Below, piece by piece: positions 1-37,261 of a stretch of 37,261 nucleotides of DNA. The translations under genes were made by a program, and so were the position numbers. Location of the stretch: IMG/VR virus record IMGVR_UViG_2711768064_000001, positions 1 through 37,261 of that record; one strand, written 5' to 3'. Positions within the stretch are counted from its first letter, which is position 1, and the number at the start of each line of letters is the position of its first letter. This stretch comes from a virus. Its lineage: Duplodnaviria; Heunggongvirae; Uroviricota; Caudoviricetes. The notes beneath the pieces were generated by a model that was given only the letters and a program-made list of their open reading frames with translations, was not told the origin of the DNA and ran no database searches.

Positions 1-1185
1 TTAACCAGTTTTGATTTCCCCGTGTGGAACGACAATCCAATTAATGTGGTTTTGAGTGTAAATCTTAGTCGACTGAGCGTCGCTATGTGCCATTCGTCCT
101 TGGGGATCGATACCCTGCTGATCGAAAAGATGCGCTGCCAGAGCTCTGATTTCATGAAAGGTTGGTCTTTCATCCATCGGTAGATTGTCGCATAAACCTA
201 GCTTGTCTCGCGTTGCTGAAAACGATCGACTCAAATAGTCTGGTGCAACTTGTGTCGGATGTGAAACCTCTTTGCTTCGTTTAACTTGGCGTTCTGGGAT
301 TCTGTGAACGACAAACGGACTAGCCACATTATCTCGGCTATCGTCAATTATCCGTTTCAACTCTTCACCAATTGGTATTGCAACGTGTGACGCCTCTTTT
401 TTTTGCACTTTTTGCCTGTGGATGTAAAGCGTCCCATATATGCCATTTTGTGGTTGTTCGAACCAGACACATCCACATATACCGTCTTTAGGTTCGCGAA
501 TTGAGTAACGGATTCGCGATACTTCGAGTCGTGCATGTGTAGTTTGCAATGCTAGGTCCATTGCTGTTCTTAACCATGGTGCAGCGGCCTGCCTGATAGC
601 TATAAAATGCTCGAGTGACAGGCGCCGTCTTTTCTTCTCATCAGTCCTACGCATTTTTTTTCTGATGGCCGGGTTATCCAGCATTAGTGATTCATCGACC
701 GCATAAGAGAACAACTTTTTAAGAAAGCTGACCTTTCTGTTCTGCACATTTGCGGATGCGCTGGCATGATATTTGTTGATGTAGGTATTAACGTGTTCAA
801 GTTCGATATCGCATGCCGGAACATTTACGAAAAACGCTTTTACGCGTAGAGCGTCATTTTTCCAGTCATCTAAGGTGCTCTGGGAAGGACGTTCGTCTTC
901 GATAATCCGGGTCATTATGTGATCAACATGTTCAGCAAATGGTTTTGCTTCTCCGATAACACCGCCAGATTCTCTAATAAGATTTTCTACTGATGGAGAT
1001 AATTCTGCTCTCATCCTCAGGTTGTACTCTCTGGCGATTGCAATGGCTATTGCCCTATCCTTACCTATATTTTTCTTCTTTCCAGTAATAAGTGTGAATT
1101 TATAAACACCTCGATCTTTATCAAAAATCAGATAATCAGGAAGATGTCTGTATTCTTTTTTACGTGGCCTTGCCGCCATGGTCAC
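1..1185 (-). CDS. int: Tyrosine-type phage integrase
   Basis: 394-aa ORF, first gene at the prophage end, immediately followed by an excisionase-like ORF; C-terminal region with R/H/Y-containing catalytic-type segment (HEIRALAAHL...MAHSD...TKIYT). Confidence 0.88.
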   Translation of the reverse strand: MTMAARPRKKEYRHLPDYLIFDKDRGVYKFTLITGKKKNIGKDRAIAIAIAREYNLRMRAELSPSVENLIRESGGVIGEAKPFAEHVDHIMTRIIEDERPSQSTLDDWKNDALRVKAFFVNVPACDIELEHVNTYINKYHASASANVQNRKVSFLKKLFSYAVDESLMLDNPAIRKKMRRTDEKKRRRLSLEHFIAIRQAAAPWLRTAMDLALQTTHARLEVSRIRYSIREPKDGICGCVWFEQPQNGIYGTLYIHRQKVQKKEASHVAIPIGEELKRIIDDSRDNVASPFVVHRIPERQVKRSKEVSHPTQVAPDYLSRSFSATRDKLGLCDNLPMDERPTFHEIRALAAHLFDQQGIDPQGRMAHSDAQSTKIYTQNHINWIVVPHGEIKTG

Positions 1186-1391
1186 CCCTCGTTTATTAAC
1201 TTGCGAACAGCTTGACTAACCATTGAGTCGACTCCCCATTTTTCTGTTTCGCAGACAAAAACAGAACCGTCCACGATGCGTCCCATGAGTAGACCGTTCT
1301 CGACCCAACGTTTTATCGTTCGGTTGTCAGGAATTGAGCCATTAGAGAATTCACGGCGTCCCCATTGGCTCGCTTTCATTAGTTTTGCCAT
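1182..1391 (-). CDS. xis: Excisionase-like small DNA-binding protein
   Basis: Small ORF overlapping int start; internal ATG at 1389-1391 preceded by GGAG with 8-nt spacer preferred over the track start at 1436. Confidence 0.65.
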   Translation of the reverse strand: MAKLMKASQWGRREFSNGSIPDNRTIKRWVENGLLMGRIVDGSVFVCETEKWGVDSMVSQAVRKLINEG

Positions 1392-1452
1392 GGCTGTTTC
1401 TCCACTTAGCCCGCTGCACTCGGGCAGTAATATCAAATTCCAGTCCTGATAA

Positions 1453-1668
1453 TTAATTTTGTTCTCTGGTTGCTACCTGTTTTATTGGCCTGATGCTGTC
1501 CAGGATCAGACGGCGACGCATGTTTGGCGCCCCCCAACGGTAACCAGTCTTTTTGTCGTAGGATTCACAACGTCCGGCAACCCAGGACGTTTCAGTGGAA
1601 TGTAATTTCATCCGCTTTTCACCGTCTCGGGTGATAACAATTCCTGTATGAGTTTTTATCACGCTCAT
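1453..1668 (-). CDS. Hypothetical small early protein
   Basis: 71-aa ORF in the minus-strand early-left operon, stop overlapping next gene start. Confidence 0.45.
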   Translation of the reverse strand: MSVIKTHTGIVITRDGEKRMKLHSTETSWVAGRCESYDKKTGYRWGAPNMRRRLILDSIRPIKQVATREQN

Positions 1669-2027
1669 TTCTTAGTCTCCGGTGCTTTCGGCATTACTGC
1701 CCAGTGAGTGATATTGACGTTTTCAAGGTCCCCGACCTGAAATGTCCACTGCCATTCTCCGGTTTCTTTTTGCCCCCATGTGTACCAGAGAGAACGCCAG
1801 CCAATCAGCCAGCCTTCTCCACTAGCATCAAATAACAGAACACTTTCATTTGCTGGTGGCAGTTCAGCTGACACTGGTATTATTTTGTTTTCCAGTGCCG
1901 CACATTTAGCTTCAAGCGCGTTGAATTTACGTACTAGGTACTCAGCATTTGTTTCGTTCACTTTCAGATCTCGCGGTACACATTTCCCGCGAAGAAACCC
2001 TTCCATTTCGAAAACATTCATGCGCAT
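1665..2027 (-). CDS. DUF551-like phage protein
   Basis: Trp-rich C-terminal segment (GWLIGWRSLWYTW...THWAVMPKAP) resembling the DUF551 family common in lambdoid early regions. Confidence 0.55.
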   Translation of the reverse strand: MRMNVFEMEGFLRGKCVPRDLKVNETNAEYLVRKFNALEAKCAALENKIIPVSAELPPANESVLLFDASGEGWLIGWRSLWYTWGQKETGEWQWTFQVGDLENVNITHWAVMPKAPETKK

Positions 2028-2554
2028 TTGCGTAACTCCGATAACTCGTTAAAACGTTCCATAAACATCCCGTAGGCCTGGCCCGGTGCCAGTGGAATCA
2101 CGTTGAACATCTCTGTTGCCGGGATGCCTTCCAGTACAGGCCAGAAAGAGCCATCATCAAGCCCGAGATCGCGGCGTTCGGTTGCCAGCATGATGAGATC
2201 GGCATATTTCACAGGCGTGCTCATAACCGGGGGTAACCCGTATTTTTCACGGATTACGGCGTCTATTTTTTCTTCCATCCGTTTATAGTCAGGAAGAAGG
2301 CGTTTCAGTGGAGCCGGGATGTCCTGGCAATACGCTTCTGTTGCATCATGCATTAACGCTTCAAAAGCAAATTCCTGCGGTACCAGCTGGCTGCAAAGCA
2401 CCGCATGTTGGGCGACGCTGTAGAAGTGTGAAAGATGTCCTGCAAAGCGACAGATATTTGAAAGGGAAACCGCGATATCGTTAATAACGATGTCGTCTTT
2501 ATTTATCCTGTCATAATAAAAATGCTTCCCGGAAAAAGTTTTAATAAATGACAT
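2018..2554 (-). CDS. HD-domain phosphohydrolase (YfbR-like 5'-deoxynucleotidase family)
   Basis: His/Asp-rich metal-binding-type segment (HLSHFYSVAQHAV...MHDATEAY); start moved to internal ATG (MSFIKTF) preceded by GGAG. Confidence 0.7.
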   Translation of the reverse strand: MSFIKTFSGKHFYYDRINKDDIVINDIAVSLSNICRFAGHLSHFYSVAQHAVLCSQLVPQEFAFEALMHDATEAYCQDIPAPLKRLLPDYKRMEEKIDAVIREKYGLPPVMSTPVKYADLIMLATERRDLGLDDGSFWPVLEGIPATEMFNVIPLAPGQAYGMFMERFNELSELRKCA

Positions 2555-3097
2555 TTTGTTCTCCACGTATATGCGCTGCACCGCGCTGAATTCGGGTAAA
2601 AGGAAGCCCTCACCGTCCGGCGATTATTGAGTCAATTACATTTCCATAAATGCCCCCGTAGGGGCGGTTAGTTTCTCCACAAAACAGAGAAGAACACCTG
2701 TGGTGGCAGCCGCCCGGATGGATTGGGTTATGAGCCCGTCGTCCGATGATGCTCTTCTCTGTTTTGTAAAAAGGACGGTACCAGCCGGAAGCAAGGGTAC
2801 AAGCTGGTACCGCCAAGACAACACACAGCATAAAGTTGTGGTGCCGGGTGCCTCCCGGTGCCTGGCGAAGGTTGTACACCAGACGGGTGGGTATCCACAG
2901 AAGGTCGACTGTCAGCCTCAACCTTAACCCGCGTGCGCTGAGCCGCATTCACCACAACGCTAAGGATTCTCTCTGGTTGAAAATACTTAGCTGTTATGTG
3001 CCTGCTTTTAGCCACATCAGGCGAGGTGGACCTGGTTATTCCCCAACAACAAGGATTCGGTATAATCTGGATATCCCAACAACAGGTAGGAAGGAAA

Positions 3098-3181
3098 TAT
3101 GTACGTAGATAGCAATGAAAAATTTCATGTTCCGGTAAATCAGAGACCAGCACCGATCCCTGAGCCGAAACCTGAAATGTA
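3098..3181 (+). CDS. Small proline-rich peptide (27 aa), paralog a
   Basis: ATG at 3098 with AGGAAGGA RBS; C-terminal motif HVPVNQRPAPIPEPKPE shared with two downstream small ORFs. Confidence 0.35.
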
Positions 3182-3192
3182 AGGGAATAGAG

Positions 3193-3672
3193 ATGACTCG
3201 AGACGATCTAGCATTCGATATTCATTATTCTTTCTTTCTTGAGAAAATGAATTACACCCTTTTAAATCGGATAGACAAGAGCATAACTCTTGTTCTCATT
3301 GTCTTGGGCTTTTCTGTTTTTGCGCCATATAGCAATATGTTTATTTTTGGCGCATCTGTAGCTATTTTGTCGGTGCTTCAATTGGTATACCAATTTGGGC
3401 AGGAAGCTGGCTTATCAAAGGAACAGATGCGACAGTATAAAAGGTTGATTGTTGAGTTTTCCTCCCTTTCTGATGACGAACTACGCACTCGGTTTTTAAA
3501 GGTTCAAGACGCTGATAGTAATCCATGGAGATCTTTACAAGATGCTGCGTTCAAACGGACCTGTATTGCGCTGGGACGTGTTGATGAGTCAGAAATATCA
3601 TTCATGCATAGCGTTATCGCATGGTTTGCTGGAGATTTGCCTCGGTCAAAAAGGTGTAATAATGACAAATAG
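3193..3672 (+). CDS. Membrane protein with two predicted TM helices; SieB-like superinfection-exclusion candidate (by position and topology)
   Basis: 159-aa AT-rich ORF convergent with the repressor gene; hydrophobic segments ITLVLIVLGFSVFAPY and IFGASVAILSVLQLVY; own TATAAT box upstream and terminator downstream. Confidence 0.6.
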   Translation: MTRDDLAFDIHYSFFLEKMNYTLLNRIDKSITLVLIVLGFSVFAPYSNMFIFGASVAILSVLQLVYQFGQEAGLSKEQMRQYKRLIVEFSSLSDDELRTRFLKVQDADSNPWRSLQDAAFKRTCIALGRVDESEISFMHSVIAWFAGDLPRSKRCNNDK

Positions 3673-3778
3673 AATTCCCATAATCCCTAACCATGTACCT
3701 CCAAAGCCCAGACCACCATCACCAAAGTCACACAGGCTTTATGAGTATGAATTAATAATGGATTCTATATTGAGATGA
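3662..3778 (+). CDS. Small proline-rich peptide (38 aa), paralog b
   Basis: ATG 3662 overlaps the stop of the membrane-protein gene; motif NHVPPKPRPPSPKS. Confidence 0.3.
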   Translation: MTNRIPIIPNHVPPKPRPPSPKSHRLYEYELIMDSILR

Positions 3779-3782
3779 CCAA

Positions 3783-3872
3783 ATGAATGCATTTATATAT
3801 ACATGGAAAGAGGATCATATACCCTTAAAACCTCGTCCTTCACCGCCAGAACCGAAGCCAAAATCCCGTTAA
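3783..3872 (+). CDS. Small proline-rich peptide (29 aa), paralog c
   Basis: Motif HIPLKPRPSPPEPKPKS near-identical at peptide level to paralog a but with synonymous codon differences. Confidence 0.3.
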   Translation: MNAFIYTWKEDHIPLKPRPSPPEPKPKSR

Positions 3873-3904
3873 GTGTTGGGGATCTCCAGATTGTTAAAGA
3901 GCGA

Positions 3905-3927
3905 AGCGTCCTATAGGGCGCTTTTTT
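3905..3927 (+). terminator. Rho-independent terminator ending the plus-strand mini-operon
   Basis: Stem 3905-3911 / 3916-3921 (one G-U pair), loop TATA, followed by TTTTTT. Confidence 0.6.
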
Positions 3928-4011
3928 GTTGCTAACGAATCATCCTGGACTTCATATGCCCCAGGCGGCTACTTCGTGGGCGTCCTGCCTGTTCGTTGTT
4001 TCGCTTGGGTA

Positions 4012-4039
4012 CATTATGTATCTCAAAGGTACATTGTCA
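4012..4039 (-). promoter_or_regulatory. Candidate leftward early promoter (pL analog) overlapping GTAC operator-like sites
   Basis: Minus-strand TTGACA (plus 4034-4039), 16-nt spacer, CATAAT (plus 4012-4017). Confidence 0.4.
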
Positions 4040-4043
4040 AGTA

Positions 4044-4066
4044 TAAAAAAACCTGCCGAAGCAGGT
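4044..4066 (-). terminator. Rho-independent terminator downstream of repressor gene
   Basis: Minus-strand hairpin AACCTGC-CGAA-GCAGGTT followed by T-run. Confidence 0.6.
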
Positions 4067-4079
4067 TCATAAACATTGA

Positions 4080-4754
4080 TTAGGCTTTGATTTTGTATCT
4101 TCTTGGTTTTCCTGAGAAAATCACTGTACCAATTATAGAGCAATTACCGTTGATCTTAATGTAAGGCTCAGGCCAGTTTGGGTTTAACGCTTTGAGATAA
4201 CGCTGTGTCCCATCTTCTATCAACCTTTTGAAGGTGGTTTCACCTGTATCGTGCATCAATGCAATAACGTCGTCACCGTGGCAGGCAGGTACTTCAGGAT
4301 CGACAAAAATCATGTCTCCCGGGCGGTACTCATCAATCATTGAATCACCTATCACCCGCAAGATATAAGTCATTTCCCCACAGGGTACAGGGCAGGGATA
4401 CGTTTCTGCTGTGCTCAAATCAACCTCAGAATATCCAACTTCTTTCCATGCTCCGGCCTGTACCCATGATATGACAGGGACTAATGTGATTTGTTTATTA
4501 GTGATTGAAACATCAGGTTTTTTTGTGATGTTCGTTGTCTGGTGTTCTTGATCGAGCCATCCGACAGGCAGGTCGAAACATTTTTCGATGTGTCGTGCCA
4601 TGCTGTCACCGATATTTTTAGTAGCACCATCTCCCATAAACCTGCTGGTCTGGGTTGGCTCGCGATCAATCATAGTGGCAAAGGAAGAATTCCCGCCAAC
4701 ACCATCTCTCAGTTTTCTGGCGTTAGACCGCCGGATGTCATGGATTGTTTTCAT
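4080..4754 (-). CDS. CI-type prophage repressor with C-terminal S24 (LexA-like) peptidase domain
   Basis: 224 aa; N-terminal HTH-like region, C-terminal VIGDSM...GD..FVD segment typical of S24 autocleaving repressors; divergent from Cro-like gene. Confidence 0.85.
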   Translation of the reverse strand: MKTIHDIRRSNARKLRDGVGGNSSFATMIDREPTQTSRFMGDGATKNIGDSMARHIEKCFDLPVGWLDQEHQTTNITKKPDVSITNKQITLVPVISWVQAGAWKEVGYSEVDLSTAETYPCPVPCGEMTYILRVIGDSMIDEYRPGDMIFVDPEVPACHGDDVIALMHDTGETTFKRLIEDGTQRYLKALNPNWPEPYIKINGNCSIIGTVIFSGKPRRYKIKA

Positions 4755-4769
4755 AACGAAATTAAAACC

Positions 4770-4842
4770 CTTGTACCGTTAAGGTACAAGTATCTTGAAG
4801 GTTCATTTCAATCATGTAATATGTACACCGGAGGTACATATT
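4770..4842. promoter_or_regulatory. Operator region between repressor and cro-like gene (OR analog)
   Basis: Two palindromes: CTTGTACC-GTTAA-GGTACAAG (4770-4790) and AATATGTAC-N7-GTACATATT (4818-4842). Confidence 0.5.
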
Positions 4843-4844
4843 GT

Positions 4845-5045
4845 ATGAAAGCGTATTGGGACTCTTTAACCAAAGAACAGCAGGGCGAGTTGGCCGGAAA
4901 AGTTGGCTCAACACCTGGCTACTTACGGCTGGTTTTCAATGGCTATAAAAAAGCCAGTTTTGTGCTGGCTAAAAAACTTGAGCAATGCACGTCAGGTGCA
5001 ATTACGAAATCTGACTTAAGACCGGATATCTATCCGAAAGATTAG
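4845..5045 (+). CDS. Cro-like HTH regulator, YdaS family
   Basis: 66 aa; ATG 4845 preceded by GGAGG; C-terminal LRPDIY resembles YdaS-family signature; divergent from repressor. Confidence 0.7.
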   Translation: MKAYWDSLTKEQQGELAGKVGSTPGYLRLVFNGYKKASFVLAKKLEQCTSGAITKSDLRPDIYPKD

Positions 5046-5076
5046 CAGAACACTTTCAATTTTTAACCACAGAACG

Positions 5077-5646
5077 ATGAGGCTAATCGTGGGTAAGCAT
5101 CACTGGAAAATAGAAAAACAGCCTGAGTGGTACGTGAAAGCTGTCAGAAAAACTATCGCGGCGTTGCCGGGTGGTTACGCTGAAGCGGCTGACTGGCTCG
5201 ATGTAACAGAAAACGCTTTATTCAACCGCCTTCGTGCAGATGGCGATCAGATTTTCCCGCTGGGATGGGCAATGGTTTTACAGCGTGCTGGTGGCACTCA
5301 CTTCATTGCTGATGCTGTGGCGCAGTCTGCAAATGGCGTCTTTGTGTCTCTTCCTGACGTCGAGGATGTGGACAACGCCGATATTAACCAGCGTCTGCTG
5401 GAAGTCATTGAACAGATCGGCAGTTATTCAAAACAGATTCGTTCAGCAATCGAAGACGGTGTAGTGGAACCGCATGAGAAGACAGCAATTAACGACGAGC
5501 TGTATCTCTCAATTTCGAAGCTGCAGGAGCATGCAGCACTTGTCTACAAAATTTTTTGCATTTCAGAAAGTAATGACGCCCGCGAGTGTGCAGCTCCGGG
5601 CGTCGTGGCGTCGATTGCTTCTGGTTGTGGAGAAACTAACGCATGA
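5077..5646 (+). CDS. CII/YdaT-like regulatory protein
   Basis: Position immediately after the Cro/YdaS-like gene; alternative GTG start at 5089 has a better RBS. Confidence 0.45.
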
Positions 5647-6001
5647 ACAGTTTAACAACACACTACCGTCGCTCGCAACTGATTGCGCTTCCTGTACCGG
5701 GTGGAAAAGCGAAGGTGGAATATTGCTATGCAGTGAATGTACCAGGTGACAGGGAAATTGTAACCCACAGCTTTGCAGAGTGGGCTGTGGGTGATTTCAA
5801 CCGGCAGAAGGAGACAGTCCTTTGCGACAAGTTAACCGCTGGTTCAAAGATCACTACGGAGTGCCCGTCAGAGTCATTCGTTGGGAGCCGGAAACACAAC
5901 GGGTTATCTACCTCCGCGAAGGTTATGAGCATGAATGCTTCAGTCCGCTCGAACAGTTTCGTCGTAAATTCAGGGAAATAGAGGTCGGTCATGAGCACTA
6001 A
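5643..6001 (+). CDS. Hypothetical protein with apparent frameshift (N-terminal part in frame of 5643, C-terminal part in frame ending 6001)
   Basis: ATGA overlap with upstream gene at 5643; protein-like C-terminal reading frame ([19 protein letters not shown]...) ends with TAA overlapping ATG of the next gene. Confidence 0.35.
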
Positions 6002-6932
6002 ATTAACCGGCTATGTATGGGATGGTTGCGCTGCATCAGGCATGAAGTTATCCAGCGTGGCAATTATGGCCCGCCTGGCTGATTTCAGTAATGACGAAGG
6101 TGTGTGCTGGCCATCAATTGAAACCATTGCCCGTCAGATTGGCGCGGGGATGAGTACCGTCAGAACGGCTATCGCACGGCTGGAAGCAGAAGGCTGGTTA
6201 ACGCGTAAGGCGCGTCGCCAGGGTAACCGTAATGCGTCGAATGTTTATCAGCTTAACGTTGCGAAGCTTCAGGCAGCGGCATTTTCTCAACTGTCAGATT
6301 CTGACCCGTCAAAATCTGACGCATCAAAATCTGCCCCGTCAAAATTTGATGCGTCGAAATCTGGCAAAAAAGCGGGTTTTCACCCGTCAGAATCTGGCGG
6401 GGATCCGTCAGTAAAATCAAAACATGATCCGTCAGATAAAAAAACTTCTCGTCCGGACGCTTCGCAACCGGACACGCAGACGGCTGAACAGGAGTTTTTA
6501 ACTCGCCATCCTGATGCGGTTGTATTCAGCCCTAAAAAGCGCCAGTGGGGAACGCAGGATGATTTGACCTGCGCACAGTGGCTCTGGAAAAAAATCATCG
6601 CCCTGTACGAGCAGGCCGCCGAATGTGACGGCGAGGTGGTTCGTCCCAAAGAACCTAACTGGACAGCCTGGGCAAACGAAATTCGCCTGATGTGTGTGCA
6701 GGATGGTCGTACTCACAAACAAATCTGCGAGATGTACAGCCGCGTCAGCCGCGATCCGTTCTGGTGCCGTAACGTGCTCAGCCCGTCGAAGTTGCGGGAA
6801 AAATGGGATGAGCTTTCCCTGCGCTTATCGCCGTCCGTCAGCACGCACACAGAAAAACGTGAAGACCCGTACTTCAAAGCCAGTTACGACAACGTGGACT
6901 ACAGCCAGATCCCGGCAGGATTCAGGGGGTGA
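5991..6932 (+). CDS. Replication initiation protein (O-like N-terminal HTH; C-terminal DnaT-like region)
   Basis: 313 aa; position after cro/cII-like genes; internal iteron array within the coding sequence. Confidence 0.7.
   Translation: MSTKLTGYVWDGCAASGMKLSSVAIMARLADFSNDEGVCWPSIETIARQIGAGMSTVRTAIARLEAEGWLTRKARRQGNRNASNVYQLNVAKLQAAAFSQLSDSDPSKSDASKSAPSKFDASKSGKKAGFHPSESGGDPSVKSKHDPSDKKTSRPDASQPDTQTAEQEFLTRHPDAVVFSPKKRQWGTQDDLTCAQWLWKKIIALYEQAAECDGEVVRPKEPNWTAWANEIRLMCVQDGRTHKQICEMYSRVSRDPFWCRNVLSPSKLREKWDELSLRLSPSVSTHTEKREDPYFKASYDNVDYSQIPAGFRG
6290..6443 (+). repeat. Iteron array (putative replication origin) inside the replication gene
   Basis: Tandem ~15-bp direct repeats CCGTCAAAATCTGAC / GCATCAAAATCTGCC / CCGTCAAAATTTGAT / GCGTCGAAATCTGGC plus degenerate copies. 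Confidence 0.65.
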
Positions 6933-7423
6933 TCATGAGTCTGTTAAATGACGTTCAGAAATTCATTGAAGCCCATCCGGGGTGTACTTCCGGAGACATT
7001 GCGGATGCTTTTGCTGGTTACTCACGGCAGCGCGTTCTGCAGTCAGCAAGCAAGTTACGTCAGAGTGGGCGTGTGGCTCACCGTTGTGAAGGAGATACAC
7101 GCAGACATTTCCCGCGCCTGACTGAGAGAGCGCAGGAACCGGAACCACAACCAGTTCGAGAAACCAGACCTGTGCGCAATTTCTATGTCGGCACTAACGA
7201 TCCCCGGGTGATTTTATGCCTGACCCGCCAGGCTGAAGAACTGGAGTCGAGGGGGTTATACCGTCGTGCTGCAACGGTGTGGATGGTGGCATTCCGTGAA
7301 AGTCACTCCCAGCCAGAACGAAACAACTTTCTGGCGCGTCGTGAGCTGTGCTTACGGAAAAGCAGCAAGCGCGCTGTATCGGGTGATGAATGGTATCTTT
7401 CAGGGAATTACGTGGGGGCTTAA
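6929..7423 (+). CDS. Hypothetical protein (PerC-like C-terminal region possible)
   Basis: 164-aa ORF translationally coupled to neighbours. Confidence 0.5.
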   Translation: MIMSLLNDVQKFIEAHPGCTSGDIADAFAGYSRQRVLQSASKLRQSGRVAHRCEGDTRRHFPRLTERAQEPEPQPVRETRPVRNFYVGTNDPRVILCLTRQAEELESRGLYRRAATVWMVAFRESHSQPERNNFLARRELCLRKSSKRAVSGDEWYLSGNYVGA

Positions 7424-7749
7424 TGACGACGTTAACTCAATGCCAGCAGCAGGTGCTGGATATGCTGATTTCTTACCAGCAAGAACGTGGCTTTCCGCCA
7501 ACCAATCAGGAGGTGGCAACCATGCTGGGATACCGTTCGGTGAATGCAGCGGTGGAGCATCTTCGCGCACTGGAGAAAAAAGGCGTCATCACGATAAAGC
7601 GTGGCGTGGCCCGGGGGATAACTCTTCATACCGCGGTGAAGGACGACGACAGCGAGGTGGTCGGGATTATCCGCGCACTGCTTGCCGGTGAGGAAAACGC
7701 CAGGCTGCGTGCAGCCCACTGGTTACATGAGAGGGGGCTGAAAGTATGA
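7423..7749 (+). CDS. LexA-family DNA-binding domain protein (no peptidase domain)
   Basis: Winged-helix LexA N-terminal-like sequence (QQVLDMLISYQQERGFPPTNQEVATMLGYRSVNAAVEHLRALEKKG). Confidence 0.6.
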   Translation: MTTLTQCQQQVLDMLISYQQERGFPPTNQEVATMLGYRSVNAAVEHLRALEKKGVITIKRGVARGITLHTAVKDDDSEVVGIIRALLAGEENARLRAAHWLHERGLKV

Positions 7750-8135
7750 AGCTGATCCTGCCGTTTCCCCCCAGCGTGAACACGTACTGGCGACACCCCA
7801 ACAAAGGGGCTTTTGCAGGTAAGAGCCTGATAAGCGCGGCGGGGCGTAAATTCCAGGGCGCGGCGTGTGCCGCCATCATTGAGCAGTTACGCCGTCTGCC
7901 GAAACCAACGTCGGCACCAGCTTCAGTGGAGATCGTGTTGTTTCCTCCGGATAACCGGATCCGCGATCTGGACAACTATAACAAGGCGCTGTTTGACGCC
8001 CTGACCCACGCGGGTGTGTGGGAAGACGACAGTCAGGTGAAAAGAATGCTGGTGGAGTGGGGACCGGTTATCCCGGAAGGGAAGGTCGAGATCACTATCA
8101 GTAAGTACGAGAAAACGGCGGGTGCAGCCGCCTGA
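7746..8135 (+). CDS. rusA: Holliday junction resolvase RusA
   Basis: 129 aa; conserved RusA-type segment DLDNYNKALFDALTHAGVWEDDSQV. Confidence 0.85.
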   Translation: MKLILPFPPSVNTYWRHPNKGAFAGKSLISAAGRKFQGAACAAIIEQLRRLPKPTSAPASVEIVLFPPDNRIRDLDNYNKALFDALTHAGVWEDDSQVKRMLVEWGPVIPEGKVEITISKYEKTAGAAA

Positions 8136-8154
8136 TCAAGAGGAGAAACGAAGT

Positions 8155-8952
8155 ATGAATAATCTGATGGTCATTGATGGTATTGAAGTTCGTCGTGATG
8201 CTTATGGGCGTTACAGCCTGAACGATCTGCACAGGGCTGCCGGTTCTCTGGATAAGCATAAGCCTGCATTCTGGCTCCGCAATGAGCAAACTGAACGTTT
8301 AATAAGCGAGTTGCAGATTTGCAACTCGGTCAATATAGAGCCAGTTAACGTTATTCGTGGCGGAAATAACCAGGGGACGTATGTCTGCAAAGAACTGGTG
8401 TATGCCTATGCAATGTGGATCAGCCCGTCATTCCATCTGAAGGTGATCCGTACTTTCGACATGGTAACCAGTGCACCTGAAAAATTATCCGGACAGGCTG
8501 CTGACAAGATGCAGGCTGGCGTGATTCTGCTGGACTTTATGCGCCGGGAGTTAAATCTGTCTAACTCTTCAGTGCTTGGAGCCTGTCAGAAACTTCAGGA
8601 GGCTGTTGGCTTACCGAATCTGGCACCGCGCTATGCCATTGATGCTCCTGCTGATGCACACGATGGCTCAAGTCGCCCGACACTGTCACTGAGTGCACTG
8701 CTGAAACAGTATGGTATCCGCCTGACGGCTAATCAGGCATATCACCAGATGGTGAAGCTGGGGATCGTCGAGCAGCGCGAACGATACAGCCGTACCGCGA
8801 TTAACAACATCAAAAAATTCTGGTCGCTGACAGCGAAAGGTTGCATGTTCGGCAAGAACATCACCAGTCCCGCAAATCCGCGCGAGACGCAGCCGCATTT
8901 CTTCGAATCCCGATTCCCTGAGCTGTTAAAGCTGCTCGATACCGTTCATTGA
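8155..8952 (+). CDS. KilA-N domain protein
   Basis: N-terminal KilA-N-like region; start at ATG 8155 preceded by GAGGAG. Confidence 0.65.
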   Translation: MNNLMVIDGIEVRRDAYGRYSLNDLHRAAGSLDKHKPAFWLRNEQTERLISELQICNSVNIEPVNVIRGGNNQGTYVCKELVYAYAMWISPSFHLKVIRTFDMVTSAPEKLSGQAADKMQAGVILLDFMRRELNLSNSSVLGACQKLQEAVGLPNLAPRYAIDAPADAHDGSSRPTLSLSALLKQYGIRLTANQAYHQMVKLGIVEQRERYSRTAINNIKKFWSLTAKGCMFGKNITSPANPRETQPHFFESRFPELLKLLDTVH

Positions 8953-8953
8953 G

Positions 8954-9949
8954 GTGACCGTGAGAGCACTACTGACCCCTGAAATTGCCCCGCGTATGGG
9001 GATCGTATTGTTCAGACCAGGTTCAGAGTTGATGCCCCTGTTTATGCAGGGGCGTGTCCTGCTGGAGCCTGAGCCGGAACGTTATTCATCTTTCGCCAGT
9101 GGTGCCGTTCCGGCAGCATCACAACCGCTGGCGGATGATCCTGCCGTTCGGGCCGTGTTCCGCAATGAGGCAGTGATCCGTCGTGCTGGTGGCGTGGAAT
9201 GTCTTGAAAGCTGGTTACTTCGTGAAAAGGGCTGTCAGTGGCCTCATTCCAACTGGCACAGCGAGAACATGACCACAATGCGACACGCTCCGGGCGCAAT
9301 CCGTCTGTGCTGGCACTGCGATAACCAGCTGCGCGATCAGTTCACGGAACGGCTGGAATCAATGGCAACGGATAACTGTGCCCGCTGGGTGTTATCTGTT
9401 GTGCGCCGTGATCTCGGTTTTGATGATAGTCACGTTGTGACAATGCCGGAACTGTGCTGGTGGCTGATTCGTAATGAACTGGCGGATGCCTTACCGGAAA
9501 GTGCAGCCCGTAAGGCACTGAGATTACCGAAGCCTGTTGTGCCGTCTGTCACCCGGGAAAGTGACCTTGTGCCTTCGATTCCTGCCACCAGCATCATCCA
9601 GGATAAAGCGAAAAAGGTGCTGGCGCTGAAAGTGGATCCGGAGTCGCCGGAGTCTTTTATGTTACGCCCAAAACGTCGCCGCTGGGTTAATGAAAAGTAC
9701 ACGCGCTGGGTTAAGACACAGCCGTGTGCATGTTGTGGAAAGCCCGCTGATGATCCCCACCACCTGATAGGCCACGGTCAGTGTGGAATGGGTACAAAAG
9801 CGCATGACCTTTTTGTGTTGCCTTTGTGCAGAAAGCATCACGACGAGCTGCATGCGGATACCGTGGCATTTGAAGAGAGGTATGGCTCCCAGCTGGAGCT
9901 GATATTTCGTTTTATCGATCGTGCGCTGGCAATTGGCGTGCTGGCCTGA
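8954..9949 (+). CDS. DUF968 family protein (YdfU-like)
   Basis: GTG start; C-terminal Cys/His-rich segment CACCGKPADDPHHLIGHGQCG...CRKHHDELH. Confidence 0.6.
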   Translation: MTVRALLTPEIAPRMGIVLFRPGSELMPLFMQGRVLLEPEPERYSSFASGAVPAASQPLADDPAVRAVFRNEAVIRRAGGVECLESWLLREKGCQWPHSNWHSENMTTMRHAPGAIRLCWHCDNQLRDQFTERLESMATDNCARWVLSVVRRDLGFDDSHVVTMPELCWWLIRNELADALPESAARKALRLPKPVVPSVTRESDLVPSIPATSIIQDKAKKVLALKVDPESPESFMLRPKRRRWVNEKYTRWVKTQPCACCGKPADDPHHLIGHGQCGMGTKAHDLFVLPLCRKHHDELHADTVAFEERYGSQLELIFRFIDRALAIGVLA

Positions 9950-9966
9950 TTTTGTGGAGAAAGTTG

Positions 9967-10341
9967 ATGCGTGATATTCAAATGGTTCTGGATCGTTGGG
10001 GAGCATGGGCGGCGAGTGATAGTTCAGGAGTAGACTATTCTCCTATAGCTGCTGGGTTTAAAGGGCTTCTTCCCTATACAAGCAAAACACGTCAGGCTTG
10101 TTCAGATAGTGATGCATTAATTATTGAAGGTTGTCTTGCTCTTCTTAAAAAGCGAAAACCGTACGAGCATTCTTTGATTGTGGCCCATTACCTGTATGGC
10201 ATCTCGAAAAGAAAGCTTGCAAGAGCTCGCAAAAAAGATGAGAAATTGATACGTATTGAAATGCAGATGGCTGAAGGGTTCATCGATGGTTGCCTTTCTA
10301 TGCTAGACATAACACTAGATATGGATGTTGAGATAAGTTAA
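9967..10341 (+). CDS. Late-gene antiterminator Q (Phage_antitermQ family)
   Basis: Start MRDIQMVLDRWGAWAA with GGAG RBS; located upstream of lysis genes. Confidence 0.7.
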   Translation: MRDIQMVLDRWGAWAASDSSGVDYSPIAAGFKGLLPYTSKTRQACSDSDALIIEGCLALLKKRKPYEHSLIVAHYLYGISKRKLARARKKDEKLIRIEMQMAEGFIDGCLSMLDITLDMDVEIS

Positions 10342-10415
10342 TTTATGCTCTGAAGTGTATACCCATGATGAGACTATATTTGTATCATGGGTATTCATAT
10401 ATACAGGAGGGTAAT

Positions 10416-11264
10416 ATGTCAAATAGGATATTTGATGCACTATACCGTGAGAAAATAGATATTTTTAAAAATTCTTTTTCCGCAACTTCAACTGAAGTTT
10501 TTTATGATCCTGAAAACAATCGTCTTATTCATGCTGGTGAATATGGAATATATCGTGAGTCGGTAGTAAGGGATTTTTTGAACTTTATAGTTCCTCAGCG
10601 ACTTGCTATATCTAATGGTTTTTTAATGTCCGCGATGGATGACATTAGCACGCAGTGTGATGTTGTTATTTTTGATTCTAAAATGACACCACTTTTTCAA
10701 GGTGGAGATAAACATAGGTTTTTCCCAATTGAATCTGTTTACTGCATTGGTGAGGTTAAGTCAAATTTATCTCGCGCTGCTTTTCGAGACGCCATTAACA
10801 AACTGGCGAAAAATAAAGCAATCGCCGAGAGAATAAAAAACCCTTCATTAAGTTTTAACTCTAGCAGTTTTAACTTTGATCCGGAAAACAACCCTTTTCA
10901 TGTTTATTCTAGCATATTGATCTGTAAGAAGCTTGATTTTGATATAAGCAATATAGAAAATGAACTAGATAATCTTTACTCTGATGAAATACAATTTAGG
11001 CATAGGCATAACCTAATCCTTAGTATCGAAGATGGGCTTCTTGCCTATTCAGCCCCGGATGGAGTGAAACTTCCATTCCCGATGCTTCGCCAGCAAAACT
11101 TTAAAAGTTGCTTCTTGACTCCAAAAGATGATGAATATTTCCACATGAAGTTTTTCGGTACATTTATGTTTATGTTAACCTCTGGTAAAATTTCCTTATA
11201 TCCTGAGTTCTCCGATTATATTTCACCAGTTCAAAATGGTGGAAGTGCTAGGGTTCAACTATGA
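10416..11264 (+). CDS. AT-rich moron protein with PD-(D/E)xK-like motif; candidate nuclease / defence protein
   Basis: 282 aa; ATG 10416 with AGGAGGG RBS; motif CDVVIFD...x26...ESVYCIGEVKS; flanked by hairpin upstream and terminator downstream. Confidence 0.65.
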   Translation: MSNRIFDALYREKIDIFKNSFSATSTEVFYDPENNRLIHAGEYGIYRESVVRDFLNFIVPQRLAISNGFLMSAMDDISTQCDVVIFDSKMTPLFQGGDKHRFFPIESVYCIGEVKSNLSRAAFRDAINKLAKNKAIAERIKNPSLSFNSSSFNFDPENNPFHVYSSILICKKLDFDISNIENELDNLYSDEIQFRHRHNLILSIEDGLLAYSAPDGVKLPFPMLRQQNFKSCFLTPKDDEYFHMKFFGTFMFMLTSGKISLYPEFSDYISPVQNGGSARVQL

Positions 11265-11419
11265 ACTTATTTAAAGATTGAATATAATAATGATTCTTTA
11301 TAGATGTCGAGCTGCATCTAATCTGGTAAAAAAGAATAAGAAATCCCTAGCGCGGTCCGCAAATCTTGTTGTACTGTGTTAAGATTGGTCACTTGGACAC
11401 GTACTTAAAAGATTTTAAA

Positions 11420-11441
11420 CCTCGCTTTGGCGGGGTTTTTT
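11420..11441 (+). terminator. Rho-independent terminator
   Basis: Stem CCTCGC/GCGGGG (one G-U), loop TTTG, T-run 11436-11441. Confidence 0.55.
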
Positions 11442-11488
11442 GCTTTATGGTGGTATTCATAACAGGCACCTAAATGAAAGGAGACTCC

Positions 11489-11710
11489 ATGGGGTTTTAT
11501 TACGTTTACCAGCATAAAGAAGAAGGTTTGGAAGTTGAGAAGCATCTTGTTGTTTCAGAAGAGTATCTTGATAGAGATAGCGCTAAAATGGCAAGGTTTA
11601 AGCATAGACTCAATGATAGGGGATGTGTATTCTCAGAAATTATTGAAGCCCCATCACCGCAAGAAGTGCTTCAAAAGGTACAGCCGGAATTGATGAGCCA
11701 CTGGATATAA
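11489..11710 (+). CDS. Hypothetical small protein (73 aa) in Q-lysis moron island
   Basis: ATG 11489 preceded by AAGGAG; AT-rich; own terminator downstream. Confidence 0.45.
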   Translation: MGFYYVYQHKEEGLEVEKHLVVSEEYLDRDSAKMARFKHRLNDRGCVFSEIIEAPSPQEVLQKVQPELMSHWI

Positions 11711-11732
11711 AAAAACTAACATCCAAATGTCG

Positions 11733-11755
11733 AGGTCGCTTATGCGGCCTTTTTT
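11733..11755 (+). terminator. Rho-independent terminator
   Basis: Stem AGGTCGC/GCGGCCT, loop TTAT, T-run; same stem as the terminator at 14642. Confidence 0.6.
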
Positions 11756-11802
11756 ATTCCCCTCATTCCTGAGAGGATTCACAGCAATTAAGAGGGGGCT
11801 AA

Positions 11803-12189
11803 ATGTCCGATCCGATTTCCGGTACTGGGCTGGCTGGTGGTGTCCTGACGGGGGCCAGCGTCTATGGATTTCTGTCCGGAACCGATTACGGCGTGGTCTT
11901 TGGCGCGTTTGCCGGGGCTGTATTTTACATTGCCACCACAGCGGACCTGAGTGCAGCGCGCCGTCTGGCATATTTTCTGGTGTCGTATATTGCGGGGATC
12001 CTTTGTTCCGGGCTGGTGGGTTCAAAGCTGGCTCAGGTTACTGGCTACAGTGATAAACCACTGGATGCCATTGGTGCCGTAATCGTTTCTGCTTTAGCCG
12101 TCAAAATCCTGACGTTCCTGAATAATCAGGATGTTGGCTCGCTGGTGGCGCTGATAACGCGCCGGGGAGGTTCAGGTGGTACTAAATGA
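11803..12189 (+). CDS. Holin
   Basis: 128 aa with three hydrophobic segments, first gene of lysis cassette. Confidence 0.7.
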   Translation: MSDPISGTGLAGGVLTGASVYGFLSGTDYGVVFGAFAGAVFYIATTADLSAARRLAYFLVSYIAGILCSGLVGSKLAQVTGYSDKPLDAIGAVIVSALAVKILTFLNNQDVGSLVALITRRGGSGGTK

Positions 12190-12457
12190 CCCATCGGCAA
12201 CTATCAATGCGTTACTCTGCGCTGGGGTAGTGCTGACCCTGATGTTTTACCGTCGCGGCGATTCGCGACATCGACCGTGGATATCTCGCTTAGCTTGGCT
12301 GCTTACGGTCATTTATAGCGCCGTACCGCTGGCGTATCTGTGCGGTATCTACCCTTATTCATCTTGGGCCACTATCGGGGCCAACATTATTTTCCTGTCT
12401 GTGCTTGTCGCCGTCAGAGGCAACGTAGCGCGGCTGGTTGATCATCTGAGGCACTAA
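12176..12457 (+). CDS. Second holin-like / antiholin-like membrane protein
   Basis: 93 aa, two hydrophobic segments, between holin and endolysin. Confidence 0.5.
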   Translation: MVLNDPSATINALLCAGVVLTLMFYRRGDSRHRPWISRLAWLLTVIYSAVPLAYLCGIYPYSSWATIGANIIFLSVLVAVRGNVARLVDHLRH

Positions 12458-12999
12458 TGACTAAAGACGATATCTTCAATGCCATCCTTGGCAAAGAGGG
12501 CGGCTATGTTAACCATCCCGACGATAAAGGCGGCCCAACGAATTGGGGTATCACTCAGGCAACGGCGCGGGCACATGGGTATGTAGGAGATATGCGCGAT
12601 CTCACCCGCCAGCAGGCGCTGGATATTCTGACGGCTGACTACTGGACAGGCCCGCGATTCGACCTTATTTCTGAGGTGTCACCAGCCATCGCCGCTGAAC
12701 TCTGCGACACGGGCGTAAACATGGGGCCATCGGTTCAGACCAAGTGGTTTCAGCGCTGGCTGAACGTGTTCAACATTCAGGGCACGCTCTATCCCGAACT
12801 GATTGCGGATGGTTTTATAGGTCCGCGAACTGTTAGTGCGCTAAAAAGTTACCTATCTCGACGCGGGAAAGAAGGAGAGCTGGTAATGCTCCGGGCTCTG
12901 AATTGCAGCCAGGGTCAACGTTATCTTGAACTGGCAGAACAGCGCAGCGCGAACGAGACGTTTGTTTATGGCTGGGTAAAGGAGCGGGTGGTTATATGA
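12457..12999 (+). CDS. Endolysin, glycoside hydrolase family 108 with peptidoglycan-binding domain
   Basis: N-terminal GGYVNHPDDKGGPTNWGIT motif typical of GH108 lysozymes. Confidence 0.85.
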   Translation: MTKDDIFNAILGKEGGYVNHPDDKGGPTNWGITQATARAHGYVGDMRDLTRQQALDILTADYWTGPRFDLISEVSPAIAAELCDTGVNMGPSVQTKWFQRWLNVFNIQGTLYPELIADGFIGPRTVSALKSYLSRRGKEGELVMLRALNCSQGQRYLELAEQRSANETFVYGWVKERVVI

Positions 13000-13265
13000 C
13001 GCTTGAGATGATTATCGGACTCCTTGCAGCTGTTTTAGCTGCTATAGCCGCCGCATTTGGATTAGGCCATTCGCGCGGCACCAGCAAAGCCGAAGCGAAA
13101 GCCAACCAGCAACGCACCGAAGAAAAGGCCGCTGCCACTGAAGCAGTGGCTGAACGCCGGGTAGAGACAACAAAAGGAGCCAGGGGTGTACAGCAGACTG
13201 TTAATCATCTTCCTGATGACGATGTTGACCGTGAGTTGCGCGAAAACTTTACCCGCAAAACCTGA
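12996..13265 (+). CDS. i-spanin (Rz-like)
   Basis: N-terminal TM segment, charged periplasmic region, position after endolysin. Confidence 0.65.
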   Translation: MTLEMIIGLLAAVLAAIAAAFGLGHSRGTSKAEAKANQQRTEEKAAATEAVAERRVETTKGARGVQQTVNHLPDDDVDRELRENFTRKT

Positions 13266-13401
13266 ATTAACGGACACAGCCTGTGACTGGGTGGACATTA
13301 TCTACCTCACTGAACACGATATTGCCGTGCTGGATAAGCAGACGAAGCGGGACATATTGGTGCACAATAAATCAGTGCAGGCTAACTGTGCAAAAAAATA
13401 A
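13186..13401 (+). CDS. o-spanin lipoprotein (Rz1-like), nested/overlapping with i-spanin
   Basis: Signal peptide with lipobox LTVSC; overlapping out-of-frame with i-spanin 3' end. Confidence 0.65.
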   Translation: MYSRLLIIFLMTMLTVSCAKTLPAKPELTDTACDWVDIIYLTEHDIAVLDKQTKRDILVHNKSVQANCAKK

Positions 13402-13508
13402 ATTGAAAATGAGAAATGAAAGTAGTAAATATGTGCCAAGCTGTGATGAAACCAGCAATGAAGCACGTTCATTAATCCGCATTCTCTGAAAAAGAGAAAG
13501 AATTATAA

Positions 13509-13535
13509 GCCTCGGTTTAATACCGGGGCTTTTTT
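13509..13535 (+). terminator. Rho-independent terminator after lysis cassette
   Basis: Stem GCCTCGG/CCGGGGC (one G-U), loop TTTAATA, T-run. Confidence 0.55.
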
Positions 13536-13686
13536 GTATCTGCATTTCACCGCGCACCGCAGCGCATTCAATCACGTCGAACCCAACCTTTTGGAATGAG
13601 CCTTTGAGGAGTTAGTTAGTGCTGGCGAGCCTCGACGGGCTGATCTCCTATGCGGCAAAGGTTCATCTCAAAGTAAGGTATACGCT

Positions 13687-14241
13687 ATGAACTACCCAAC
13701 AGTTGTTAACGGCATCGATTTCCGAGACCTGATTTTTGTAGCAAACAACGATCCGGTTACCGATTCGTTTATGGTGGCGAAAGCATTCGGTAAGCTGTCG
13801 AAAAACGTAGTTCGCGATATTGAACGGACCATAGACGCTTGCCCACCAGAGTTTGATACAAAGCTCAACTTTGAGCTTTGCTATAGAAACAATGAGTTAC
13901 AGAATGGAAAACCGCAGAAATTCTACCGACTCCGCAAGGATGGATTGATGCTTCTTGTCATGTCTTACACCAAGAAAGAAGCCATGCGGATCAAAATTGC
14001 TTACATCAATGCTTTCAATTGGATGTACGCGATGCTTCAAGTTGGCTGGCGTCAGTTTGAAGAAGAACGAAATGCAGTAATGCTGGAGTTCATGAAGGAG
14101 AAGGATGTGGCCAGTATGTCAGGCCGTCTTCTGAATCGTTGGGGTAGGGTGAAGAAGCCCGTCCTACTTGCGAAGATTGAGAGACTCGAAAAGCAAGGAC
14201 AGATCCCACTTCTCGGATTAACCAAAGCACTCACCGAATAA
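13687..14241 (+). CDS. Rha family phage regulatory protein
   Basis: N-terminal DSFMVAKAFGK...NVVRDIER matches Rha (Phage_pRha) signature. Confidence 0.7.
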   Translation: MNYPTVVNGIDFRDLIFVANNDPVTDSFMVAKAFGKLSKNVVRDIERTIDACPPEFDTKLNFELCYRNNELQNGKPQKFYRLRKDGLMLLVMSYTKKEAMRIKIAYINAFNWMYAMLQVGWRQFEEERNAVMLEFMKEKDVASMSGRLLNRWGRVKKPVLLAKIERLEKQGQIPLLGLTKALTE

Positions 14242-14370
14242 AGGTTTCCATGAGCAGCCTTTTTTGTACCCATTACAAAGCTCATCTGCGGGTGGGCTTG
14301 ATAATGGGTATTGAATGTAAAAATACGTCAGACATAATGATACATCCTTATTGCTGACGGAAAATTGTAA

Positions 14371-14622
14371 ATGTCTGATAACTTTGATTTCGATGATGAA
14401 CGTAAACAGCTTGAGCACTTGAGTGATGAAGAGTTGGAGCAGGTAGCTAGGGATTACGATCTTCTTCCTGAAGGGGTATCTCTTGAAGATAAGTCTGTAG
14501 AATTTGTTGATGGCCTTATAGGTGAGATTATAGAGGCTAAGGCTTACCATGATTCACAAGATGCAGAATGGAACGAACAACAAGATATCATGGAAGAGCA
14601 AAGGCGTGATGCAGACTACTGA
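14371..14622 (+). CDS. Highly acidic small protein (83 aa); DNA-mimic / anti-restriction candidate
   Basis: 28 of 83 residues are D/E by manual count; AT-rich; own terminator. Confidence 0.5.
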   Translation: MSDNFDFDDERKQLEHLSDEELEQVARDYDLLPEGVSLEDKSVEFVDGLIGEIIEAKAYHDSQDAEWNEQQDIMEEQRRDADY

Positions 14623-14641
14623 TTACGCATAATGTTAAACA

Positions 14642-14663
14642 AGGTCGCCAATGCGGCCTTTTT
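14642..14663 (+). terminator. Rho-independent terminator
   Basis: Stem AGGTCGC/GCGGCCT, loop CAAT, T-run. Confidence 0.6.
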
Positions 14664-14820
14664 CGACCGCCGTGAACCATCCGGTTATTGCGCGGCATGA
14701 TGTGTTGCAACTTGACGACTAGCGGCATTACAGCAGGCATTCACTGAGTGTCTGAGATAATGCTGTGATATCCTCAAACATGACGTTTCTTACTTAAAAA
14801 CATAAAGTTGAGGTTTTTAA

Positions 14821-15207
14821 ATGGATTTAGTAACAGTTACTACAAAAGAGCAACTAAAGAAAGCGAAAGAAGATAAGGTAGATGTCATCGTTGTAGAAGG
14901 CGAGCTTGCTGAAAAGCTGAAGCGAAGTAAGAAAGTTGCTATTGCAGCTGCAGGGGTTAGCGGTGTCGCTCTGACAGGTTTGATTGCTGCAATTGCTGCT
15001 GCACCTGCTACAGGTGGCACCTCATTTTTGCTCTATGCTGGTGTCGCAGGAACATCTGCTGCGACCTTTACTGGAATTGAAATTGCCTCAATAATCCTGG
15101 CAGGTTCAATTGGGATTACTCTTCTCGTGGGGATTTTTAAAGATTATGAAGAAATTGAAGCGTCTACATCTGGTGGAATAAAATTAAAACGAAAACAAAA
15201 AGATTAG
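14821..15207 (+). CDS. Small membrane protein with Gly/Ala-rich (glycine-zipper-like) hydrophobic domain
   Basis: 128 aa; soluble charged N-terminus then AIAAAGVSGVALTGLIAAIAAAPATGG...GIEIASIILAGSIGITLLVGIF. Confidence 0.5.
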   Translation: MDLVTVTTKEQLKKAKEDKVDVIVVEGELAEKLKRSKKVAIAAAGVSGVALTGLIAAIAAAPATGGTSFLLYAGVAGTSAATFTGIEIASIILAGSIGITLLVGIFKDYEEIEASTSGGIKLKRKQKD

Positions 15208-15243
15208 AATGAAATAGGCGTTTGCCTGACACTTTATCCCTAA

Positions 15244-15271
15244 GCCACTGGCATCCGCTGGTGGCTTTTTT
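15244..15271 (+). terminator. Rho-independent terminator
   Basis: Stem GCCAC/GTGGC with extended pairing, followed by TTTTTT. Confidence 0.5.
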
Positions 15272-15283
15272 ATTGGAACATAT

Positions 15284-15634
15284 ATGCCGCCAAGAACACC
15301 AAAAGCCTGCCGTGTTCGCGGCTGCCGTTTTACCACAACAGACCCATCTGGCTACTGTGAAAATCACAAAGGCGAGGGCTGGAAATCCTATAAACCGGGA
15401 CAATCCAGACAGCAGCGCGGATATGGATCGAAGTGGGAAGTCATACGAGCCCGCATACTGAAGCGAGACAAAGGGTTGTGTCAGAACCATCTTCGTCAGG
15501 GAGTCGTGAAGCAGGCGTCCTGCGTGGATCACATCAAAGCGAAGGCCCACGGCGGTACTGATGAAGACAGCAACCTTGAAAGCCTGTGCTGGTCGTGTCA
15601 CGCCGCGAAGACTGCGCGTGAGCGGCTCAAGTGA
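15284..15634 (+). CDS. HNH endonuclease (packaging-associated)
   Basis: Cys/His motif CQNH...CVDHIKAKAHGG...CWSCHAAK; immediately upstream of terminase genes. Confidence 0.8.
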   Translation: MPPRTPKACRVRGCRFTTTDPSGYCENHKGEGWKSYKPGQSRQQRGYGSKWEVIRARILKRDKGLCQNHLRQGVVKQASCVDHIKAKAHGGTDEDSNLESLCWSCHAAKTARERLK

Positions 15635-15760
15635 GAATCGGTGTCATCATCATCCAGGGGAGGGGGAGGTCAAATCTCTGTGACCGCGCGCCTTCCGGAC
15701 TGCCCGCCCCATCGTTTTTTTATACCCGCGAAAAATGAAATTTAACCAGGAGTGCCGCAT

Positions 15761-16255
15761 ATGGCTGGAACGGCGGGGCGTTCCGGGCGTCGCCCCAAGC
15801 CAACGGCGCGCAAGGCGCTGGCCGGAAACCCCGGCAAGCGAGCCCTGAACAAAGATGAACCTGTTTTTACGCCCATCAAAGGTGTTGAGCCACCGGAGTG
15901 GTTCGCTGAAGAAGATCTCCCTCTCGCCACGATCATGTGGCAACTGACAACCAAAGAACTCTGCGGTCAGGGCCTGCTGTGCGTGACTGACTTGGCGGTA
16001 CTTGAGCGGTGGTGCGTGGCCTACGAGTTCTGGCGACGTGCCGTGAAAAATATTGCCAGACAGGGCAACACCATCACCGGTGCAATGGGTGGCATGGTCA
16101 AAAATCCGGAGCTGACCGCCAAGAAAGAACAGGAGTCCGAGATGAGCAGCACGGGGGCAATGCTCGGACTCGACCCCAGCAGCCGCCAGCGTCTGATTGG
16201 CCTGGCGGGGCAGAAGAAAGCCACTAACCCGTTTCTGAAAATCATCGAATCATGA
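15761..16255 (+). CDS. Terminase small subunit (P27-like)
   Basis: ATG 15761 after AGGAG; position and size upstream of large terminase. Confidence 0.7.
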
Positions 16256-17985
16256 GCCGGAAATCTTACCCCAACGTAAATGCTGCCAATCAGTATGCCC
16301 GTGATGTCGTGCGCGGAAAGATTGTGGCCTGCCAGTTTGTGATTCAGGCCTGCCAGCGCCATCTTGATGACCTGATGGCGGAAAAAAGTAAGTCGTTTCG
16401 TTACCGCTTCGACAAGGACCTGGCTGAACGGGCCGCGAAATTTATTCAGCTGTTGCCACACACCAAGGGGGAGTGGGCATTCAAGAGGATGCCCATCACG
16501 CTGGAACCGTGGCAGCTCTTTGTGATCTGCTGTGCGTTTGGCTGGGTCAATAAAGGCTCCCGGCTGCGCCGCTTCAGGGAGGTGTATACCGAAATCCCCC
16601 GTAAGAACGGCAAATCGGCAATCTCTGCCGGTGTTGCCCTGTATTGTTTTGCCTGTGATAACGAGTTTGGCGCGGAAGTGTATTCCGGTGCCACGACAGA
16701 GAAACAGGCGTGGGAAGTCTTTCGCCCGGCGCGACTGATGTGTAAACGCACACCCATGCTGACGGAAGCGTTCGGGATTGAGGTTAACGCCTCAAACATG
16801 AACCGTCCGGAGGATGGCGCGCGGTTTGAACCGCTGATCGGTAACCCCGGTGATGGTTCATCACCCCACTGTGCCGTGGTGGATGAATATCACGAGCACG
16901 CCACCGATGCGCTTTATACCACGATGCTTACCGGGATGGGCGCGCGACGTCAGCCACTGATGTGGGCCATCACCACCGCCGGGTACAACATTGAGGGGCC
17001 GTGCTACGACAAGCGGCGGGAAGTTATCGAGATGCTCAACGGTTCGGTACCCAACGATGAATTGTTCGGGATCATCTATACCGTTGACGAAGGCGATGAC
17101 TGGACCGACCCGCAGGTGCTGGAAAAAGCTAACCCGAATATTGGCGTGTCGGTTTATCGCGAATTTTTGTTAAGTCAGCAGCAGCGTGCGAAAAATAACG
17201 CCCGTCTGGCAAACGTCTTTAAAACAAAACACCTCAATATCTGGGTGTCGGCGCGTTCGGCGTATTTCAACCTGGTGAGCTGGCAGAGCTGCGAGGATAA
17301 ATCACTGACCCTTGAGCAGTTCGAGGGGCAACCGTGCATTCTGGCCTTTGACCTGGCGCGTAAGCTGGATATGAACAGCATGGCGCGACTTTATACCCGC
17401 GAGATTGACGGTAAAACGCATTACTACAGTGTGGCCCCGCGTTTCTGGGTACCGTATGACACGGTGTACAGCGTCGAGAAAAATGAAGATCGACGGACAG
17501 CCGAACGCTTTCAGAAATGGGTGGAAATGGGCGTTCTGACCGTTACCGATGGTGCGGAGGTGGATTATCGCTACATCCTCGAGGAGGCCAAAGCGGCGAA
17601 CAAAATCAGCCCGGTCAGTGAGTCACCCATCGACCCCTTCGGGGCGACCGGGTTGTCACATGACCTTGCTGATGAAGACCTGAATCCCGTCACTATCATT
17701 CAGAACTACACCAACATGTCCGACCCGATGAAAGAGCTGGAAGCGGCAATTGAATCGGGGCGCTTTCATCATGATGGCAATCCCATCATGACCTGGTGTA
17801 TCGGCAATGTGGTCGGCAAAACCATTCCGGGTAACGATGATGTGGTGAAACCCGTCAAAGAGCAGGCGGAAAACAAAATTGACGGTGCAGTTGCGCTGAT
17901 TATGGCGGTTGGCAGAGCCATGCTGTACGAGAAAGAAGACACGCTGTCTGACCACATTGAGTCCTATGGGATCCGCTCGCTTTAA
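16252..17985 (+). CDS. Terminase large subunit
   Basis: 577 aa with ATPase and nuclease regions; gene order HNH-TerS-TerL-portal. Confidence 0.9.
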
Positions 17986-17996
17986 CTGAGGTAATT

Positions 17997-18179
17997 ATGA
18001 TCATGCTGATTCTCGCGCCTCTGGTGGGCGTGCTGGGGGCGCTTTTGCTGGCGTATGGTGCCTGGCTGATTTATCCCCCAGCGGGGTTTGTTGTTGCCGG
18101 GGCGTTGTGCCTGTTCTGGTCGTGGCTGGTGGCGCGATATCTCGACCGTACACAGCTGTCTGTTGGTGGAGGTAAATAG
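17997..18179 (+). CDS. Small hydrophobic protein between terminase and portal
   Basis: 60-aa ORF with two hydrophobic segments. Confidence 0.35.
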
Positions 18180-19420
18180 TGTTCTTTTCGGGATTATTTC
18201 AACGAAAAAGTGACGCACCGGTGACCACGCCAGCAGAGCTGGCGGAGGCTATCGGGCTGTCCTACGACACCTATACCGGAAAGCAGATCAGCAGTCAGCG
18301 GGCCATGCGACTGACGGCGGTTTTTTCCTGCGTCAGAGTGCTGGCAGAGTCGGTCGGGATGTTGCCCTGCAATCTGTATCACCTGAACGGCAGCCTGAAG
18401 CAGAGAGCCACCGGCGAACGTCTGCATAAACTGATCTCCACGCATCCCAATGGCTATATGACGCCGCAGGAGTTCTGGGAGCTGGTGGTCACCTGTCTGT
18501 GCCTGCGGGGAAACTTTTACGCCTACAAAGTGAAAGCATTTGGCGAAGTGGCTGAACTGCTGCCCGTCGATCCCGGCTGTGTGGTACCGAAGCTTAACAG
18601 TAGCTGGGAGCCGATCTATCAGGTCACATTCCCGGATGGCTCCACGGATGTACTGAGCCAGGAGGATATCTGGCATGTGCGCACGCTGACGCTGGACGGA
18701 CTGGTGGGGCTGAATCCCATCGCCTATGCCCGCGAGGCAATATCGCTGGCAGCTGCGACCGAAGAGCACGGGGCCAGACTGTTCAGCAATGGCGCGGTGA
18801 CGTCGGGGGTGTTGCGTACAGAGCAGACGCTGTCAGATCAGGCTTATGAGCGCCTGAAGAAAGATTTTGAGGAGCGTCACACCGGGCTTGGCAATGCTCA
18901 CCGCCCGATGATCCTTGAGATGGGGCTGGACTGGAAGTCGATGGCGCTGAACGCCGAGGACAGCCAGTTCCTGGAAACCCGCAAGTTTCAGCTTGAAGAA
19001 ATCTGTCGTCTGTTCCGGGTGCCGTTGCACATGGTGCAGAACACCGATCGCGCCACCTTCAACAATATCGAAGAGCTGGGGCTGGGATTTATCAACTATT
19101 CACTGGTGCCGTATCTGACCCGCATCGAACAGCGGATCAACACCGGACTGGTACGAAAAAGTAAGCAGGGCGTTTATTACGCCAAATTTAACGCCGGGGC
19201 GTTACTGCGCGGGGATATGAAGTCCCGTTTTGAAGCCTACGCCACCGGGATCAACTGGGGAATTTACTCTCCCAATGACTGCCGCGACCTGGAAGATATG
19301 AATCCGCGTCCCGGTGGTGATGTCTATCTCACACCGATGAACATGACCACGAAACCCTCCGATGGCAGTAAAGCCGGTAAGCAGAAGGATAACGCCAATG
19401 CAGACGAAACAACGTCTTGA
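18179..19420 (+). CDS. Portal protein (HK97 family)
   Basis: 413 aa following terminase; HK97-type portal gene order. Confidence 0.85.
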   Translation: MFFSGLFQRKSDAPVTTPAELAEAIGLSYDTYTGKQISSQRAMRLTAVFSCVRVLAESVGMLPCNLYHLNGSLKQRATGERLHKLISTHPNGYMTPQEFWELVVTCLCLRGNFYAYKVKAFGEVAELLPVDPGCVVPKLNSSWEPIYQVTFPDGSTDVLSQEDIWHVRTLTLDGLVGLNPIAYAREAISLAAATEEHGARLFSNGAVTSGVLRTEQTLSDQAYERLKKDFEERHTGLGNAHRPMILEMGLDWKSMALNAEDSQFLETRKFQLEEICRLFRVPLHMVQNTDRATFNNIEELGLGFINYSLVPYLTRIEQRINTGLVRKSKQGVYYAKFNAGALLRGDMKSRFEAYATGINWGIYSPNDCRDLEDMNPRPGGDVYLTPMNMTTKPSDGSKAGKQKDNANADETTS

Positions 19421-20048
19421 TGTACCGCTGAGTCTGAAATCTGTCAGTGACTCCGGTGAGTTTGAAGGGTATGGCTCCGTCTTTGGTGTAAAGGACAGCC
19501 ACGATGATGTGGTGATGTCCGGGGCATTTGCTGCTTCCCTGCGGGCGTGGAGTGACAGAAAAGCGTTACCTGCGCTGCTCTGGCAGCACCGCATGGATGA
19601 ACCCATCGGTGTTTACACCGAAATGAAGGAAGACGATGTCGGGCTTTACGTCAGGGGACGGTTGCTTATTGATGATGATCCCCTCGCAAAACGCGCACAT
19701 GCACACATGAAGGCCGGTTCGTTAACCGGCCTTTCTATTGGGTACGTCCTGAAAGACTGGGAATACGACCGGAGCAAAGAAGCCTTTCTGCTGAAAGAAA
19801 TCGACCTCTGGGAAGTCAGCCTGGTGACGTTCCCGTCTAACGACGAGGCGCGGATCAGCGACGTCAAGAACGCACTGGCCCGCGGGGAAATCCCCGAACA
19901 GAAAAAAATCGAAAGAGTCCTGCGTGATGTCGGACTCTCCCGTACCCAGGCCAAAGCATTCATGGCCGGGGGCTATGGCGCACTGTCCCTGCGCGACGCT
20001 GAGGATGTGGGCTCTGCACTGAATGCACTGAAAAATCTGAACTTCTAA
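19398..20048 (+). CDS. Prohead maturation protease (HK97 family)
   Basis: Motif GYGSVFGVKDSHDDVV typical of HK97 prohead proteases; start at ATG 19398. Confidence 0.8.
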   Translation: MQTKQRLDVPLSLKSVSDSGEFEGYGSVFGVKDSHDDVVMSGAFAASLRAWSDRKALPALLWQHRMDEPIGVYTEMKEDDVGLYVRGRLLIDDDPLAKRAHAHMKAGSLTGLSIGYVLKDWEYDRSKEAFLLKEIDLWEVSLVTFPSNDEARISDVKNALARGEIPEQKKIERVLRDVGLSRTQAKAFMAGGYGALSLRDAEDVGSALNALKNLNF

Positions 20049-20062
20049 TCAGGAGAAATACG

Positions 20063-21268
20063 ATGGCGGTTGATATTAAAGATGTCGAACAGGTCGCGCA
20101 GGAGCTGCAGCAGAAGTTTGACGACTTTAAAGCAAAGAACGACAAGCGCGTGGATGCGATTGAGCAGGAAAAAGGCAAGCTTGCCGGGCAGGTGGAAACC
20201 CTGAACGGGAAACTCAGCGAGCTGGAAAATCTCAAAAGTGATCTTGAAAAAGAGTTGCTTGAGCTGAAACGTCCGGCAGGTGGTGCGCAAAATAAACTGG
20301 CCACCGAGCATAAAGAGGCGTTTGTGGGCTTCCTGCGTAAAGGCCGTGAAGACGGTCTGCGCGATCTGGAGCGTAAGGCATTGCAGGTGGGTACCGATGA
20401 AGACGGTGGCTACGCCGTGCCGGAAGAACTGGATCGCAACATTCTTAACCTGCTGAAAGATGAAGTGGTGATGCGTCAGGAAGCCACGGTGATCACCGTT
20501 GGTGGTTCCGACTACAAAAAACTGGTGAATCTGGGCGGCACGGCTTCCGGATGGGTTGGCGAGACTGACGCGCGCTCCCAGACTGCCACCTCAAAGCTGG
20601 GCCTGATTGAACCTTTCATGGGGGAAATCTACGGTAACCCGCAGGCCACCCAGAAAATGCTGGATGATGCCTTTTTCAACGTGGAGGCCTGGATCAACAG
20701 CGAGCTGGCAACCGAATTTGCCGAACAGGAAGAAATTGCCTTTACCTCAGGCGATGGCACCAAGAAGCCGAAAGGGTTCCTGGCGTATGAATCCACTGAT
20801 GAAACCGACAAGGTCCGGGCGTTCGGCAAACTTCAGCATATTGTATCCGGCGAAGCGACCGCGGTGACCGCAGACGCCATTATCAAACTGATTTACACGC
20901 TGCGTAAGGCACACCGCACTGGCGCGAAGTTCATGATGAACAACAACAGCCTGTTTGCCATCCGTCTGCTGAAAGACACCGAGGGTAACTATCTGTGGCG
21001 TCCGGGGCTGGAACTGGGGCAGCCGTCCTCTCTGGCGGGTTACGGTATCGCTGAAAACGAACAGATGCCGGATATCGCCGCTGATGCGAAAGCCATTGCA
21101 TTTGGTAACTTCAAACGGGGTTACACCATCGTTGACCGTATCGGCACCCGCATTCTGCGTGACCCGTACACCAATAAACCGTTTGTCGGTTTTTATACCA
21201 CCAAGCGCACCGGCGGGATGCTGGTCGATTCGCAGGCCATCAAACTGCTGAAGATTGCAGCGGCGTAA
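20063..21268 (+). CDS. Major capsid protein (HK97 fold family)
   Basis: 401 aa with N-terminal coiled-coil scaffolding-like delta domain followed by capsid domain. Confidence 0.85.
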   Translation: MAVDIKDVEQVAQELQQKFDDFKAKNDKRVDAIEQEKGKLAGQVETLNGKLSELENLKSDLEKELLELKRPAGGAQNKLATEHKEAFVGFLRKGREDGLRDLERKALQVGTDEDGGYAVPEELDRNILNLLKDEVVMRQEATVITVGGSDYKKLVNLGGTASGWVGETDARSQTATSKLGLIEPFMGEIYGNPQATQKMLDDAFFNVEAWINSELATEFAEQEEIAFTSGDGTKKPKGFLAYESTDETDKVRAFGKLQHIVSGEATAVTADAIIKLIYTLRKAHRTGAKFMMNNNSLFAIRLLKDTEGNYLWRPGLELGQPSSLAGYGIAENEQMPDIAADAKAIAFGNFKRGYTIVDRIGTRILRDPYTNKPFVGFYTTKRTGGMLVDSQAIKLLKIAAA

Positions 21269-21317
21269 TCACTCAGGGGCGTGGAACCGCGCCCCCTGTT
21301 CTGACGGGTGAAGAATC

Positions 21318-21518
21318 ATGATCCTGAAACAAGATCTGAAATGGTCACCGGACGGTATGCGTGTTGAGGTCATTCGGGCCGGTGAGTATGACGACGGGGC
21401 GCTTCCTGCCCGGGTGCAGGAGATTGCACTTCAGGCCGGGTTAGCAGAGCGCGGAATCAGTGCAAAAAGCAGTAAAGCGGCAAAAGAGAAAAAAGCCTCG
21501 ACCAGTAAAGAGGGCTGA
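21318..21518 (+). CDS. Hypothetical small head-associated protein
   Basis: 66-aa ORF between capsid and connector genes. Confidence 0.4.
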   Translation: MILKQDLKWSPDGMRVEVIRAGEYDDGALPARVQEIALQAGLAERGISAKSSKAAKEKKASTSKEG

Positions 21519-21520
21519 GT

Positions 21521-21844
21521 ATGCTTCTGACAATGGAAGAGATTAAAGCCCAACTCCGGCTGGATGAGGATTTCGATGCTGATGACCGCCATCTGCAACT
21601 GCTGGCCTGTGCGGCACAAAAGCGGACGGAAACGTATCTGAACCGGAAGCTCTATGCACCGGATGAAACCATTCCGGACAGCGATCCGGACGGGCTGCAC
21701 CTGCCGGATGATATTCGTCTGGGGATGCTGATGCTTATCAGCCATTTTTACGAAAATCGCTCGTCGGTTACGGAAGTGGAGAAACTCGACATGCCGCAGA
21801 GTTTTGGCTGGCTTGTCGGCCCGTACAGGTACTTTCCGCAATGA
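21521..21844 (+). CDS. Head-tail connector (gp6-like)
   Basis: Size and position; acidic N-terminus typical of gp6-like proteins. Confidence 0.65.
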   Translation: MLLTMEEIKAQLRLDEDFDADDRHLQLLACAAQKRTETYLNRKLYAPDETIPDSDPDGLHLPDDIRLGMLMLISHFYENRSSVTEVEKLDMPQSFGWLVGPYRYFPQ

Positions 21845-22251
21845 AAATTCGTCAGGCGCAGACCAGCGCAACCTACATTCTGCCGGACCCCGGTGAACTG
21901 AATAAACGCGTCCTGATCCGCCTGCGGGTGGATATGCCCGCGGATAACTTTGGCGTGGAGCCTCAATACCCGGTTACGTTCCGGACATGGGCGAAGGTTA
22001 TCCAGACCAGTGCCACCACCTGGCAGGAAACCGCGCAGACCGGGGACGCCATCACCCATTACATCACCATTCGTTACCGCCGGGGGATCACCGCTGATTA
22101 TGAGGTGGTCTGCGGTGACAGTGTGTACCGGGTGAAACGTCAGCGCGATCTGAACGGGGCGCGGCGCTTTCTGCTGCTGGAGTGTACGGAGCTGGGCGAA
22201 TGTAGGCAGAGTCACGGAGGCAACAATGACGACTTCCTTTTTGCACGTTGA
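21841..22251 (+). CDS. Head closure / head-tail adaptor protein
   Basis: Gene order. Confidence 0.55.
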   Translation: MKIRQAQTSATYILPDPGELNKRVLIRLRVDMPADNFGVEPQYPVTFRTWAKVIQTSATTWQETAQTGDAITHYITIRYRRGITADYEVVCGDSVYRVKRQRDLNGARRFLLLECTELGECRQSHGGNNDDFLFAR

Positions 22252-22732
22252 TTTTCAGCAGCCCGCGGAGATGCGCTTTAACCGCGCCCGTGTCCGGCGG
22301 GCGTTTGTCACGATTGGTCAGCGTCATATGCGTGATGCCCGTCGGCTGGTGATGCGCCGTGCGCGGTCGGCACCGGGTGAAAACCCCGGTTATCAGACCG
22401 GACGCCTGGCTCGTTCGATTGGTTATATGGTCCCCAGAGCCAGTAAACATCGCCCCGGTTTTATGGCACGTATAGCCCCTAACCAGCGTAATGGTGAGGG
22501 AAACCGCCACATCACCGGTGATTTTTATCCGGCTTTTTTGTTCTATGGCGTGAAGAGAGGGGCAAAGCGTCGTCGCAGCCATCATCGTGGTGCATCCGGT
22601 GGCAGAGGCTGGCGACTGGCTCCACGTAATAACTTCATGGTGGAAACGCTTGAAAAGAACCACAGCTGGACACGCTATTTTCTGGCGCGGGAATTGCGTA
22701 AATCACTGAAGCCGGAGCGACGACACAGATGA
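22226..22732 (+). CDS. HK97 gp10-like tail completion / morphogenesis protein
   Basis: Gene order; basic protein. Confidence 0.5.
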   Translation: MTTSFLHVDFQQPAEMRFNRARVRRAFVTIGQRHMRDARRLVMRRARSAPGENPGYQTGRLARSIGYMVPRASKHRPGFMARIAPNQRNGEGNRHITGDFYPAFLFYGVKRGAKRRRSHHRGASGGRGWRLAPRNNFMVETLEKNHSWTRYFLARELRKSLKPERRHR

Positions 22733-23289
22733 AACTGACGCCTGTTATTGCTGCACTGCGTGCCCGCTGTCCGTATTTTGAAAACCGGGTTGCAGGCGCG
22801 GCACAGTTCAAAAATCTGCCGGAGGTCGGAAAGCTGAGACTCCCGGCGGCGTATGTGGTACCGGGGGATGATTCTCCGGGAGAAAACAAAAGCCAGACCG
22901 ACTACTGGCAGGAGCTGAAAGAGGGCTTCTCCGTAGTTGTCATACTGAGTAACGGGCGTGATGAGCGCGGTCAGTTTGCTTCGTATGATGTGGTGGACGA
23001 TGTCCGGCAGATGCTCTTTAAGGCCCTGCTGGGCTGGAACCCGGAAGCGTGCGGTAACCCGATTAACTATGACGGCGGCACGCTGCTGGATCTGAATCGT
23101 CATGAGCTGATTTATCAGTTCGATTTTTCGATCATCAGCGAGCTGACTGAAGACGATACCCGCCAGCAGGATGACCTGAACAGTCTGGATGAACTGCGAA
23201 CGCTGGCGATTGATGTTGATTATCTCGATCCCGGTAACGGGCCTGACGGCGATATCGAACATCACACCGAAATAACCCTTCCTTCCTGA
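22729..23289 (+). CDS. Mu gp36-like structural protein
   Basis: Gene order upstream of sheath. Confidence 0.45.
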   Translation: MKLTPVIAALRARCPYFENRVAGAAQFKNLPEVGKLRLPAAYVVPGDDSPGENKSQTDYWQELKEGFSVVVILSNGRDERGQFASYDVVDDVRQMLFKALLGWNPEACGNPINYDGGTLLDLNRHELIYQFDFSIISELTEDDTRQQDDLNSLDELRTLAIDVDYLDPGNGPDGDIEHHTEITLPS

Positions 23290-23297
23290 GAATCTTC

Positions 23298-23465
23298 ATG
23301 TTTGTGAAACCTGTTAAAGGGCGGTCAGTGCCTGACCCTGCCCGCGGTGACCTTTTGCCCGCCGAAGGGCGAAATGTTGACGAGAACAACTACTGGCTGC
23401 GCCGTGAAGCAGCGGGTGATATCCGGCGCGTGAATAAAAAGGTGAACACCGATGACGATAAGCTT
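23298..23465 (+). CDS. Small protein preceding tail sheath (DUF2635-like)
   Basis: 55-aa ORF not in track (below 60 aa), stop overlaps sheath start. Confidence 0.4.
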
Positions 23466-24948
23466 TAACACCATTCCGTCGAATACGCTGGTTCCGCTGT
23501 TTTATGCGGAAATGGATAACCAGGCGGCGAATACTGCACAGGACAGCGGAGCATCGCTGCTGATTGGTCATGCCAATAACGGTGCAGAGATTGTTGCCAA
23601 CAGTCTGGTGCTGATGCCGTCGGCAGACTATGCACGCCAGATTTGTGGTGCGGGAAGTCAGCTGGCGCGTATGGTCGAGGCTTATCGCCAGACCGACCCG
23701 TTTGGTGAACTGTATGTAATTGCCGTTCCTGAATCCACGGGCGCGGCGGCAACAGTTACGCTGACGGTGACCGGGGCGGCAACCGAAACCGGCACGGTGA
23801 ATGTTTATGTGGGACGTACCCGCGTGCAGGCACCGGTGACTAACGGCGATAACGTCACGACGATTGCCAGCAGTATCCAGGATGCCATCAATGCCGTTCC
23901 GGCCCTGCCGTTTACGGCCTCATCTTCGGCTGGCGTGGTCACACTGACCGCGCGTCATAAGGGGCTTTGCGGGAATGAAATTCCTGTCAGCCTCAATTAC
24001 TACGGCTTTGGTGGGGGCGAAGTGCTGCCTGCGGGCGTACAGATTGCCGTGGCGACGGGGACCGCCGGAACGGGCTCTCCTGTTCTCACCGGCGCGGTGG
24101 CTGCAATGGCGGATGAGCCGTTTGATTATATCGGCCTGCCGTTCAACGACACGGCCTCCGTTAACACGCTGGTGACCGAGATGAACGATACCAGCGGTCG
24201 CTGGAGCTATGCGCGTCAGCTGTATGGTCATGTGTATACGGCAAAGATCGGCACGCTGTCAGAACTGGTGACCGCAGGTGACCAGTTTAACCAGCAGCAC
24301 ATTACCCTGGCGGGGTACGAAAAAGAGACCCAGACGCCTGCCGACGAGCTGGCGGCAAGCCGTACCGCCCGCGCAGCGGTGTTTATCCGCAACGATCCGG
24401 CACGTCCCACGCAGACCGGTGAGCTGGTGGGTATGCTGCCTGCGCCGAAGGGGAAACGGTTCACGATGACCGAGCAGCAGACCCTGCTGTCTCATGGCGT
24501 GGCAACGGCGTATGTCGAAAGCGGGGTGCTGCGCATTCAGCGTGATGTCACCACGTACAGGAAAAACGCTTACGGGGTTGCGGATAACAGCTACCTCGAC
24601 AGCGAGACGCTGCATACCAGTGCGTATGTACTGCGCAAACTGAAATCCGTCATTACCAGTAAGTACGGGCGTCACAAGCTTGCCAGCGACGGTACCCGTT
24701 TTGGTCCCGGTCAGGCGATTGTCACCCCGGCGGTAATCAAAGGGGAACTGCTGGCAACCTACCGTCAGCTTGAGCGTGCGGGGATCGTGGAAAACTACGA
24801 ACTGTTTAAGCAGTACCTGGTTGTGGAGCGTGATGCCAGCGATCCGAACCGCCTGAACACGCTGTTCCCGCCTGACTATGTTAACCAGTTGCGTGTTTTT
24901 GCCGTGGTTAACCAGTTCCGTCTTCAGTATTCAGAGGAGTCTGCATAA
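23452..24948 (+). CDS. Contractile tail sheath protein (Mu gpL-like)
   Basis: 498 aa followed by tube, chaperone and tape measure. Confidence 0.85.
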   Translation: MTISFNTIPSNTLVPLFYAEMDNQAANTAQDSGASLLIGHANNGAEIVANSLVLMPSADYARQICGAGSQLARMVEAYRQTDPFGELYVIAVPESTGAAATVTLTVTGAATETGTVNVYVGRTRVQAPVTNGDNVTTIASSIQDAINAVPALPFTASSSAGVVTLTARHKGLCGNEIPVSLNYYGFGGGEVLPAGVQIAVATGTAGTGSPVLTGAVAAMADEPFDYIGLPFNDTASVNTLVTEMNDTSGRWSYARQLYGHVYTAKIGTLSELVTAGDQFNQQHITLAGYEKETQTPADELAASRTARAAVFIRNDPARPTQTGELVGMLPAPKGKRFTMTEQQTLLSHGVATAYVESGVLRIQRDVTTYRKNAYGVADNSYLDSETLHTSAYVLRKLKSVITSKYGRHKLASDGTRFGPGQAIVTPAVIKGELLATYRQLERAGIVENYELFKQYLVVERDASDPNRLNTLFPPDYVNQLRVFAVVNQFRLQYSEESA

Positions 24949-25304
24949 TGGCCCGTATCGGGGGAACCTGTTATTTCAAAATTGACGGTCAGCAGCTATC
25001 GCTGACCGGCGGCATTGAGGTGCCCATGAACAGGACGGTCAATGATGACATCATCGGCCTGGACGGTTCAGTGGACCGCAAGGAAACTCACCGTGCGCCT
25101 TATGTCAAAGGGACCTTCAAGGTGCCGAAGAATTTTCCGGTGAGCAAAATCACCTCGTCTGATGAGATGACCATCACTGCCGAGCTGGCGAACGGTCAGG
25201 TCTATGTATTGTCGTCCGCCTGGCTGCACGGAGAAGCGAACCATAATGCCGAAGAAGGCACGGTTGATCTTGAGTTCCACGGTGAAGAAGGGGATTACCA
25301 GTAA
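24948..25304 (+). CDS. Tail tube protein
   Basis: 118 aa directly after sheath. Confidence 0.75.
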   Translation: MARIGGTCYFKIDGQQLSLTGGIEVPMNRTVNDDIIGLDGSVDRKETHRAPYVKGTFKVPKNFPVSKITSSDEMTITAELANGQVYVLSSAWLHGEANHNAEEGTVDLEFHGEEGDYQ

Positions 25305-25722
25305 TGAAAGAGCTTGAGTTAAAGAAACCGATTATCGCTCATGGTGAGACACTCTCCGTACTGGAGTTTGATGAACCCACCGGGAAGGATGTCCGCGAGC
25401 TGGGGTATCCCTACCAGATGAATCAGGATGAGTCCGTCAGACTTCTGGCGCATGTGGTGTCGAAATACATTGTGCGGCTGGCGAAAGTGCCGCAAAGCTC
25501 TGTCGACCAGATGTCTCCGGCAGACCTGAATGCAGCGGCGTGGCTTGTGGCCGGTTTTTTCCTCCAGGCCTGACGGCTGAATACCTCACTGATCGCTTCT
25601 TTGACTGCGCCAGTTACTGGCGCATTAATCCCTTCGAATTGCTGAATATGCCGATCAGTGAAATTCCCTTGCTGGTCAGTCAGGCAAACAGGATAGAGCA
25701 GGAGAAACGCACACATGGCTGA
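25304..25722 (+). CDS. Tail assembly chaperone with -1 programmed-frameshift extension
   Basis: Short form ends 25573; slippery heptamer TTTTTTC at 25555-25561 allows -1 shift into ORF ending 25722. Confidence 0.6.
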
Positions 25723-27550
25723 ATTTGAGCTTAAGGCGTTGATCACCGGTGTCGACAGGCTTTCTCCCGCGCTGTCGAAAATGCAAAAGAAAATCCGGGG
25801 ATTTAAACGCCAGGCGGAAGAAGCGTCACAGGGTGGGCTGGCGCTTGGTGGCGGACTGGCTGCGGGTCTGACGCTTTCCCTGAAATCTTATGCCGATCAG
25901 GAAAACGCCGCCACCGGGCTGAAAGTTGCCATGATGGATGCGAACGGTGAGGTCGGAAAGAGCTTTCAGGACATCAATAAACTGGCTATTGGCCTGGGTA
26001 ACCAGCTACCCGGTACAACGGCTGATTTCCAGAACATGATGCAGATGCTGGTGCGTCAGGGGATCCCGGCAGAAAACATTCTGGGTGGTGTGGGTAAAGC
26101 GACAGCTTATCTTGCGGTACAACTGAAAAAAACACCGGAAGCGGCTGCCGAGTTTGCCGCAAAGATGCAGGATGCTACCGGAACGGCCTCAGAAGACATG
26201 ATGGGGCTGTTCGACACAATTCAGAAGGCGTTTTATCTGGGCGTTGACGACACCAACATGCTGTCATTCTTCACTAAAACCAGCTCTGTTCTGAAGATGG
26301 TGAATAAGGACGGTCTTCAGGCTGCACAGAGTCTTGCCCCCATCAGTGTCATGATGGATCAGATGGGGATGAACGGGGAGTCGGCAGGTAATGCCCTGCG
26401 AAAAGTTATCCAGTCCGGATTAAGCGTTAAGAAAATCAGGGACGTCAATAAAATCATGGCCCGCCAGAAACTCGGGGTACAGCTCGATTTTACTGATGGC
26501 AAAGGGAGTTTTGGCGGTCTTGATAACATGTTCAGGCAACTGGCAAAGCTGCGAAAACTGACCGACGTTAAGCGAACCGGTGTACTTAAGGCAATATTTG
26601 GTGATGATGCCGAAACCCTTCAGGTGGTCAATGCTCTGATCGATAAAGGAAAGGATGGTTACGATCAGATCCAGCAGAAGATGCATAAACAGGCCAGCCT
26701 GAATAAACGTGTTCAGGCACAGCTTGGTACGCTGTCCAACCTGTGGGAGGCAATGACGGGGACCGCAACTAACGGTCTTGCAGCTATTGGCGGCGCATTT
26801 TCTGGTGACGCTAAAAATATCACGCAATGGCTGGGGGAGTTGGGGGAAAAATTCACGAAGTTTGCGGATGAAAATCCCCGGGTTATTCGCGGCGTCGTCG
26901 GGCTTGCTGCCGGTCTTGCGATTCTGAAACTGGGATTGATGGGCGTGGGCAGTGCCATCAGCATTGTCAGCAGGATCATGTCGATGACGCCGATTGGCAT
27001 GATTGCGACGGCGATAGCCCTGGCTGCGGGATTAATTATCACTAACTGGGATGTTGTCGGACCTTATTTCAAGAAGCTCTGGGAAACCATTGGTCCTTAT
27101 TTTGAGGCTGGCTGGGAACTCCTTAAGAAAGTTTTTGCCTGGTCGCCGCTGGGGATGGTGATCAATAACTGGGGGCCGGTTGTTAAGTGGTTTCAGGATA
27201 TGTGGGACAAGCTGAAGCCAATTATTGAGTGGTTTACCGACAGTTCCGGAGACACGGTCGATGCCATTAACTCTGCGCAGTGGGGCGCGGGTGCTTATGA
27301 TGCTTATGGGACGGGAATACCGGCACGGGGATACACACCTTATCCGGCGGTGGATCCGGCTCAGTCAAACAACGCCTCCGATGCCACAGGCCCGAATCCC
27401 TTCATGATTAACAAAGCTTCTGCGCCAAAAGTTGATGGTGAGATCAAGGTATCTTTTGTGAATTCGCCTCCGGGGATGCGGGTTATGGAAACGCGATCCA
27501 GCGGTTTTGATATAAATCACGATGTTGGCTATACGCATATTGGCAGATGA
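25715..27550 (+). CDS. Tail tape measure protein
   Basis: 611 aa, Gly/Ala-rich repeats and TM-like segments, after chaperone. Confidence 0.85.
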   Translation: MAEFELKALITGVDRLSPALSKMQKKIRGFKRQAEEASQGGLALGGGLAAGLTLSLKSYADQENAATGLKVAMMDANGEVGKSFQDINKLAIGLGNQLPGTTADFQNMMQMLVRQGIPAENILGGVGKATAYLAVQLKKTPEAAAEFAAKMQDATGTASEDMMGLFDTIQKAFYLGVDDTNMLSFFTKTSSVLKMVNKDGLQAAQSLAPISVMMDQMGMNGESAGNALRKVIQSGLSVKKIRDVNKIMARQKLGVQLDFTDGKGSFGGLDNMFRQLAKLRKLTDVKRTGVLKAIFGDDAETLQVVNALIDKGKDGYDQIQQKMHKQASLNKRVQAQLGTLSNLWEAMTGTATNGLAAIGGAFSGDAKNITQWLGELGEKFTKFADENPRVIRGVVGLAAGLAILKLGLMGVGSAISIVSRIMSMTPIGMIATAIALAAGLIITNWDVVGPYFKKLWETIGPYFEAGWELLKKVFAWSPLGMVINNWGPVVKWFQDMWDKLKPIIEWFTDSSGDTVDAINSAQWGAGAYDAYGTGIPARGYTPYPAVDPAQSNNASDATGPNPFMINKASAPKVDGEIKVSFVNSPPGMRVMETRSSGFDINHDVGYTHIGR

Positions 27551-27566
27551 CGGAACCAGATATAAT
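27540..27566 (+). promoter_or_regulatory. Candidate sigma70 promoter for tail-module moron
   Basis: TTGGCA (27540-27545), 15-nt spacer, TATAAT (27561-27566), overlapping tape-measure stop. Confidence 0.4.
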
Positions 27567-27602
27567 TTGTCTTTAAGTTTGTTATCAACTGAAGGGAAAT
27601 CT

Positions 27603-27980
27603 ATGGGTCTGTTACATGCCATTATAGGTAATGCCGGTGAAATTAATGCATCAGATGCACAACAGGAATTAGGGGCTGTTTTAGGTGAGGGAGAAAATGT
27701 CGAACTTGCCTATAAACTCATTCGTGACCAAATTATTCTGACTAACAGAAGGTTAATTTTTATTGATAAGCAGGGTGTCACAGGGAAAAAAGTCGAGTAT
27801 CGTTCGATTCCATATAAATCTGTGACAAACTTTTCTATTGAAACCGCCGGGCATCTTGATCTTGATGCTGAAATGAAGATATGGATTTCTGGTATTGCAG
27901 AACCGATAAAAAAACAGTTCAGTAAAGGAGCAAACATTTATAAATTGCAGGCCCATCTGGCTCAAAAAATAGCAGGGTAA
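27603..27980 (+). CDS. Moron protein, bacterial PH-domain-like
   Basis: 125 aa AT-rich ORF with AAGGGA RBS; segment ILTNRRLIFIDKQGVTGKKVEYRSIPYKSV resembles bacterial PH domains. Confidence 0.55.
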   Translation: MGLLHAIIGNAGEINASDAQQELGAVLGEGENVELAYKLIRDQIILTNRRLIFIDKQGVTGKKVEYRSIPYKSVTNFSIETAGHLDLDAEMKIWISGIAEPIKKQFSKGANIYKLQAHLAQKIAG

Positions 27981-28004
27981 ACCTTACATTAATTTATGTC
28001 TTTC

Positions 28005-28028
28005 ATGCCCACTTCGGTGGGCATTTTT
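28005..28028 (+). terminator. Rho-independent terminator with UUCG tetraloop
   Basis: Perfect stem ATGCCCAC/GTGGGCAT, loop TTCG, T-run. Confidence 0.65.
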
Positions 28029-28043
28029 ATATCCGGAGTTTAT

Positions 28044-29372
28044 ATGACGTGGAAAGGCAGGCTTCAGGACGCGTCATTTCGCGGCGTGCCGTTTAAGGTC
28101 GAAGAAGAAAGTGCGGGAACAGGTCGCCGTGTGGAAACGCACGAATACCCGAACCGCGACAAACCCTATACCGAAGACCTGGGGAAAATCACTTTCCGCC
28201 CGTCCATCACGGCTTATGTGGTGGGAGATGACTGCTTTGACCAGCGTGATCGCCTGATTGAAGCGCTGAATAAACCCGGTCCCGGCACGCTTGTCCACCC
28301 GACATACGGTGAGCTGAAAGTCTGTGTTGACGGGGAAGTTCGGGTCAGCACATCGAAGAGTGAAGGGCGAATTGTCCGCTTTGACCTGAAGTTTGTCGAA
28401 GCAGGAGAACTCTATTACCCCACATCAGGCGCGGCGACGGCGCAGACGCTGATGTCATCCTGTTCTGCACTGGATGACTGCATCAGTGACAGCTTCAGCG
28501 GTTTCAGTATCGATGGTGTGGCGGATTTCGTGCAGAACGACGTTATCGGTAATGCCAGCATAATGCTGGGGTATGTTTCTGATGCGATGAAAGTGGTGGA
28601 TTCTGCCGTATCGGATGCCGCCAGGCTGTTGCAGGGGGATATCTCGGTACTTCTGCCGCCGCCATCGTCAGGCAAAAATTTCGTTGAGCAGGTGCAGAAA
28701 ATGTGGCGTACCGGGAAACGCCTTTATGGTAACGCCAGCGACCTGGTCACCATGATCAAAACGCTTTCTGGTGTCAGCCTCGGCAGCGATTTGCAACCGC
28801 GCGGCGTCTGGAAAACGGACAGTAAAACCACCGCCACAGCGACGCAGCAGCGTAACATGGTTGCCAGCACCCTTCGTACGACTGCAATCAGCGAAGCGGC
28901 GTATGCCGTTACCCGATTGCCTGCGCCAACAACTTCTGCGGTGATGCAGAATGCCGCAGTGGGGCAGTCAACAACACCCGCGCAGAGCTCCGGCTGGCCT
29001 GCCGTCACGCATCCGGTGCTGAACAATGCACCGGCGGTGAAAAACACGGTTGACCTGCCAACGTGGGAAGAACTGACCGACATTCGCGACACACTGAATA
29101 CGGCAATTGATAAGGAGTTGTCCCGTACAACCAGTGATGCGCTGTTTCTGGCGCTGCGCCGGGTGAAAGCAGATCTGAATGCGGATATCAACACGCGCCT
29201 TGAACAGTCTGCTCGGATCATTCAGCGCACGCCGGATGAGGTTTTACCCGCGCTGGTGCTGGCGGCGACCTGGTTTGATAACGCGGCGCGTGACGCGGAC
29301 ATTATCCGGCGTAATGCCATTACGCATCCCGGCTTTGTGCCGGTGATCCCTCTGAAGGTGCCAGTGCAATGA
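28044..29372 (+). CDS. DNA circularization protein (Mu gpN-like)
   Basis: Start MTWKGRLQDASFRGVPFKV after terminator; Mu-like tail gene order. Confidence 0.75.
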   Translation: MTWKGRLQDASFRGVPFKVEEESAGTGRRVETHEYPNRDKPYTEDLGKITFRPSITAYVVGDDCFDQRDRLIEALNKPGPGTLVHPTYGELKVCVDGEVRVSTSKSEGRIVRFDLKFVEAGELYYPTSGAATAQTLMSSCSALDDCISDSFSGFSIDGVADFVQNDVIGNASIMLGYVSDAMKVVDSAVSDAARLLQGDISVLLPPPSSGKNFVEQVQKMWRTGKRLYGNASDLVTMIKTLSGVSLGSDLQPRGVWKTDSKTTATATQQRNMVASTLRTTAISEAAYAVTRLPAPTTSAVMQNAAVGQSTTPAQSSGWPAVTHPVLNNAPAVKNTVDLPTWEELTDIRDTLNTAIDKELSRTTSDALFLALRRVKADLNADINTRLEQSARIIQRTPDEVLPALVLAATWFDNAARDADIIRRNAITHPGFVPVIPLKVPVQ

Positions 29373-30448
29373 ACGACAATGTCACGCTACGGGTAAATGG
29401 CCGGGAGTGGAATGGCTGGACATCGGTGCGCATCGGTGCCGGTATTGAACGGCTGGCGCGGGATTTCAGTGTGGAGATCACCCGCCAGTGGCCGGGAGAT
29501 GAGGGTATCACCACGCTTCAGCCGCGCATTAAAAACGGTTCAAAAGTGGAAGTGCTGATTGGTGATGAGCTGGTGATCACCGGCTGGGTGGAGACGACTC
29601 CCGTTCGTTACGATGCCCGTTCGGTCAGCACCGGTATTGCCGGACGTAGTCTGACCGCTGACCTGATTGACTGTGCAGCCGAACCGACACAGTTTAACGG
29701 ACGATCGCTGGTACAGATTGCGCAGGCGCTTGCTGCGCCTTTCGGCATTGAGGTGGTGAACAACGGTGCGCCGTCGGGCGTTATTCCTGATGTCCAGCCT
29801 GATCACGGCGAAACGGTGATTGAGGTGATCAACAAAATACTCGGTCAGCAGCAGGCACTGGCTTACGACGACCCGCACGGCAGGCTGGTGATTGGCGGTA
29901 TTGGCTCAACGCGGGCACATACCACGCTTGTACTCGGGGAAAACATCCTTTCCTGTGATACGGAGAAGAGTATCCGGGAGCGGTTTTCTGTTTACCAGGT
30001 GGCGGGGCAGCGTGCCGGAAACGACGATGATTTCGGTGAGGCCACCACCACCGCGCTGCGGGCCCGCACAGAGGACGCATTTATTTCCCGTTACCGTCCG
30101 ATGTATATCAGGCAGACAGGGCAGGCCACGGGGGCAGGCTGTATTGCGCGTGCTGACTTTGAAGCCCGACAACGGGCGGCGCGGACGGATGAAACCACCT
30201 ATGTGGTGCAGGGCTGGCGACAGGGTAACGGTACGCTGTGGCAGCCCAACCAGCGGGTGATTGTCTTCGATCCGGTCTGTGGTTTCGACAATACCGAACT
30301 GCTTGTTTCGGAAGTCACGTTTACTCAGGACCAGAACGGCACCCTGACGGAAATCCGTGTCGGTCCGCCTGATGCTTATCTGCCTGAACCCGAAGCCTCC
30401 GGCGCGCGGAAAAAGAAAAAAGCCAGAGTACAGGAGGACCCGTTCTGA
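29369..30448 (+). CDS. Mu gpP-like tail/baseplate hub protein
   Basis: Gene order, 359 aa. Confidence 0.7.
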   Translation: MNDNVTLRVNGREWNGWTSVRIGAGIERLARDFSVEITRQWPGDEGITTLQPRIKNGSKVEVLIGDELVITGWVETTPVRYDARSVSTGIAGRSLTADLIDCAAEPTQFNGRSLVQIAQALAAPFGIEVVNNGAPSGVIPDVQPDHGETVIEVINKILGQQQALAYDDPHGRLVIGGIGSTRAHTTLVLGENILSCDTEKSIRERFSVYQVAGQRAGNDDDFGEATTTALRARTEDAFISRYRPMYIRQTGQATGAGCIARADFEARQRAARTDETTYVVQGWRQGNGTLWQPNQRVIVFDPVCGFDNTELLVSEVTFTQDQNGTLTEIRVGPPDAYLPEPEASGARKKKKARVQEDPF

Positions 30449-30996
30449 TGAGGACGATTGAAGCCATGCAGCGACAACTCCTCGGCCTGATTGGGCGGGC
30501 CGTGGTGAAAAGCATCAGTGCCGCCACGAAATGTCAGACCGTGGATGTGTCCCTGATTGCCGGTGAACCCAAAGCAGGGGTTGAACATCTTGAACCCTAC
30601 GGTTTTACCTCAAGGGCAAACAGCGGTGCGGAAGCGGTGGTGTTGTTTCCGGATGGCGACCGTTCTCATGCGGTGGTTGTTACGGTGTCGGACCGGCGCT
30701 ACCGCCTGAAAGGGCTGCAGACGGGTGAGGTGGCTGTCTATGACGATCAGGGGCAGTCCGTGACGCTGACCCGGGAGGGGATCGTGGTGGACGGTGCAGG
30801 TAAAACGATCACGTTTCGCAATGCACCTGAAGCACGTTTTGAAATGGACCTGGAAGTGACAGGACAGGTGAAAGACCTGTGCGACTCCGGCGGCACCACC
30901 ATGTCAGCGATGCGGCTTGCCTATAACGGGCATCGTCACAGAGAGAACGGTCAGGGCAGTAACACCGACAAACCTGATAAAGCGATGGAGGCATGA
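30448..30996 (+). CDS. Baseplate assembly protein V-like spike (Mu gp45-like)
   Basis: Gene order, 182 aa. Confidence 0.65.
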   Translation: MRTIEAMQRQLLGLIGRAVVKSISAATKCQTVDVSLIAGEPKAGVEHLEPYGFTSRANSGAEAVVLFPDGDRSHAVVVTVSDRRYRLKGLQTGEVAVYDDQGQSVTLTREGIVVDGAGKTITFRNAPEARFEMDLEVTGQVKDLCDSGGTTMSAMRLAYNGHRHRENGQGSNTDKPDKAMEA

Positions 30997-31421
30997 TGGA
31001 ACTGTGGCTGACGGTGAACGGTAAACGCACCTGCGCCAGCGCACCGCTGGATCCGCTGACCCGCGCCGTGGTGATTTCCCTGTTTACCTGGCGGCGGGCG
31101 GAGCCTGATGACAACGCCGACGTCCCGATGGGATGGTGGGGGGATACCTGGCCTGCGGTACAGAATGACCGTTACGGCTCCCGACTGTGGCTGCTTCAGC
31201 GCAGCAAACTGACCAATCAGCTGGTGCAGACGGTAAGGGGGTATATCCGCGAATGCCTGCAATGGATGATTGATGACGGCGTGGTGTCCCGTATTGATCT
31301 GGATATTCGCCGCACCGGGATTAATGAACTGGGTAACAGTATCACTCTCTGGCGTCGTGACGGACCGGTAATGATTTCTTTTGATGATCTGTGGAGTGCG
31401 ATAACGCATGGCGGACAGTGA
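30993..31421 (+). CDS. Baseplate protein gp46-like
   Basis: Gene order, 142 aa. Confidence 0.65.
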   Translation: MMELWLTVNGKRTCASAPLDPLTRAVVISLFTWRRAEPDDNADVPMGWWGDTWPAVQNDRYGSRLWLLQRSKLTNQLVQTVRGYIRECLQWMIDDGVVSRIDLDIRRTGINELGNSITLWRRDGPVMISFDDLWSAITHGGQ

Positions 31422-32466
31422 ATTTCAGCGCCCGACGCTGGCAGAAAATATCAGTATGCTCCGTAACGATTTATTCGCCAGGCTGGACGTCAGCGACACG
31501 CTCCGGCGCATGGATGAAGACGTGCGGGCAAAGGTGTATGCGGCGGCGCTGCATACGGTTTACGGGTACATCGATTATCTGGCAATGAACATGCTGCCTG
31601 ACCTGTGCGATGAGTCCTGGCTGGCGCGACATGCTGCGATGAAACGGTGTCCGCGCAAGGGGGCCACGGCTGCCAGCGGGTATATGCGCTGGGAAGGTGT
31701 CAGCGATGGCCTGAAGGTGACTGCCGGGAGCGTGATTCAGCGCGATGACCTGGTTCAGTACACGGCAACTGCCGATGCAACCAGCTCCGGTGGTGTCCTG
31801 CGTGTGCCGATCACTTGCTCAACTACAGGCGCGGTCGGTAACGCTGACGACGGTACGGCATTAATCCTGGTCACGCCGGTGAATGGTCTGCCGTCTTCCG
31901 GTGTGGCTGACACCCTTACAGGCGGATTTGATACTGAAGAGCTGGAAACGTGGCGCGCCCGCGTCATTGAGCGGTATTACTGGACGCCTCAGGGCGGGGC
32001 TGACGGGGACTATGTCGTCTGGGCTAAAGAAGTGCCCGGCATTACCCGCGCATGGACATACCGACACTGGATGGGAACGGGGACTGTCGGTGTGATGATT
32101 GCCAGCAGTGACCTGATTAACCCCATTCCGGAAGAATCAACGGAAACGGCAGCAAGACAACATATCGGGCCACTGGCCCCGGTGGCAGGCTCTGATTTGT
32201 ATGTATTCAGGCCGGTGGCACATACGGTGGATTTTCATATCCGCGTGACGCCGGACACACCAGAAATACGGGCTGCCATTACCGCGGAGTTGCGTTCGTT
32301 CCTGCTGCGTGATGGTTATCCGCAGGGAGAACTGAAGGTATCGCGTATCAGTGAGGCGATTTCCGGTGCGAACGGGGAATACAGCCATCAGTTGCTTGCA
32401 CCGGTGGACAATATCTCCATTGCGAAAAACGAACTGGCGGTACTGGGGACGATTTCATGGACGTGA
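31408..32466 (+). CDS. Baseplate J-like protein (Mu gp47-like)
   Basis: 352 aa, gene order. Confidence 0.75.
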
Positions 32467-33041
32467 CAAACGATGATTACATCCGCCTGTTATCGGCACT
32501 GTTGCCGCCCGGTCCGGCGTGGTCAGCCAGCGATCCGGCGATTGCCGGTGCGGCACCGTCATTAACCCGTGTTCATCAGCGTGCGGATGCCCTGATGCGG
32601 GAGCTGGATCCGCGCACCACCACTGAACTGATAAACCGCTGGGAGCGTCTGTGCGGTCTGCCGGATGAATGTATTCCCGCAGGGACACAGACCCTTCGTC
32701 AGCGTCAGCAACGGCTGGATGCGAAGGTTAACCTGGCGGGCAGCATCAACGAGAATTTTTATCTTGCACAGCTTGCTGCCCTGGGCAGACCAGATGCCAA
32801 CATCACGCGATACGACAAAAGCACGTTCACCTGCTCATCGGTCTGTACTGACGCGGTGAATGCGCCGGAATGGCGGTATTACTGGCAGGTCAACATGCCA
32901 GCCGCCACAAACACCACCTGGATGACATGTGGCGATCCCTGTGATTCCGCGCTGCGTATCTGGGGCGACACCGTTGTCGAATGTGTGCTTAACAAACTCT
33001 GCCCGTCGCATACCTACGTAATTTTTAAATATCCGGAGTAA
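32457..33041 (+). CDS. Tail protein gp48-like (DUF2313)
   Basis: Gene order upstream of tail fibre. Confidence 0.6.
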
Positions 33042-33044
33042 TCC

Positions 33045-33791
33045 ATGCATCGTATAGACACGAAAACCGCGCAGAAGGATAAGTTCGGCGCGGGTAAGAA
33101 CGGTTTTACCCGTGGTAACCCCCAGACCGGCACACCTGCCACCGATCTGGATGATGACTACTTTGACATGTTGCAGGAAGAGCTTTGTGGCGTGGTGGAG
33201 GCATCCGGTGCCAGCCTGGAGAAGGGGCGAAACGACCAGTTGCTTACCGCGCTTCGTGCTCTGCTGTTAAGCCGCAAGAATCCGTTTGGTGATATCAAAT
33301 CGGATGGCACGGTGAAAACGGCTCTCGAAAACCTTGGTTTGGGAGAAGGTGCTCCAGCTATTGGCGTTCCGTTCTTCTGGCCCTCCGCGGCAATGCCAAA
33401 TACTGTAATCGACAGCTGGTCCGGTATGGTGTTTTTGAAGTTCAACGGGGCGAAATTTTCTGCCTCTAATTACCCTGTGCTGGCGAAAGTGTTTCCTTCG
33501 CTGGTATTACCTGAAGCCCGCGGTGATTTCATTCGTATCTGGGATGACGGGCGAGGTGCAGATGGTGGTCGCGAATTATTAAGCTGGCAGGAAGCTACAA
33601 ACTTTTCTCAGTTTGCCGGGAATATAGGCGGAGGTGCGGGACACGCAATTAACTTTCATGATGGCATCGCCGGAAATCAGCCAGGATTTTCACGATTTAA
33701 TTTCACCAGTAACTCTGTGGGTGATGGTGTGAGTTTTGTTGCTGTCAGACCGCGAAATATTACATTTAACTTTCTGGTGAGGGCTAAATAA
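33045..33791 (+). CDS. Tail fibre protein (constant N-terminal part plus variable C-terminal part in current orientation)
   Basis: Crossover site inside the gene at 33322-33347; followed by tail fibre assembly gene. Confidence 0.75.
33322..33347. other. gix/hix-like inversion crossover site (left)
   Basis: TTCTCGAAAACC-TT-GGTTTGGGAGAA; inverted copy at 35066-35091. Confidence 0.5.
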
Positions 33792-34384
33792 TGAAACCTG
33801 TTTTTGATGAAAATGGGCTGGCTACAGTGCCGGGCGATATGCGTTGTTTTTATTATGATGCTGAAACATCTGAGTATACGGGCTGGTCTGATGAATATAT
33901 TAATACTGGCGTAAGTATGCCCGCCTGTTCCACTGGTATTGACCCTGGCGAAAACATTCCGGGAAGAGTGGCAGTATTTACAGGTAAGGGATGGAGCCAT
34001 GAAGAAGACCATCGCAATGAGACTGTTTACTCAATCGAAAATGGCGCAGCTGTTACAGTGGATTATATCGGTGCCATCAAAGACGGTTATGTCACGATTT
34101 CACCGTTAACGCCATACGATAAATGGGATGGTGAGAAATGGGTGACAGACACTGAGGCACAACACAGTGCCGCAGTAGACGCGGCAGAAGCACAGCGCCA
34201 GTCACTGATTGATGCAGCAATGGCTTCCATTAGTCTGATTCAGCTGAAATTACAGGCCGGACGGAAACTGACTCAGGCAGAAACAACCCGACTTAACGCC
34301 GTGCTGGATTACATTGACGCGGTGACGGCAACAGATACCAGCACCGCGCCGGATGTCATCTGGCCTGAACTGCCGGAGGCGTAG
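33791..34384 (+). CDS. Tail fibre assembly protein
   Basis: 197 aa after tail fibre; conserved C-terminal Tfa-like region. Confidence 0.75.
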   Translation: MKPVFDENGLATVPGDMRCFYYDAETSEYTGWSDEYINTGVSMPACSTGIDPGENIPGRVAVFTGKGWSHEEDHRNETVYSIENGAAVTVDYIGAIKDGYVTISPLTPYDKWDGEKWVTDTEAQHSAAVDAAEAQRQSLIDAAMASISLIQLKLQAGRKLTQAETTRLNAVLDYIDAVTATDTSTAPDVIWPELPEA

Positions 34385-34784
34385 GCCATTCAATATCGGG
34401 TGCTGTTGACGTATCAACACGCATCAGCAGCACACGGTATTTCTTCCATTGGGTGAGAGTTGTAGCTTCTTCATAAGTTGCGATATCAGCATCAACAGCA
34501 TCCTGACGCCAGGATATTTCACTGTCAGCTTTTTCCCGTAATTGGGATTTTTTAACTTCAGCAATAGCTATTAATTCCTTTTTGGTCGGCTGAGGAATAT
34601 CTATCAGTGCTGGTTTTCCATTCAGTGTTCCAATCTGTTTTCCTGGTGGAATATCCATAAATAACTTTTTATGTTCTTCCTCACTGACTATTACACCATC
34701 ATCAGGCCACAGACCTGATGCCTCAAATTTTTCTTTCTCCGATATGGGGAAAAAGCCATTTGCTTTAGCGCTCCATACGTACAT
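34356..34784 (-). CDS. Alternative tail fibre assembly protein (inverted orientation)
   Basis: Minus-strand ORF whose C-terminus (VDTSTAPDIEWPTPP) parallels the plus-strand Tfa C-terminus (TDTSTAPDVIWPELP). Confidence 0.7.
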   Translation of the reverse strand: MYVWSAKANGFFPISEKEKFEASGLWPDDGVIVSEEEHKKLFMDIPPGKQIGTLNGKPALIDIPQPTKKELIAIAEVKKSQLREKADSEISWRQDAVDADIATYEEATTLTQWKKYRVLLMRVDTSTAPDIEWPTPPAVQAR

Positions 34785-34785
34785 A

Positions 34786-35121
34786 TCAATACCCCACCGC
34801 TATAATGTCCACATTAAATCCCCCGGGACCTGCCTGCCAGATGCTGGCCCCTGTTAATGATTTTGTTTGATGAACAACCGCCACATTTGCTGGTGATTGT
34901 GTTTCAGTTGTTACAGTACCGATATCATTCCAGTTAATTGAGATGGAATAGTTCGTTGTTGTAAACGACCGGGGGAAAGTTATGTGTCTTACATTGGTGC
35001 CAATAGGAAATCCAAGATAAACACGCTGAATTATCATTCCTCCAGGTAACATAACCCAGTTAGCACCTTCTCCAAAACCAACGTTTATGAAAATGCAGAA
35101 ATAACGAGCAAATGGCATCAT
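34786..35121 (-). CDS. Alternative tail fibre C-terminal segment (silent in current orientation)
   Basis: Minus-strand ORF adjoining the right crossover site; would fuse to constant tail fibre part upon inversion. Confidence 0.6.
   Translation of the reverse strand: MMPFARYFCIFINVGFGEGANWVMLPGGMIIQRVYLGFPIGTNVRHITFPRSFTTTNYSISINWNDIGTVTTETQSPANVAVVHQTKSLTGASIWQAGPGGFNVDIIAVGY
35066..35091. other. gix/hix-like inversion crossover site (right)
   Basis: TTCTCCAAAACC-AA-CGTTTATGAA, inverted relative to left site. Confidence 0.5.
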
Positions 35122-35147
35122 TCCTGCTTTTGTCAGGGGGATCTACC

Positions 35148-35276
35148 ATGCTTATTGGCTATGTACGCGTATCAACAAATGACCAGAACACAGATCTACA
35201 ACGTAATGCGCTGAACTGTGCAGGATGCGAGCTGATTTTTGAAGACAAGATAAGCGGTACAAAGTCCGAGACCTAG
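35148..35276 (+). pseudogene. Truncated DNA invertase (Gin/Pin/Hin-family serine recombinase, N-terminal 42 codons only)
   Basis: Encodes MLIGYVRVSTNDQNTDLQRNALNCAGCELIFEDKISGTKSET then stop; matches invertase N-terminus including catalytic-Ser region. Confidence 0.75.
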
Positions 35277-35371
35277 GGCTGACACTGCTGTTCTTGATGC
35301 AAATTAAAAGATTTAATAGTGAGTAGCGGCCTTACTAATGTAAGGCCGCTATAATCATTTTATTAATTGCA

Positions 35372-37261
35372 TTAATCGTGTTTTGGCCATACTTTCAATG
35401 CAATTTCCCCCAACTTTTTACCCCGCTCCAGGATTTCATCCTCATCCCATTTATCCTTAACTATAAGTGGAATGTTCAGTCGTAGATTGGTGTGGACGAT
35501 GAGAGCATCACGTTTTTTCAGAAATACAGCATTCTGAACAGAACGGTTTACGCTAAGGTTAAGCAAAGTTAGATTTCCCAAAGTAGCTATCGCTTGTTGC
35601 CGTTTCCATACCAGTAGCTGTTCAGGGGTAAGATCGGTTCCAGACAGAACAATTTGGTTCAATACCGTAGCATCTGAATTTGTCACCATACGACCATTTT
35701 CGAGAGGCCAACAGGAATACCAACTTTGAGGCATAAGATGATCGATATCGAGATTAGAAAGATTTGGAACATCAGGCTTTTCTGTCTTCACTTGGCGACA
35801 AAGTTCTCTTTCAAGTTCCGTTAACATTGAGCGCATTTTCGGTGCGTCGAGCCTGCCAGGATAAAGTGGAGCATTGATGCAAGCGTTGAGAAATTCTGAG
35901 TCACCAGGCCAACGTGAGGCTTCGCCATTTAAGTTATTGAGGATATTACGTAACTCAACACTGGAAATTTCCGTTTTAGCCAAGTGCCGCAATACATTCA
36001 TAAATACATTGTTGTAATTCTTTGGCGTCAGGCCACATACGGCTCTTCGTACTACGTAGGAGACAAGATCATTATACATGGCTGCTTTCTCATCATCAGC
36101 GATGTTAGCTATCGAAATGAACAAAGCAAGCGGATAAAGTGTCGTCACATCATAGTCTGCGATGCGATATCCAAAGTGTGAGATGGGGGTTGTGCCAAAA
36201 CCATCAACCAGTTCTTTATATTGTAATGCATATTGTTTGAGACGCTTTACTTGCAGATCTGCTCGTTGTGAAGACAAGTCCTTACTTACATAATCACGAT
36301 ACTCATTGTAAAGGCGAGACAGATCAATTTCACGCTGCCTTTCTGATTGCAATGTCGCATGTACTAGCCACTCCATGCGTGGTTTATTAATACGTCCACG
36401 GCGTTGCTTTTCCGACCAGTATTTATCTTCAAAGCTCTTCCACTCATTTTCATATAATTCAATAGCATTAATATTTTCATGCTCAGCGCACATAAAGATA
36501 TAGTTGCGAATAAGATCCGTGGCATGAAGTTCCGCCCCTCGCCCATTTAATGTTTCAAAAATTATTTGGGCATCATCTTCAGCTTCGAGAAATATGCTTA
36601 CCAGTTTCAGATCTGTTAAGACAGCCTCAATTAGAGCTACAGCATTTTCTTGTGGTGAGTGGTTTTCTATTTTAATCCATTTTATAAAGGCTTCAGTAAA
36701 AAAACATAATGCTTCTAGTGATGGCGGGTGATTAAAATGCTTACGCAACGTACCATGCTGCGTGAAACTATCAGAGAATACGTCCCGGAGATCATCAATA
36801 TTTTCAACATTAAAACTTTGAATAAAATGAGTTTGATCCCGAAAAGTTGGCCATAGTTTGAAGCGTTCTACTTCTTTATTTCGCATTGTGTCTTCGTTTG
36901 AGTTTTTCAGGCAAGGCGAAATGAGAGCCTCTAAGCTGAAAAGATCCGTAGCACGTAATGCTAATCGGATGGATGCCAGAACATATTGAAGAGTGGCCAA
37001 TCGTTGCTGACCATCAATAATATGTATGGAATCTACACCTAATAATCCTTTTTTTGATTGAGGTTCCAGTACAACCGCACCAAGGAAATGGGGAGTTGGT
37101 TTTGTACCCGAGAGCCGGGATTGTGCTTTCTCTAGGATATCCTCCAGTAGAGCTGACCATTGGTCTTGCTGAGTCCATACATAGGCACGTTGATAGAATG
37201 GAACACAGTATTGTCGGCGGTCTTGAAAAAGTTGTTGGACAGTTAGCGTCTCGGATTTCAT
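35372..37261 (-). CDS. GmrSD-like type IV restriction protein (DUF262 N-terminal, DUF1524 C-terminal)
   Basis: N-terminal CVPFYQRAYVW...IIDGQQRL motif (DUF262); C-terminal DIDHLMPQSW motif (DUF1524/HNH-like); AT-rich; start codon at window edge. Confidence 0.8.
   Translation of the reverse strand: MKSETLTVQQLFQDRRQYCVPFYQRAYVWTQQDQWSALLEDILEKAQSRLSGTKPTPHFLGAVVLEPQSKKGLLGVDSIHIIDGQQRLATLQYVLASIRLALRATDLFSLEALISPCLKNSNEDTMRNKEVERFKLWPTFRDQTHFIQSFNVENIDDLRDVFSDSFTQHGTLRKHFNHPPSLEALCFFTEAFIKWIKIENHSPQENAVALIEAVLTDLKLVSIFLEAEDDAQIIFETLNGRGAELHATDLIRNYIFMCAEHENINAIELYENEWKSFEDKYWSEKQRRGRINKPRMEWLVHATLQSERQREIDLSRLYNEYRDYVSKDLSSQRADLQVKRLKQYALQYKELVDGFGTTPISHFGYRIADYDVTTLYPLALFISIANIADDEKAAMYNDLVSYVVRRAVCGLTPKNYNNVFMNVLRHLAKTEISSVELRNILNNLNGEASRWPGDSEFLNACINAPLYPGRLDAPKMRSMLTELERELCRQVKTEKPDVPNLSNLDIDHLMPQSWYSCWPLENGRMVTNSDATVLNQIVLSGTDLTPEQLLVWKRQQAIATLGNLTLLNLSVNRSVQNAVFLKKRDALIVHTNLRLNIPLIVKDKWDEDEILERGKKLGEIALKVWPKHD

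Follow-up and report, generated by a model that had tools for sequence, protein, structure and literature searches.

The window analysed here (the whole stretch of 37,261 nucleotides) comes from an E. coli prophage of the SfV/e14 type. Between its repressor gene and its early-left operon lies a cargo slot, and this slot holds a cassette of about 870 bp with four open reading frames, in which the gene for a membrane protein is preceded by one micro-ORF and followed by two more (Table 1). The first-pass annotation had described this layout, and most of it stands. The TATAAT box is where it was seen, a stem with a T-run closes the cassette, a Peptidase_S24 repressor gene converges on it from the minus strand, and the 159-, 38- and 29-aa ORFs keep their coordinates. 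Only the 27-aa ORF had to be moved by one base (3099-3182 rather than 3098-3181).

Table 1. Features of the cassette and its immediate surroundings, in positions of the window.
Feature	Position	Strand	Remarks
TATAAT box	3061-3066	+	Read from the sequence; putative -10, in the conserved left flank of the slot
Inverted repeat, left arm, AATCTGGATATCCC	3064-3077	+	Pair I4, 14 nt, brackets the cargo
Upstream micro-ORF, 27 aa, MYVDSNEKFHVPVNQRPAPIPEPKPEM	3099-3182	+	
Membrane protein gene, 159 aa, two TM helices	3193-3672	+	
Downstream micro-ORF 1, 38 aa, MTNRIPIIPNHVPPKPRPPSPKSHRLYEYELIMDSILR	3662-3778	+	ATG overlaps the end of the membrane gene
Downstream micro-ORF 2, 29 aa, MNAFIYTWKEDHIPLKPRPSPPEPKPKSR	3783-3872	+	
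Inverted repeat, right arm, GGGATCTCCAGATT	3879-3892	+	93% complementary to 3064-3077
Intrinsic terminator	3903-3931	+	9-pair stem 3903-3924, then T-run; conserved right flank of the slot
Direct repeat D2, GGTACA operator-like repeats	3997-4035		Flank the pL-like promoter
pL-like early-left promoter, TTGACA-16-CATAAT	4013-4040	-	11/12 consensus; context, outside the module
Peptidase_S24 repressor (cI)	4080-4754	-	Cassette is convergent with this gene

The 27-aa ORF ends in a TAA (3180-3182) whose last two bases are also the first two of AAGGGA (3181-3186), the Shine-Dalgarno-like sequence of the membrane gene. Purine-rich sequences of the same kind precede the 27-aa ORF (AGGAAGGA) and the 38-aa ORF (AAGGTG), and the 29-aa ORF has only a weak one (GAGATGA). 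A consensus scan found no -35 element matching the TATAAT box, and related loci read TTAATCT, one base shorter, at the window's TATAATCT; the cassette promoter is therefore putative. The bracketing inverted-repeat motifs are also present in relatives, which keep the terminator as well (for example locus L091). A transcript from the pL-like promoter would cross the cassette in antisense. Searching both strands of the cassette against Rfam, at gathering and E-value thresholds, gave no match.

The location beside the immunity region, as described earlier, turned out to be a variable cargo slot. We found these flanks in 887 of 5426 complete E. coli genomes, as well as in phages of the SfV/SfII/SfIV type, and the cargo itself in 52 genomes; in SfIV, the same slot carries an unrelated 144-aa soluble protein. 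In its position beside the repressor, the slot matches rexAB, sieB and bstA, the last of which is encoded next to the repressor (PMC8585504). This position, together with the type of effector, suggests a role in defence.

The 159-aa protein matched PHROG family phrog_6315 (2.8e-51), which has no assigned function; clustering of the protein's relatives at 50% gave 249 representatives. The PHROG match was the only family match for the four products in Pfam, PADLOC, NCBIfam and PHROG. In the AlphaFold model (pLDDT 77), helices span residues 3-43, 50-90, 94-106, 113-127 and 137-145, so that a long helical hairpin (3-43, 50-90) is followed by three short helices; the hydrophobic stretch covers residues 31-66. 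The earlier two-TM description fits this hairpin, and both the N and C termini are probably cytoplasmic. The accompanying label "SieB-like" is not borne out by sequence: SieB, RexB and Abi families were absent from the results of Pfam (window protein and 28 homologues, even at E<=1) and of PADLOC. Likewise, no toxin-antitoxin family was found among the four products in Pfam, PADLOC and NCBIfam, and PADLOC fitted no model to the cassette, in agreement with the earlier remark that no described module could be recognised.

A hairpin of two TM helices flanked by N- and C-terminal cytoplasmic helices, as in this model, is a feature of the SLATT domain. A BFVD fold search returned matches named SLATT, and three UniRef homologues carry the same name. 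SLATT profiles (Pfam SLATT_1-6, NCBIfam NF033631-34) gave no match to the window protein at E<=1. Among members of its family, sub-threshold similarity to SLATT_4, SLATT_5 and SLATT_1 recurs over the hairpin region: SLATT_4 at 2.2e-5 in four of ten distant members, SLATT_5 at 5e-4 in 2/28 members and Pfam SLATT_5 at 0.034 in 1/28, with no curated threshold reached (best 24 bits against a cut-off of 55). The protein may be a remote relative of SLATT proteins; by HMM the resemblance is weak, and by fold it seems clearer.

Known SLATT systems resemble the module in their small two-helix membrane hairpin with flanking cytoplasmic helices, and in their setting on a mobile element in a conflict-type locus. 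They differ in that the module protein falls below every curated threshold and in its partners. In at least 20 loci, the neighbours were ordinary lambdoid early genes and the repressor, and no SMODS, SLOG, TIR, reverse transcriptase or nucleotide-generating partner was found among them; the constant partners here are proline-rich micropeptides. In the literature searched, SLATT systems are not known to have such partners.

Small 2TM phage proteins are often holins, and the module might serve lysogenic conversion or phage physiology rather than defence (as a holin/antiholin-like or lysis-timing membrane protein, as an addiction module stabilising the prophage, or as an envelope modifier), with the peptides as assembly partners. 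The unrelated cargo of SfIV shows that the slot by itself is no proof of defence, and the missing PADLOC match fits a non-defence function too. However, the cassette runs against the early-left operon and ends in a terminator of its own, an arrangement typical of morons expressed in the lysogen rather than of lysis genes; lambdoid lysis cassettes are located elsewhere, and the fold matches are to SLATT effectors, not holins. A function outside defence seems improbable.

As the first-pass annotation had noticed, the three small peptides share a proline-rich motif. In a six-frame translation of the window, H[VILM]P-x3-[RK]P-x(1-2)-P matched three times, always in the micro-ORFs, against a mean of 0.03 expected by chance over 200 shuffles. 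Shuffling the region 5000 times never produced two or more plus-strand matches to the looser H[VILM]P-x(2-4)-[RK]P. The motif arginines are encoded by AGA, AGA and CGT, so the synonymous codon differences reported among the peptides are real. The upstream peptide of the window is the most divergent, with neither consecutive prolines nor YEEK, and the C-terminal 17 aa of the 38-aa ORF are an extension compared with its relatives. All three peptides are absent from a collection of 15 billion proteins, as are three of the four peptides from relatives that were tested against it.

The module occurs in many enterobacterial prophages, including those of E. coli, Salmonella and Klebsiella. We compared 50 distinct configurations, with membrane proteins 34-100% identical, from Salmonella, Klebsiella, Enterobacter, Cronobacter, Citrobacter, Pectobacterium, Sodalis and others. 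Of these, 47 have a homologous upstream micro-ORF, which ends 6-20 nt (usually 7-8) before the membrane gene; two of the remaining three have no upstream DNA, and the third (L084) is degenerate. Downstream micro-ORFs are found in all 50, one to three per locus. Conservation in related prophages, which the first-pass annotation had proposed as a check, thus holds on both sides of the membrane gene. The upstream consensus is ..DYEE[KR]H[LM]P..[KR]Q[RK]PPxPPKPKDE-stop. Downstream micro-ORF 1 of the relatives has 21-27 aa (for example MSKPxPIIPNHVPPKPRPPAPK), and many relatives have a second, at times a third, downstream ORF with the motif. Most micro-ORFs of the relatives start with ATG and have a Shine-Dalgarno-like sequence. 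In L003, L014, L016 and L022, units of the motif have been duplicated or joined to one another, including fusions of downstream micro-ORF 2 to downstream micro-ORF 1 (L003, L016, L022), as expected for modular ligands.

This exclusive linkage to one protein family also appeared when a degenerate DNA motif was scanned against 2.9 million viral contigs: of 14 loci found, 13 adjoin a homologue of the membrane protein. A scan of species-representative genomes gave only three loci, and scans with distant family members gave mostly none. The most distant relative that could be placed (P0160, 28% identity, in a lytic-phage-like context) has no micro-ORFs, which shows that the association belongs to a subfamily rather than the whole family and that the membrane protein can exist without them. 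At the other extreme, in Pectobacterium P0022 (6 contigs, 2 contexts), the downstream peptide forms an in-frame C-terminal tail of the membrane protein itself. In a single AlphaFold model of the fusion, which had no alignment depth for the tail, the motif end (171-180) has a mean pLDDT of 79 and the linker before it 48-55. Such values would be expected of a docked tail and may be taken as an indirect sign, and the only one, of contact between peptide and protein.

In the micro-ORFs, third codon positions are the most divergent (0.57-0.65 vs 0.31-0.49), and pN/pS is 0.42-0.57 (0.42 for the upstream micro-ORF), compared with 0.31 for the membrane gene. Conserved proline columns use all four proline codons, and arginine columns use several. 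Since the conserved Pro, Arg and His columns use all synonymous codons, conservation is at the level of the peptide. The relatives keep the frames open and the motif intact while varying synonymous codons, as the first-pass annotation had surmised from the three peptides of the window. An AC-rich motif, which it had raised at the RNA level as another possible origin of the proline frames, is rejected by this codon usage for RNA and DNA alike. Recent DNA duplication of the three peptides was also rejected, because their differences are mostly in third positions and orthologues of each occur in other genera. A programmed frameshift from the membrane gene into downstream ORF 1 (frame open from 3500) was set aside as well. 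In every locus examined, this ORF starts with an ATG of its own (GTG in L005), in most cases behind a Shine-Dalgarno-like sequence, and a canonical slippery heptamer is lacking.

The main rival to a role for the released peptides is that the micro-ORFs control translation in cis, with the released products having no role. Stalling on polyproline, with relief by EF-P, is an established mechanism, and so are arrest peptides of the RAPP/SecM type; the module shares with them a short upstream ORF whose C-terminal half is proline-rich and which directly precedes a gene that it could control. Ribosomes would stall on the proline stretch, in an EF-P-dependent or arrest-peptide-like manner and aided by rare AGA/AGG codons, and a ribosome at the end of the upstream ORF would mask or expose the membrane gene's ribosome-binding site. 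Production of the membrane protein would thereby be set or conditionally released, for example when infection perturbs translation, and the downstream ORFs would act on the stability of the mRNA or on the access of Rho to it. Consistent with this, the stop codon of the upstream ORF forms part of the membrane gene's Shine-Dalgarno sequence (TGAGG), at the short spacing given above, and most peptides contain PP stretches such as RPPAPPK. AGA and AGG also make up 65% of the arginine codons in the micro-ORFs; their share is 34% for the membrane genes and 17% for the long ORFs at these loci (Fisher p=4e-5). In the motif, arginine is AGR in 22 of 24 cases among the upstream and first downstream ORFs, although this bias can also stem from Lys/Arg exchange (AAR<->AGR) at that position.

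Several observations argue against such pausing. Between the only long gene and the terminator there are one to three ORFs with the motif, and in that place they have nothing to regulate in cis. The distance from motif to stop in the upstream ORFs varies by 2-8 codons, conservation extends beyond the proline stretch to the His and to YEE[KR], and the PP motifs found in most upstream ORFs are missing from that of the window. MFE folds of 16 loci revealed no common hairpin sequestering the ribosome-binding site, so that, in contrast to arrest peptides, there is no conserved mRNA switch structure in these loci. The motif also differs from arrest peptides in occurring downstream of the gene and fused to its product, and the in-frame fusion is better explained by binding. 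We consider control in cis rather unlikely, but it is the strongest of the rivals.

The peptides could also be effectors themselves, acting like proline-rich antimicrobial peptides (PrAMPs) inside the cell. They would bind the ribosomal exit tunnel (or DnaK) and damp phage or host translation, with the membrane protein as an accessory, for example in immunity, release or sensing. The core [H/Y]-[VIL]-P-(P)-[RKQ]-P-R-P-P-x-P, as in HVPTQPRPPAPPSK (L008) and FHVPPRPRPPQPGK (L014), resembles oncocin (..PYLPRPRPP..). It also resembles apidaecin 1b (..PVYIPQPRPPHPRL; PMC10862732), and PrAMPs produced inside E. coli inhibit their producer via the 70S ribosome, for which the PRP core is required (PMC10862732). 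The likeness to apidaecin, oncocin and Bac7 covers the length of about 20 residues and the PRPP/PRP core after an aromatic residue or His and an aliphatic residue; it is compositional, with short motifs judged by eye rather than by a statistical test against PrAMP families. The phage peptides are rich in Lys rather than Arg, the upstream ones are acidic at both ends, and the number of residues between PRPP and their C terminus varies. Apidaecin, by comparison, depends on its C-terminal end. PrAMPs are also made by animals as secreted precursors, whereas the phage peptides have no signal or pro-sequence and are always linked to a membrane protein. Constitutive production of such a peptide would harm the lysogen, and the fusion to the membrane protein would be left unexplained. 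As effectors in their own right, the peptides are very unlikely to be the answer.

A more speculative combination of these ideas is that temperate phages encode apidaecin/oncocin-like peptides that act on the ribosome from within the cell; they might do so in trans, or as nascent chains holding the terminating ribosome. Coupled to a SLATT-like effector, they would form a translation-sensing abortive-infection switch, in which production or release of the pore protein would depend on the state of the ribosome, EF-P or release factors in the infected cell. We regard this as a long shot.

Other phage systems offer partial parallels. P22/lambda SieB (with Esc) and lambda RexAB also place a membrane protein beside the repressor, with presumed expression in the lysogen and a presumed exclusion or abortive role, and the module resembles them in its placement beside cI. 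Its relation to pL transcription is also like the P22 sieB/esc/sas arrangement that Ranade and Poteete reportedly described in 1993. However, there is no Pfam sequence similarity to SieB or RexB and no RexA-like partner, and control would lie with separate micropeptides rather than with an in-frame truncated product such as Esc. Judged from the sequence, the layout is also compatible with a type II toxin-antitoxin system, in which a small upstream gene is coupled to a potentially toxic one and neutralisation by binding is presumed. Here, the candidate antitoxins would instead be proline-rich peptides of 20-40 residues with no DNA-binding domain. They number two to four and flank the effector, whose toxicity is putative, on either side.

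In the reading that we favour, and to which we tentatively give a probability of about 40%, the lysogen expresses a SLATT-like membrane effector, and cytoplasmic micropeptides bind and gate it. A weak promoter belonging to the cassette would drive transcription in the lysogen, in convergent orientation to cI. The products would be an inner-membrane 2TM SLATT-like protein and two to four cytoplasmic micropeptides of 20-40 residues, sharing a motif probably of the polyproline-II type (H-[VILM]-P-x3-[RK]-P-P-x-P-P-K). The upstream peptide would be made first, and because its stop codon falls within the Shine-Dalgarno sequence for the membrane protein, the two are likely to be translationally coupled; the downstream peptides would begin at or just past the membrane gene stop codon. 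The peptides may bind the cytoplasmic helices and keep the membrane protein closed, or steer its assembly, much as in a toxin-antitoxin pair. A superinfecting phage could upset their supply or binding, for example by translation shut-off, proteolysis or sequestration, and the freed effector would then de-energise the cell, resulting in exclusion or abortive infection. SLATT proteins are regarded as predicted pore-forming toxins (bioRxiv 10.64898/2026.04.29.721553, citing Burroughs 2015). During prophage induction, antisense transcription from pL across the cassette could silence the module.

Such gating would account for the conserved linkage, the specificity of the motif, the peptide-level selection, the start signals, the Pectobacterium fusion and the duplicated or fused motif units, and it agrees with the type of effector and the position of the slot. 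It seems odd, however, that one effector should have up to four similar antitoxin-like peptides, which is unusual for toxin-antitoxin systems. The promoter of the cassette consists of only a -10 box, the window's own upstream peptide is the most divergent, and SLATT membership lies below the curated HMM cut-offs. Literature searches on the module, the protein accession and related terms returned nothing relevant. Taken together, the evidence points towards a membrane module under peptide control, of a kind not described before, whose most likely role is in phage exclusion.

If this is true, the micro-ORFs would represent a new family of functional bacterial and phage micropeptides that has been overlooked by gene callers. 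The small size of the module and its occurrence in E. coli, Salmonella and Klebsiella make direct testing by cloning possible, and the likeness of the motif to ribosome-targeting proline-rich antimicrobial peptides is a concrete, falsifiable lead. A recent preprint treats the activation of SLATT-type effectors as an open question (bioRxiv 10.64898/2026.04.29.721553). A compact module, widespread among prophages, that controls an effector of the SLATT kind through micropeptides of 20-40 residues, rather than through a nucleotide signal or an enzyme, would bring a new regulatory logic to these effectors.

The DNA in the window is a lambdoid E. coli prophage of the SfV/e14 type, in which four plus-strand ORFs sit between the repressor and early-left genes (see table). 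RefSeq annotates only the 159-aa gene of this cassette, as hypothetical. The coordinates in the first-pass annotation held for every cassette feature except the first ORF, which was shifted by one base.

Features of the cassette and its surroundings in the window
Feature	Position	Strand	Remark
Integrase gene		minus	runs off left end of window
TATAAT box	3061-3066		5' of the four ORFs
Upstream micro-ORF, 27 aa	3099-3182	plus	
Membrane protein ORF, 159 aa	3193-3672	plus	
Downstream micro-ORF 1, 38 aa	3662-3778	plus	
Downstream micro-ORF 2, 29 aa	3783-3872	plus	
Good intrinsic terminator	stem 3903-3924, then T-run		3' of the four ORFs
Near-consensus promoter, TTGACA-16-CATAAT	4013-4040	minus	immediately past the repressor's terminator (4068-4049)
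Repressor, Peptidase_S24 (LexA/CI-type)	4080-4754	minus	
cro-like and cII-like genes		plus	beyond the repressor gene

The cassette occupies a variable slot whose flanks (about 2662-3030 and 3860-4100) share 90-99% identity with their counterparts in SfV, SfII, SfIV, PhiR29/PhiR49 and other phages. Of 5426 complete E. coli genomes, 887 have these flanks; the cassette was present in 52 genomes and in 0 of 50,697 deposited phage records. In Shigella phage SfIV (L002, 1570-2004), the same leader (..TCTGGTTATCCCCAACAAC..) and terminator enclose an unrelated 144-aa soluble protein (SfIV_36), with no proline-rich ORF upstream of it. Cargo is thus exchanged between a fixed leader, with a putative -10 box, and a fixed terminator, and the micro-ORFs are part of the cargo rather than of the slot. 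Aligned over window positions 3058-3068, the relatives L002, L008, L012, L014 and L022 read GGTTAATCTGG, so that the window's perfect TATAAT results from one extra A. The cassette may be expressed more strongly in the E. coli lineage, or transcription may in fact start from a promoter at another site.

Two GGTACAT-containing direct repeats (3997-4035) lie on the near-consensus minus-strand promoter and resemble operator-like sequences near cro; promoter and repeats are probably the early-left promoter and operator (pL/oL). The predicted transcript of this strong pL-like promoter is antisense across the whole cassette, which is convergent with it. A 14-nt inverted repeat, AATCTGGATATCCC / GGGATCTCCAGATT (3064-3077 and 3879-3892), encloses the cargo, with its left arm just past the -10 box and its right arm immediately ahead of the terminator; a second copy of CCCAACAAC precedes the -10 box. 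These same two motifs also surround the cargo in distant relatives such as locus L091, and the right-hand one translates as '..GYPDC-stop'. Such a repeat might allow base-pairing between the two ends (5' and 3') of the cargo mRNA or loop out the cargo from the antisense pL transcript; alternatively, it might mark the exchange of cassettes. The left flank of the slot, within a wider conserved block (about 2610-3030), is conserved, ORF-poor and GC-rich. On its minus strand, 2765-2988 matches the full Rfam model of STnc100, a gammaproteobacterial sRNA, with 39.6 bits against a gathering score of 47 and E=1e-6, and the minus strand of 2600-3090 folds much better than shuffles (z=-4.1). RefSeq labels the STnc100-matching region a frameshifted hypothetical gene. 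Given its position downstream of the pL-like promoter, the early-left transcript may carry it as a structured leader or an sRNA.

AlphaFold models the 159-aa protein (pLDDT 77) as a long helical hairpin (residues 3-43 and 50-90, hydrophobic part 31-66) followed by three short helices. It had initially been called SieB-like, a label we do not retain, as family searches gave no SieB, RexB or Abi match. No PADLOC model matches the cassette, and the protein's best named family, phrog_6315, is of unknown function. Three homologues carry the name SLATT in UniRef, family members repeatedly match SLATT_5, SLATT_4 and SLATT_1 below threshold over the hairpin region, and the top viral fold matches are mostly to SLATT-named proteins (high Foldseek probability, weak E-values). 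Because the profile matches are sub-threshold and the fold matches have weak E-values, we describe the protein as SLATT-like without assigning it to the family. According to a preprint (bioRxiv 10.64898/2026.04.29.721553), proteins of that family are regarded as predicted pore-forming toxins, and their activation is still an open question.

The strict proline-rich motif H[VILM]P-x3-[RK]P-x(1-2)-P is matched three times when the 37-kb window is translated in six frames, each time inside a micro-ORF of the cassette (mean 0.03 in shuffles), while the looser H[VILM]P-x(2-4)-[RK]P reached at least two matches in 0 of 5000 shuffles of the region. Clustering at 90% gives 78 homologues of the membrane protein, and clustering at 50% gives 249 family representatives; loci were retrieved via the contigs that encode them, and from species genomes, viral contigs and metagenomes. 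The upstream micro-ORF is present in 47 of 50 distinct configurations (the three exceptions are the degenerate L084 and two configurations that lack upstream DNA), and at least one downstream motif ORF in all 50. Micro-ORFs are kept on both sides at 42-47% membrane-protein identity (L089, L091, L101) and upstream only at 34% (L088); the most distant relative examined, at 28% (P0160; L105, 2604-3459), has no proline-rich micro-ORFs. P0160 is encoded directly 3' of the gene for a 129-aa protein that has hydrophobic segments; the surroundings are AT-rich and lytic-phage-like, and include genes for RNase H, AAA and RNase T. A degenerate DNA scan of 2.9 million viral contigs for H-x-P-x3-R-P-P-x-P-P-K returned 14 loci, 13 of which adjoin a membrane-protein homologue, the last being a chance match within a long GC-rich frame.

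In relatives, the upstream micro-ORF (consensus ..DYEE[KR]H[LM]P-x-[KR]Q[RK]PPxPPKPKDE-stop) ends 6-20 nt, usually 7-8 nt, before the membrane gene, with its stop codon typically within a Shine-Dalgarno sequence (GACTGAGGT; TAAGGGA in the window). Downstream micro-ORFs (consensus MS[KR]PxPIIPNHVPPKPRPPAPK or MSRPIEPFHVPPRPRPPQPGK) begin at, or just before, the membrane gene's stop codon; a second is often present, and sometimes a third. Most micro-ORFs start with ATG, preceded at 5-10 nt by an AGGA/GGAG-type sequence. The E. coli versions in the window are atypical of the family: in the upstream peptide the YEE[KR] segment is missing and the prolines alternate instead of being consecutive, and downstream peptide 1 has a 17-residue C-terminal extension (HRLYEYELIMDSILR..) absent from relatives.

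The first-pass annotation had proposed conservation at the peptide level, and the relatives, in which the micro-ORFs are conserved, bear this out. Third codon positions differ most (0.57, 0.65 and 0.63 vs 0.31-0.49 at first and second positions) and pooled pN/pS is 0.42-0.57 in the micro-ORFs vs 0.31 in the membrane gene, in alignments that were made on peptides and hence favour both results. The frames are open in every lineage, and all synonymous codons occur at conserved Pro, Arg and His columns, which rules out a nucleotide motif as the source of the proline frames. The motif Arg is a rare AGA/AGG in 22/24 upstream and first-downstream micro-ORFs (window and loci L003-L022). Among Arg codons, AGA/AGG account for 65% in micro-ORFs, compared with 34% in the membrane genes and 17% in the long ORFs that these loci contain. 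Slow decoding may have been selected for, or the excess may come from a Lys/Arg neighbour effect. The excess would suit the main rival explanation, in which the micro-ORFs act in cis by ribosome pausing, as would the PP-rich stretches and the upstream stop codon inside the Shine-Dalgarno sequence. However, the bias may simply be Lys/Arg exchange, motif ORFs also lie downstream of the sole long gene, no conserved switch hairpin was found in 16 loci, and PP is absent from the window's upstream ORF; we consider pausing unlikely.

The membrane-protein homologue P0022 of Pectobacterium, 180 aa long and present on 6 contigs in 2 contexts, carries the downstream peptide in frame as its C-terminal tail (..AGDLPTEKESKMAKPPVDGHIPPRPRPPAPPKAQN), and motif units are joined together or duplicated inside one ORF at loci L003, L014, L016 and L022. 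The AlphaFold model of this natural fusion gives pLDDT 48-55 for the linker and a mean of 79 for the last ten residues (RPPAPPKAQN) of a tail without alignment depth, a pattern as expected of a tail docked on the folded part, and suggestive only. In L018 (Enterobacter) and L066 (an IMG/VR contig), a membrane ORF of 186-189 aa reads, in a different frame, through the region elsewhere encoding downstream peptide 1, whose frame persists within it.

The micro-ORFs are constantly linked to this protein family, conserved as peptides, placed on either side of the gene, duplicated as modules and in one case fused to the membrane protein, which is best fitted by peptides that would be binding partners of the SLATT-like effector. 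We put this reading, with a lysogen-expressed module for exclusion or abortive infection, at a probability of roughly 40%. The peptides would bind the cytoplasmic face of the effector, like small antitoxins or gates, and translational coupling of the upstream ORF would secure co-production with the membrane protein. The motif core also resembles apidaecin and oncocin, and proline-rich antimicrobial peptides made inside E. coli inhibit E. coli (PMC10862732); that the phage peptides are of this kind is an exotic and quite improbable reading.

For the binding-partner module, lysogen expression and a role in exclusion or abortive infection are suggested by the position beside the repressor, the cassette's own terminator and its orientation convergent with the pL-like promoter; the module resembles rexAB, sieB and bstA (PMC8585504) in this respect. 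Full-text literature searches on the module, the protein accession and related terms found nothing. The window's three peptides are absent from a 15-billion-protein collection, and when peptides from relatives were looked up, only one out of four, that of the Sodalis upstream ORF, had an entry, as hypothetical. We infer that the cassette would represent a previously undescribed module, a SLATT-type membrane effector with micropeptide partners.

Follow-up and report, generated by a model that had tools for sequence, protein, structure and literature searches.

The window, by which we mean the whole stretch of 37,261 nucleotides analysed here, is an E. coli prophage of the SfII/SfV/ST64B type. 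The minus strand of its left end encodes the integrase (1-1185), an excisionase region on the integrase side of a YfdR-like gene, and the YfdR-like HD 5'-deoxynucleotidase gene itself (2018-2554; weak Pfam YfbR-like/HD match), which probably starts at the ATG at 2554-2552 behind a Shine-Dalgarno GGAG at 2564-2561. To the right lie small plus-strand open-reading frames (3099-3900), a LexA/cI-type repressor on the minus strand (4080-4754) and, further right, cro-like, ymfL-like and replication genes. The tract between these two groups was described in the initial annotation as GC-rich and free of open-reading frames. The composition bears out the first point, with a GC content of 0.52-0.55 over 2551-3000 against 0.39-0.46 in the flanks; the second is right in that no frame has a Pfam match or is kept in other genera, but mechanical open-reading frames of 62-141 aa do occur on both strands. 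The right-hand edge of the tract (3030-3097, assigned to neither strand) is an upstream control region of uncertain role. It holds two direct repeats, CCCAACAACA(A/G)GG, at 3042-3054 and 3075-3086, both of which are kept in one Enterobacter locus (L234), and between them a promoter-like site on the plus strand (-35 at 3039-3044, -10 TATAAT at 3061-3066) that points towards the micro-ORF at 3099-3182. A search of 2940-3130 for a leftward sigma-70-like promoter gave none, even at a relaxed threshold of 8/12 matches, and there is no cI operator (OL) near the tract, the only cI-type matches being the two OR palindromes.

Read on the minus strand, the tract begins with the parts of a predicted small RNA (about 2958-2768), preceded by a short upstream hairpin, S0 (CACAUAACAGCUAAG ... 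CUUAGCGUUGUG, 2953-3000), which is seen both as an inverted repeat (2959-2971/2979-2991) and in the minimum-energy fold. Judged by comparison with relatives, S0 is a shortened version of the long stem that precedes the core there: the equivalent stem is full-length in ST64B, resembles the module described below in phage P1, and coincides in Qin with the inferred site of RNase III. The structured core follows (2835-2958), delimited by an Rfam match and a 9-bp repeat (2835-2843/2950-2958) that forms its closing helix, GUUGUGGUG (2958-2950) with CACCACAAC (2843-2835). Within it are a first hairpin, GCGGCUCAGCGCACGC (2946-2931), a second hairpin (2883-2861) and a hairpin of invariant sequence, CCGGG-AGGCA-CCCGG (2858-2844). 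The second hairpin has the loop CAACCUU (2874-2868), the complement of AAGGUUG (2925-2919) just past the first hairpin, and we propose the two as a candidate pseudoknot. The same complementarity is present in most to nearly all core variants and is retained in more than ten different sequence versions, which argues for a pseudoknot in the core; a control in which the partners were swapped gave a weaker result, as the variants are related to each other. After the core comes a mostly single-stranded linker, UUUAUGCUGUGUGUUGUCUUGG (2813-2834), DicF-like in local alignment to K-12 DicF and likely the seed or Hfq-binding region of the small RNA, and then an intrinsic terminator (2768-2812). Its stem, CGGUACCAGC (2812-2803) with GCUGGUACCG (2785-2776), is the perfect 10-nt inverted repeat already listed at this place (2776-2785/2803-2812), and is followed by UCC and a U-tract, U5 (2772-2768); in ST64B the terminator stem occupies the same place with a different sequence. 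The minus-strand RNA from 3000 to 2766 folds with a z-score of -4.2. A 22-nt signature from the core, CACCGGGAGGCACCCGGCACCA (2860-2839), has exact matches in at least 120 IMG/VR viral contigs, and 82 unique cores align to one common plan of closing helix, first hairpin, variable arm, second hairpin and invariant CCGGG-AGGCA-CCCGG hairpin, most of them followed by a linker of 25-45 nt and then an intrinsic terminator.

One base past the U-tract a second structure begins, a three-way-junction module (2679-2767, minus strand) defined by covariation, by its fold and by a covariance model of the module (R1). Its outer stem, P1 (2767-2748 with 2698-2679), has 18-20 bp and contains the 15-bp inverted repeat of the initial annotation (2679-2693/2753-2767), which grows to 18 nt (2679-2696/2750-2767) with a single mismatch that is a G-U pair on the minus strand. 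Inside P1 are P2 (2746-2742 with 2718-2714), a hairpin resembling a tRNA anticodon arm, GGG-CUCAUAA-CCC (2737-2725, with CAU at 2732-2730), and P3 (2713-2710 with 2703-2700). Immediately 3' of P1 lies a Shine-Dalgarno-like motif, GGAGAAAC (2671-2678), and beyond it a small GC hairpin, GCCCC-UACG-GGGGC (2652-2665), which had also been recorded and is found at 2651-2666; in other genera the loop in this slot is usually (U/G)GCA(G), from which the loop in the window departs. The rest of the 5' untranslated leader, assigned from sequence (2555-2651, minus strand), runs up to the YfdR-like gene, and a promoter scan of it returned nothing promoter-like.

The initial annotation had suggested that the inverted repeats mark a structured RNA rather than a protein, to be examined by folding and by a search for compensatory changes among homologues, and both analyses agree with it. 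Folding of the minus-strand RNA 2768-2668 gives -41.7 kcal/mol (z -5.9), which none of 200 shuffles equalled, and the thermodynamic fold coincides with the comparative model. In an alignment of 26 diverse copies, counting the pairs of P1, P2, the 3-bp hairpin and P3, 94.7% of cells are paired, against 38-53% when the partners are slid. Both sides have changed in nine pairs, one P1 pair being C-G in 14 sequences and G-C in 12, and the observed covariation score was reached by no shuffle. Conserved G-U pairs fix the strand as minus: one U-G pair, which would be an A-C mismatch on the plus strand, is retained in 23 of the 26 sequences. The covariance model likewise favours this strand, with 129 bits against 34.9 for the plus strand, and finds one copy in the window. 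This G-U asymmetry makes an element acting as DNA unlikely. A kissing interaction between the P3 loop and the loop of the downstream hairpin was considered and rejected, matched pairs averaging 2.6 complementary bases and swapped pairs 2.5.

The module is extremely widespread. In its E. coli form it occurs in 2,481 of 5,426 complete genomes (46%), in up to five copies, and is never annotated as an RNA; a pattern taken from its centre matches at least 120 additional viral contigs. Scanning a single genome of each species recovered it from Escherichia, Shigella, Citrobacter, Enterobacter, Phytobacter, Kosakonia, Mixta, Atlantibacter, Buttiauxella, Leclercia, Pseudescherichia, Pseudocitrobacter, Erwinia and Klebsiella. 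A U-tract stands immediately before it in 126 of 129 unique contexts and GGAGA immediately after its stem in 128 of them. As a unit it is conserved independently of the small RNA, and Stx2-converting phages, mEp460 and others share with the window 2654-2816 only, and the module is absent upstream of yfdP in the K-12 prophage CPS-53. Rfam holds no match to it. On these comparisons, the module is an undescribed and very common structured RNA motif.

For the small RNA the case is different, as relatives can be named. The initial annotation had matched the tract to no family, and at gathering thresholds Rfam indeed returns nothing in the whole window; below them lie a significant match to STnc100 and a weak one to DicF, and the synteny with the dicBF operon of prophage Qin is clear. 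STnc100 (RF02076) scores 39.6 bits at 2988-2765 on the minus strand, beneath its gathering cut-off of 47 bits, with model positions 1-206 of 206 covered and an E-value of 6.9e-7 for 1.1 kb searched or 2.3e-5 for the whole window. The window shares with STnc100 and PasD the closing helix UGGUG...CACCA, the invariant CCGGG-AGGCA-CCCGG hairpin, the order of core, linker and intrinsic terminator, and a location in prophages. It differs in the hairpin counted as second in this comparison (GCGGCUCAGCGCACGC in the window, CCCCU-GUGCGG-AGGGG in STnc100) and in its linker, which is DicF-like, unlike that of STnc100/PasD. It also differs in position: STnc100 and PasD are known from the late region, close to Q, stx and the lysis genes, whereas the window copy is in an early-left leader, and is thus an early-left variant. 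Copies of STnc100 are transcribed in EHEC, one of them confirmed by Northern blot (PMC5331693), PasD and STnc100 align with each other (Pas preprint, 2026), and PasD depends on Hfq for its stability and has been detected by Hfq RIL-seq (PMC8550237). By its sequence, the small-RNA half is a divergent member of these known prophage small-RNA families. Three other reported RNAs were set aside: the abundant, Northern-confirmed EDL933 RNAs ncR1085800 and ncR1481381 lie in the tellurite-resistance island, a different locus, and PasB is described among structural genes, hence is not the tract.

The likeness to DicF is fainter in score. The Rfam DicF model (RF00039) gives 17.1 bits (E 0.87) at 2773-2827, against a gathering cut-off of 48 bits and 76.7 bits for K-12 DicF itself, and in local alignment the linker and terminator reach a score of 33 with K-12 DicF, where 500 shuffles average 17.9 and reach 33 at most. 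The two have UUGGCGGUAYCAG..UAC in common, and where DicF has the motif UUUGGCGGUAUCAG at the 5' base of its terminator hairpin the window reads CUUGGCGGUACCAG. Duplex energies with ftsZ were no better than those of shuffles even for DicF (z -1.4), and the window RNA gave z +0.7. The organisation of the two operons is much closer. Both are of the pL-like type and run leftward from the immunity region, and both are built from a long stem, a structured core, a linker with terminator, and another long stem right after the terminator. The core in the window contains a near-identical copy of a 28-nt block of the core in the Qin dicF-dicB spacer, in which the invariant hairpin reads CCUGG/CCAGG, a compensatory change relative to the window. 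ST64B and phage P1 also have homologues of the core. The order of the parts differs, as Qin has a different core before DicF and the STnc100-like core after it. The Qin stem past the terminator is a 15-bp, long-range stem directly past the U-tract which encloses the STnc100-like core rather than an anticodon-like junction, and the upstream stem of Qin is only a faint relative of the module (12 bits with R1).

These Qin stems matter for what is known of DicF processing. DicF is excised from a polycistronic transcript in Qin, its 190-nt species requiring RNase III and its 53-nt species RNase E (bioRxiv 10.1101/2023.04.14.536235), and RNase III also yields a 72-nt form whose 3' end is 19 nt beyond the terminator (PMC5069750). 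Mapped by length alone, the 190-nt and 72-nt forms end within the long stem that lies upstream and within the one just past the terminator, and the P1 stem of the module in the window takes the position of the latter. Since the Qin stems resemble the module only weakly, the argument for RNase III is one of position and stem length, not of sequence homology.

Further arrangements of the same parts are found in phage P1 and in Phytobacter. The sense strand of the phage P1 ban operon carries, in order, a 'dicF-like region', a long stem, genes for tRNA-Asn and tRNA-Thr, a module, a core-like element, a second module, an STnc100-like core and tciA, and its modules overlap the annotated genes upl and plp on the opposite strand. 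In all, genes for tRNA-Asn, tRNA-Thr and tRNA-Ile occupy equivalent leader slots in phage P1, and in two Phytobacter prophages the slot of the core itself is taken by a tRNA gene, tRNA-Ile according to ARAGORN.

We think it reasonably probable that the tract is the non-coding minus-strand leader of a dicBF-type early-left operon, a leader that produces a small RNA and is processed by RNases III and E. This comes near to the 'processing leader for the leftward operon' that was among the first suggestions, and is based on the long stems of the Qin dicBF leader, which stand at the same positions and to which the published RNase III cuts map. Leftward transcripts, initiated from a putative promoter, would fold the STnc100-like core and most would stop at 2768-2772, giving a small RNA of the DicF/STnc100 type of about 190-225 nt. 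Like DicF and STnc100/PasD, this RNA would be expected to bind Hfq, and RNase E may trim it to a shorter, DicF-like form. Transcripts that read through the terminator would fold the module, and its P1 stem places a duplex of about two helical turns (18-20 bp, 95% paired among homologues) beside the small RNA. By analogy with Qin, RNase III would cut this stem. The cut would detach the small RNA from the message that encodes the YfdR-like protein and, after it, xis and int, and would fix the 5' end and the stability of that message.

Processing does not account for the centre of the module. Its invariant hairpin, GGGCUCAUAACCC, is the anticodon stem-loop of the E. coli initiator tRNA, a correspondence that emerged from a literature search with the literal string, and CGGGCUCAUAACCC is identical to metY tRNA-fMet over 14 nt, the remainder of the metY region being dissimilar. 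The module has the three G-C pairs and the CUCAUAA loop of an initiator-type anticodon arm. When the species scan was run with the 13 hairpin bases left unspecified, all 27 real hits read GGGCUCAU..CCC, with GGG, CUCAU and CCC kept and only loop positions 37-38 varying, while nine chance hits in unrelated phyla had unrelated inserts at the hairpin; both module copies in phage P1 keep GGG, UCAU and CCC and differ in the other loop bases. The module is not a tRNA: ARAGORN finds no tRNA gene in the window, and the Rfam tRNA model has no match up to an E-value of 10. We know of no requirement of RNase III for such a hairpin or for GGAGAA, which implies a second function, and we regard the anticodon-like hairpin as functionally selected. 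Contact with the 30S subunit and initiation factors, or with some other reader of the tRNA-fMet anticodon arm, are the most likely candidates.

Two known systems offer partial parallels. The operator of E. coli thrS is an mRNA leader that mimics a tRNA anticodon arm and, as in the window, its hairpin reproduces the anticodon stem-loop of one tRNA beside a Shine-Dalgarno-like sequence; unlike thrS, the window mimics the initiator tRNA and its downstream gene is no synthetase and varies among phages, so that the likeness serves as a lead only. In the metY-nusA-infB leader the gene for tRNA-fMet is joined by attenuators and, ahead of the first protein-coding gene, by an RNase III hairpin. It and the window have in common an RNA gene, a terminator and a long hairpin ahead of the protein genes, together with the initiator-tRNA anticodon sequence, but the window lacks a complete tRNA and the likeness in sequence is confined to the 14-nt anticodon arm.

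We therefore entertain, more tentatively, the possibility that the module is a distinct, widespread RNA family acting chiefly by mimicry of the initiator-tRNA anticodon arm, with the tRNA-like hairpin and GGAGAA engaging translation initiation or a factor specific for tRNA-fMet; this would be compatible with RNase III processing. In one version the leader would dock on the 30S subunit, GGAGAA pairing with its anti-Shine-Dalgarno sequence and the GGG/CCC-CAU hairpin lying at or close to the P site, and would thereby be enhanced, trapped or protected. In the other the module would titrate, or be cut by, a protein that reads the anticodon arm of tRNA-fMet, such as IF3, MetRS or the VapC/MvpT-type nucleases of enteric plasmids, VapC being specific for this arm. 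The 14-nt identity, the persistence of the hairpin where the scan left it free, its partial retention in phage P1, the near-constant GGAGA after the stem and the real tRNA gene that fills the core slot in Phytobacter all speak for mimicry. Several observations weigh on the other side. No start codon stands at the usual spacing from GGAGAA, and the first downstream gene varies among phages; just three anticodon-stem pairs are kept, positions 37-38 may be U and C, which real tRNAs avoid, and both tRNA detectors are blind to the module. As a decoy, it would also face competition from abundant tRNA-fMet. Two further uses of the hairpin and motif were rejected: pairing of the CUCAUAA loop with UUAUGAG, for which the window has six sites against four expected, none of them at a plausible target, while downstream start contexts differ between phages; and translation of a tiny open-reading frame from GUG/AUG-GAG-AAA, as one variant has ACG.

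It is quite unlikely that the anticodon-like hairpin is instead without function of its own, left over from a tRNA gene or a tRNA-derived attachment site that was caught in a processing stem. Real tRNA genes do occupy equivalent slots in the leaders of phage P1 and Phytobacter, and the stretch AAUCCAUCCGG past the hairpin bears a faint likeness to the T-arm and acceptor end of tRNA-fMet. A relic without function would be the first part to decay, yet the hairpin is the best-conserved part of the module across 14 genera and phage P1 while the helices around it change by compensation, which counts against a relic, and the likeness to metY ends at the 14 nt.

The initial annotation had also raised a put-like antitermination RNA, a cis-acting element that would bind the elongating polymerase and allow read-through of terminators into the leftward operon, and this we hold to be very unlikely. 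The put RNAs are structured RNAs of about 70 nt, with two stem-loops, at the start of the HK022 early operons (PMC9378689), and in the window, too, a lambdoid early operon has a structured RNA encoded in cis close to its start; this operon is long, with a terminator and untranslated stretches, and the STnc100-like core lies about 25 nt before that terminator. The resemblance goes no further: the module is a three-way junction of about 90-100 nt that follows the terminator, and the core has several helices, rather than two stem-loops just past a promoter, no promoter adjoins the module, and the relatives of the core accumulate as terminated small RNAs. The module model R1 reaches at most 8 bits in HK022 27500-34000, where putL and putR would be expected from PMC9378689, although the record does not annotate them. 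A reading of UGCUCUU in the 3' arm of stem P1 as boxA/nut was likewise dropped, as these bases covary with the 5' arm.

That the tract is a real or decayed protein-coding gene is scarcely credible, even though annotators have called open-reading frames here (a PGAP 'frameshifted hypothetical protein'; SfII_35, corresponding to the minus-strand frame 2610-2948) and the search by protein similarity, proposed at the outset as a means of exposing a degraded gene, matched phrog_3651 (E 1e-47, plus-strand frame 2700-2927) and phrog_33599 (E 7e-14), both of unknown function: no frame in the tract has a Pfam match, the 112-aa frame is not retained in ST64B, in other genera the same frames run into a stop within 10-30 codons on each flank of the conserved core, the distance from hairpin to GGAGA takes 12 values spread 4/4/4 over the classes modulo 3, and substitutions are compensatory for RNA helices. 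Given these indel lengths and stop codons, the PHROG matches are most simply open-reading-frame calls over conserved RNA-coding DNA.

The module, carried by 46% of complete E. coli genomes, by at least 14 enterobacterial genera and by phage P1, is at present annotated as 'hypothetical protein' or not at all, and phrog_3651 and phrog_33599 would be protein families seeded by it, probably artefacts. STnc100/PasD, DicF and the RNase III sites of dicBF, which are separate in the literature, appear here to belong to a single modular plan of leader, with tRNA genes or tRNA-like cores set between long stems. That the initiator-tRNA anticodon arm is copied exactly was unexpected, and offers a lead on how temperate phages control or protect the operon carrying xis, int and host-modifying genes. 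If the module does act as a tRNA mimic, phage leaders would control or protect long, partly untranslated early operons by means that go beyond RNase III processing.

Judging by 82 unique STnc100-like cores, the multi-helix part of the leader RNA, drawn from viral contigs L006-L125, the STnc100 family seems to have a conserved pseudoknot, which is absent from the Rfam consensus structure as given in the STnc100 alignment. In it, the loop bases of the penultimate hairpin would pair 3′ of the first hairpin; in the window the partners are 2919-2925 and 2868-2874. An unannotated STnc100-like core is also contained in the dicF-dicB spacer of the Qin prophage of E. coli K-12 MG1655 (Rfam 34.4 bits, E 1e-5; L273 2944-3093, corresponding to NC_000913.3 about 1649443-1649592), where a long-range stem of 15 bp, GUGAAUUUUGUGAUG / CAUCACAAAAUUCAU, closes around it.

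In Phytobacter ursingii the exact slot held by the STnc100-like core in other phages, bounded upstream by the long stem and downstream by the linker, terminator and three-way-junction module, is filled by a tRNA gene, called by ARAGORN as tRNA-Ile with anticodon AAU (L235 2210-2288, minus strand; L263 1186-1264, plus strand). The STnc100-like core itself looks like a cloverleaf: its closing helix resembles an acceptor stem, and CACCA comes immediately after a hairpin that resembles a T-arm. Structured cores of a second type, GUGGUAAUCCGCGAAAUGGCGCGGCGGUAAGUAUGGC...GGUUGACCAUACGCCU, lie upstream of DicF in Qin (L273 2757-2880) and, in Stx2 phages and Erwinia, upstream of the module (L005, an Stx2c phage, about 2300-2500; also locus L262), and form the start of the phage P1 ban leader (L004 1160-1260); Rfam has no separate family for this type.

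The related phages ST64B (L003 5232-5308, plus strand) and Stx2c phage (L005 26-102, minus strand) each have, a few kb away from the module, a match to another RNA family, isrK (RF01394), that passes the threshold; the window has no isrK match. IS009 (RF02111) gave a below-threshold match over the full model length at window 34405-34588 on the minus strand (51.5 bits vs a cut-off of 117, E 4e-9). PasB sits among phage structural genes, with IS009 hits common nearby (Pas preprint). In E. coli GE3, whose copy of the tract is 100% identical, the leader is separated from the yfdR-like gene by an inserted IS66-family element, ISEc23 (L001 462-2878).

The sole promoter-like site near the tract points rightward (plus strand, -35 TTCCCC 3039-3044, -10 TATAAT 3061-3066), with a 27-codon micro-ORF downstream on the same strand (ATG 3099, stop 3182). 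Direct repeats CCCAACAACA(A/G)GG at 3042-3054 and 3075-3086 flank this site and, as the pair is kept in the Enterobacter prophage L234, may be binding sites of a regulator. Between the repressor gene and the cro-like gene there are two palindromic operator-like sites, 4771-4789 and 4821-4839, of the TTGTACC-N5-GGTACAA type; no third site of this type occurs anywhere in the window, thus the leftward operon seems to be without an OL-type operator.

The ban operon of phage P1 (NC_005856) carries two module copies on its sense strand (L004 2144-2284 and 2429-2507, P1 69720-69860 and 70005-70083). They overlap the coding sequences upl and plp annotated on the opposite strand, so these two P1 genes may be mis-annotations over RNA elements. 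In the window, ORF 2700-2927 (plus strand) matches phrog_3651 (E 1e-47) and ORF 2636-2824 (minus strand) matches phrog_33599 (E 7e-14), both families of unknown function; the evidence as a whole suggests that these two families were built on spurious ORF calls across a conserved RNA.

Follow-up and report, generated by a model that had tools for sequence, protein, structure and literature searches.

The window analysed here is a stretch of 37,261 nucleotides in full. It is an E. coli prophage with e14-type genes (ymfK, ymfL and ymfR), a P27-family small terminase and a contractile tail. The part of interest runs from the Q antiterminator through a DUF6602 protein, two holin-family genes, a GH108 endolysin and Rz/Rz1-like spanins to a terminator at 13507-13531, a Rha gene (13687-14241), an acidic 83-aa open reading frame (14371-14622) and a gene for a 128-aa protein, which is the subject of this report. 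These are followed by a further terminator at 15242-15267, an HNH endonuclease gene that starts at 15284, just past that terminator, the P27-family small terminase and the large terminase. The gene for the 128-aa protein lies about 1.5 kb downstream of the spanins, beyond one terminator and two other genes. The features that bear on it are these.

11803-12457: two holin-family genes of the window's lysis cassette
14722-14766, plus strand: conserved hairpin just upstream of the 128-aa gene, at the left border of a variable cargo slot
14725-14739, 14740-14748 and 14749-14763, plus strand: 5' arm, loop (TTCACTGAG) and 3' arm of the hairpin, respectively
14810-14813, plus strand: Shine-Dalgarno element GAGG, 7 nt before the ATG, read from the sequence
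14821-15207, plus strand: coding sequence of the membrane protein, from an ATG start through the stop codon, 128 aa
15242-15273, plus strand: intrinsic terminator, an 11-bp GC-rich stem (15242-15267) followed by a T-run, which closes the cassette

The product of the gene is identical to WP_053286219.1, which carries the RefSeq label 'hypothetical protein'. Comparison with orthologues gives dN/dS values of 0.09-0.13, and the pairs compared include ones in which synonymous sites are unsaturated (dS of 0.19 and 0.98). The open reading frame is therefore a real gene under strong purifying selection; a chance open reading frame is excluded by dN/dS of about 0.1 together with conservation across the family. 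An overlapping open reading frame on the minus strand (14817-15020) is most likely spurious, since the protein conservation is in the plus frame (dN/dS of about 0.1, 910 relatives). An initial annotation, made from the letters alone, had described a 128-aa product with a charged N-terminus followed by a hydrophobic Gly/Ala-rich part, encoded by an AT-rich gene with its own terminator, and all of this holds. The translation agrees with the residues that were quoted, and the GC content of the gene, at 41.9%, is below that of the window (50.7%) and of the large terminase gene (54.2%). The terminator stem at 15242-15267 folds at -17.7 kcal/mol (z = -2.9), and the hairpin plus T-run travels with the gene in many loci: homologues in Klebsiella, Kosakonia, Erwinia and other loci have such terminators no more than about 40 nt from the stop codon.

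A consensus promoter scan called no sigma-70 promoter directly upstream of the gene. The sequence TGaGATAAT at 14753-14761, which resembles an extended -10 element and has no -35 element, was likewise not called by the scan. It lies inside the 3' arm of the conserved hairpin and, because it is embedded there, may not be a promoter at all. Upstream of homologues in several sub-clades there are -10-like elements, and the embedded TGnGATAAT makes a promoter within the hairpin possible. The gene is downstream of Q and points in the direction of the late operon, and would therefore be transcribed during lytic growth too.

The hairpin at 14722-14766 consists of two stems around a 3x3 internal loop and folds at -22.2 kcal/mol (z = -4.1). 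Copies of its core, GGCATTACAGCAGGCATTCACTGAGTGCCTGTGATAATGC, that are 90-95% identical occur in 27 deposited phages, among them phi80, mEp390, ZF40, ST64B and Klebsiella phages, and another 86 E. coli genomes share a 63-nt stretch that contains the core. An exact 14-nt core turns up in over 120 stretches of IMG/VR, and about 100 of them have the full element. In four annotated examples the lysis genes precede the hairpin and variable cargo follows closely, in the form of DNA polymerase III theta, a glycosyltransferase, Sb55 or a convergent gene, and sequence divergence begins immediately 3' of the stem. Among 59 distinct copies, standard pairs occupy 79.9% of cells. Double-sided changes number 32, as compared with 15.4 ± 2.8 in shuffled alignments (none of 500 shuffles reaches 32), and the covariation score is 0.185, as compared with 0.03-0.10 for slid registers. 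The plus strand shows many G-U pairs. This pattern of substitution suggests a hairpin that forms in RNA of the same sense as the late transcript. No Rfam family for it was found, either across the whole window at the gathering threshold or around the gene at E <= 1, and its sequence was not found in the literature that we searched.

By profile comparison, the 128-aa protein is a member of a large, widespread and unnamed family that extends beyond phages. It matches PHROG 25580, a phage protein family annotated as 'unknown function', over its full length (residues 1-128 against profile positions 1-128 of 128, E = 4.6e-70), and the two are the same family. The wider family is larger than this phage group and includes integron and chromosomal copies: an exhaustive profile search of 1.84 billion clusters retrieved 910 cluster representatives at E <= 1e-3, of which 447 reach E <= 1e-10, and a word-indexed search retrieved 42 related clusters. 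The named organisms that carry members are mostly Gammaproteobacteria; scanning genomes also turned up members in Sulfuricellaceae, a deltaproteobacterial MAG, Arcobacter, a Gracilibacteria MAG and the Gram-positive Salinicoccus.

Searches against curated collections gave the protein no name. Pfam returned nothing at E <= 1 except DUF726 at E = 0.9, NCBIfam gave no match above cutoff, and none of the 5027 defence models of PADLOC-DB 2.0 matched at E <= 0.1. A sequence-profile search of the PDB found no relative, the only hits being a chance beta-alpha-beta likeness to designed TIM barrels, and a fold search found no match in BFVD or the PDB. Known holin, Sie and pore families showed neither sequence nor fold similarity to it. 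When the window protein and a Klebsiella homologue were compared by tblastn with 50,697 deposited phage genomes no match was returned, a search in which the low-complexity filter may hide Ala-rich regions. Literature searches by accession and by PHROG identifier found nothing relevant on the family.

As to the protein itself, residues 1-38 contain 10 Lys or Arg and 8 Asp or Glu residues, no charged residue occurs between K38 and E87, and the C-terminal tail reads KLKRKQKD. Kyte-Doolittle hydropathy, averaged over 19-residue windows, exceeds 1.6 in two blocks, roughly residues 38-64 and 81-109. The segments of the protein are as follows.

14821-14934, plus strand: residues 1-38, charged cytoplasmic beta-alpha-beta segment and basic juxtamembrane helix (LAEKLKRSKK), as predicted
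14935-15003, plus strand: residues 39-61, predicted first transmembrane helix (TM1), Ala/Gly-rich and weakly hydrophobic, hydropathy about 2.07
15004-15072, plus strand: residues 62-84, predicted outer turn and loop, uncharged, with the family motif P62-x-T64-G65-G66-x-S68
15073-15138, plus strand: residues 85-106, predicted second transmembrane helix (TM2), hydropathy up to 2.39, with E87, G98 and A104
15139-15204, plus strand: residues 107-128, predicted cytoplasmic K-D-Y-E-E-I-E segment and beta-hairpin ending KLKRK

Two hydrophobic Ala/Gly-rich helices are thus predicted, in keeping with the small membrane protein that had been proposed at the outset. TM1 looks like a signal-anchor-release (SAR) helix.

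Conservation was measured column by column on 102 family members. In the N-terminal segment V6, L12, A15, I23, G27 and A30 are each at least 92% conserved, and T8, K9 and L29 are 82-88% conserved. The residues of the turn motif are conserved in 89% (P62), 84% (T64), 78% (G65), 96% (G66) and 94% (S68) of members. In the second helix G98 is 94% conserved and E87 and A104 also stand out, while at the C-terminal end Y109 is 99% and K125 85% conserved; the family retains K107-D-Y109-E/D-E as well as L122 followed by three basic residues. The outer end of TM2 bears the motif A81xxxG85xxxA89 (Ala in 78%, Gly in 95% and Gly, Ala or Ser in 80% of members). The description of the protein as glycine-zipper-like is therefore apt in so far as it refers to this conserved motif, but it does not extend to membership of a Pfam glycine-zipper family: Gly-zipper_Omp, Gly-zipper_YMGG and Rick_17kDa_Anti give no match to the protein at E <= 1.

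An AlphaFold2 model built with the 102-sequence family alignment places strands at residues 3-6 and 22-25 and a helix at residues 9-17 in the N-terminal part, with a pLDDT of 91-92 for residues 1-30, and a C-terminal hairpin with strands at residues 109-114 and 120-124 (pLDDT 82-85). The membrane part has a pLDDT below 55. The C-terminal hairpin is predicted to pack against the N-terminal segment, and we read the model as a transmembrane hairpin inserted in a small split cytoplasmic domain that would be built from both ends of the protein. The low confidence of the helices would fit a need for partner subunits or an oligomer. Hydropathy and the positive-inside rule suggest that both ends are cytoplasmic. 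The N-terminus is also placed in the cytoplasm because the family domain occurs in N-terminal fusions to cytoplasmic domains, namely a double zinc ribbon (E = 4.5e-9) and LRAT (E = 2e-22). The LRAT and zinc-ribbon fusion proteins are found on short contigs, and their contexts are uninformative.

The position of the gene is that of phage cargo. In a survey of 44 distinct loci, the phage copies lie after the lysis cassette and before the packaging genes. This sample is biased by the search patterns towards members of the FKDYEE type, and neighbors were called with a crude open reading frame picker. Upstream neighbors in the 44 loci include lysozymes (7) and Rz-type spanins (Phage_lysis in 4, DUF2570 in 2 and DUF2514 in 1), and the holins nearby come from at least five Pfam families (holin_2_1, 2_3, 3_1, holin_8 and 3_7). 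Downstream neighbors include five different small-terminase families, in addition to HNH and gpA. Since the gene is found among such varied lysis and terminase modules, it does not depend on the type of holin, endolysin or terminase and belongs to the slot and not to either module. In two loci (L018 and L019) a lambda-type Nu1 terminase stands next to the gene, which is still accompanied by its terminator and the HNH gene's first 47 codons; this indicates that the unit moves as a block. The accessory island supposed in the initial annotation is borne out by a related prophage, in which a DUF6173 gene on the other strand replaces the 128-aa gene between the spanins and HNH; the slot is thus variable. 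Of 5426 complete E. coli genomes, only 10 carry the full locus.

The gene is best read as an autonomous single-gene cargo cassette, or 'moron', in a slot that follows lysis and precedes the terminase. It is replaced in a relative, its GC content is deviant and its own terminator lies directly downstream, and in the enterobacterial phages it has no conserved partner. Lambda bor is a moron in the same slot, and its product is an outer-membrane lipoprotein. Such lambdoid morons, like the present gene, are additions that stand between lysis genes and packaging genes, have a deviant GC content and a terminator of their own, and are patchy in occurrence; the resemblance is one of position, as Bor and the 128-aa protein are unrelated and the latter is a predicted inner-membrane hairpin. 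A role as a virion structural protein was rejected, since the gene lies outside the structural module and its product is a predicted membrane hairpin.

Homologues also occur outside phages. In the Vibrio owensii superintegron the homologue is a single-gene cassette between VCR-type repeats, laid out in the retrieved locus (L009) as follows.

5771-5927: VCR-type repeat
6001-6345: V. owensii homologue
6343-6499: VCR-type repeat

The repeats belong to an array of 11-15 copies, so that the V. owensii copy, as distinct from the one in the window, is an integron gene cassette. In Neiella the homologue adjoins a TacA/acetyltransferase toxin-antitoxin pair and a gene for an Abi_C protein, and the same contig includes a conjugative-transfer gene (TraN). 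In Aggregatibacter the homologue occurs as an ASCH-plus-X insert between holC and valS, beside an HpaII restriction-modification system. Lone homologues are found amid housekeeping genes in Pseudomonas, Methylococcaceae, Arcobacter and Salinicoccus. The gene is therefore mobile on its own between unrelated contexts, which include prophages, an integron and chromosomes. In at least eight non-enterobacterial loci it is followed, at a distance of 0-5 nt or with a 4-nt overlap, by a gene for a 47-69 aa zinc-ribbon protein; these proteins matched generic zinc-ribbon models only, below threshold. In those non-enterobacterial lineages the two genes may form a two-component arrangement.

Our best estimate of the function, which we hold tentatively and at somewhat less than even confidence, is a membrane-acting anti-phage or exclusion role. 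We infer both the defence role and oligomerisation of the protein. As we picture it, the protein would form a helical hairpin in the inner membrane with both ends in the cytoplasm, where the N-terminal beta-alpha-beta segment and the C-terminal beta-hairpin would make up one domain that holds the inner ends of the transmembrane helices. The function would benefit the host or lysogen and would be aimed at incoming phages. It might consist in blocking entry at the inner membrane; alternatively, the protein might be a gated effector that permeabilises the membrane after self-association through its conserved small-residue faces. The cytoplasmic domain could serve as a gate or a sensor.

T4 Imm, P22 SieA and HK97 gp15 are small phage-encoded inner-membrane exclusion proteins, the products of non-essential accessory genes, and by analogy the 128-aa protein would be of the same kind. 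It differs from these proteins, and from P22 SieB, in that it shows no similarity to them in Pfam or NCBIfam, a comparison that covers those families for which a model exists, and in that its own family is also found outside phages and across phyla.

The defence role would probably be phage exclusion or abortive infection; the initial annotation had proposed a superinfection-exclusion or abortive-infection effector, possibly pore-forming, and the genomic contexts are compatible with these readings. The defence reading fits the biology of the cargo slot, the integron cassette and the neighbors described above. The latter include the toxin-antitoxin, Abi_C and restriction-modification genes. Two immediate upstream neighbors of homologues match the Acb2/Tad1 counter-defence domain, and a DUF6602 nuclease is encoded elsewhere in the window prophage. 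The DUF6602 domain occurs in the anti-phage cassette Damona, and in the V. cholerae superintegron 18% of cassettes with unknown function are anti-phage, including proteins that are transmembrane-only or pore-forming (bioRxiv 10.1101/2024.07.02.601686). Among these, Brigantia and the Sucellos pore SclB are evidence that a small cassette protein confined to the membrane can act against phages (bioRxiv 10.1101/2024.07.02.601686). Their likeness to the present family lies in the V. owensii homologue being a single-gene superintegron cassette; the comparison is by description, and no V. cholerae protein is among the named family matches. Against the defence reading, many chromosomal copies stand amid housekeeping genes and not in defence islands, none of the 5027 PADLOC models matches, and the window copy runs in the late-operon direction downstream of Q.

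The same observations lend themselves to a physiological membrane role with no link to phages, such as tolerance of envelope or membrane stress, a small channel or an anchor, in which case prophages and integrons would carry the gene as generic fitness cargo. Lone copies between housekeeping genes occur in several phyla, no similarity to any defence model was found, and the cytoplasmic and membrane motifs are kept across Gram-negative, Gram-positive and candidate-phyla-radiation (CPR) bacteria, which argues for a generic, taxon-independent activity. Such a role would not, however, lead one to expect a patchy distribution dominated by horizontal transfer, as seen in the 10 of 5426 E. coli genomes, a concentration in prophage cargo slots and an integron, or neighbors that in some loci are toxin-antitoxin, Abi_C, restriction-modification and Acb2 genes. 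We regard it as possible but rather unlikely.

The main specific rival is a lysis accessory role, in which a class-II-holin-like, pinholin-like or antiholin-like protein would tune the timing of lysis of the carrier prophage. In most phage loci the gene directly follows Rz/Rz1-type spanin genes, and the protein recalls class II holins and in particular the pinholin S21 68 (Phage_holin_2_1), whose features are well established. Like S21 68 it is small, has a predicted N-in/C-in two-helix topology with an Ala/Gly-rich first helix of similar chemistry, a small-xxx-small motif in the second helix and a basic tail, and is encoded near lysis genes in phages. Unlike S21 68, it has an extra predicted cytoplasmic domain made from both termini, and its family co-occurs with complete lysis cassettes, true S21-type pinholins among them, and is also found outside phages. 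The adjoining cassettes are complete as they stand, and an antiholin as a rule serves a single holin, whereas the holins found beside this gene come from at least five unrelated Pfam families. In the window the gene is outside the lysis cassette, which already has the two holin-family genes at 11803-12457, and it is separated from the spanins by the terminator at 13507-13531, the Rha gene, the acidic open reading frame and the hairpin. No Pfam holin model matches the protein even at E <= 1, and members in an integron, in chromosomes, in a Gram-positive bacterium and in a CPR genome are hard to reconcile with a function in lysis, which we consider improbable.

It had also been suggested that the protein is the toxin partner of the acidic protein encoded upstream (83 aa, 14371-14622), a membrane toxin of a toxin-antitoxin pair, but this is very improbable: adjacency, a shared strand and opposite charge character are all that link the two, a homologue of the acidic protein is present in 4 of 54 family loci (that of the window and three E. 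coli prophage copies nearly identical to it), the 198-nt gap between the genes contains the conserved hairpin and leaves no translational coupling, homologues exist as strictly single-gene units, as in the Vibrio integron cassette, and neither gene matches PADLOC or toxin-antitoxin-related Pfam models.

Returning to an anti-phage or exclusion role, a wider and more doubtful proposal is that the 128-aa protein is the first examined member of a large family (at least 900 clusters, from Proteobacteria to Firmicutes and CPR) of mobile, self-contained, single-gene anti-phage membrane effectors, with a transmembrane hairpin set into a split cytoplasmic domain, which would permeabilise the membrane in a gated manner or block entry and in some lineages would act with a small zinc-ribbon partner. 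On this proposal the cassette would be delivered, in enterobacterial phages, into a slot that has the conserved RNA hairpin at its left edge. If the defence reading is true, the protein would represent a compact anti-phage system of a single gene and some 120 aa with an unusual split-domain membrane architecture, and one gene would link the post-lysis slots of prophages, integron cassettes and conjugative elements. Even without that reading, a family of 910 cluster representatives merits a name and a test of its function. The hairpin upstream of the gene may be the more general result, as it is conserved at 90-95% identity across mosaic temperate phages at exactly the position where cargo begins, and it could explain how cargo slots are expressed or exchanged.

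The acidic ORF and the gene for the 128-aa membrane protein have been retained together in a decayed prophage of E. coli EC_J_9, and in L018 and L019 a family gene lies at a lambda-type packaging module.
L001 4410-6908: EC_J_9 prophage region with an IS3 element
L018 and L019 6001-7403: family gene, terminator and HNH fragment
In EC_J_9, a truncated KilA-N gene is followed by the IS3 element. The entire Q, lysis and Rha region is absent, yet the 128-aa gene has survived intact, as has the acidic ORF. This prophage is no longer capable of lysis. In L018 and L019, a lambda-type Nu1 terminase adjoins the family gene, its terminator and an HNH endonuclease gene of which just the first 47 codons are present. 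This junction is a recombination joint, and the cassette has therefore moved between packaging modules.

The start of the cargo position is marked by a conserved hairpin of approximately 45 nt.
14722-14766, + strand: hairpin with loop TTCACTGAG and a 15-bp stem interrupted by a small internal loop
Further copies: L056 2501-2542 (phi80); L057; L058; L059; L016 3001-3063; L060-L179
The hairpin is 90-95% identical among temperate enterobacterial phages that are mosaic elsewhere, and in the annotated examples it lies 3' of the lysis genes and immediately 5' of variable cargo. The copies show compensatory changes and strand-specific G-U pairs, and the 3' arm contains an extended -10-like motif. The hairpin has no entry in Rfam, and a search of the literature did not turn up its sequence.

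The acidic ORF has a weak PHROG match (E = 0.006) and no other family match, and it is restricted to near-identical E. coli prophages.
14371-14622, + strand: very acidic 83-aa ORF
L020 5629-5859: different small acidic ORF, upstream of a family homologue
L031 6472-6633: another small acidic ORF, downstream of a family homologue
It is conceivable that the 83-aa protein is a putative DNA mimic or anti-restriction factor. The Acb2/Tad1 hairpin domain, which comes from anti-CBASS/anti-Thoeris sponge proteins, is matched by two genes immediately 5' of family members (best E = 1.2e-18). Since the domain scan returned a count of two without naming the ORFs, we infer that these are most likely L021 2242-2478 and L034 5599-5880 (also L042 2320-2556). 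Thus, counter-defence cargo is also found in the post-lysis slot.

A probable defence gene lies 3' of the Q antiterminator gene and 5' of the holin genes.
10416-11264, + strand: DUF6602 protein
This protein matches the PADLOC models for PD-DExK (E = 2e-30) and the NucC nuclease (E = 6e-19), and it shares the DUF6602 domain with Damona, a single-gene anti-phage cassette of the V. cholerae superintegron (bioRxiv 10.1101/2024.07.02.601686). The prophage thus probably carries a defence nuclease here.

Family members also occur with partner domains. In Pseudomonas, Neiella, Methylococcaceae and Gracilibacteria, a zinc-ribbon gene encoding 47-69 aa lies directly 3' of the family gene; the enterobacterial phage copies stand without one.
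Zinc-ribbon genes beside the family gene: L037 5363-5506; L043 2154-2327; L046 1213-1422; L048 and L051 (4-nt overlap); L053 712-903; L027 and L049 6351-6494
L180 2887-3600: P0175, a family member with an N-terminal LRAT / NlpC-P60-type domain
In P0175, this domain (E = 2e-22) is joined to a complete membrane module, which hints that an acyltransferase or phospholipase-like enzyme can employ the module for membrane targeting or as its effector unit. The family protein P0157 carries double zinc ribbons as a fusion, and this, together with the adjacent zinc-ribbon genes, suggests that the system also exists in a two-gene form.

Follow-up and report, generated by a model that had tools for sequence, protein, structure and literature searches.

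The question raised by this locus is why a temperate phage should carry a small AT-rich gene among its tail genes, and whether the gene is expressed on its own account in the lysogen or only together with its neighbors. The window, which is the whole stretch of viral DNA analyzed here (37,261 nucleotides), comes from an SfV-like E. coli prophage with lambdoid regulation and a Mu-like tail. Positions 15262–37261 of the window are 99.5% identical to a prophage annotated by PGAP, and a phage Q-type antiterminator is encoded on the + strand at 9952–10338 (Pfam PF06530, Phage_antitermQ, E = 5e-52). No Rfam family was matched across the whole window. It is chiefly through morons (the term is used as in PMC3594210, after Juhala and Hendrix) that temperate phages alter their hosts, and those located in tail operons have repeatedly proved to be phage-exclusion factors.

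A cargo slot between the tape-measure gene and gene N

The cargo gene is located on the + strand at 27603–27980, begins with ATG, and encodes a protein of 125 residues. A Shine-Dalgarno sequence, GAAGGGA (27591–27597), lies 5–6 nt upstream of the start codon on the same strand, and its first six nucleotides, GAAGGG, are invariant in both known alleles of the cassette. The left flank is the tail tape-measure gene (TMP, + strand, 25715–27550), assigned from the ORF list and the PGAP annotation of the near-identical prophage, with its TGA stop codon at 27548–27550. The right flank is the DNA-circularization gene N, a Mu N-like tail gene (+ strand, 28044–29372), assigned from the ORF list, PGAP and the sequence. 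The start of gene N is corrected here to 28044, and its ribosome-binding site, GGAG, is found at 28036–28039. The same cargo coding sequence is called by RefSeq/PGAP in a genome that is 100% identical over this stretch. The gene is therefore already in the RefSeq annotation, and the architecture is a textbook one, so that the finding is ordinary in itself.

Two other readings of the DNA were considered and rejected. A longer ORF from the ATG at 27522 (152 residues) is disfavored because the homologues and the PGAP annotation all begin with MGLL, and two ORFs on the minus strand (27710–27937 and 27753–27965) are disfavored by the substitution pattern, which matches the + frame. Between the E. 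coli-type and Edwardsiella-type alleles of the cassette, codon positions 1 and 2 are 94–95% identical and position 3 is 46–52% identical, which confirms the + strand frame as coding.

The base composition of the gene differs from that of its surroundings. Its GC content is 0.384 (0.302 at third codon positions), compared to 0.517 (0.564) for TMP and 0.564 (0.621) for gene N, and 4.7% of all 378-nt segments across the 37 kb are as AT-rich. The position and composition of this ORF, between the tape-measure and DNA-circulation genes, are thus as a sequence-only reading of the window had given them.

In SfV, SfI, SfII and E. coli UTI89, TMP and gene N are directly adjacent. The region is about 433 bp shorter there, with a spacer of 60 nt, and the 3′ end of TMP is homologous in prophages with an empty site or with another cargo. 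The cargo gene is absent from SfV, SfI, SfII and SfIV. Among the complete genomes of E. coli (5,426), roughly 1,094 have the TMP–N junction. The cargo gene is present in 28 of the approximately 1,100 genomes that carry the junction, leaving about 97% without it. A sample of 60 rows, spread evenly down the match ranking, contains 28 empty junctions and 19 that hold one of at least five small AT-rich cargo genes. These alternative cargos are of at least five unrelated types, all AT-rich, and two are on the opposite strand. They include a 225-residue lipoprotein-like ORF, ORFs of 176, 170 and 162 residues with N-terminal signal or anchor sequences, and a gene for an OB-fold protein (PF12869) on the opposite strand. 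None of them is matched by the PADLOC models. The product of the cargo gene is the only one among the slot cargos without a membrane- or envelope-targeting segment.

The TMP–N junction is therefore a moron hotspot. The low occupancy and the varied cargo also show that the protein is not a conserved part of the virion, the alternative that the sequence-only reading had set against a moron. The cargo gene itself is a moron, acquired horizontally and located between the TMP stop codon and a terminator that is resident at the junction (see below). This part of the earlier reading, a moron inside the tail operon, is borne out by the relatives with empty sites, the foreign composition, and the unrelated genes in the same slot. 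Among the 28 E. coli copies, four carry an IS1 insertion, always at one position, and the gene is therefore dispensable for maintenance of the prophage. The moron described in papers on the SfV family lies elsewhere, between Q and the genes for lysis, and the TMP–N slot is not mentioned in them.

The cassette is also found outside E. coli. Between the two alleles, pN is 0.05–0.06 and pS is 0.73–0.77. The silent sites are saturated while the proteins remain 89–91% identical, which indicates strong purifying selection. In an Edwardsiella-type phage contig, the cargo protein shows 91% identity, as against 67–69% for the flanking TMP and N proteins. Moreover, the Edwardsiella-type cassette keeps a non-coding remnant of the 3′ end of the E. 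coli-type TMP gene, including the –35/–10 block discussed below. From these comparisons, the cassette appears to move as a unit between phages with divergent tail genes. The gene is also kept in EPP-1, a plaque-forming Edwardsiella phage isolated by double-layer agar plating.

The PHb1 protein encoded by the cargo gene

The cargo protein has a mass of 13.7 kDa and a pI of 8.0, and is predicted to be soluble. No transmembrane segment, signal peptide or lipobox was found in it, the highest Kyte-Doolittle average over 19 residues being 0.58. The earlier proposal of a PH-domain-like protein is confirmed by profile searches. The protein matches Pfam PF08000 (bPH_1) over the full length of the profile, with residues 3–122 aligned to positions 2–121 of 122 (E = 3.1e-48, 163.2 bits against a cut-off of 27.7), and it matches the PDB sequences 3DCX and 3HSA, which form pentameric PHb1 rings, at E values near 1e-39. 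The only PHROGs match is phrog_7115, a family of unknown function. The protein has no match in NCBIfam, and none at E ≤ 1 among the defense models of PADLOC-DB 2.0.

The AlphaFold2 model of the monomer (pLDDT 83) can be superposed on chain A of 3DCX with TM scores of 0.82/0.87. A Foldseek search with this model gives 3DCX and 3HSA as the top hits (TM scores 0.79–0.87), followed by eukaryotic PH and FERM domains. The predicted fold is a PH-like β-sandwich capped by a C-terminal helix. The proteins in 3DCX (from Shewanella loihica) and 3HSA (from S. amazonensis) have the same length and belong to the same family as the cargo protein, with TM scores of 0.82–0.87 on superposition. On the other hand, their genes are chromosomal and standalone in marine bacteria, whereas the copy studied here is carried by a phage.

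The residues conserved among PHb1 proteins, taken from the list in PMC2817789, are maintained. The buried residues Glu31, Thr47 and Arg50 and the PYxx[IV] turn are all kept, as are the residues of the acidic pocket between subunits (Asp42, Asp55, Gln57, Lys63, Glu80, Thr81, Asp86, Asp88, and Glu90). The sole changes at conserved positions, I74V and F85L, are both conservative. Most of the conserved residues are invariant in an alignment of 35 sequences, and 33 positions are invariant among homologues from several phyla. The cargo product is thus a bona fide PHb1 protein. Based on its close sequence similarity to the two crystallized pentamers, a homopentameric ring with C5 symmetry is expected.

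A literature search on DUF1696/PF08000/bPH and on YozO, YvbH and YjqA found one relevant paper, Xu et al. 2010. In that paper, PHb1 homologues are recovered in membrane or insoluble fractions, the acidic surface of PHb1 is considered to disfavor direct binding to membranes, and it is already pointed out that lysogeny modules of phages contain PHb1 genes (PMC2817789).

Candidate expression signals around the gene

An intrinsic-terminator hairpin with a T-run, detected by a terminator scan, is located on the + strand at 28005–28028, directly 3′ of the cargo ORF and just before the gene N ribosome-binding site. In the DNA, ATGCCCAC-TTCG-GTGGGCAT (28005–28024) is followed by TTTT. The RNA form, ATGCCCAC-UUCG-GUGGGCAU and a U-run, has a GC-rich stem of 8 bp, with a folding energy of –14.8 kcal/mol (z = –2.5). 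An equivalent hairpin is present behind every + strand cargo, and one variant shows a compensatory change from A-U to G-C. The hairpins of the cargo variants were folded individually, since variants with longer loops are not in structural register in the MAFFT alignment.

A homologous hairpin, GTCCCAC-TCCG-GTGGGAT with a T-run, is found at the empty sites of SfII and UTI89; in SfII it carries a terminator annotation. The hairpin therefore belongs to the TMP–N junction rather than to the insert. The perfect UUCG hairpin reported in the sequence-only reading does exist at 28005–28028, but it is not specific to the moron, and a terminator shared with empty sites provides no evidence for an autonomous unit.

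The candidate σ70 promoter (+ strand, 27540–27566) consists of a –35 hexamer TTGGCA (27540–27545), a spacer of 15 nt, and a –10 hexamer TATAAT (27561–27566). It was missed by a standard promoter scan, which requires a spacer of 16–18 nt. With a relaxed scan (spacer of 15–19 nt, at least 11 of 12 consensus matches, both strands of the whole window), this site is one of only two, compared to 0.7 ± 0.8 in shuffled sequences. For the 131 nt upstream of the cargo ORF, a site with at least 11 matches appears in just 0.8% of the shuffles.

The candidate promoter is a hybrid. Its –35 hexamer is resident TMP coding sequence, contained in the last codons of the gene (His-Ile-Gly-Arg-stop) and found in phages with an empty site as well, while its –10 hexamer lies in the inserted DNA. 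In the Edwardsiella-type allele (allele B) the –10 hexamer is TATAAC, without the critical final T. Even so, the promoter block is 78–81% conserved between the alleles, against 46–52% at silent codon positions; the corresponding values are 70–75% for the region of the ribosome-binding site and 67–79% for that of the terminator.

For an own promoter, the observations point both ways. The TTGGCA-15-TATAAT element exists and overlaps the TMP stop codon, but its –35 hexamer is native to TMP and its –10 hexamer is altered in allele B. The spacer of 15 nt is poor for σ70. Moreover, no terminator separates TMP from the cargo ORF, the ORF has the same orientation as the late operon, and late co-transcription could by itself be enough for expression of the gene. 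The label "autonomous" is plausible but unproven, as judged from these sequence features. In E. coli, H-NS commonly silences AT-rich DNA of foreign origin.

Relatives, rival explanations and possible role

PHb1 genes are carried by several other temperate phages. In Lactococcus phage ul36, a bPH_1 gene (ORF124; PF08000, E = 1.6e-39, about 39% identity to the cargo protein) is flanked by cI and int and lies on the lysogeny strand. A Vibrio 186-like phage has a bPH_1 gene between cI and int, and in Gram-positive prophages such genes lie beside HTH regulators, integrase or antirepressor genes. A distant PH-domain relative, ORF2 of bIL285 ("sie285", bPH_3 plus SHOCT), occupies the int-adjacent "sie" slot; it belongs to a different Pfam family and shows 27% identity over 62 residues. 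This protein has been reported in the proteomes of lysogens, and superinfection exclusion (Sie) activity has been shown for sie309 and sie312, not for sie285 (PMC6127208). The ul36 and bIL285 genes are co-oriented with int and cI on the lysogeny strand, a position that suggests expression in the lysogen. They resemble the cargo gene in being PH-domain genes of temperate phages and differ from it in location, as they are in the lysogeny module beside the integrase gene while the cargo gene is in the tail operon. Beyond phages, the PF08000 family is widespread in many phyla as a standalone gene, with 47–65% identity. No shared neighbors were found for the chromosomal homologues in Edaphovirga, Photobacterium, Clostridium and three metagenomic contigs.

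In the Vibrio phage, the bPH_1 gene is directly upstream of a SIR2-domain gene. A two-gene system of bPH_1 and SIR2 was considered and rejected, as four viral contigs with a 46%-identical SIR2 protein have no bPH_1 gene nearby.

Precedents for late-operon morons that protect lysogens are provided by HK97 gp15 and JBD26 Tab (PMC3594210, PMC10884400). HK97 gene 15 (Cumby et al. 2012; PMC3594210) is likewise a small, AT-shifted extra gene in the tail operon of a lambdoid E. coli phage, beside the tape-measure gene, missing in close relatives and accompanied by promoter-like and terminator-like signals. Common to both is the concept of a gene that is expressed while the prophage is repressed and that serves the lysogen. 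The two also differ. Superinfection exclusion has been demonstrated for HK97 gp15, which resides in the inner membrane, whereas the protein studied here is predicted to be soluble and is unrelated in sequence. Gene 15 is located 5′ of the tape-measure gene and the cargo gene 3′ of it, and the terminator of the cargo gene is also present at empty sites. JBD26 Tab/anti-Tab (PMC10884400) and the P2/P4 hotspots (PMC11364771) share with this locus a fixed slot between structural genes whose cargo varies by phage, and Tab is also a moron embedded in the late operon of a temperate phage. Tab, for its part, is encoded on the opposite strand from a mapped promoter; its target is the tape-measure protein, it is paired with an antidote, and it shows no sequence similarity to the cargo protein.

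Taken as a whole, a moron that is modestly expressed in the lysogen, forms a ring and benefits the lysogen is judged a rather probable explanation of this locus. In the lysogen, modest transcription would start from the hybrid σ70 promoter, whose –35 hexamer is at the very end of TMP and whose –10 hexamer is in the insert, and would end at the hairpin, leaving the baseplate genes unexpressed. In lytic growth, the Q-antiterminated late transcript would include the gene as well. By analogy with λ Q, we infer that the Q protein of the window mediates this read-through of the hairpin. The product would assemble into a homopentameric ring like those of the Shewanella homologues, either soluble or peripheral to the membrane, and its five acidic pockets between subunits (Asp42, Asp55, Gln57, Lys63, Glu80, Asp86, Asp88, and Glu90) may bind a basic partner. 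The ring would benefit the lysogen rather than the building of virions, most likely at the inner face of the envelope, by hindering a superinfecting phage or by changing envelope-stress behavior. The physiological role is the weakest step of this proposal.

Among the rival explanations, a late-operon passenger has to be taken seriously, although we do not consider it likely. The gene would then have no working promoter of its own, would be expressed only with the tail proteins in lytic growth, and would serve the infection cycle of the phage; the product might be an optional helper of assembly or injection, or a counter-defense protein delivered or produced late. This is consistent with the orientation of the ORF and the open path from TMP into it, with the short spacer and a –35 hexamer that is merely TMP coding sequence, and with the equally strong purifying selection on the Edwardsiella-type allele despite its degenerate TATAAC. 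Q antitermination would take late transcripts past the ORF and the hairpin, and plaque-forming EPP-1 retains the gene. However, the absence of the gene from about 97% of the prophages that share the tail module shows that it is not needed for assembly, and the two alternative cargos on the opposite strand cannot ride the late operon. The relatives in other phages are in lysogeny rather than late operons, most relatives stand alone on bacterial chromosomes, away from any phage context, and the promoter block is conserved above silent sites even where it is non-coding. At the other extreme, a hitch-hiker without function, left over from past recombination and open by chance, would fit the rarity of the gene (28 of about 1,100 junctions), the four IS1-disrupted copies, and a family without a known function. 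The saturation of silent sites between proteins that are 89–91% identical, the 33 positions invariant across phyla, which include all proposed binding-site residues, and the transfer of the cassette between phages with divergent tail genes make this highly improbable, and the substitution pattern effectively refutes it.

A further possibility, which we regard as rather doubtful, is a superinfection-exclusion or anti-phage factor, with the ring positioned on the cytoplasmic side of the inner membrane, where it would counter an incoming phage through its DNA-entry machinery or its tape-measure protein. This is one particular form of the benefit to the lysogen that the favored explanation proposes. 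The cargo gene adjoins the tape-measure gene, as does that of HK97 gp15 (PMC3594210), and the other slot cargos are all small envelope-targeted proteins, typical of exclusion factors. The int-adjacent sie slot of lactococcal P335 phages holds PH-domain proteins in ul36 (bPH_1) and bIL285 (bPH_3 plus SHOCT) (PMC6127208), the bPH_1 gene of the Vibrio phage is beside a defense-type SIR2 gene, and PHb1 homologues have been found in membrane or insoluble fractions (PMC2817789). On the other hand, the cargo protein has no PADLOC match and, unlike known Sie proteins, no transmembrane segment or hydrophobic N-terminus. The Sie activity in the lactococcal slot belongs to sie309 and sie312 and not to the PH-domain protein (PMC6127208), the SIR2 adjacency is not conserved, and the acidic surface was argued to disfavor direct membrane binding (Xu et al., PMC2817789). 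In addition, the family is widespread, standalone and housekeeping-like, as would be expected of a role in the cell at large more than of one specific to phages. That the PHb1 ring is a lysogen-expressed factor which hinders incoming phages or otherwise changes what happens on the inner side of the envelope is put forward only as a tentative suggestion.

If the ring does interfere with incoming phages, the TMP–N junction would be a previously uncatalogued exclusion or defense hotspot of SfV-like prophages. This would also be the first physiological function for PF08000, a structurally solved orphan family, and it could be tested directly in E. coli with natural with/without pairs of prophages. 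The slot cargos, among which only the PH-domain and OB-fold proteins have domain calls, form a small set in which new proteins for superinfection exclusion or host modification may be sought. The cargo gene provides a genetically tractable handle in E. coli on a family whose structure has been known since 2008–2010, and natural isogenic comparisons already exist among the prophages, with the site empty, the gene intact, or the gene disrupted by IS1.

The tape-measure/N junction and its inserts

The window is an SfV/SfI/SfII-like temperate phage. It combines a lambdoid early region and a Q antiterminator with a head of the HK97 type and a contractile tail of the Mu type. A megablast search with 27000-28600 finds Shigella phages SfV, SfI and SfII as well as E. 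coli phages, at 95-96% identity. For E. coli GTEN_24, whose prophage is 99.5% identical across 15262-37261, PGAP annotates sheath, tube, assembly protein, tape measure (TMP, 25715-27550), 'PH domain-containing protein' (27603-27980), DNA circularization protein (N, 28044-29372) and baseplate genes. The PH ORF has a GC content of 38.4% (GC3 30%), compared to 52-56% (GC3 56-62%) for its neighbors.

The sequence-only reading described this gene as an autonomous moron with its own candidate promoter and a terminator. The ORF, its Shine-Dalgarno sequence, the TTGGCA-15-TATAAT element overlapping the TMP stop and the hairpin are all located where that reading placed them. The observation was right and the interpretation essentially so, and the promoter-gene-terminator picture is refined here at two points (see below). 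The architecture is that of a textbook moron, and the cargo family is already annotated.

The TMP-N junction of SfV-like prophages (27551-28043 in the window; comparison loci L002, L007, L008, L009, L010 and L038) is a cargo hotspot. The spacing between TMP and N is only 60 nt in SfV, SfI, SfII and E. coli UTI89. The junction is carried by 1,094 of 5,426 complete E. coli genomes, but the PH-domain gene is present in only 28, and its position is the same in all of them. IS1 interrupts four of these 28 copies at the same point (query base 153; for example, 2136-3289 of the EC_J_9 locus), probably reflecting one inherited event, and the split gene represents a natural knockout allele. The hotspot and this natural allelic series (empty, intact and IS1-disrupted) are the most useful outcomes of the analysis.

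The states of the junction were counted in 60 rows, spread evenly down the ranked list of junction matches. The junction is empty in 28 rows, and contains a 176-aa ORF in 11, an OB-fold gene in four, a 225-aa ORF in two and the PH-domain gene in two; 12 rows match gene N only, and one is classed as other. Phage SKA5 carries a further cargo, a 170-aa ORF for which BLASTP shows no relation to the 176-aa ORF, and strain E1 another, an ORF of 162 aa. The measured inserts have GC contents of 31-42%, compared to 50-55% in the flanks. The OB-fold genes (PF12869, Pfam tRNA_anti-like) are encoded on the other strand, and a hairpin that looks bidirectional adjoins the TMP stop. Their transcription must be independent of the late operon. 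Every other cargo has a lipobox, signal peptide or N-terminal anchor (the 225-aa ORF being lipoprotein-like), and the PH-domain protein is the only soluble cargo of the slot. None of the slot cargos has a match in PADLOC. In E. coli TUM18781, one copy of the cassette (NZ_AP023208.1, 64416-64920) is found together with its tail genes on a 70-kb record of plasmid type; the record may represent a phage-plasmid, or the replicon may be misassigned.

A PHb1 protein under purifying selection

The assignment of a PH domain is confirmed. The protein matches the bPH_1 profile (PF08000, the DUF1696 or PHb1 family) over its full length with 163 bits, together with a weaker overlapping match to bPH_3. Its sequence matches the solved structures 3DCX (residues 9-120) and 3HSA (1-121), with E values near 1e-39. 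When the AlphaFold2 model (pLDDT 83) is compared with 3dcx_A, the TM scores are 0.82/0.87, and those for eukaryotic PH and FERM domains are far lower. PHb1 forms a C5 pentameric ring, in which a conserved, mostly acidic pocket is contributed by two neighboring subunits (Xu et al. 2010, PMC2817789). All the pocket residues and the buried Glu31/Thr47/Arg50 triad are kept in the window protein, and most are invariant in 35 homologs. The protein (13.7 kDa, pI 8.0) has no hydrophobic segment. Its first 13 residues (27603-27641) are modeled with very low confidence (pLDDT 44), and the pattern M1-G2...G9-N10-A11-x-E13 is invariant in the 35 homologs, from several phyla. This segment is a conserved motif, and probably a flexible one.

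Beyond the phages of E. coli and Edwardsiella, the closest relatives (72-75% identity) are a gene on an Edaphovirga chromosome and one on a metagenomic contig, where it does not lie among tail genes. The wider family (47-66% identity) covers Proteobacteria, Firmicutes, Bacteroidota, Actinobacteria, Cyanobacteria and Planctomycetes, as standalone genes with no conserved neighbors.

The cassette exists as two alleles, A in E. coli prophages, and B in Edwardsiella phage EPP-1 and Edwardsiella genomes, one with an otherwise E. coli-like tail module. Between them, pS is saturated (0.73-0.77) and pN is only 0.05-0.06, and the gene has therefore been under strong, long-standing purifying selection. 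The cassette is accessory cargo in a hotspot, and encodes a bona fide PHb1 protein. In the prophage of Edwardsiella hoshinae NBRC 105699 (on a contig of 42,390 bp; loci L023/L040), the sheath, tube, N and P proteins are 96-99% identical to those of the window, but the cassette is nevertheless of the Edwardsiella type. These sequences suggest that the phage moved across genera and the cassette was exchanged.

Transcription signals around the cassette

The TTGGCA-15-TATAAT element has a 15-nt spacer, for which reason a standard scan missed it. When spacers of 15-19 nt are allowed and at least 11 of the 12 consensus positions must match, it is one of only two such sites on both strands of the 37 kb, where shuffles give 0.7 ± 0.8; when the 131-nt stretch preceding the ORF is shuffled, such a site arises in only 0.8% of cases. 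The other near-consensus promoter in the window is TTGACA-16-CATAAT at 4040 (minus strand), at the end of the early region. The first refinement concerns the candidate promoter of the cassette. Its -35 hexamer is part of the native TMP reading frame (..I/F-G-R-stop), found also in phages with the empty site, and the inserted DNA holds only the -10. The -10 of allele B reads TATAAC, failing the usual demand for a final T, which argues against a strong promoter.

On the other hand, allele B, although located 3′ of a different TMP end, keeps a non-coding remnant of an allele-A-type TMP 3′ end that includes the -35/spacer/-10 block, and the promoter region therefore traveled with the gene. The two alleles are 78-81% identical in the promoter block, 70-75% in the 20 nt before the ATG and 67-79% in the 3′ UTR and hairpin, compared to only 46-52% at third codon positions. 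The higher non-coding conservation fits functional constraint on the signals, and later recombination in the flanks may be an alternative cause.

The second refinement concerns the terminator. A hairpin is present after the PH gene, ATGCCCAC-TTCG-GTGGGCAT-TTTT, and folds at -14.8 kcal/mol (z = -2.5). The empty site has an equivalent one, GTCCCAC-TCCG-GTGGGAT followed by a T-run (-18.7 kcal/mol), annotated as a terminator in SfII. A GC-rich hairpin with a T-run lies behind every plus-strand cargo, at a constant distance from the ribosome-binding site of N except in the divergent strain-E1 junction. The hairpin of the 225-aa cargo, CCCGC-TTCG-GCGGG, has a compensatory A-U to G-C change relative to that of the window. 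By sequence comparison, the putative terminator is a feature of the junction itself, not of the PH insert.

Possible role, and other regions of the prophage

That the gene is moron-type cargo encoding a PHb1 protein is held with high confidence. In the lysogen, a short transcript would start at the hybrid promoter and end at the resident terminator, and the Q-modified late transcript would carry the gene as well; the chances of independent transcription in the lysogen are about even, or slightly better, and a role specifically in phage exclusion is unlikely. The product would assemble as a pentameric ring, with five acidic pockets for a basic partner, and would serve the lysogen rather than form part of the virion. 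As a clue to function, the context of PHb1 genes in other temperate phages is consistent. In Lactococcus phage ul36, the lysogeny strand has a bPH_1 gene (ORF124) flanked by cI and int. A bPH_1 gene of a Vibrio 186-like phage is likewise between cI and int, adjoining a SIR2-domain gene, a pairing that is not conserved. In Gram-positive prophages, bPH_1 is found among HTH regulators, integrase, antirepressor and a Schlafen/AlbA_2 protein. The presence of PHb1 in phage lysogeny modules has been noted before, with the function left open; B. subtilis YozO is under sigma-W control, and several homologs were recovered in the membrane fraction (Xu et al. 2010, PMC2817789).

The protein has no match in the PADLOC defense and NCBIfam naming libraries. 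A distant PH-domain relative, bIL285 ORF2 (bPH_3+SHOCT, 27% identity), lies beside int, in the slot where lactococcal phages are known to carry sie genes; it is reported in lysogen proteomes, and exclusion is shown only for other members, sie309 and sie312 (PMC6127208). Protection of lysogens by late-operon morons is well documented, with examples in HK97 gp15, beside the tape-measure gene (PMC3594210), and JBD26 Tab (PMC10884400).

The Q-lysis region (9945-15262) is wholly different from that of the otherwise 99.5% identical GTEN_24 prophage. The window has antitermQ (Phage_antitermQ, 9952-10338), DUF6602, two holins, a GH108 endolysin and a Rha-like protein, and the other prophage a different antiterminator, a lambda-type holin and an iss (bor-like) gene; from the sequences, this looks like a mosaic module exchange. 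The 299-aa DUF6602 ORF (10365-11261, plus strand) follows the Q antiterminator and precedes the holin genes, in a stretch of low GC (10021-11758). In lambdoid phages this slot is the classic place for morons, and the toxin genes of Stx phages are located there. At the prophage end, where SfV-type phages carry serotype-conversion genes, a low-GC region encodes a 628-aa DUF262 protein (35372-37258, minus strand). Its full-length match to 'Type IV methyl-directed restriction enzyme' in PADLOC (1,404 bits) identifies it, at the level of sequence, as a defense gene. Among the terminator-like hairpins in that part of the window which was scanned, the strongest (35323-35352, plus strand; 13-bp stem with 7 GC pairs) lies between the tail-fiber/invertase-remnant region and this restriction gene.

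Follow-up and report, generated by a model that had tools for sequence, protein, structure and literature searches.

A Din-family invertible tail-fibre segment in an Escherichia coli prophage with a truncated invertase gene, probably flipped in trans

Can an invertible DNA segment of a prophage still change orientation when its own invertase gene has been reduced to a stump? This question is raised by the tail-fibre region of the 37,261-bp stretch of DNA analysed here (the window), which represents a Mu-like-tailed E. coli prophage of about 37 kb inserted beside tRNA-Pro/yejM. That tail-fibre segments can invert, and that the Din-family invertases (Pin, Gin, Cin and Hin) can complement each other, has been known since the 1980s, and the P segment of the e14 element is the textbook E. 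coli case. An earlier note, made from the DNA letters of the window, had proposed a Gin/Pin-type invertible segment at this position. Its anatomy, its e14-matching sites, the in-frame alternative fibre of 193 aa that inversion creates and the occurrence of both orientations in nature agree with that proposal. As a complete Gin/Pin system the locus falls short: the segment and the family sites are there, and its own invertase gene is cut to 41 codons. We conclude that the locus is probably an e14-type P segment, that is, a non-autonomous member of the Din family that is flipped in trans. The coordinates of its parts are collected in Table 1.

Table 1. Features of the invertible tail-fibre locus (window coordinates)
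Feature	Position	Strand	Description
Tail-fibre gene, current assembly	33045..33791	+	248-aa ORF
Constant fibre N-terminal part	33045-33335	+	~97 aa
Left crossover site	33322-33347		26 bp: CTCTCGAAAACC-TT-GGTTTGGGAGAA; core TT at 33334-33335
Invertible segment	33336..35079		1744 bp between the two cores; 1746 bp from one core centre to the other
Variable fibre C-terminal part, collar-type	33336-33791	+	Tail collar PHROG matches
Tail-fibre assembly (chaperone) gene, currently expressed tip	33791..34384	+	TfaE-like; Caudo_TAP, phrog_105
Tail-fibre assembly gene, silent tip	34356..34784	-	TfaP-like; Caudo_TAP, phrog_188
Silent alternative fibre C-terminus	34786-35079	-	97 aa; gp53-like C domain (Pfam Gp53-like_C, 1e-5)
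Extended silent-tip ORF	34786..35121	-	Crosses right site; ATG at 35121 lies outside the segment, as in K-12 stfE
Right crossover site	35068-35093		26 bp: TTCTCCAAAACC-AA-CGTTTATGAAAA; core AA at 35080-35081
Invertase pseudogene (stump)	35148..35276	+	PinE-type serine invertase codons 1-41 (35148-35270), then a single foreign codon before the stop
Enhancer-homologous stretch (Fis-dependent recombinational enhancer, Din invertase genes)	35169..35232	within stump	Homology to K-12 pinE and Mu gin
GmrSD-family type IV restriction gene	35372..37261	-	On DNA replacing the 3' three-quarters of the invertase gene; marks the truncation, not part of the switch

Crossover sites and the fibre genes between them

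Two inverted, near-identical crossover sites had been described around this region, and both are present. Each is made of two imperfectly symmetric 12-bp half-sites flanking a 2-bp core, and the two cores are reverse complements of each other. Inversion requires such matching core dinucleotides at inverted sites. The left site had been located correctly but quoted with T instead of C as its first base, while the right site had been placed two bases off, at 35066-35091, with just 24 of its bases quoted. Compared with the corresponding e14 P-segment sites of E. coli K-12, which have been characterised by experiment, the left site is identical (26/26 bases) and the right site differs by one base (25/26), an A for C in its inner half-site. 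The inverted repeats reported for K-12, TTGGTTTGGGAGAAGG / CCTTCTCCCAAACCAA (PMC12529663), occur in the window with one change. The half-sites resemble those of Mu gixL and gixR, which were read from NC_000929 for comparison and have the same form, TTNTCNNAAACC; the earlier note had remarked on a likeness to gix/hix sites. A degenerate Din-site pattern matched twice in the 37-kb window, at the left and right sites, and never in 100 shuffles. A repeat search returned one 25-nt inverted repeat (33329-33353 / 35062-35086; 92% complementary), which takes in 5 nt of the outer half-site, the core, all of the inner half-site and another 6 nt past that. Inward from the core, 18 bp are inverted copies with one mismatch, a rough fit to the approximately 20 bp that had been said to adjoin the sites.

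The left site sits within the fibre reading frame, where it encodes ..ENLGLGEG.., and the constant part of the fibre gene is 96.6% identical to K-12 stfP at the nucleotide level up to the crossover. The 248-aa fibre matches PHROG tail-fibre families (phrog_1858, 2e-60), with residues 88-248 matching the 'tail collar' families phrog_523/6459, and its C-terminal part shares 40% amino acid identity with K-12 StfE. The assembly gene that follows it (Pfam Caudo_TAP, 2e-27; phrog_105, 8e-85) encodes a protein 65% identical to K-12 TfaE, and the one belonging to the silent tip (Caudo_TAP, 7e-32; phrog_188, 5e-53) a protein 33% identical to K-12 TfaP. These two genes overlap convergently by 29 bp. ORFs, Pfam and PHROG together bear out the claim that two alternative fibre C-termini and two assembly genes lie here in opposite orientations. 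When the segment is inverted in silico, the silent tip fuses in frame with the constant part to give a fibre of 193 aa, and this is WP_201618506.1, the exact protein annotated in genomes that carry the flipped segment. A sigma-70 promoter scan of 32900-35500 returned 0 sites against 3.8 expected in shuffles and is uninformative on expression of the minus-strand ORF or the stump.

With this arrangement, late transcription would read the constant N-terminus into the variable C-terminus that faces it at the time, together with the assembly chaperone of that tip. Exchange at the 2-bp cores would flip the 1.74-kb segment and swap the collar-type tip and TfaE-like chaperone, the pair expressed in the window, for the gp53-like tip and TfaP-like chaperone. 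Inversion would probably alter host range, because the locus is homologous to the Mu G, P1 C and e14 P segments and the exchanged C-terminal domains are of the receptor-binding type.

The truncated invertase gene and its surroundings

An invertase-like start lies directly beside the right site, as it does in e14, Mu and P1, and this placement is what an autonomous Gin/Pin switch, encoding its own invertase and flipping alone, would show. The gene ends after 41 PinE codons out of approximately 184, and the stump lacks the entire DNA-binding domain, with no HTH, as well as most of its catalytic domain. It matches a PHROG DNA invertase family (5e-30), and of the 145 positions of Pfam Resolvase it matches only 2-47. 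When K-12 PinE was compared with the window by tblastn, residues 1-44 alone aligned (95% identity). Homology to pinE ends at 35270/35271, up to which the 5' end is about 96% identical (96.1%) to that of K-12 pin. RefSeq labels the stretch 'recombinase family protein, incomplete, missing C-terminus'. No intact small serine invertase (about 180-190 aa, with a resolvase catalytic domain and a C-terminal HTH) is found adjacent to the sites, and apart from the stump the tblastn search with PinE found no second serine recombinase in the window. A match at 12164-12307 (E = 0.03) is spurious and sits in holin-like and lysozyme lysis genes. Against the missing gene body, the incomplete RefSeq record and the lack of a second enzyme in the window, the suggestive position of the stump counts for little; the sequence by itself refutes autonomous switching, to which we give almost no credence.

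The gene beyond the breakpoint has matches to Pfam GmrSD_N (7e-33) and GmrSD_C (2e-19) and a full-length PADLOC mREase_IV match of 1407 bits. This restriction-gene cassette has taken the place of the 3' part of the invertase gene, leaving the 41-codon stump. A hairpin is present at 35323-35352, between the stump and the GmrSD gene. In TUM12357, a differently truncated pinE is followed by an unannotated 365-aa gene, for which no Pfam or PADLOC family was found.

The part of the gene that was retained includes the region where the enhancer is expected. In Din invertase systems the enhancer is normally embedded in the 5' end of the invertase gene, some 100 bp away from one of the sites. The enhancer-homologous stretch of the stump matches K-12 pinE at every base and shows strong conservation with Mu gin. 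It contains two candidate 15-bp Fis cores (35169-35183 and 35218-35232), centred 96 and 145 bp away from the midpoint of the right site, with ATCTA..TAATG in between. Its position and size fit the Hin enhancer, which is 65 bp long, lies about 100 bp from a hix site and has ATTTA/TAATG between its Fis sites (PMC3798978), and by this homology the stretch is a putative Fis-dependent enhancer. As far as can be read from the sequence, both crossover sites and the enhancer-homologous stretch survive and the enzyme alone is missing. Because the cognate invertase gene is truncated, the segment is unable to flip itself, and because both sites and the enhancer-homologous stretch are intact, it would still be a competent substrate. 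A compatible serine invertase from elsewhere in the cell, for example a Pin homologue of another prophage, would then flip it in trans.

Both orientations in complete E. coli genomes

Among 5,426 complete E. coli genomes, queries restricted to the stump/GmrSD junction found the window orientation in 12 genomes and the flipped one in 8. The earlier note had held that its reading would fail if only one orientation was ever seen and site similarity was lost on proper alignment; the genomes contain both orientations. The whole 2.6-kb region (window 32900-35500) is present in the window orientation in six genomes at 100% identity and in one at 98%. The flipped form with the same stump/GmrSD junction occurs at 100% identity in B1S11 and MINF_2E, and also in VTB97448v. 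The B1S11 prophage occupies the chromosomal site of the window element and is 99.9% identical to it over 31.5 kb, with 18 substitutions and one gap, both flanks and the segment included. By blastn, 33329-35086 is inverted in B1S11, and this alignment piece overlaps the flanking pieces at both repeat arms.

Assemblers can collapse or mis-orient repeats, and cultures of mixed orientation can yield ambiguous graphs, so the differences in orientation could in principle be assembly artefacts. The 25-nt repeat is far shorter than the reads, the two orientations (12 against 8 genomes) come from complete-level assemblies of unrelated laboratories, and the pattern of single-base differences in the half-sites is exactly what a real reciprocal exchange yields. 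An artefact is thus highly improbable. That pattern also locates the exchange. At position 6 the inner half-sites differ (G/T), and this difference travels with the segment, while a C/G difference beside the core remains in place; hence the exchange took place within the 7 bp TTGGTTT that hold the core, the position expected of a serine invertase.

The same inverted repeat, 25 nt long and 92% complementary, might also have served RecA-dependent or illegitimate recombination acting with no site-specific enzyme. The 7-bp exchange interval is one of three identical stretches within the repeat, and the mapping taken alone is compatible with such an event. Those stretches measure 4, 7 and 12 bp, whereas efficient RecA substrates are far longer. 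Random exchange would moreover favour the 12-bp stretch, and the exchange fell in the one that holds the core. With the further points that Pin enzymes have been found experimentally to invert the same sites in trans (PMC12529663) and that the flipped state accompanies close pinE-like genes, general recombination is a very unlikely source of the flipped genomes.

These pinE-like genes were counted through chimeric queries, the counts being similarity matches per genome. The GmrSD part of the queries matches once per genome as a control, and for this reason the extra places represent genes resembling the 3' part of pinE. By megablast, close matches of this kind number 0 in the six unflipped genomes and 1, 2 and 2 in the three flipped ones; by blastn the count is 1 in unflipped against 3 in flipped genomes. 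Each of the six unflipped genomes has one more distant relative and no close pinE-like gene. K-12 pinQ was considered as an extra locus and rejected, as it has no blastn similarity to pinE and only 38% protein identity; accordingly, the counts leave out genes of the PinQ/PinR type. In strain 2196 two close pinE-like copies occur together with the window orientation, a combination that is compatible with a reversible switch and is uninformative. The association between the flipped state and pinE-like genes spans 10 genomes that are not phylogenetically independent.

The six genomes bear on whether inversion ended when the invertase was lost. Both orientations might already have been settled when the truncation arose, or homologous recombination might later have carried the stump/GmrSD module into prophages with the segment either way round. 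The six genomes, 100% identical over 32900-35500, all have the segment the same way round and none has a close pinE copy, and the stump/GmrSD junction is widespread, the GmrSD gene being found in about 300 genomes beside prophages in varied states of decay. The flipped B1S11 prophage, by contrast, is a near-identical relative with the same insertion site and breakpoint, and a single inversion is a more parsimonious account than either a second, identical truncation arising independently or a traceless recombinational import. The exchange also maps to the core interval, and close pinE-like genes are present in all three flipped genomes. We regard a switch fixed since the truncation as unlikely, if less so than the other alternatives above. 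With the six identical genomes uniform in orientation and free of close pinE copies, the window's own copy may be effectively locked.

Flipping in trans has precedents. Acting in trans, PinE, PinQ and PinR are each able to invert the e14 P segment of K-12 (Kirigo et al. 2025, PMC12529663), Fin of Fels-2 acts on the Salmonella H segment (cited in PMC12529663), and the e14 segment is found in both states in K-12 cultures (PMC4272514). At the window locus, too, a related invertase encoded elsewhere probably does the flipping.

Relation to known switches and meaning of the locus

The closest known system is the e14 P segment with PinE (stfP-tfaP, tfaE-stfE', pinE, mcrA). Besides the near-identical sites, constant fibre part and pin 5' end, the two loci share four genes in the same order and orientation, assembly genes that overlap convergently by 29 bp, the baseplate gene ymfQ upstream, and a type IV restriction gene downstream of pin, which is mcrA in e14 and GmrSD in the window. 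They differ in that the window invertase is truncated and in the variable modules, which are different alleles (identities given above for the StfE/TfaE-like pair and the TfaP-like chaperone); the gp53-like second tip has no detectable match in K-12 e14. The core-to-core distance is 1746 bp in the window against 1827 bp in K-12, and in the window it is the StfE/TfaE-like module that is expressed. The window element is a full-length 37-kb prophage at tRNA-Pro/yejM, whereas e14 is a 15-kb remnant at icd. The Mu G segment with Gin, and likewise the P1 C segment with Cin, follow the same logic (Sc-Sv-U, U'-S'v, invertase), with the crossover inside the fibre gene. In Mu, the baseplate genes gp47/gp48 lie upstream and gin shares conserved 5' sequence with the stump across the enhancer-homologous blocks. 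Mu differs in its intact gin, in its TC/GA cores where the window has TT/AA, and in a G segment of 3 kb with a longer fibre. The action of PinQ/PinR on the e14 P segment and of Fin on the H segment resembles what is proposed for the window in that a segment is flipped by the invertase of another prophage. In those cases the local invertase (PinE or Hin) is present and action in trans is redundant, whereas the window locus would depend on it.

The position that follows pin at the end of the prophage is a cargo site: two of the three alleles examined hold type IV restriction genes (mcrA in e14 and GmrSD in the window), and the third holds the 365-aa gene of TUM12357. The truncation retained both sites and the enhancer-homologous stretch, with a restriction gene placed alongside. 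A further reading, which we consider a long shot, is that the segment is a host-retained, trans-controlled switch instead of a decaying leftover, part of a prophage-end defence island whose state is set by invertases that other prophages encode, or that incoming phages such as Mu and P1 bring with them. An StfE2-like chimera has been reported to block T2 adsorption in K-12 (PMC12529663). If the defence-island reading were true, the frame initiated at 35121 would give an StfE2-like chimera after inversion, and the Gin or Cin of a superinfecting phage could toggle the resident switch.

As a switch flipped in trans, the locus belongs to an ordinary and well-known type of phage DNA switch and adds little to basic knowledge. 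Annotation would score it as a dead switch whose recombinase is a pseudogene, while the population data indicate that its orientation still changes. 'Orphan' invertible segments are for this reason not to be assumed fixed, and the state of such a segment may depend on the other prophages that share the cell.

Crossover sites and tail-fibre modules

The window is a prophage, and its gene set also includes terminase, portal, capsid, sheath, tube and tape-measure genes. The earlier note claimed that paired inverted crossover sites bracket two alternative fibre tips and two oppositely oriented assembly genes, and the arrangement was found as described. Two details of the sites needed correction: the left site begins with C rather than T, and the right site starts two bases later than proposed, its quoted sequence being two bases short. 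A degenerate Din-type site pattern (up to 3 mismatches) matches the 37-kb window only at the two crossover sites and matched in 0 of 100 shuffles; the pair is thus confirmed and is no chance match. In a repeat search the pair comes out as the region's highest-ranking inverted repeat, 25 nt long (33329-33353 and 35062-35086; 92% complementary). The left site lies within the fibre reading frame, and the right site is in the same frame on the opposite strand (..INVGFGEGAN..). When the DNA is cut at the cores and 33336-35079 is flipped in silico, an in-frame 193-aa alternative fibre results, followed by its own chaperone. By analogy with Mu and P1, and judging by the fibre-tip domains, inversion would be expected to affect host range.

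Coordinates of the features in the window
Feature	Position	Strand	Sequence or annotation
Integrase	1-1185		
Baseplate_J	31408-32466		Mu-type baseplate
Mu gp48/YmfQ	32457-33041		Mu-type baseplate
Fibre gene, 248 aa	33045-33791	+	PHROG tail fibre; 'tail collar' match on C-terminal half
Left crossover site	33322-33347		CTCTCGAAAACC-TT-GGTTTGGGAGAA (read from sequence 32800-36200)
Tail-fibre assembly gene	33791-34384	+	Caudo_TAP family
Second tail-fibre assembly gene	34356-34784	-	Caudo_TAP; convergent with the first
Silent fibre tip	34786-35121	-	In-segment part 34786-35079, 97 aa, Gp53-like C-terminal fibre domain
Right crossover site	35068-35093		TTCTCCAAAACC-AA-CGTTTATGAAAA (read from sequence 32800-36200)
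Enhancer-homologous stretch in the invertase stump	35169-35232		GTATCAACAAATGAC ... ATCTACAACGTAATG ... GTGCAGGATGCGAGC
GmrSD protein, 629 aa	35372-37261	-	PADLOC mREase_IV (type IV restriction), 1407 bits, full length

Such loci have been known for a long time; the nearest relative of this one is the textbook P segment of the E. coli K-12 cryptic prophage e14, which is flipped by PinE. The layout is the same: ymfQ, stfP and tfaP, then tfaE and stfE' on the opposite strand, then pinE and mcrA. The window matches the e14 sites, CTCTCGAAAACC-TT-GGTTTGGGAGAA and TTCTCCCAAACC-AA-CGTTTATGAAAA, at 26 of 26 and 25 of 26 bases. Nucleotide identity to e14 is 96.6% in the constant fibre part as far as the crossover (window 33352) and 96.1% in the pin 5' region (35066-35269), whereas the segment interior holds another pair of modules. 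The expressed tip shares 40% identity with K-12 StfE, its chaperone shares 65% with TfaE, and the chaperone of the silent tip shares 33% with TfaP. The G segment of Mu, flipped by Gin, follows the same logic with similar half-sites (gixL TTATCCAAAACC-TC-GGTTTACAGGAA; gixR TTCCTGTAAACC-GA-GGTTTTGGATAA), in keeping with the gix resemblance noted earlier. The slot downstream of pinE holds a type IV restriction gene in both, mcrA in e14 and the GmrSD cassette in the window. New in this copy are the other tip modules, the other prophage and insertion site, and the orphaned state.

The convergent assembly genes share 29 bp (34356-34384), the overlap length of K-12 tfaP/tfaE despite different alleles. 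Positions 34103-34418 are 93% identical to the 3' half of K-12 tfaE, with the orientation relative to pin reversed, and likely represent a module-exchange joint. Like K-12 stfE (MPFACYFFIFINVG..), the silent fibre-tip ORF has its ATG start beyond the invertible segment (MMPFARYFCIFINVG..); a promoter scan gave no consensus match for this ORF. After inversion, the ORF from 35121 would run into the collar-type tip, as an analogue of the K-12 'StfE2' chimera, which is reported to block T2 adsorption (PMC12529663).

The truncated invertase and its neighbouring cassette

The ORF beside the right site encodes MLIGYVRVSTNDQNTDLQRNALNCAGCELIFEDKISGTKSE followed by T and a stop codon, and corresponds to residues 1-41 of the 184-aa PinE. 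Its Pfam Resolvase match covers only profile positions 2-47 of 145, its nucleotide alignment with K-12 pinE is near-perfect as far as 35270 and breaks beyond, and RefSeq annotates it as an incomplete recombinase. The 3' three-quarters of the invertase are replaced by the GmrSD-bearing cassette (35271-37261). A tblastn search of the 37-kb window with PinE found no further serine recombinase; a weak match at 12164-12307 (PinE residues 4-53, 34% identity, E = 0.03), located in ORFs for small membrane proteins that lie shortly upstream of a lysozyme-like gene (12457-12999), was judged spurious. Because the invertase is truncated and the window contains no other serine recombinase, the locus cannot invert itself. 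An autonomous switch is refuted by the 41-codon stump and keeps practically no probability.

The Hin enhancer, 65 bp long and some 100 bp away from a hix site, has a Fis site at both ends, with ATTTA and TAATG tracts between them (PMC3798978). Across the homologous stretch, the stump and K-12 pinE are identical. The two flanking blocks of this stretch, whose centres are 96 and 145 bp away from the right-site centre, are the best-conserved parts of the Mu gin alignment, and the truncation breakpoint lies 38 bp past the stretch. This homology suggests that the stretch may function as an enhancer.

The GmrSD gene is present as one copy in each of about 300 of 5,426 E. coli genomes, and all copies inspected are at tRNA-Pro/yejM, adjoining the same 123-bp stump. 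A hairpin between the stump and the GmrSD 3' end (35323-35352; strong 13-bp stem, GTAGCGGCCTTAC..GTAAGGCCGCTAT, with a T-rich tail) is probably a bidirectional terminator that came with the cassette. In strain TUM12357 (L002, 7249-9079), a sister prophage is inserted at a different locus, near prfC. Its pinE is cut elsewhere, with 237 bp (~79 codons) left, and is followed by a gene for a 365-aa protein that has no Pfam or PADLOC family. Given this different cut, cargo exchange seems to recur in the DNA just downstream of pin and to clip the invertase gene repeatedly. Both truncations retain the enhancer-homologous stretch.

Both orientations and the position of exchange

The earlier note held the segment to be invertible, and both orientations, not one only, are found among 5,426 complete E. 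coli genomes. A 2.6-kb region that includes the stump/GmrSD junction is present in the window orientation in six genomes at 100% identity and in one at 98%. The version flipped in silico, with the same junction, matches B1S11 and MINF_2E at 100% and is also present in VTB97448v, whose fibre gene is disrupted by an inserted IS66 element. Junction-only queries (each made of 340 bp of one inner end, the stump and the start of the foreign DNA) gave 12 genomes in the window orientation versus 8 flipped; all 20 have an annotated partial recombinase and DUF262/GmrSD gene. Both states are also seen in relatives with intact or longer pinE. The B1S11 prophage occupies the same tRNA-Pro/yejM site as the window. 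Leaving aside a deletion linked to IS3 and an IS1 insertion, it shows 18 substitutions in 31.5 kb relative to the window (99.9% identity) and carries 33329-35086 in inverted orientation. That an assembly artefact accounts for the two states is scarcely credible. A frozen fossil, whose orientations were fixed earlier, is unlikely.

The prophage lineage is decaying in several hosts. B1S11 (L009) is without window 8432-14241 and has an IS3 element in its place, and its IS1 insertion lies at ~27692-27699, 8 bp common to both flanking alignments. In NC19 the left crossover site and most of the tail genes are gone, whereas the copy in the window looks full length.

The repeat arms differ at two positions: in the outer half-sites at the base flanking the core (C left, G right), and in the inner half-sites at position 6 (G left, T right). 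The flipped copies all keep the outer difference, whereas the inner one changes sides, which places the exchange within the 7 bp TTGGTTT, core included. A serine invertase, cutting with a 2-bp stagger, would be expected to give this result. The mapping is formally compatible with RecA-type exchange as well, but the identical stretches open to it are only 4, 7 and 12 bp, and we consider it very improbable.

Probable inversion in trans

Further pinE-like places were counted in each record with a chimeric query of a GmrSD anchor and pinE codons 49-184, which are not in the stump. Used by itself, the anchor gave exactly one match per genome. By blastn, there is one further place in each of the six unflipped 100% genomes and three in each of the three flipped; by megablast, there are none in the former and 1, 2 and 2 in the latter. 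Every carrier therefore contains one or more pinE-related sequences elsewhere, and in these nine genomes, a small and non-independent sample, close pinE copies occur in all those with a flipped segment and in no others. Strain 2196 (decayed, 98%, window orientation) has two further places by megablast. The counts leave out PinQ/PinR-type genes (38% protein identity, no nucleotide similarity). PinQ/PinR reportedly flip the K-12 P segment in trans, like PinE (PMC12529663), and K-12 cultures hold both e14 segment states together (PMC4272514).

The best-supported account, which we consider probable, is a non-autonomous Pin-type tail-fibre tip switch. It has lost its enzyme but kept its sites and enhancer region, and would be flipped by an enzyme acting in trans. 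A reading we consider unlikely is that the host uses the orphan switch together with the adjacent restriction gene as a defence module, in which foreign invertases would toggle the switch and the 35121 ORF would give a StfE2-like product. Obligatory flipping of an orphan segment in trans would be a small extension of known cross-complementation.

What the first reader, a model, noticed from the sequence alone, without database searches (positions are those of the whole stretch)
35148..37261. Invertase reduced to a 42-codon stub next to an inserted GmrSD-like defence gene
The invertase gene expected to drive the tail-fibre switch encodes only MLIGYVRVSTNDQNTDLQRNALNCAGCELIFEDKISGTKSET and then stops. 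Immediately afterwards an AT-rich, oppositely oriented 629-aa gene encodes a DUF262/DUF1524 protein of the GmrSD type IV restriction class. A perfect hairpin lies between them (AGCGGCCTTAC-TAAT-GTAAGGCCGCT, about 35318-35345). The picture suggests a defence gene inserted into or replacing the invertase, which would lock the host-range switch unless an invertase acts in trans. A GmrSD-like enzyme in a prophage would restrict phages with modified DNA.
Basis: partly seen in the sequence, partly recalled or inferred. Interest (0 to 1): 0.6.

Follow-up and report, generated by a model that had tools for sequence, protein, structure and literature searches.

The report
Invertase stub beside known GmrSD gene
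At the right end of an E. coli prophage, a well-characterised anti-T-even restriction gene (GmrSD) has replaced most of the tail-fibre invertase gene. The leftover stub still carries the DNA elements needed for flipping, and the fibre switch demonstrably still flips with a recombinase supplied from elsewhere.

Summary
A 42-codon remnant of pinE (35148-35276) is followed by a strong hairpin (35324-35351). After that comes an oppositely oriented, AT-rich 629-aa GmrSD gene (35372-37261). This gene is 99% identical to UTI89_C2960, the biochemically studied "UT" type IV enzyme. Its position next to tail-fibre and invertase genes in SfII/e14-like prophages is already in the literature.

The 3' three-quarters of the invertase are gone, not displaced. 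Nothing resembling them lies within 8 kb past the window.

The "locked switch" reading is wrong. Both crossover sites and the two Fis enhancer sites, 48 bp apart and inside the stub, are intact. The same prophage at the same att site occurs with the segment flipped. The exchange maps to the few bases around the crossover core.

In the UTI89-type prophage, 78 complete genomes have one orientation and 25 the other. So the switch is an orphan that depends on a Pin-family invertase acting in trans.

The slot after the invertase is a recurrent anti-T-even cargo site: McrA in e14, PD-T4-3 in a close relative, GmrSD here. This is ordinary, largely known biology with one modest new detail.

The parts
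33045..33791 (+). Tail-fibre gene in its current orientation (248 aa). The constant N-terminal part is 33045-33333. The variable C-terminal part lies inside the invertible segment.
   Evidence: ORF. It follows Mu gp48/YmfQ and Baseplate_J genes. Annotated in RefSeq.
33322..33347 (.). Left crossover site (pixL), CTCGAAAACC-TT-GGTTTGGGAGAA, with core TT at 33334-33335.
   Evidence: Inverted repeat I1. Sequence. It contains the e14 P-segment repeat TTGGTTTGGGAGAAGG reported in PMC12529663.
33791..34384 (+). Tail-fibre assembly chaperone for the current fibre tip.
   Evidence: Pfam Caudo_TAP, E 2.3e-27.
34356..34784 (-). Tail-fibre assembly chaperone for the alternative fibre tip.
   Evidence: Pfam Caudo_TAP, E 7.4e-32.
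34786..35121 (-). Silent alternative fibre C-terminus (gp53-like). After inversion it joins the constant part in frame to give a 194-aa fibre.
   Evidence: Pfam Gp53-like_C. In-frame fusion shown. The fused 585-nt CDS is annotated in strain B1S11.
35067..35092 (.). Right crossover site (pixR), TTCTCCAAAACC-AA-CGTTTATGAAAA, with core AA at 35080-35081.
   Evidence: This is the left edge of the module shared among GmrSD prophages.
35148..35276 (+). 5' remnant of pinE. Its first 41 codons are identical to K-12 PinE. A 2-bp deletion and a 1-bp insertion then create TAG at 35274-35276. Residual DNA homology to pinE fades out at about 35293.
   Evidence: Annotated as a pseudogene in RefSeq.
35170..35232 (.). 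Recombinational enhancer inside the stub. It has two Fis-consensus sites centred at 35177 and 35225, 48 bp apart. The proximal site is about 96 bp from the pixR core.
   Evidence: Consensus scan and alignment with Mu gin, which has sites at the same positions. [quoted passage not shown]
35324..35351 (.). Perfect 12-bp hairpin between the convergent stub and gmrSD. It is a probable two-way transcription terminator and insulator, and it belongs to the cargo side of the junction.
   Evidence: terminator-like on the + strand; z = -6.7.
35372..37261 (-). gmrSD, a single-chain type IV, modification-dependent restriction endonuclease (629 aa). It is an allele of the UTI89 'UT' enzyme.
   Evidence: DGQQR at 83; D507, H508, N522; 623/629 identical to UTI89_C2960. 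Biochemistry in PMC4437046.

Best explanation
This is the right end of an SfII/SfV/e14-family prophage with a Mu-type tail.

Its last module once read: invertible fibre segment, pinE, cargo, attR. A recombination event replaced pinE from about codon 45 onward, and whatever followed it, with a low-GC cassette. That cassette carries gmrSD with its own terminator hairpin. It runs on, through a DinI-like pseudogene, to the att core in tRNA-Pro.

GmrSD is a single-chain type IV enzyme. It has an N-terminal ParB-like NTPase domain and a C-terminal HNH nuclease. It cuts glucosyl-hydroxymethylcytosine DNA and so protects the lysogen from T-even phages.

The pinE remnant makes no recombinase. It still holds the Fis-bound enhancer, and the two 26-bp crossover sites are intact. 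All cis requirements for inversion are therefore kept. The fibre segment is flipped by a Pin/Gin-family serine invertase made elsewhere in the cell, from another prophage or plasmid or from an incoming phage.

Shown here: the anatomy, the loss of the 3' part of the invertase, near-identity to a characterised enzyme, both orientations in nature, and the exchange mapping to the core.

Inferred: Fis binding at the two sites, the identity of the trans invertase, and the terminator function of the hairpin.
For: Anatomy and domains.

No 3' invertase remnant: nothing in the window or in 8 kb beyond it.

Breakpoint: defined against intact pinE alleles.

Enzyme identity: 99% identical to UTI89_C2960, whose properties and those of Eco94GmrSD are published.

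Cis elements: crossover sites. Two Fis sites 48 bp apart, about 96 bp from pixR, at the same positions as in Mu gin. This agrees with the literature.

Inversion without a cis invertase, window-type prophage:
- The artificially flipped sequence matches strains B1S11 and MINF_2E over 2656 bases with 1 mismatch.
- B1S11 has the same prophage at the same tRNA-Pro site, 99.9% identical, with the same protein accessions.
- Its hybrid sites place the exchange between two polymorphic positions 6-7 bp apart around the core TT.

Inversion without a cis invertase, UTI89-type prophage: 78 genomes in one orientation and 25 in the other.

Trans inversion of the e14 P segment by PinQ, PinR and PinE is published (PMC12529663).

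Candidate trans invertases: all ten window-type genomes have at least one extra chromosomal match when the 3' part of pinE is added to the query. Six of the ten have a pinQ-like match.
Against: - The trans invertase was not identified or located in any genome. The extra matches could be fragments.
- Some flipped ST95 genomes, such as EC9682, show no pinE-like or pinQ-like match on the chromosome. Their flip may be ancestral or due to a plasmid, a phage or a more distant invertase.
- Fis binding is inferred from consensus and position only.
- The hairpin has a clear T-run only on the + strand, so termination of gmrSD transcription is not established.
- No close homologue of this GmrSD occurs in 50,697 sequenced phage records. 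Whether these prophages are still inducible is unknown.
Confidence: 0.85

Rival explanations
1. Locked switch. Loss of the invertase freezes the fibre segment in one orientation, so the prophage makes only one fibre type.
For: No intact serine recombinase is encoded in the window. The only other tblastn hit to PinE is a holin gene at E 0.056.
Against: Both orientations exist in near-identical prophages carrying the same stub. All cis elements are intact.
Confidence: 0.05
2. The flips are made by general homologous recombination (RecA) between the 25-bp inverted repeats, not by a site-specific invertase.
For: Some flipped genomes show no pinE-like or pinQ-like match on the chromosome.
Against: In B1S11 the exchange lies in the 6-7 bp between two polymorphic positions around the core. 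It does not lie in the longer 13-bp identical stretch to its right. A 25-bp repeat with two mismatches is a very poor RecA substrate (established knowledge).
Confidence: 0.05
3. The stub survives by chance, not because it is the enhancer. The junction simply happened to fall at codon 45, and the module then spread as a unit.
For: All 296 GmrSD-bearing genomes may descend from one junction event, because the junction is the same in different prophages. That would give a single independent observation.
Against: Three other independent truncations also end after the distal Fis site: 31 codons plus IS4, 35 codons plus a tail-fibre assembly fragment, and 104 codons in phage 606R2. None of the 60 sampled hits ends inside the enhancer while keeping pixR. 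The sample is small, and the search favours longer matches.
Confidence: 0.4

Closest known systems
UTI89_C2960 ('UT enzyme'), Eco94GmrSD and E. coli CT596 GmrSD: single-chain type IV restriction enzymes
   Same: 629 aa, with 623/629 residues identical to the UTI89 protein. Same DGQQR motif and same D507-H508-N522 HNH residues (PMC4437046). Same genomic place: directly after the tail-fibre genes of an SfII-like prophage, next to tail-fibre assembly genes and an invertase homologue (PMC4619093). UTI89 itself has the identical stub, hairpin and DinI-like pseudogene.
   Different: Six amino-acid differences. The prophage sits at tRNA-Pro near yejM rather than near ssrA, and it carries different fibre-tip cassettes.
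e14 P-segment / PinE / McrA module of E. coli K-12
   Same: Same gene order: ymfQ, fibre, two convergent chaperones, alternative tip, invertase, then a type IV restriction gene at the prophage end. Same crossover repeat. The first 41 residues of PinE are identical.
   Different: e14 keeps a complete 184-aa PinE, and its cargo is McrA on the same strand. Here the invertase is cut at about codon 45, and the cargo is GmrSD on the opposite strand.
Gin/G segment of phage Mu; Hin, Cin (Fis/enhancer-dependent DNA invertases)
   Same: Two inverted 26-bp sites flank alternative fibre tips and chaperones. The enhancer has two Fis sites 48 bp apart inside the 5' end of the invertase gene, at the same positions as in Mu gin.
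   Different: No recombinase is encoded in cis, so the system is an orphan substrate.
PinQ/PinR-driven inversion of the e14 P segment (Kirigo et al. 2025, PMC12529663)
   Same: A recombinase from one prophage flips the fibre segment of another prophage.
   Different: In K-12 the target still has its own PinE. Here trans supply is obligatory. No anti-adsorption role of the fibre chimeras was tested here.

Membership tests
GmrSD type IV restriction endonucleases | N-terminal GmrS/DUF262 (ParB-like NTPase) domain with the DGQQR motif | tested here: met
   Pfam GmrSD_N, E 6.8e-33, residues 8-256. DGQQR at residue 83.
GmrSD type IV restriction endonucleases | C-terminal GmrD/DUF1524 domain with the HNH catalytic residues (D507, H508, N522 in Eco94GmrSD) | tested here: met
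   Pfam GmrSD_C, E 2.2e-19, residues 451-619. D507, H508 and N522 are present in the translation. These residues were defined by mutagenesis in PMC4437046.
GmrSD type IV restriction endonucleases | Close sequence relationship to an enzyme with demonstrated activity | tested here: met
   623/629 residues identical to UTI89_C2960. PADLOC mREase_IV match over 629 of 629 positions, 1407 bits.
GmrSD type IV restriction endonucleases | Modification-dependent cleavage of glc-5hmC/5hmC DNA and restriction of T-even phages | not testable with these tools
   Known only for the 99% and 93% identical homologues.
Pin/Gin/Hin/Cin serine DNA invertases (as a functional recombinase) | Complete catalytic domain, oligomerisation helix and C-terminal helix-turn-helix (about 184-190 aa) | tested here: not met
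   Only residues 1-41 remain. The match covers Pfam Resolvase positions 2-48 of 145. No further part is found within 8 kb.
Fis/enhancer-dependent invertible DNA segment (G, P or C segment type) | Two 26-bp crossover sites in inverted orientation with complementary 2-bp cores | tested here: met
   pixL 33322-33347 (core TT) and pixR 35067-35092 (core AA). The arms are 25 nt and 92% complementary.
Fis/enhancer-dependent invertible DNA segment (G, P or C segment type) | Enhancer with two Fis sites 48 bp apart, about 100 bp from one crossover site | tested here: met
   Consensus sites are centred at 35177 (1 mismatch) and 35225 (0 mismatches), at the same positions as in Mu gin. Actual Fis binding cannot be tested here.
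Fis/enhancer-dependent invertible DNA segment (G, P or C segment type) | Both orientations occur, each giving an in-frame fibre plus its own chaperone | tested here: met
   In-frame fusion. Flipped form found in B1S11 and MINF_2E. UTI89-type prophage: 78 genomes in one orientation and 25 in the other.
Intrinsic (rho-independent) terminator | GC-rich hairpin followed by a U-run on the transcribed strand | tested here: inconclusive
   The hairpin is strong. The scan scores it on the + strand only. On the gmrSD strand the U-run is interrupted.

The most novel reading that the evidence does not exclude
The 5' stub of pinE is kept by selection because it is the Fis enhancer. This would turn the fibre segment into an orphan switch that flips only when another Din-family invertase is present, from a co-resident prophage or plasmid or from a superinfecting phage.

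The fibre state of these GmrSD prophages would then report on, or respond to, the cell's other mobile elements. By analogy with PinQ/StfE2, it might add a second anti-T-even layer next to GmrSD.
Probability: 0.3. Interest if true: 0.5.

Novelty: already known. Interest (0 to 1): 0.27.

Why it matters
- It corrects a tempting inference. A dead invertase gene next to an invertible segment does not mean a frozen switch, because the enhancer lies in the 5' end of the gene and the recombinases work in trans.
- It gives annotators a rule: look at which part of the pseudogene survives.
- It documents that the slot after the fibre invertase in e14/SfII-like prophages repeatedly carries anti-T-even cargo: McrA, PD-T4-3 and GmrSD.
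- The enzyme itself and its prophage location are already published, so the gain is incremental.

Tried and rejected
- **Remnant of the invertase beyond the window.** I looked for an intron-like or displaced 3' part of the invertase and found none.
- **Second serine recombinase in the window.** I found none. The weak tblastn hit at 12164-12307 is a holin gene.
- **Homologues in sequenced phages.** A protein search of 50,697 phage records found only 23-25% identical proteins from unrelated hosts.
- **Solved structures.** The search found only a distant N-terminal match, 9jfl_B at E 9e-8. I did not run a structure prediction, because a 99% identical protein has been characterised.
- **NCBIfam.** It gave nothing useful.
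- **Locating the trans invertase.** The search tool lists only the best place per record, so I could only count extra places using chimeric queries. I could not see what those places are.
- **Literature access.** Two PMC ids for reviews on DNA invertases were not held.
- **Cargo in phage 606R2.** The 281-aa gene that truncates the invertase there has no Pfam or PADLOC match.

Full report
**What is there**

The window is a complete-looking temperate prophage.
- Integrase lies at 1-1185 (-).
- Early and regulatory genes include an S24 repressor, CII, RusA, KilA-N, DUF968 and antiterminator Q.
- Lysis genes are holins and an endolysin.
- Structural genes run from terminase to capsid, followed by a Mu-type contractile tail and baseplate.

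The last 4 kb are the tail-fibre module.
- YmfQ/gp48-like gene, 32457-33041.
- Fibre gene, 33045-33791.
- Two convergent chaperone genes, 33791-34384 (+) and 34356-34784 (-).
- A silent gp53-like fibre tip, 34786-35121 (-).
- The 42-codon stub, 35148-35276 (+).
- A hairpin, 35324-35351.
- A 629-aa gene on the minus strand, 35372-37261.

The hairpin folds far better than shuffled sequence (-24.5 kcal/mol, z = -6.7).

The sequence 33000-37261 is 100% identical to the chromosome of E. coli MJ-T and five other strains. RefSeq already marks the stub there as a pseudogene.

**The restriction gene**

The 629-aa protein has the GmrSD_N and GmrSD_C domains. It carries the DGQQR motif at residue 83 and the residues D507, H508 and N522. 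Mutagenesis of Eco94GmrSD showed these residues are needed for cleavage (PMC4437046).

It is 623/629 identical to UTI89_C2960. According to the same paper, that "UT enzyme" is insensitive to the T4 inhibitor IPI*. It restricts T2, T6 and other T-even phages but not T4.

The exact sequence is found on 298 contigs, and its 90% cluster has 1185 members. The gene occurs in 296 of 5426 complete E. coli genomes. No sequenced phage in the phage collection carries a close relative.

Its position is already described. [quoted passage not shown] **Replacement, not insertion**

The first 41 residues of the stub are identical to K-12 PinE. At the DNA level, homology to intact pinE alleles is clean up to 35266. 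A 2-bp deletion and a 1-bp insertion then produce the TAG, and residual similarity ends near 35293.

tblastn with an intact 184-aa PinE finds residues 1-44 only. This holds for the window, for 8 kb beyond its end, and for UTI89 and B1S11. The refuting scenario of an invertase continuing beyond the window is therefore excluded.

The unit from pixR (35067) through the stub, gmrSD and a DinI-like pseudogene to the att core inside tRNA-Pro is 3.1 kb. It is 99% identical between MJ-T and UTI89, although the two prophages sit at different chromosomal places and carry different fibre cassettes. The junction is therefore old and moves as a unit.

**The switch is not locked**

The two crossover sites are intact.
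- pixL is CTCGAAAACC-TT-GGTTTGGGAGAA at 33322-33347.
- pixR is TTCTCCAAAACC-AA-CGTTTATGAAAA at 35067-35092.
- They contain the repeat reported for the e14 P segment.

Flipping the DNA between the cores joins the constant fibre part in frame to the silent tip, giving a 194-aa fibre.

That artificial flipped sequence, including the stub and the start of gmrSD, matches strains B1S11 and MINF_2E over all 2656 bases with one mismatch. B1S11 carries the same prophage at the same tRNA-Pro site. It is 99.9% identical over the 23 kb compared and has the same protein accessions.

The two sites differ at two positions, one on each side of the core. In B1S11 the left site has the pixL base on the left and the pixR base on the right. 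The exchange therefore happened in the 6-7 bp around the core, not in the longer identical stretch beside it. That is the signature of a serine invertase, not of general recombination.

The UTI89-type prophage has the same stub. Its native orientation covers at least 80% of the query in 78 genomes, and the flipped one does so in 25. About 23 of those 25 match at 99.3-100% identity over the full length, IHE3034 and APEC O1 among them.

**Why it can still flip**

In the stub, two matches to the Fis consensus GNNYRNNWNNYRNNC are centred at 35177 and 35225. They are exactly 48 bp apart, and the first is 96 bp from the pixR core. Mu gin has matches at the same aligned positions. The truncation point lies about 35-60 bp past the second site. 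The stub therefore keeps the whole enhancer, and only the protein is missing.

Din-family invertases substitute for one another (established knowledge). PinQ, PinR and PinE all invert the e14 P segment (PMC12529663).

I also searched with gmrSD joined to the missing 3' part of pinE. All ten window-type genomes showed at least one extra chromosomal match. With gmrSD joined to pinQ, six of the ten did.

I could not see what those matches are. Some flipped ST95 genomes have none on the chromosome. The identity of the acting invertase remains open.

**Is the stub kept for a reason?**

Three further independent truncations of this invertase end after the second Fis site.
- 31 codons followed by IS4.
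- 35 codons followed by a chaperone fragment.
- 104 codons followed by an unknown opposite-strand gene in phage vB_EcoM-606R2.

This fits selection for the enhancer. The number is small, however, and all GmrSD cases may trace to one event. I give it no more than even odds.

**The slot**

After an intact pinE, K-12 e14 carries McrA. A close relative with the same fibre cassettes carries a GIY-YIG protein that matches the PD-T4-3 defence model at E 2.4e-140. Here the slot holds GmrSD. All three act on T-even phages or their modified DNA. The gene is low in GC, convergent with the fibre operon and bracketed by its own hairpin, as expected for a moron.

**Verdict**

The gene is a known enzyme in a known place, and the pseudogene is already annotated. 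The new details are that the stub equals the enhancer and that the switch keeps flipping in trans. These are modest and follow from established invertase biology.

Noticed in passing
window 10365-11264 (+): A 299-aa DUF6602 protein lies between antiterminator Q and the holins, the classic moron position. It matches PADLOC PD-(D/E)xK (E 2.2e-30) and NucC-type nuclease models (E 7e-19), with no partner genes nearby. It could be a second, uncharacterised defence or nuclease cargo.
   Followed up: partly
window 27522-27980 (+): A bacterial PH-domain gene (bPH_1, E 6e-48) sits between the tape-measure gene and the DNA circularisation gene. It is absent from the UTI89 prophage and is split by IS1 in strain B1S11.
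   Followed up: no
window end 37261; L001 12263-13183: The window stops exactly on the gmrSD start codon. The prophage continues about 900 bp further, with the gmrSD upstream region, a frameshifted DinI-like gene and attR in tRNA-Pro. UTI89 keeps a 58-nt tRNA-Pro fragment at the same place although its element lies next to ssrA, which suggests tandem or hybrid elements there.
   Followed up: partly
L007 8104-9492; L010 4910-6404; L002 13495-14268: The slot after the fibre invertase carries different anti-T-even genes in relatives. PD-T4-3 (a LEM-3-like GIY-YIG protein) follows an intact pinE in strain Z1323HEC0067. McrA occupies the slot in K-12 e14. UTI89 has a PD-T4-3-like gene further right, after the DinI pseudogene.
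   Followed up: partly
L003 6955-8119; L012 3084-3941; L013 3083-3351; L004 4082-5252: Other independent invertase stubs were seen. One has 104 aa followed by an unknown 281-aa opposite-strand gene in phage vB_EcoM-606R2. One has 31 codons followed by IS4. One has 35 codons followed by a chaperone fragment. In the fourth, the GmrSD-type stub is followed by IS903B where gmrSD should be.
   Followed up: partly
L005 3986-6060 (strain NDM2): This gmrSD copy has an upstream neighbour that starts only at window-equivalent 35202, so pixR and the first Fis site are missing. It abuts an integrase fragment, and a ParA-family gene lies downstream. It looks like a degraded or relocated remnant of the module.
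   Followed up: no
window 2018-2581 (-): An early-region ORF has a weak YfbR-like 5'-deoxynucleotidase match (E 3e-5, below the Pfam cut-off).
   Followed up: no
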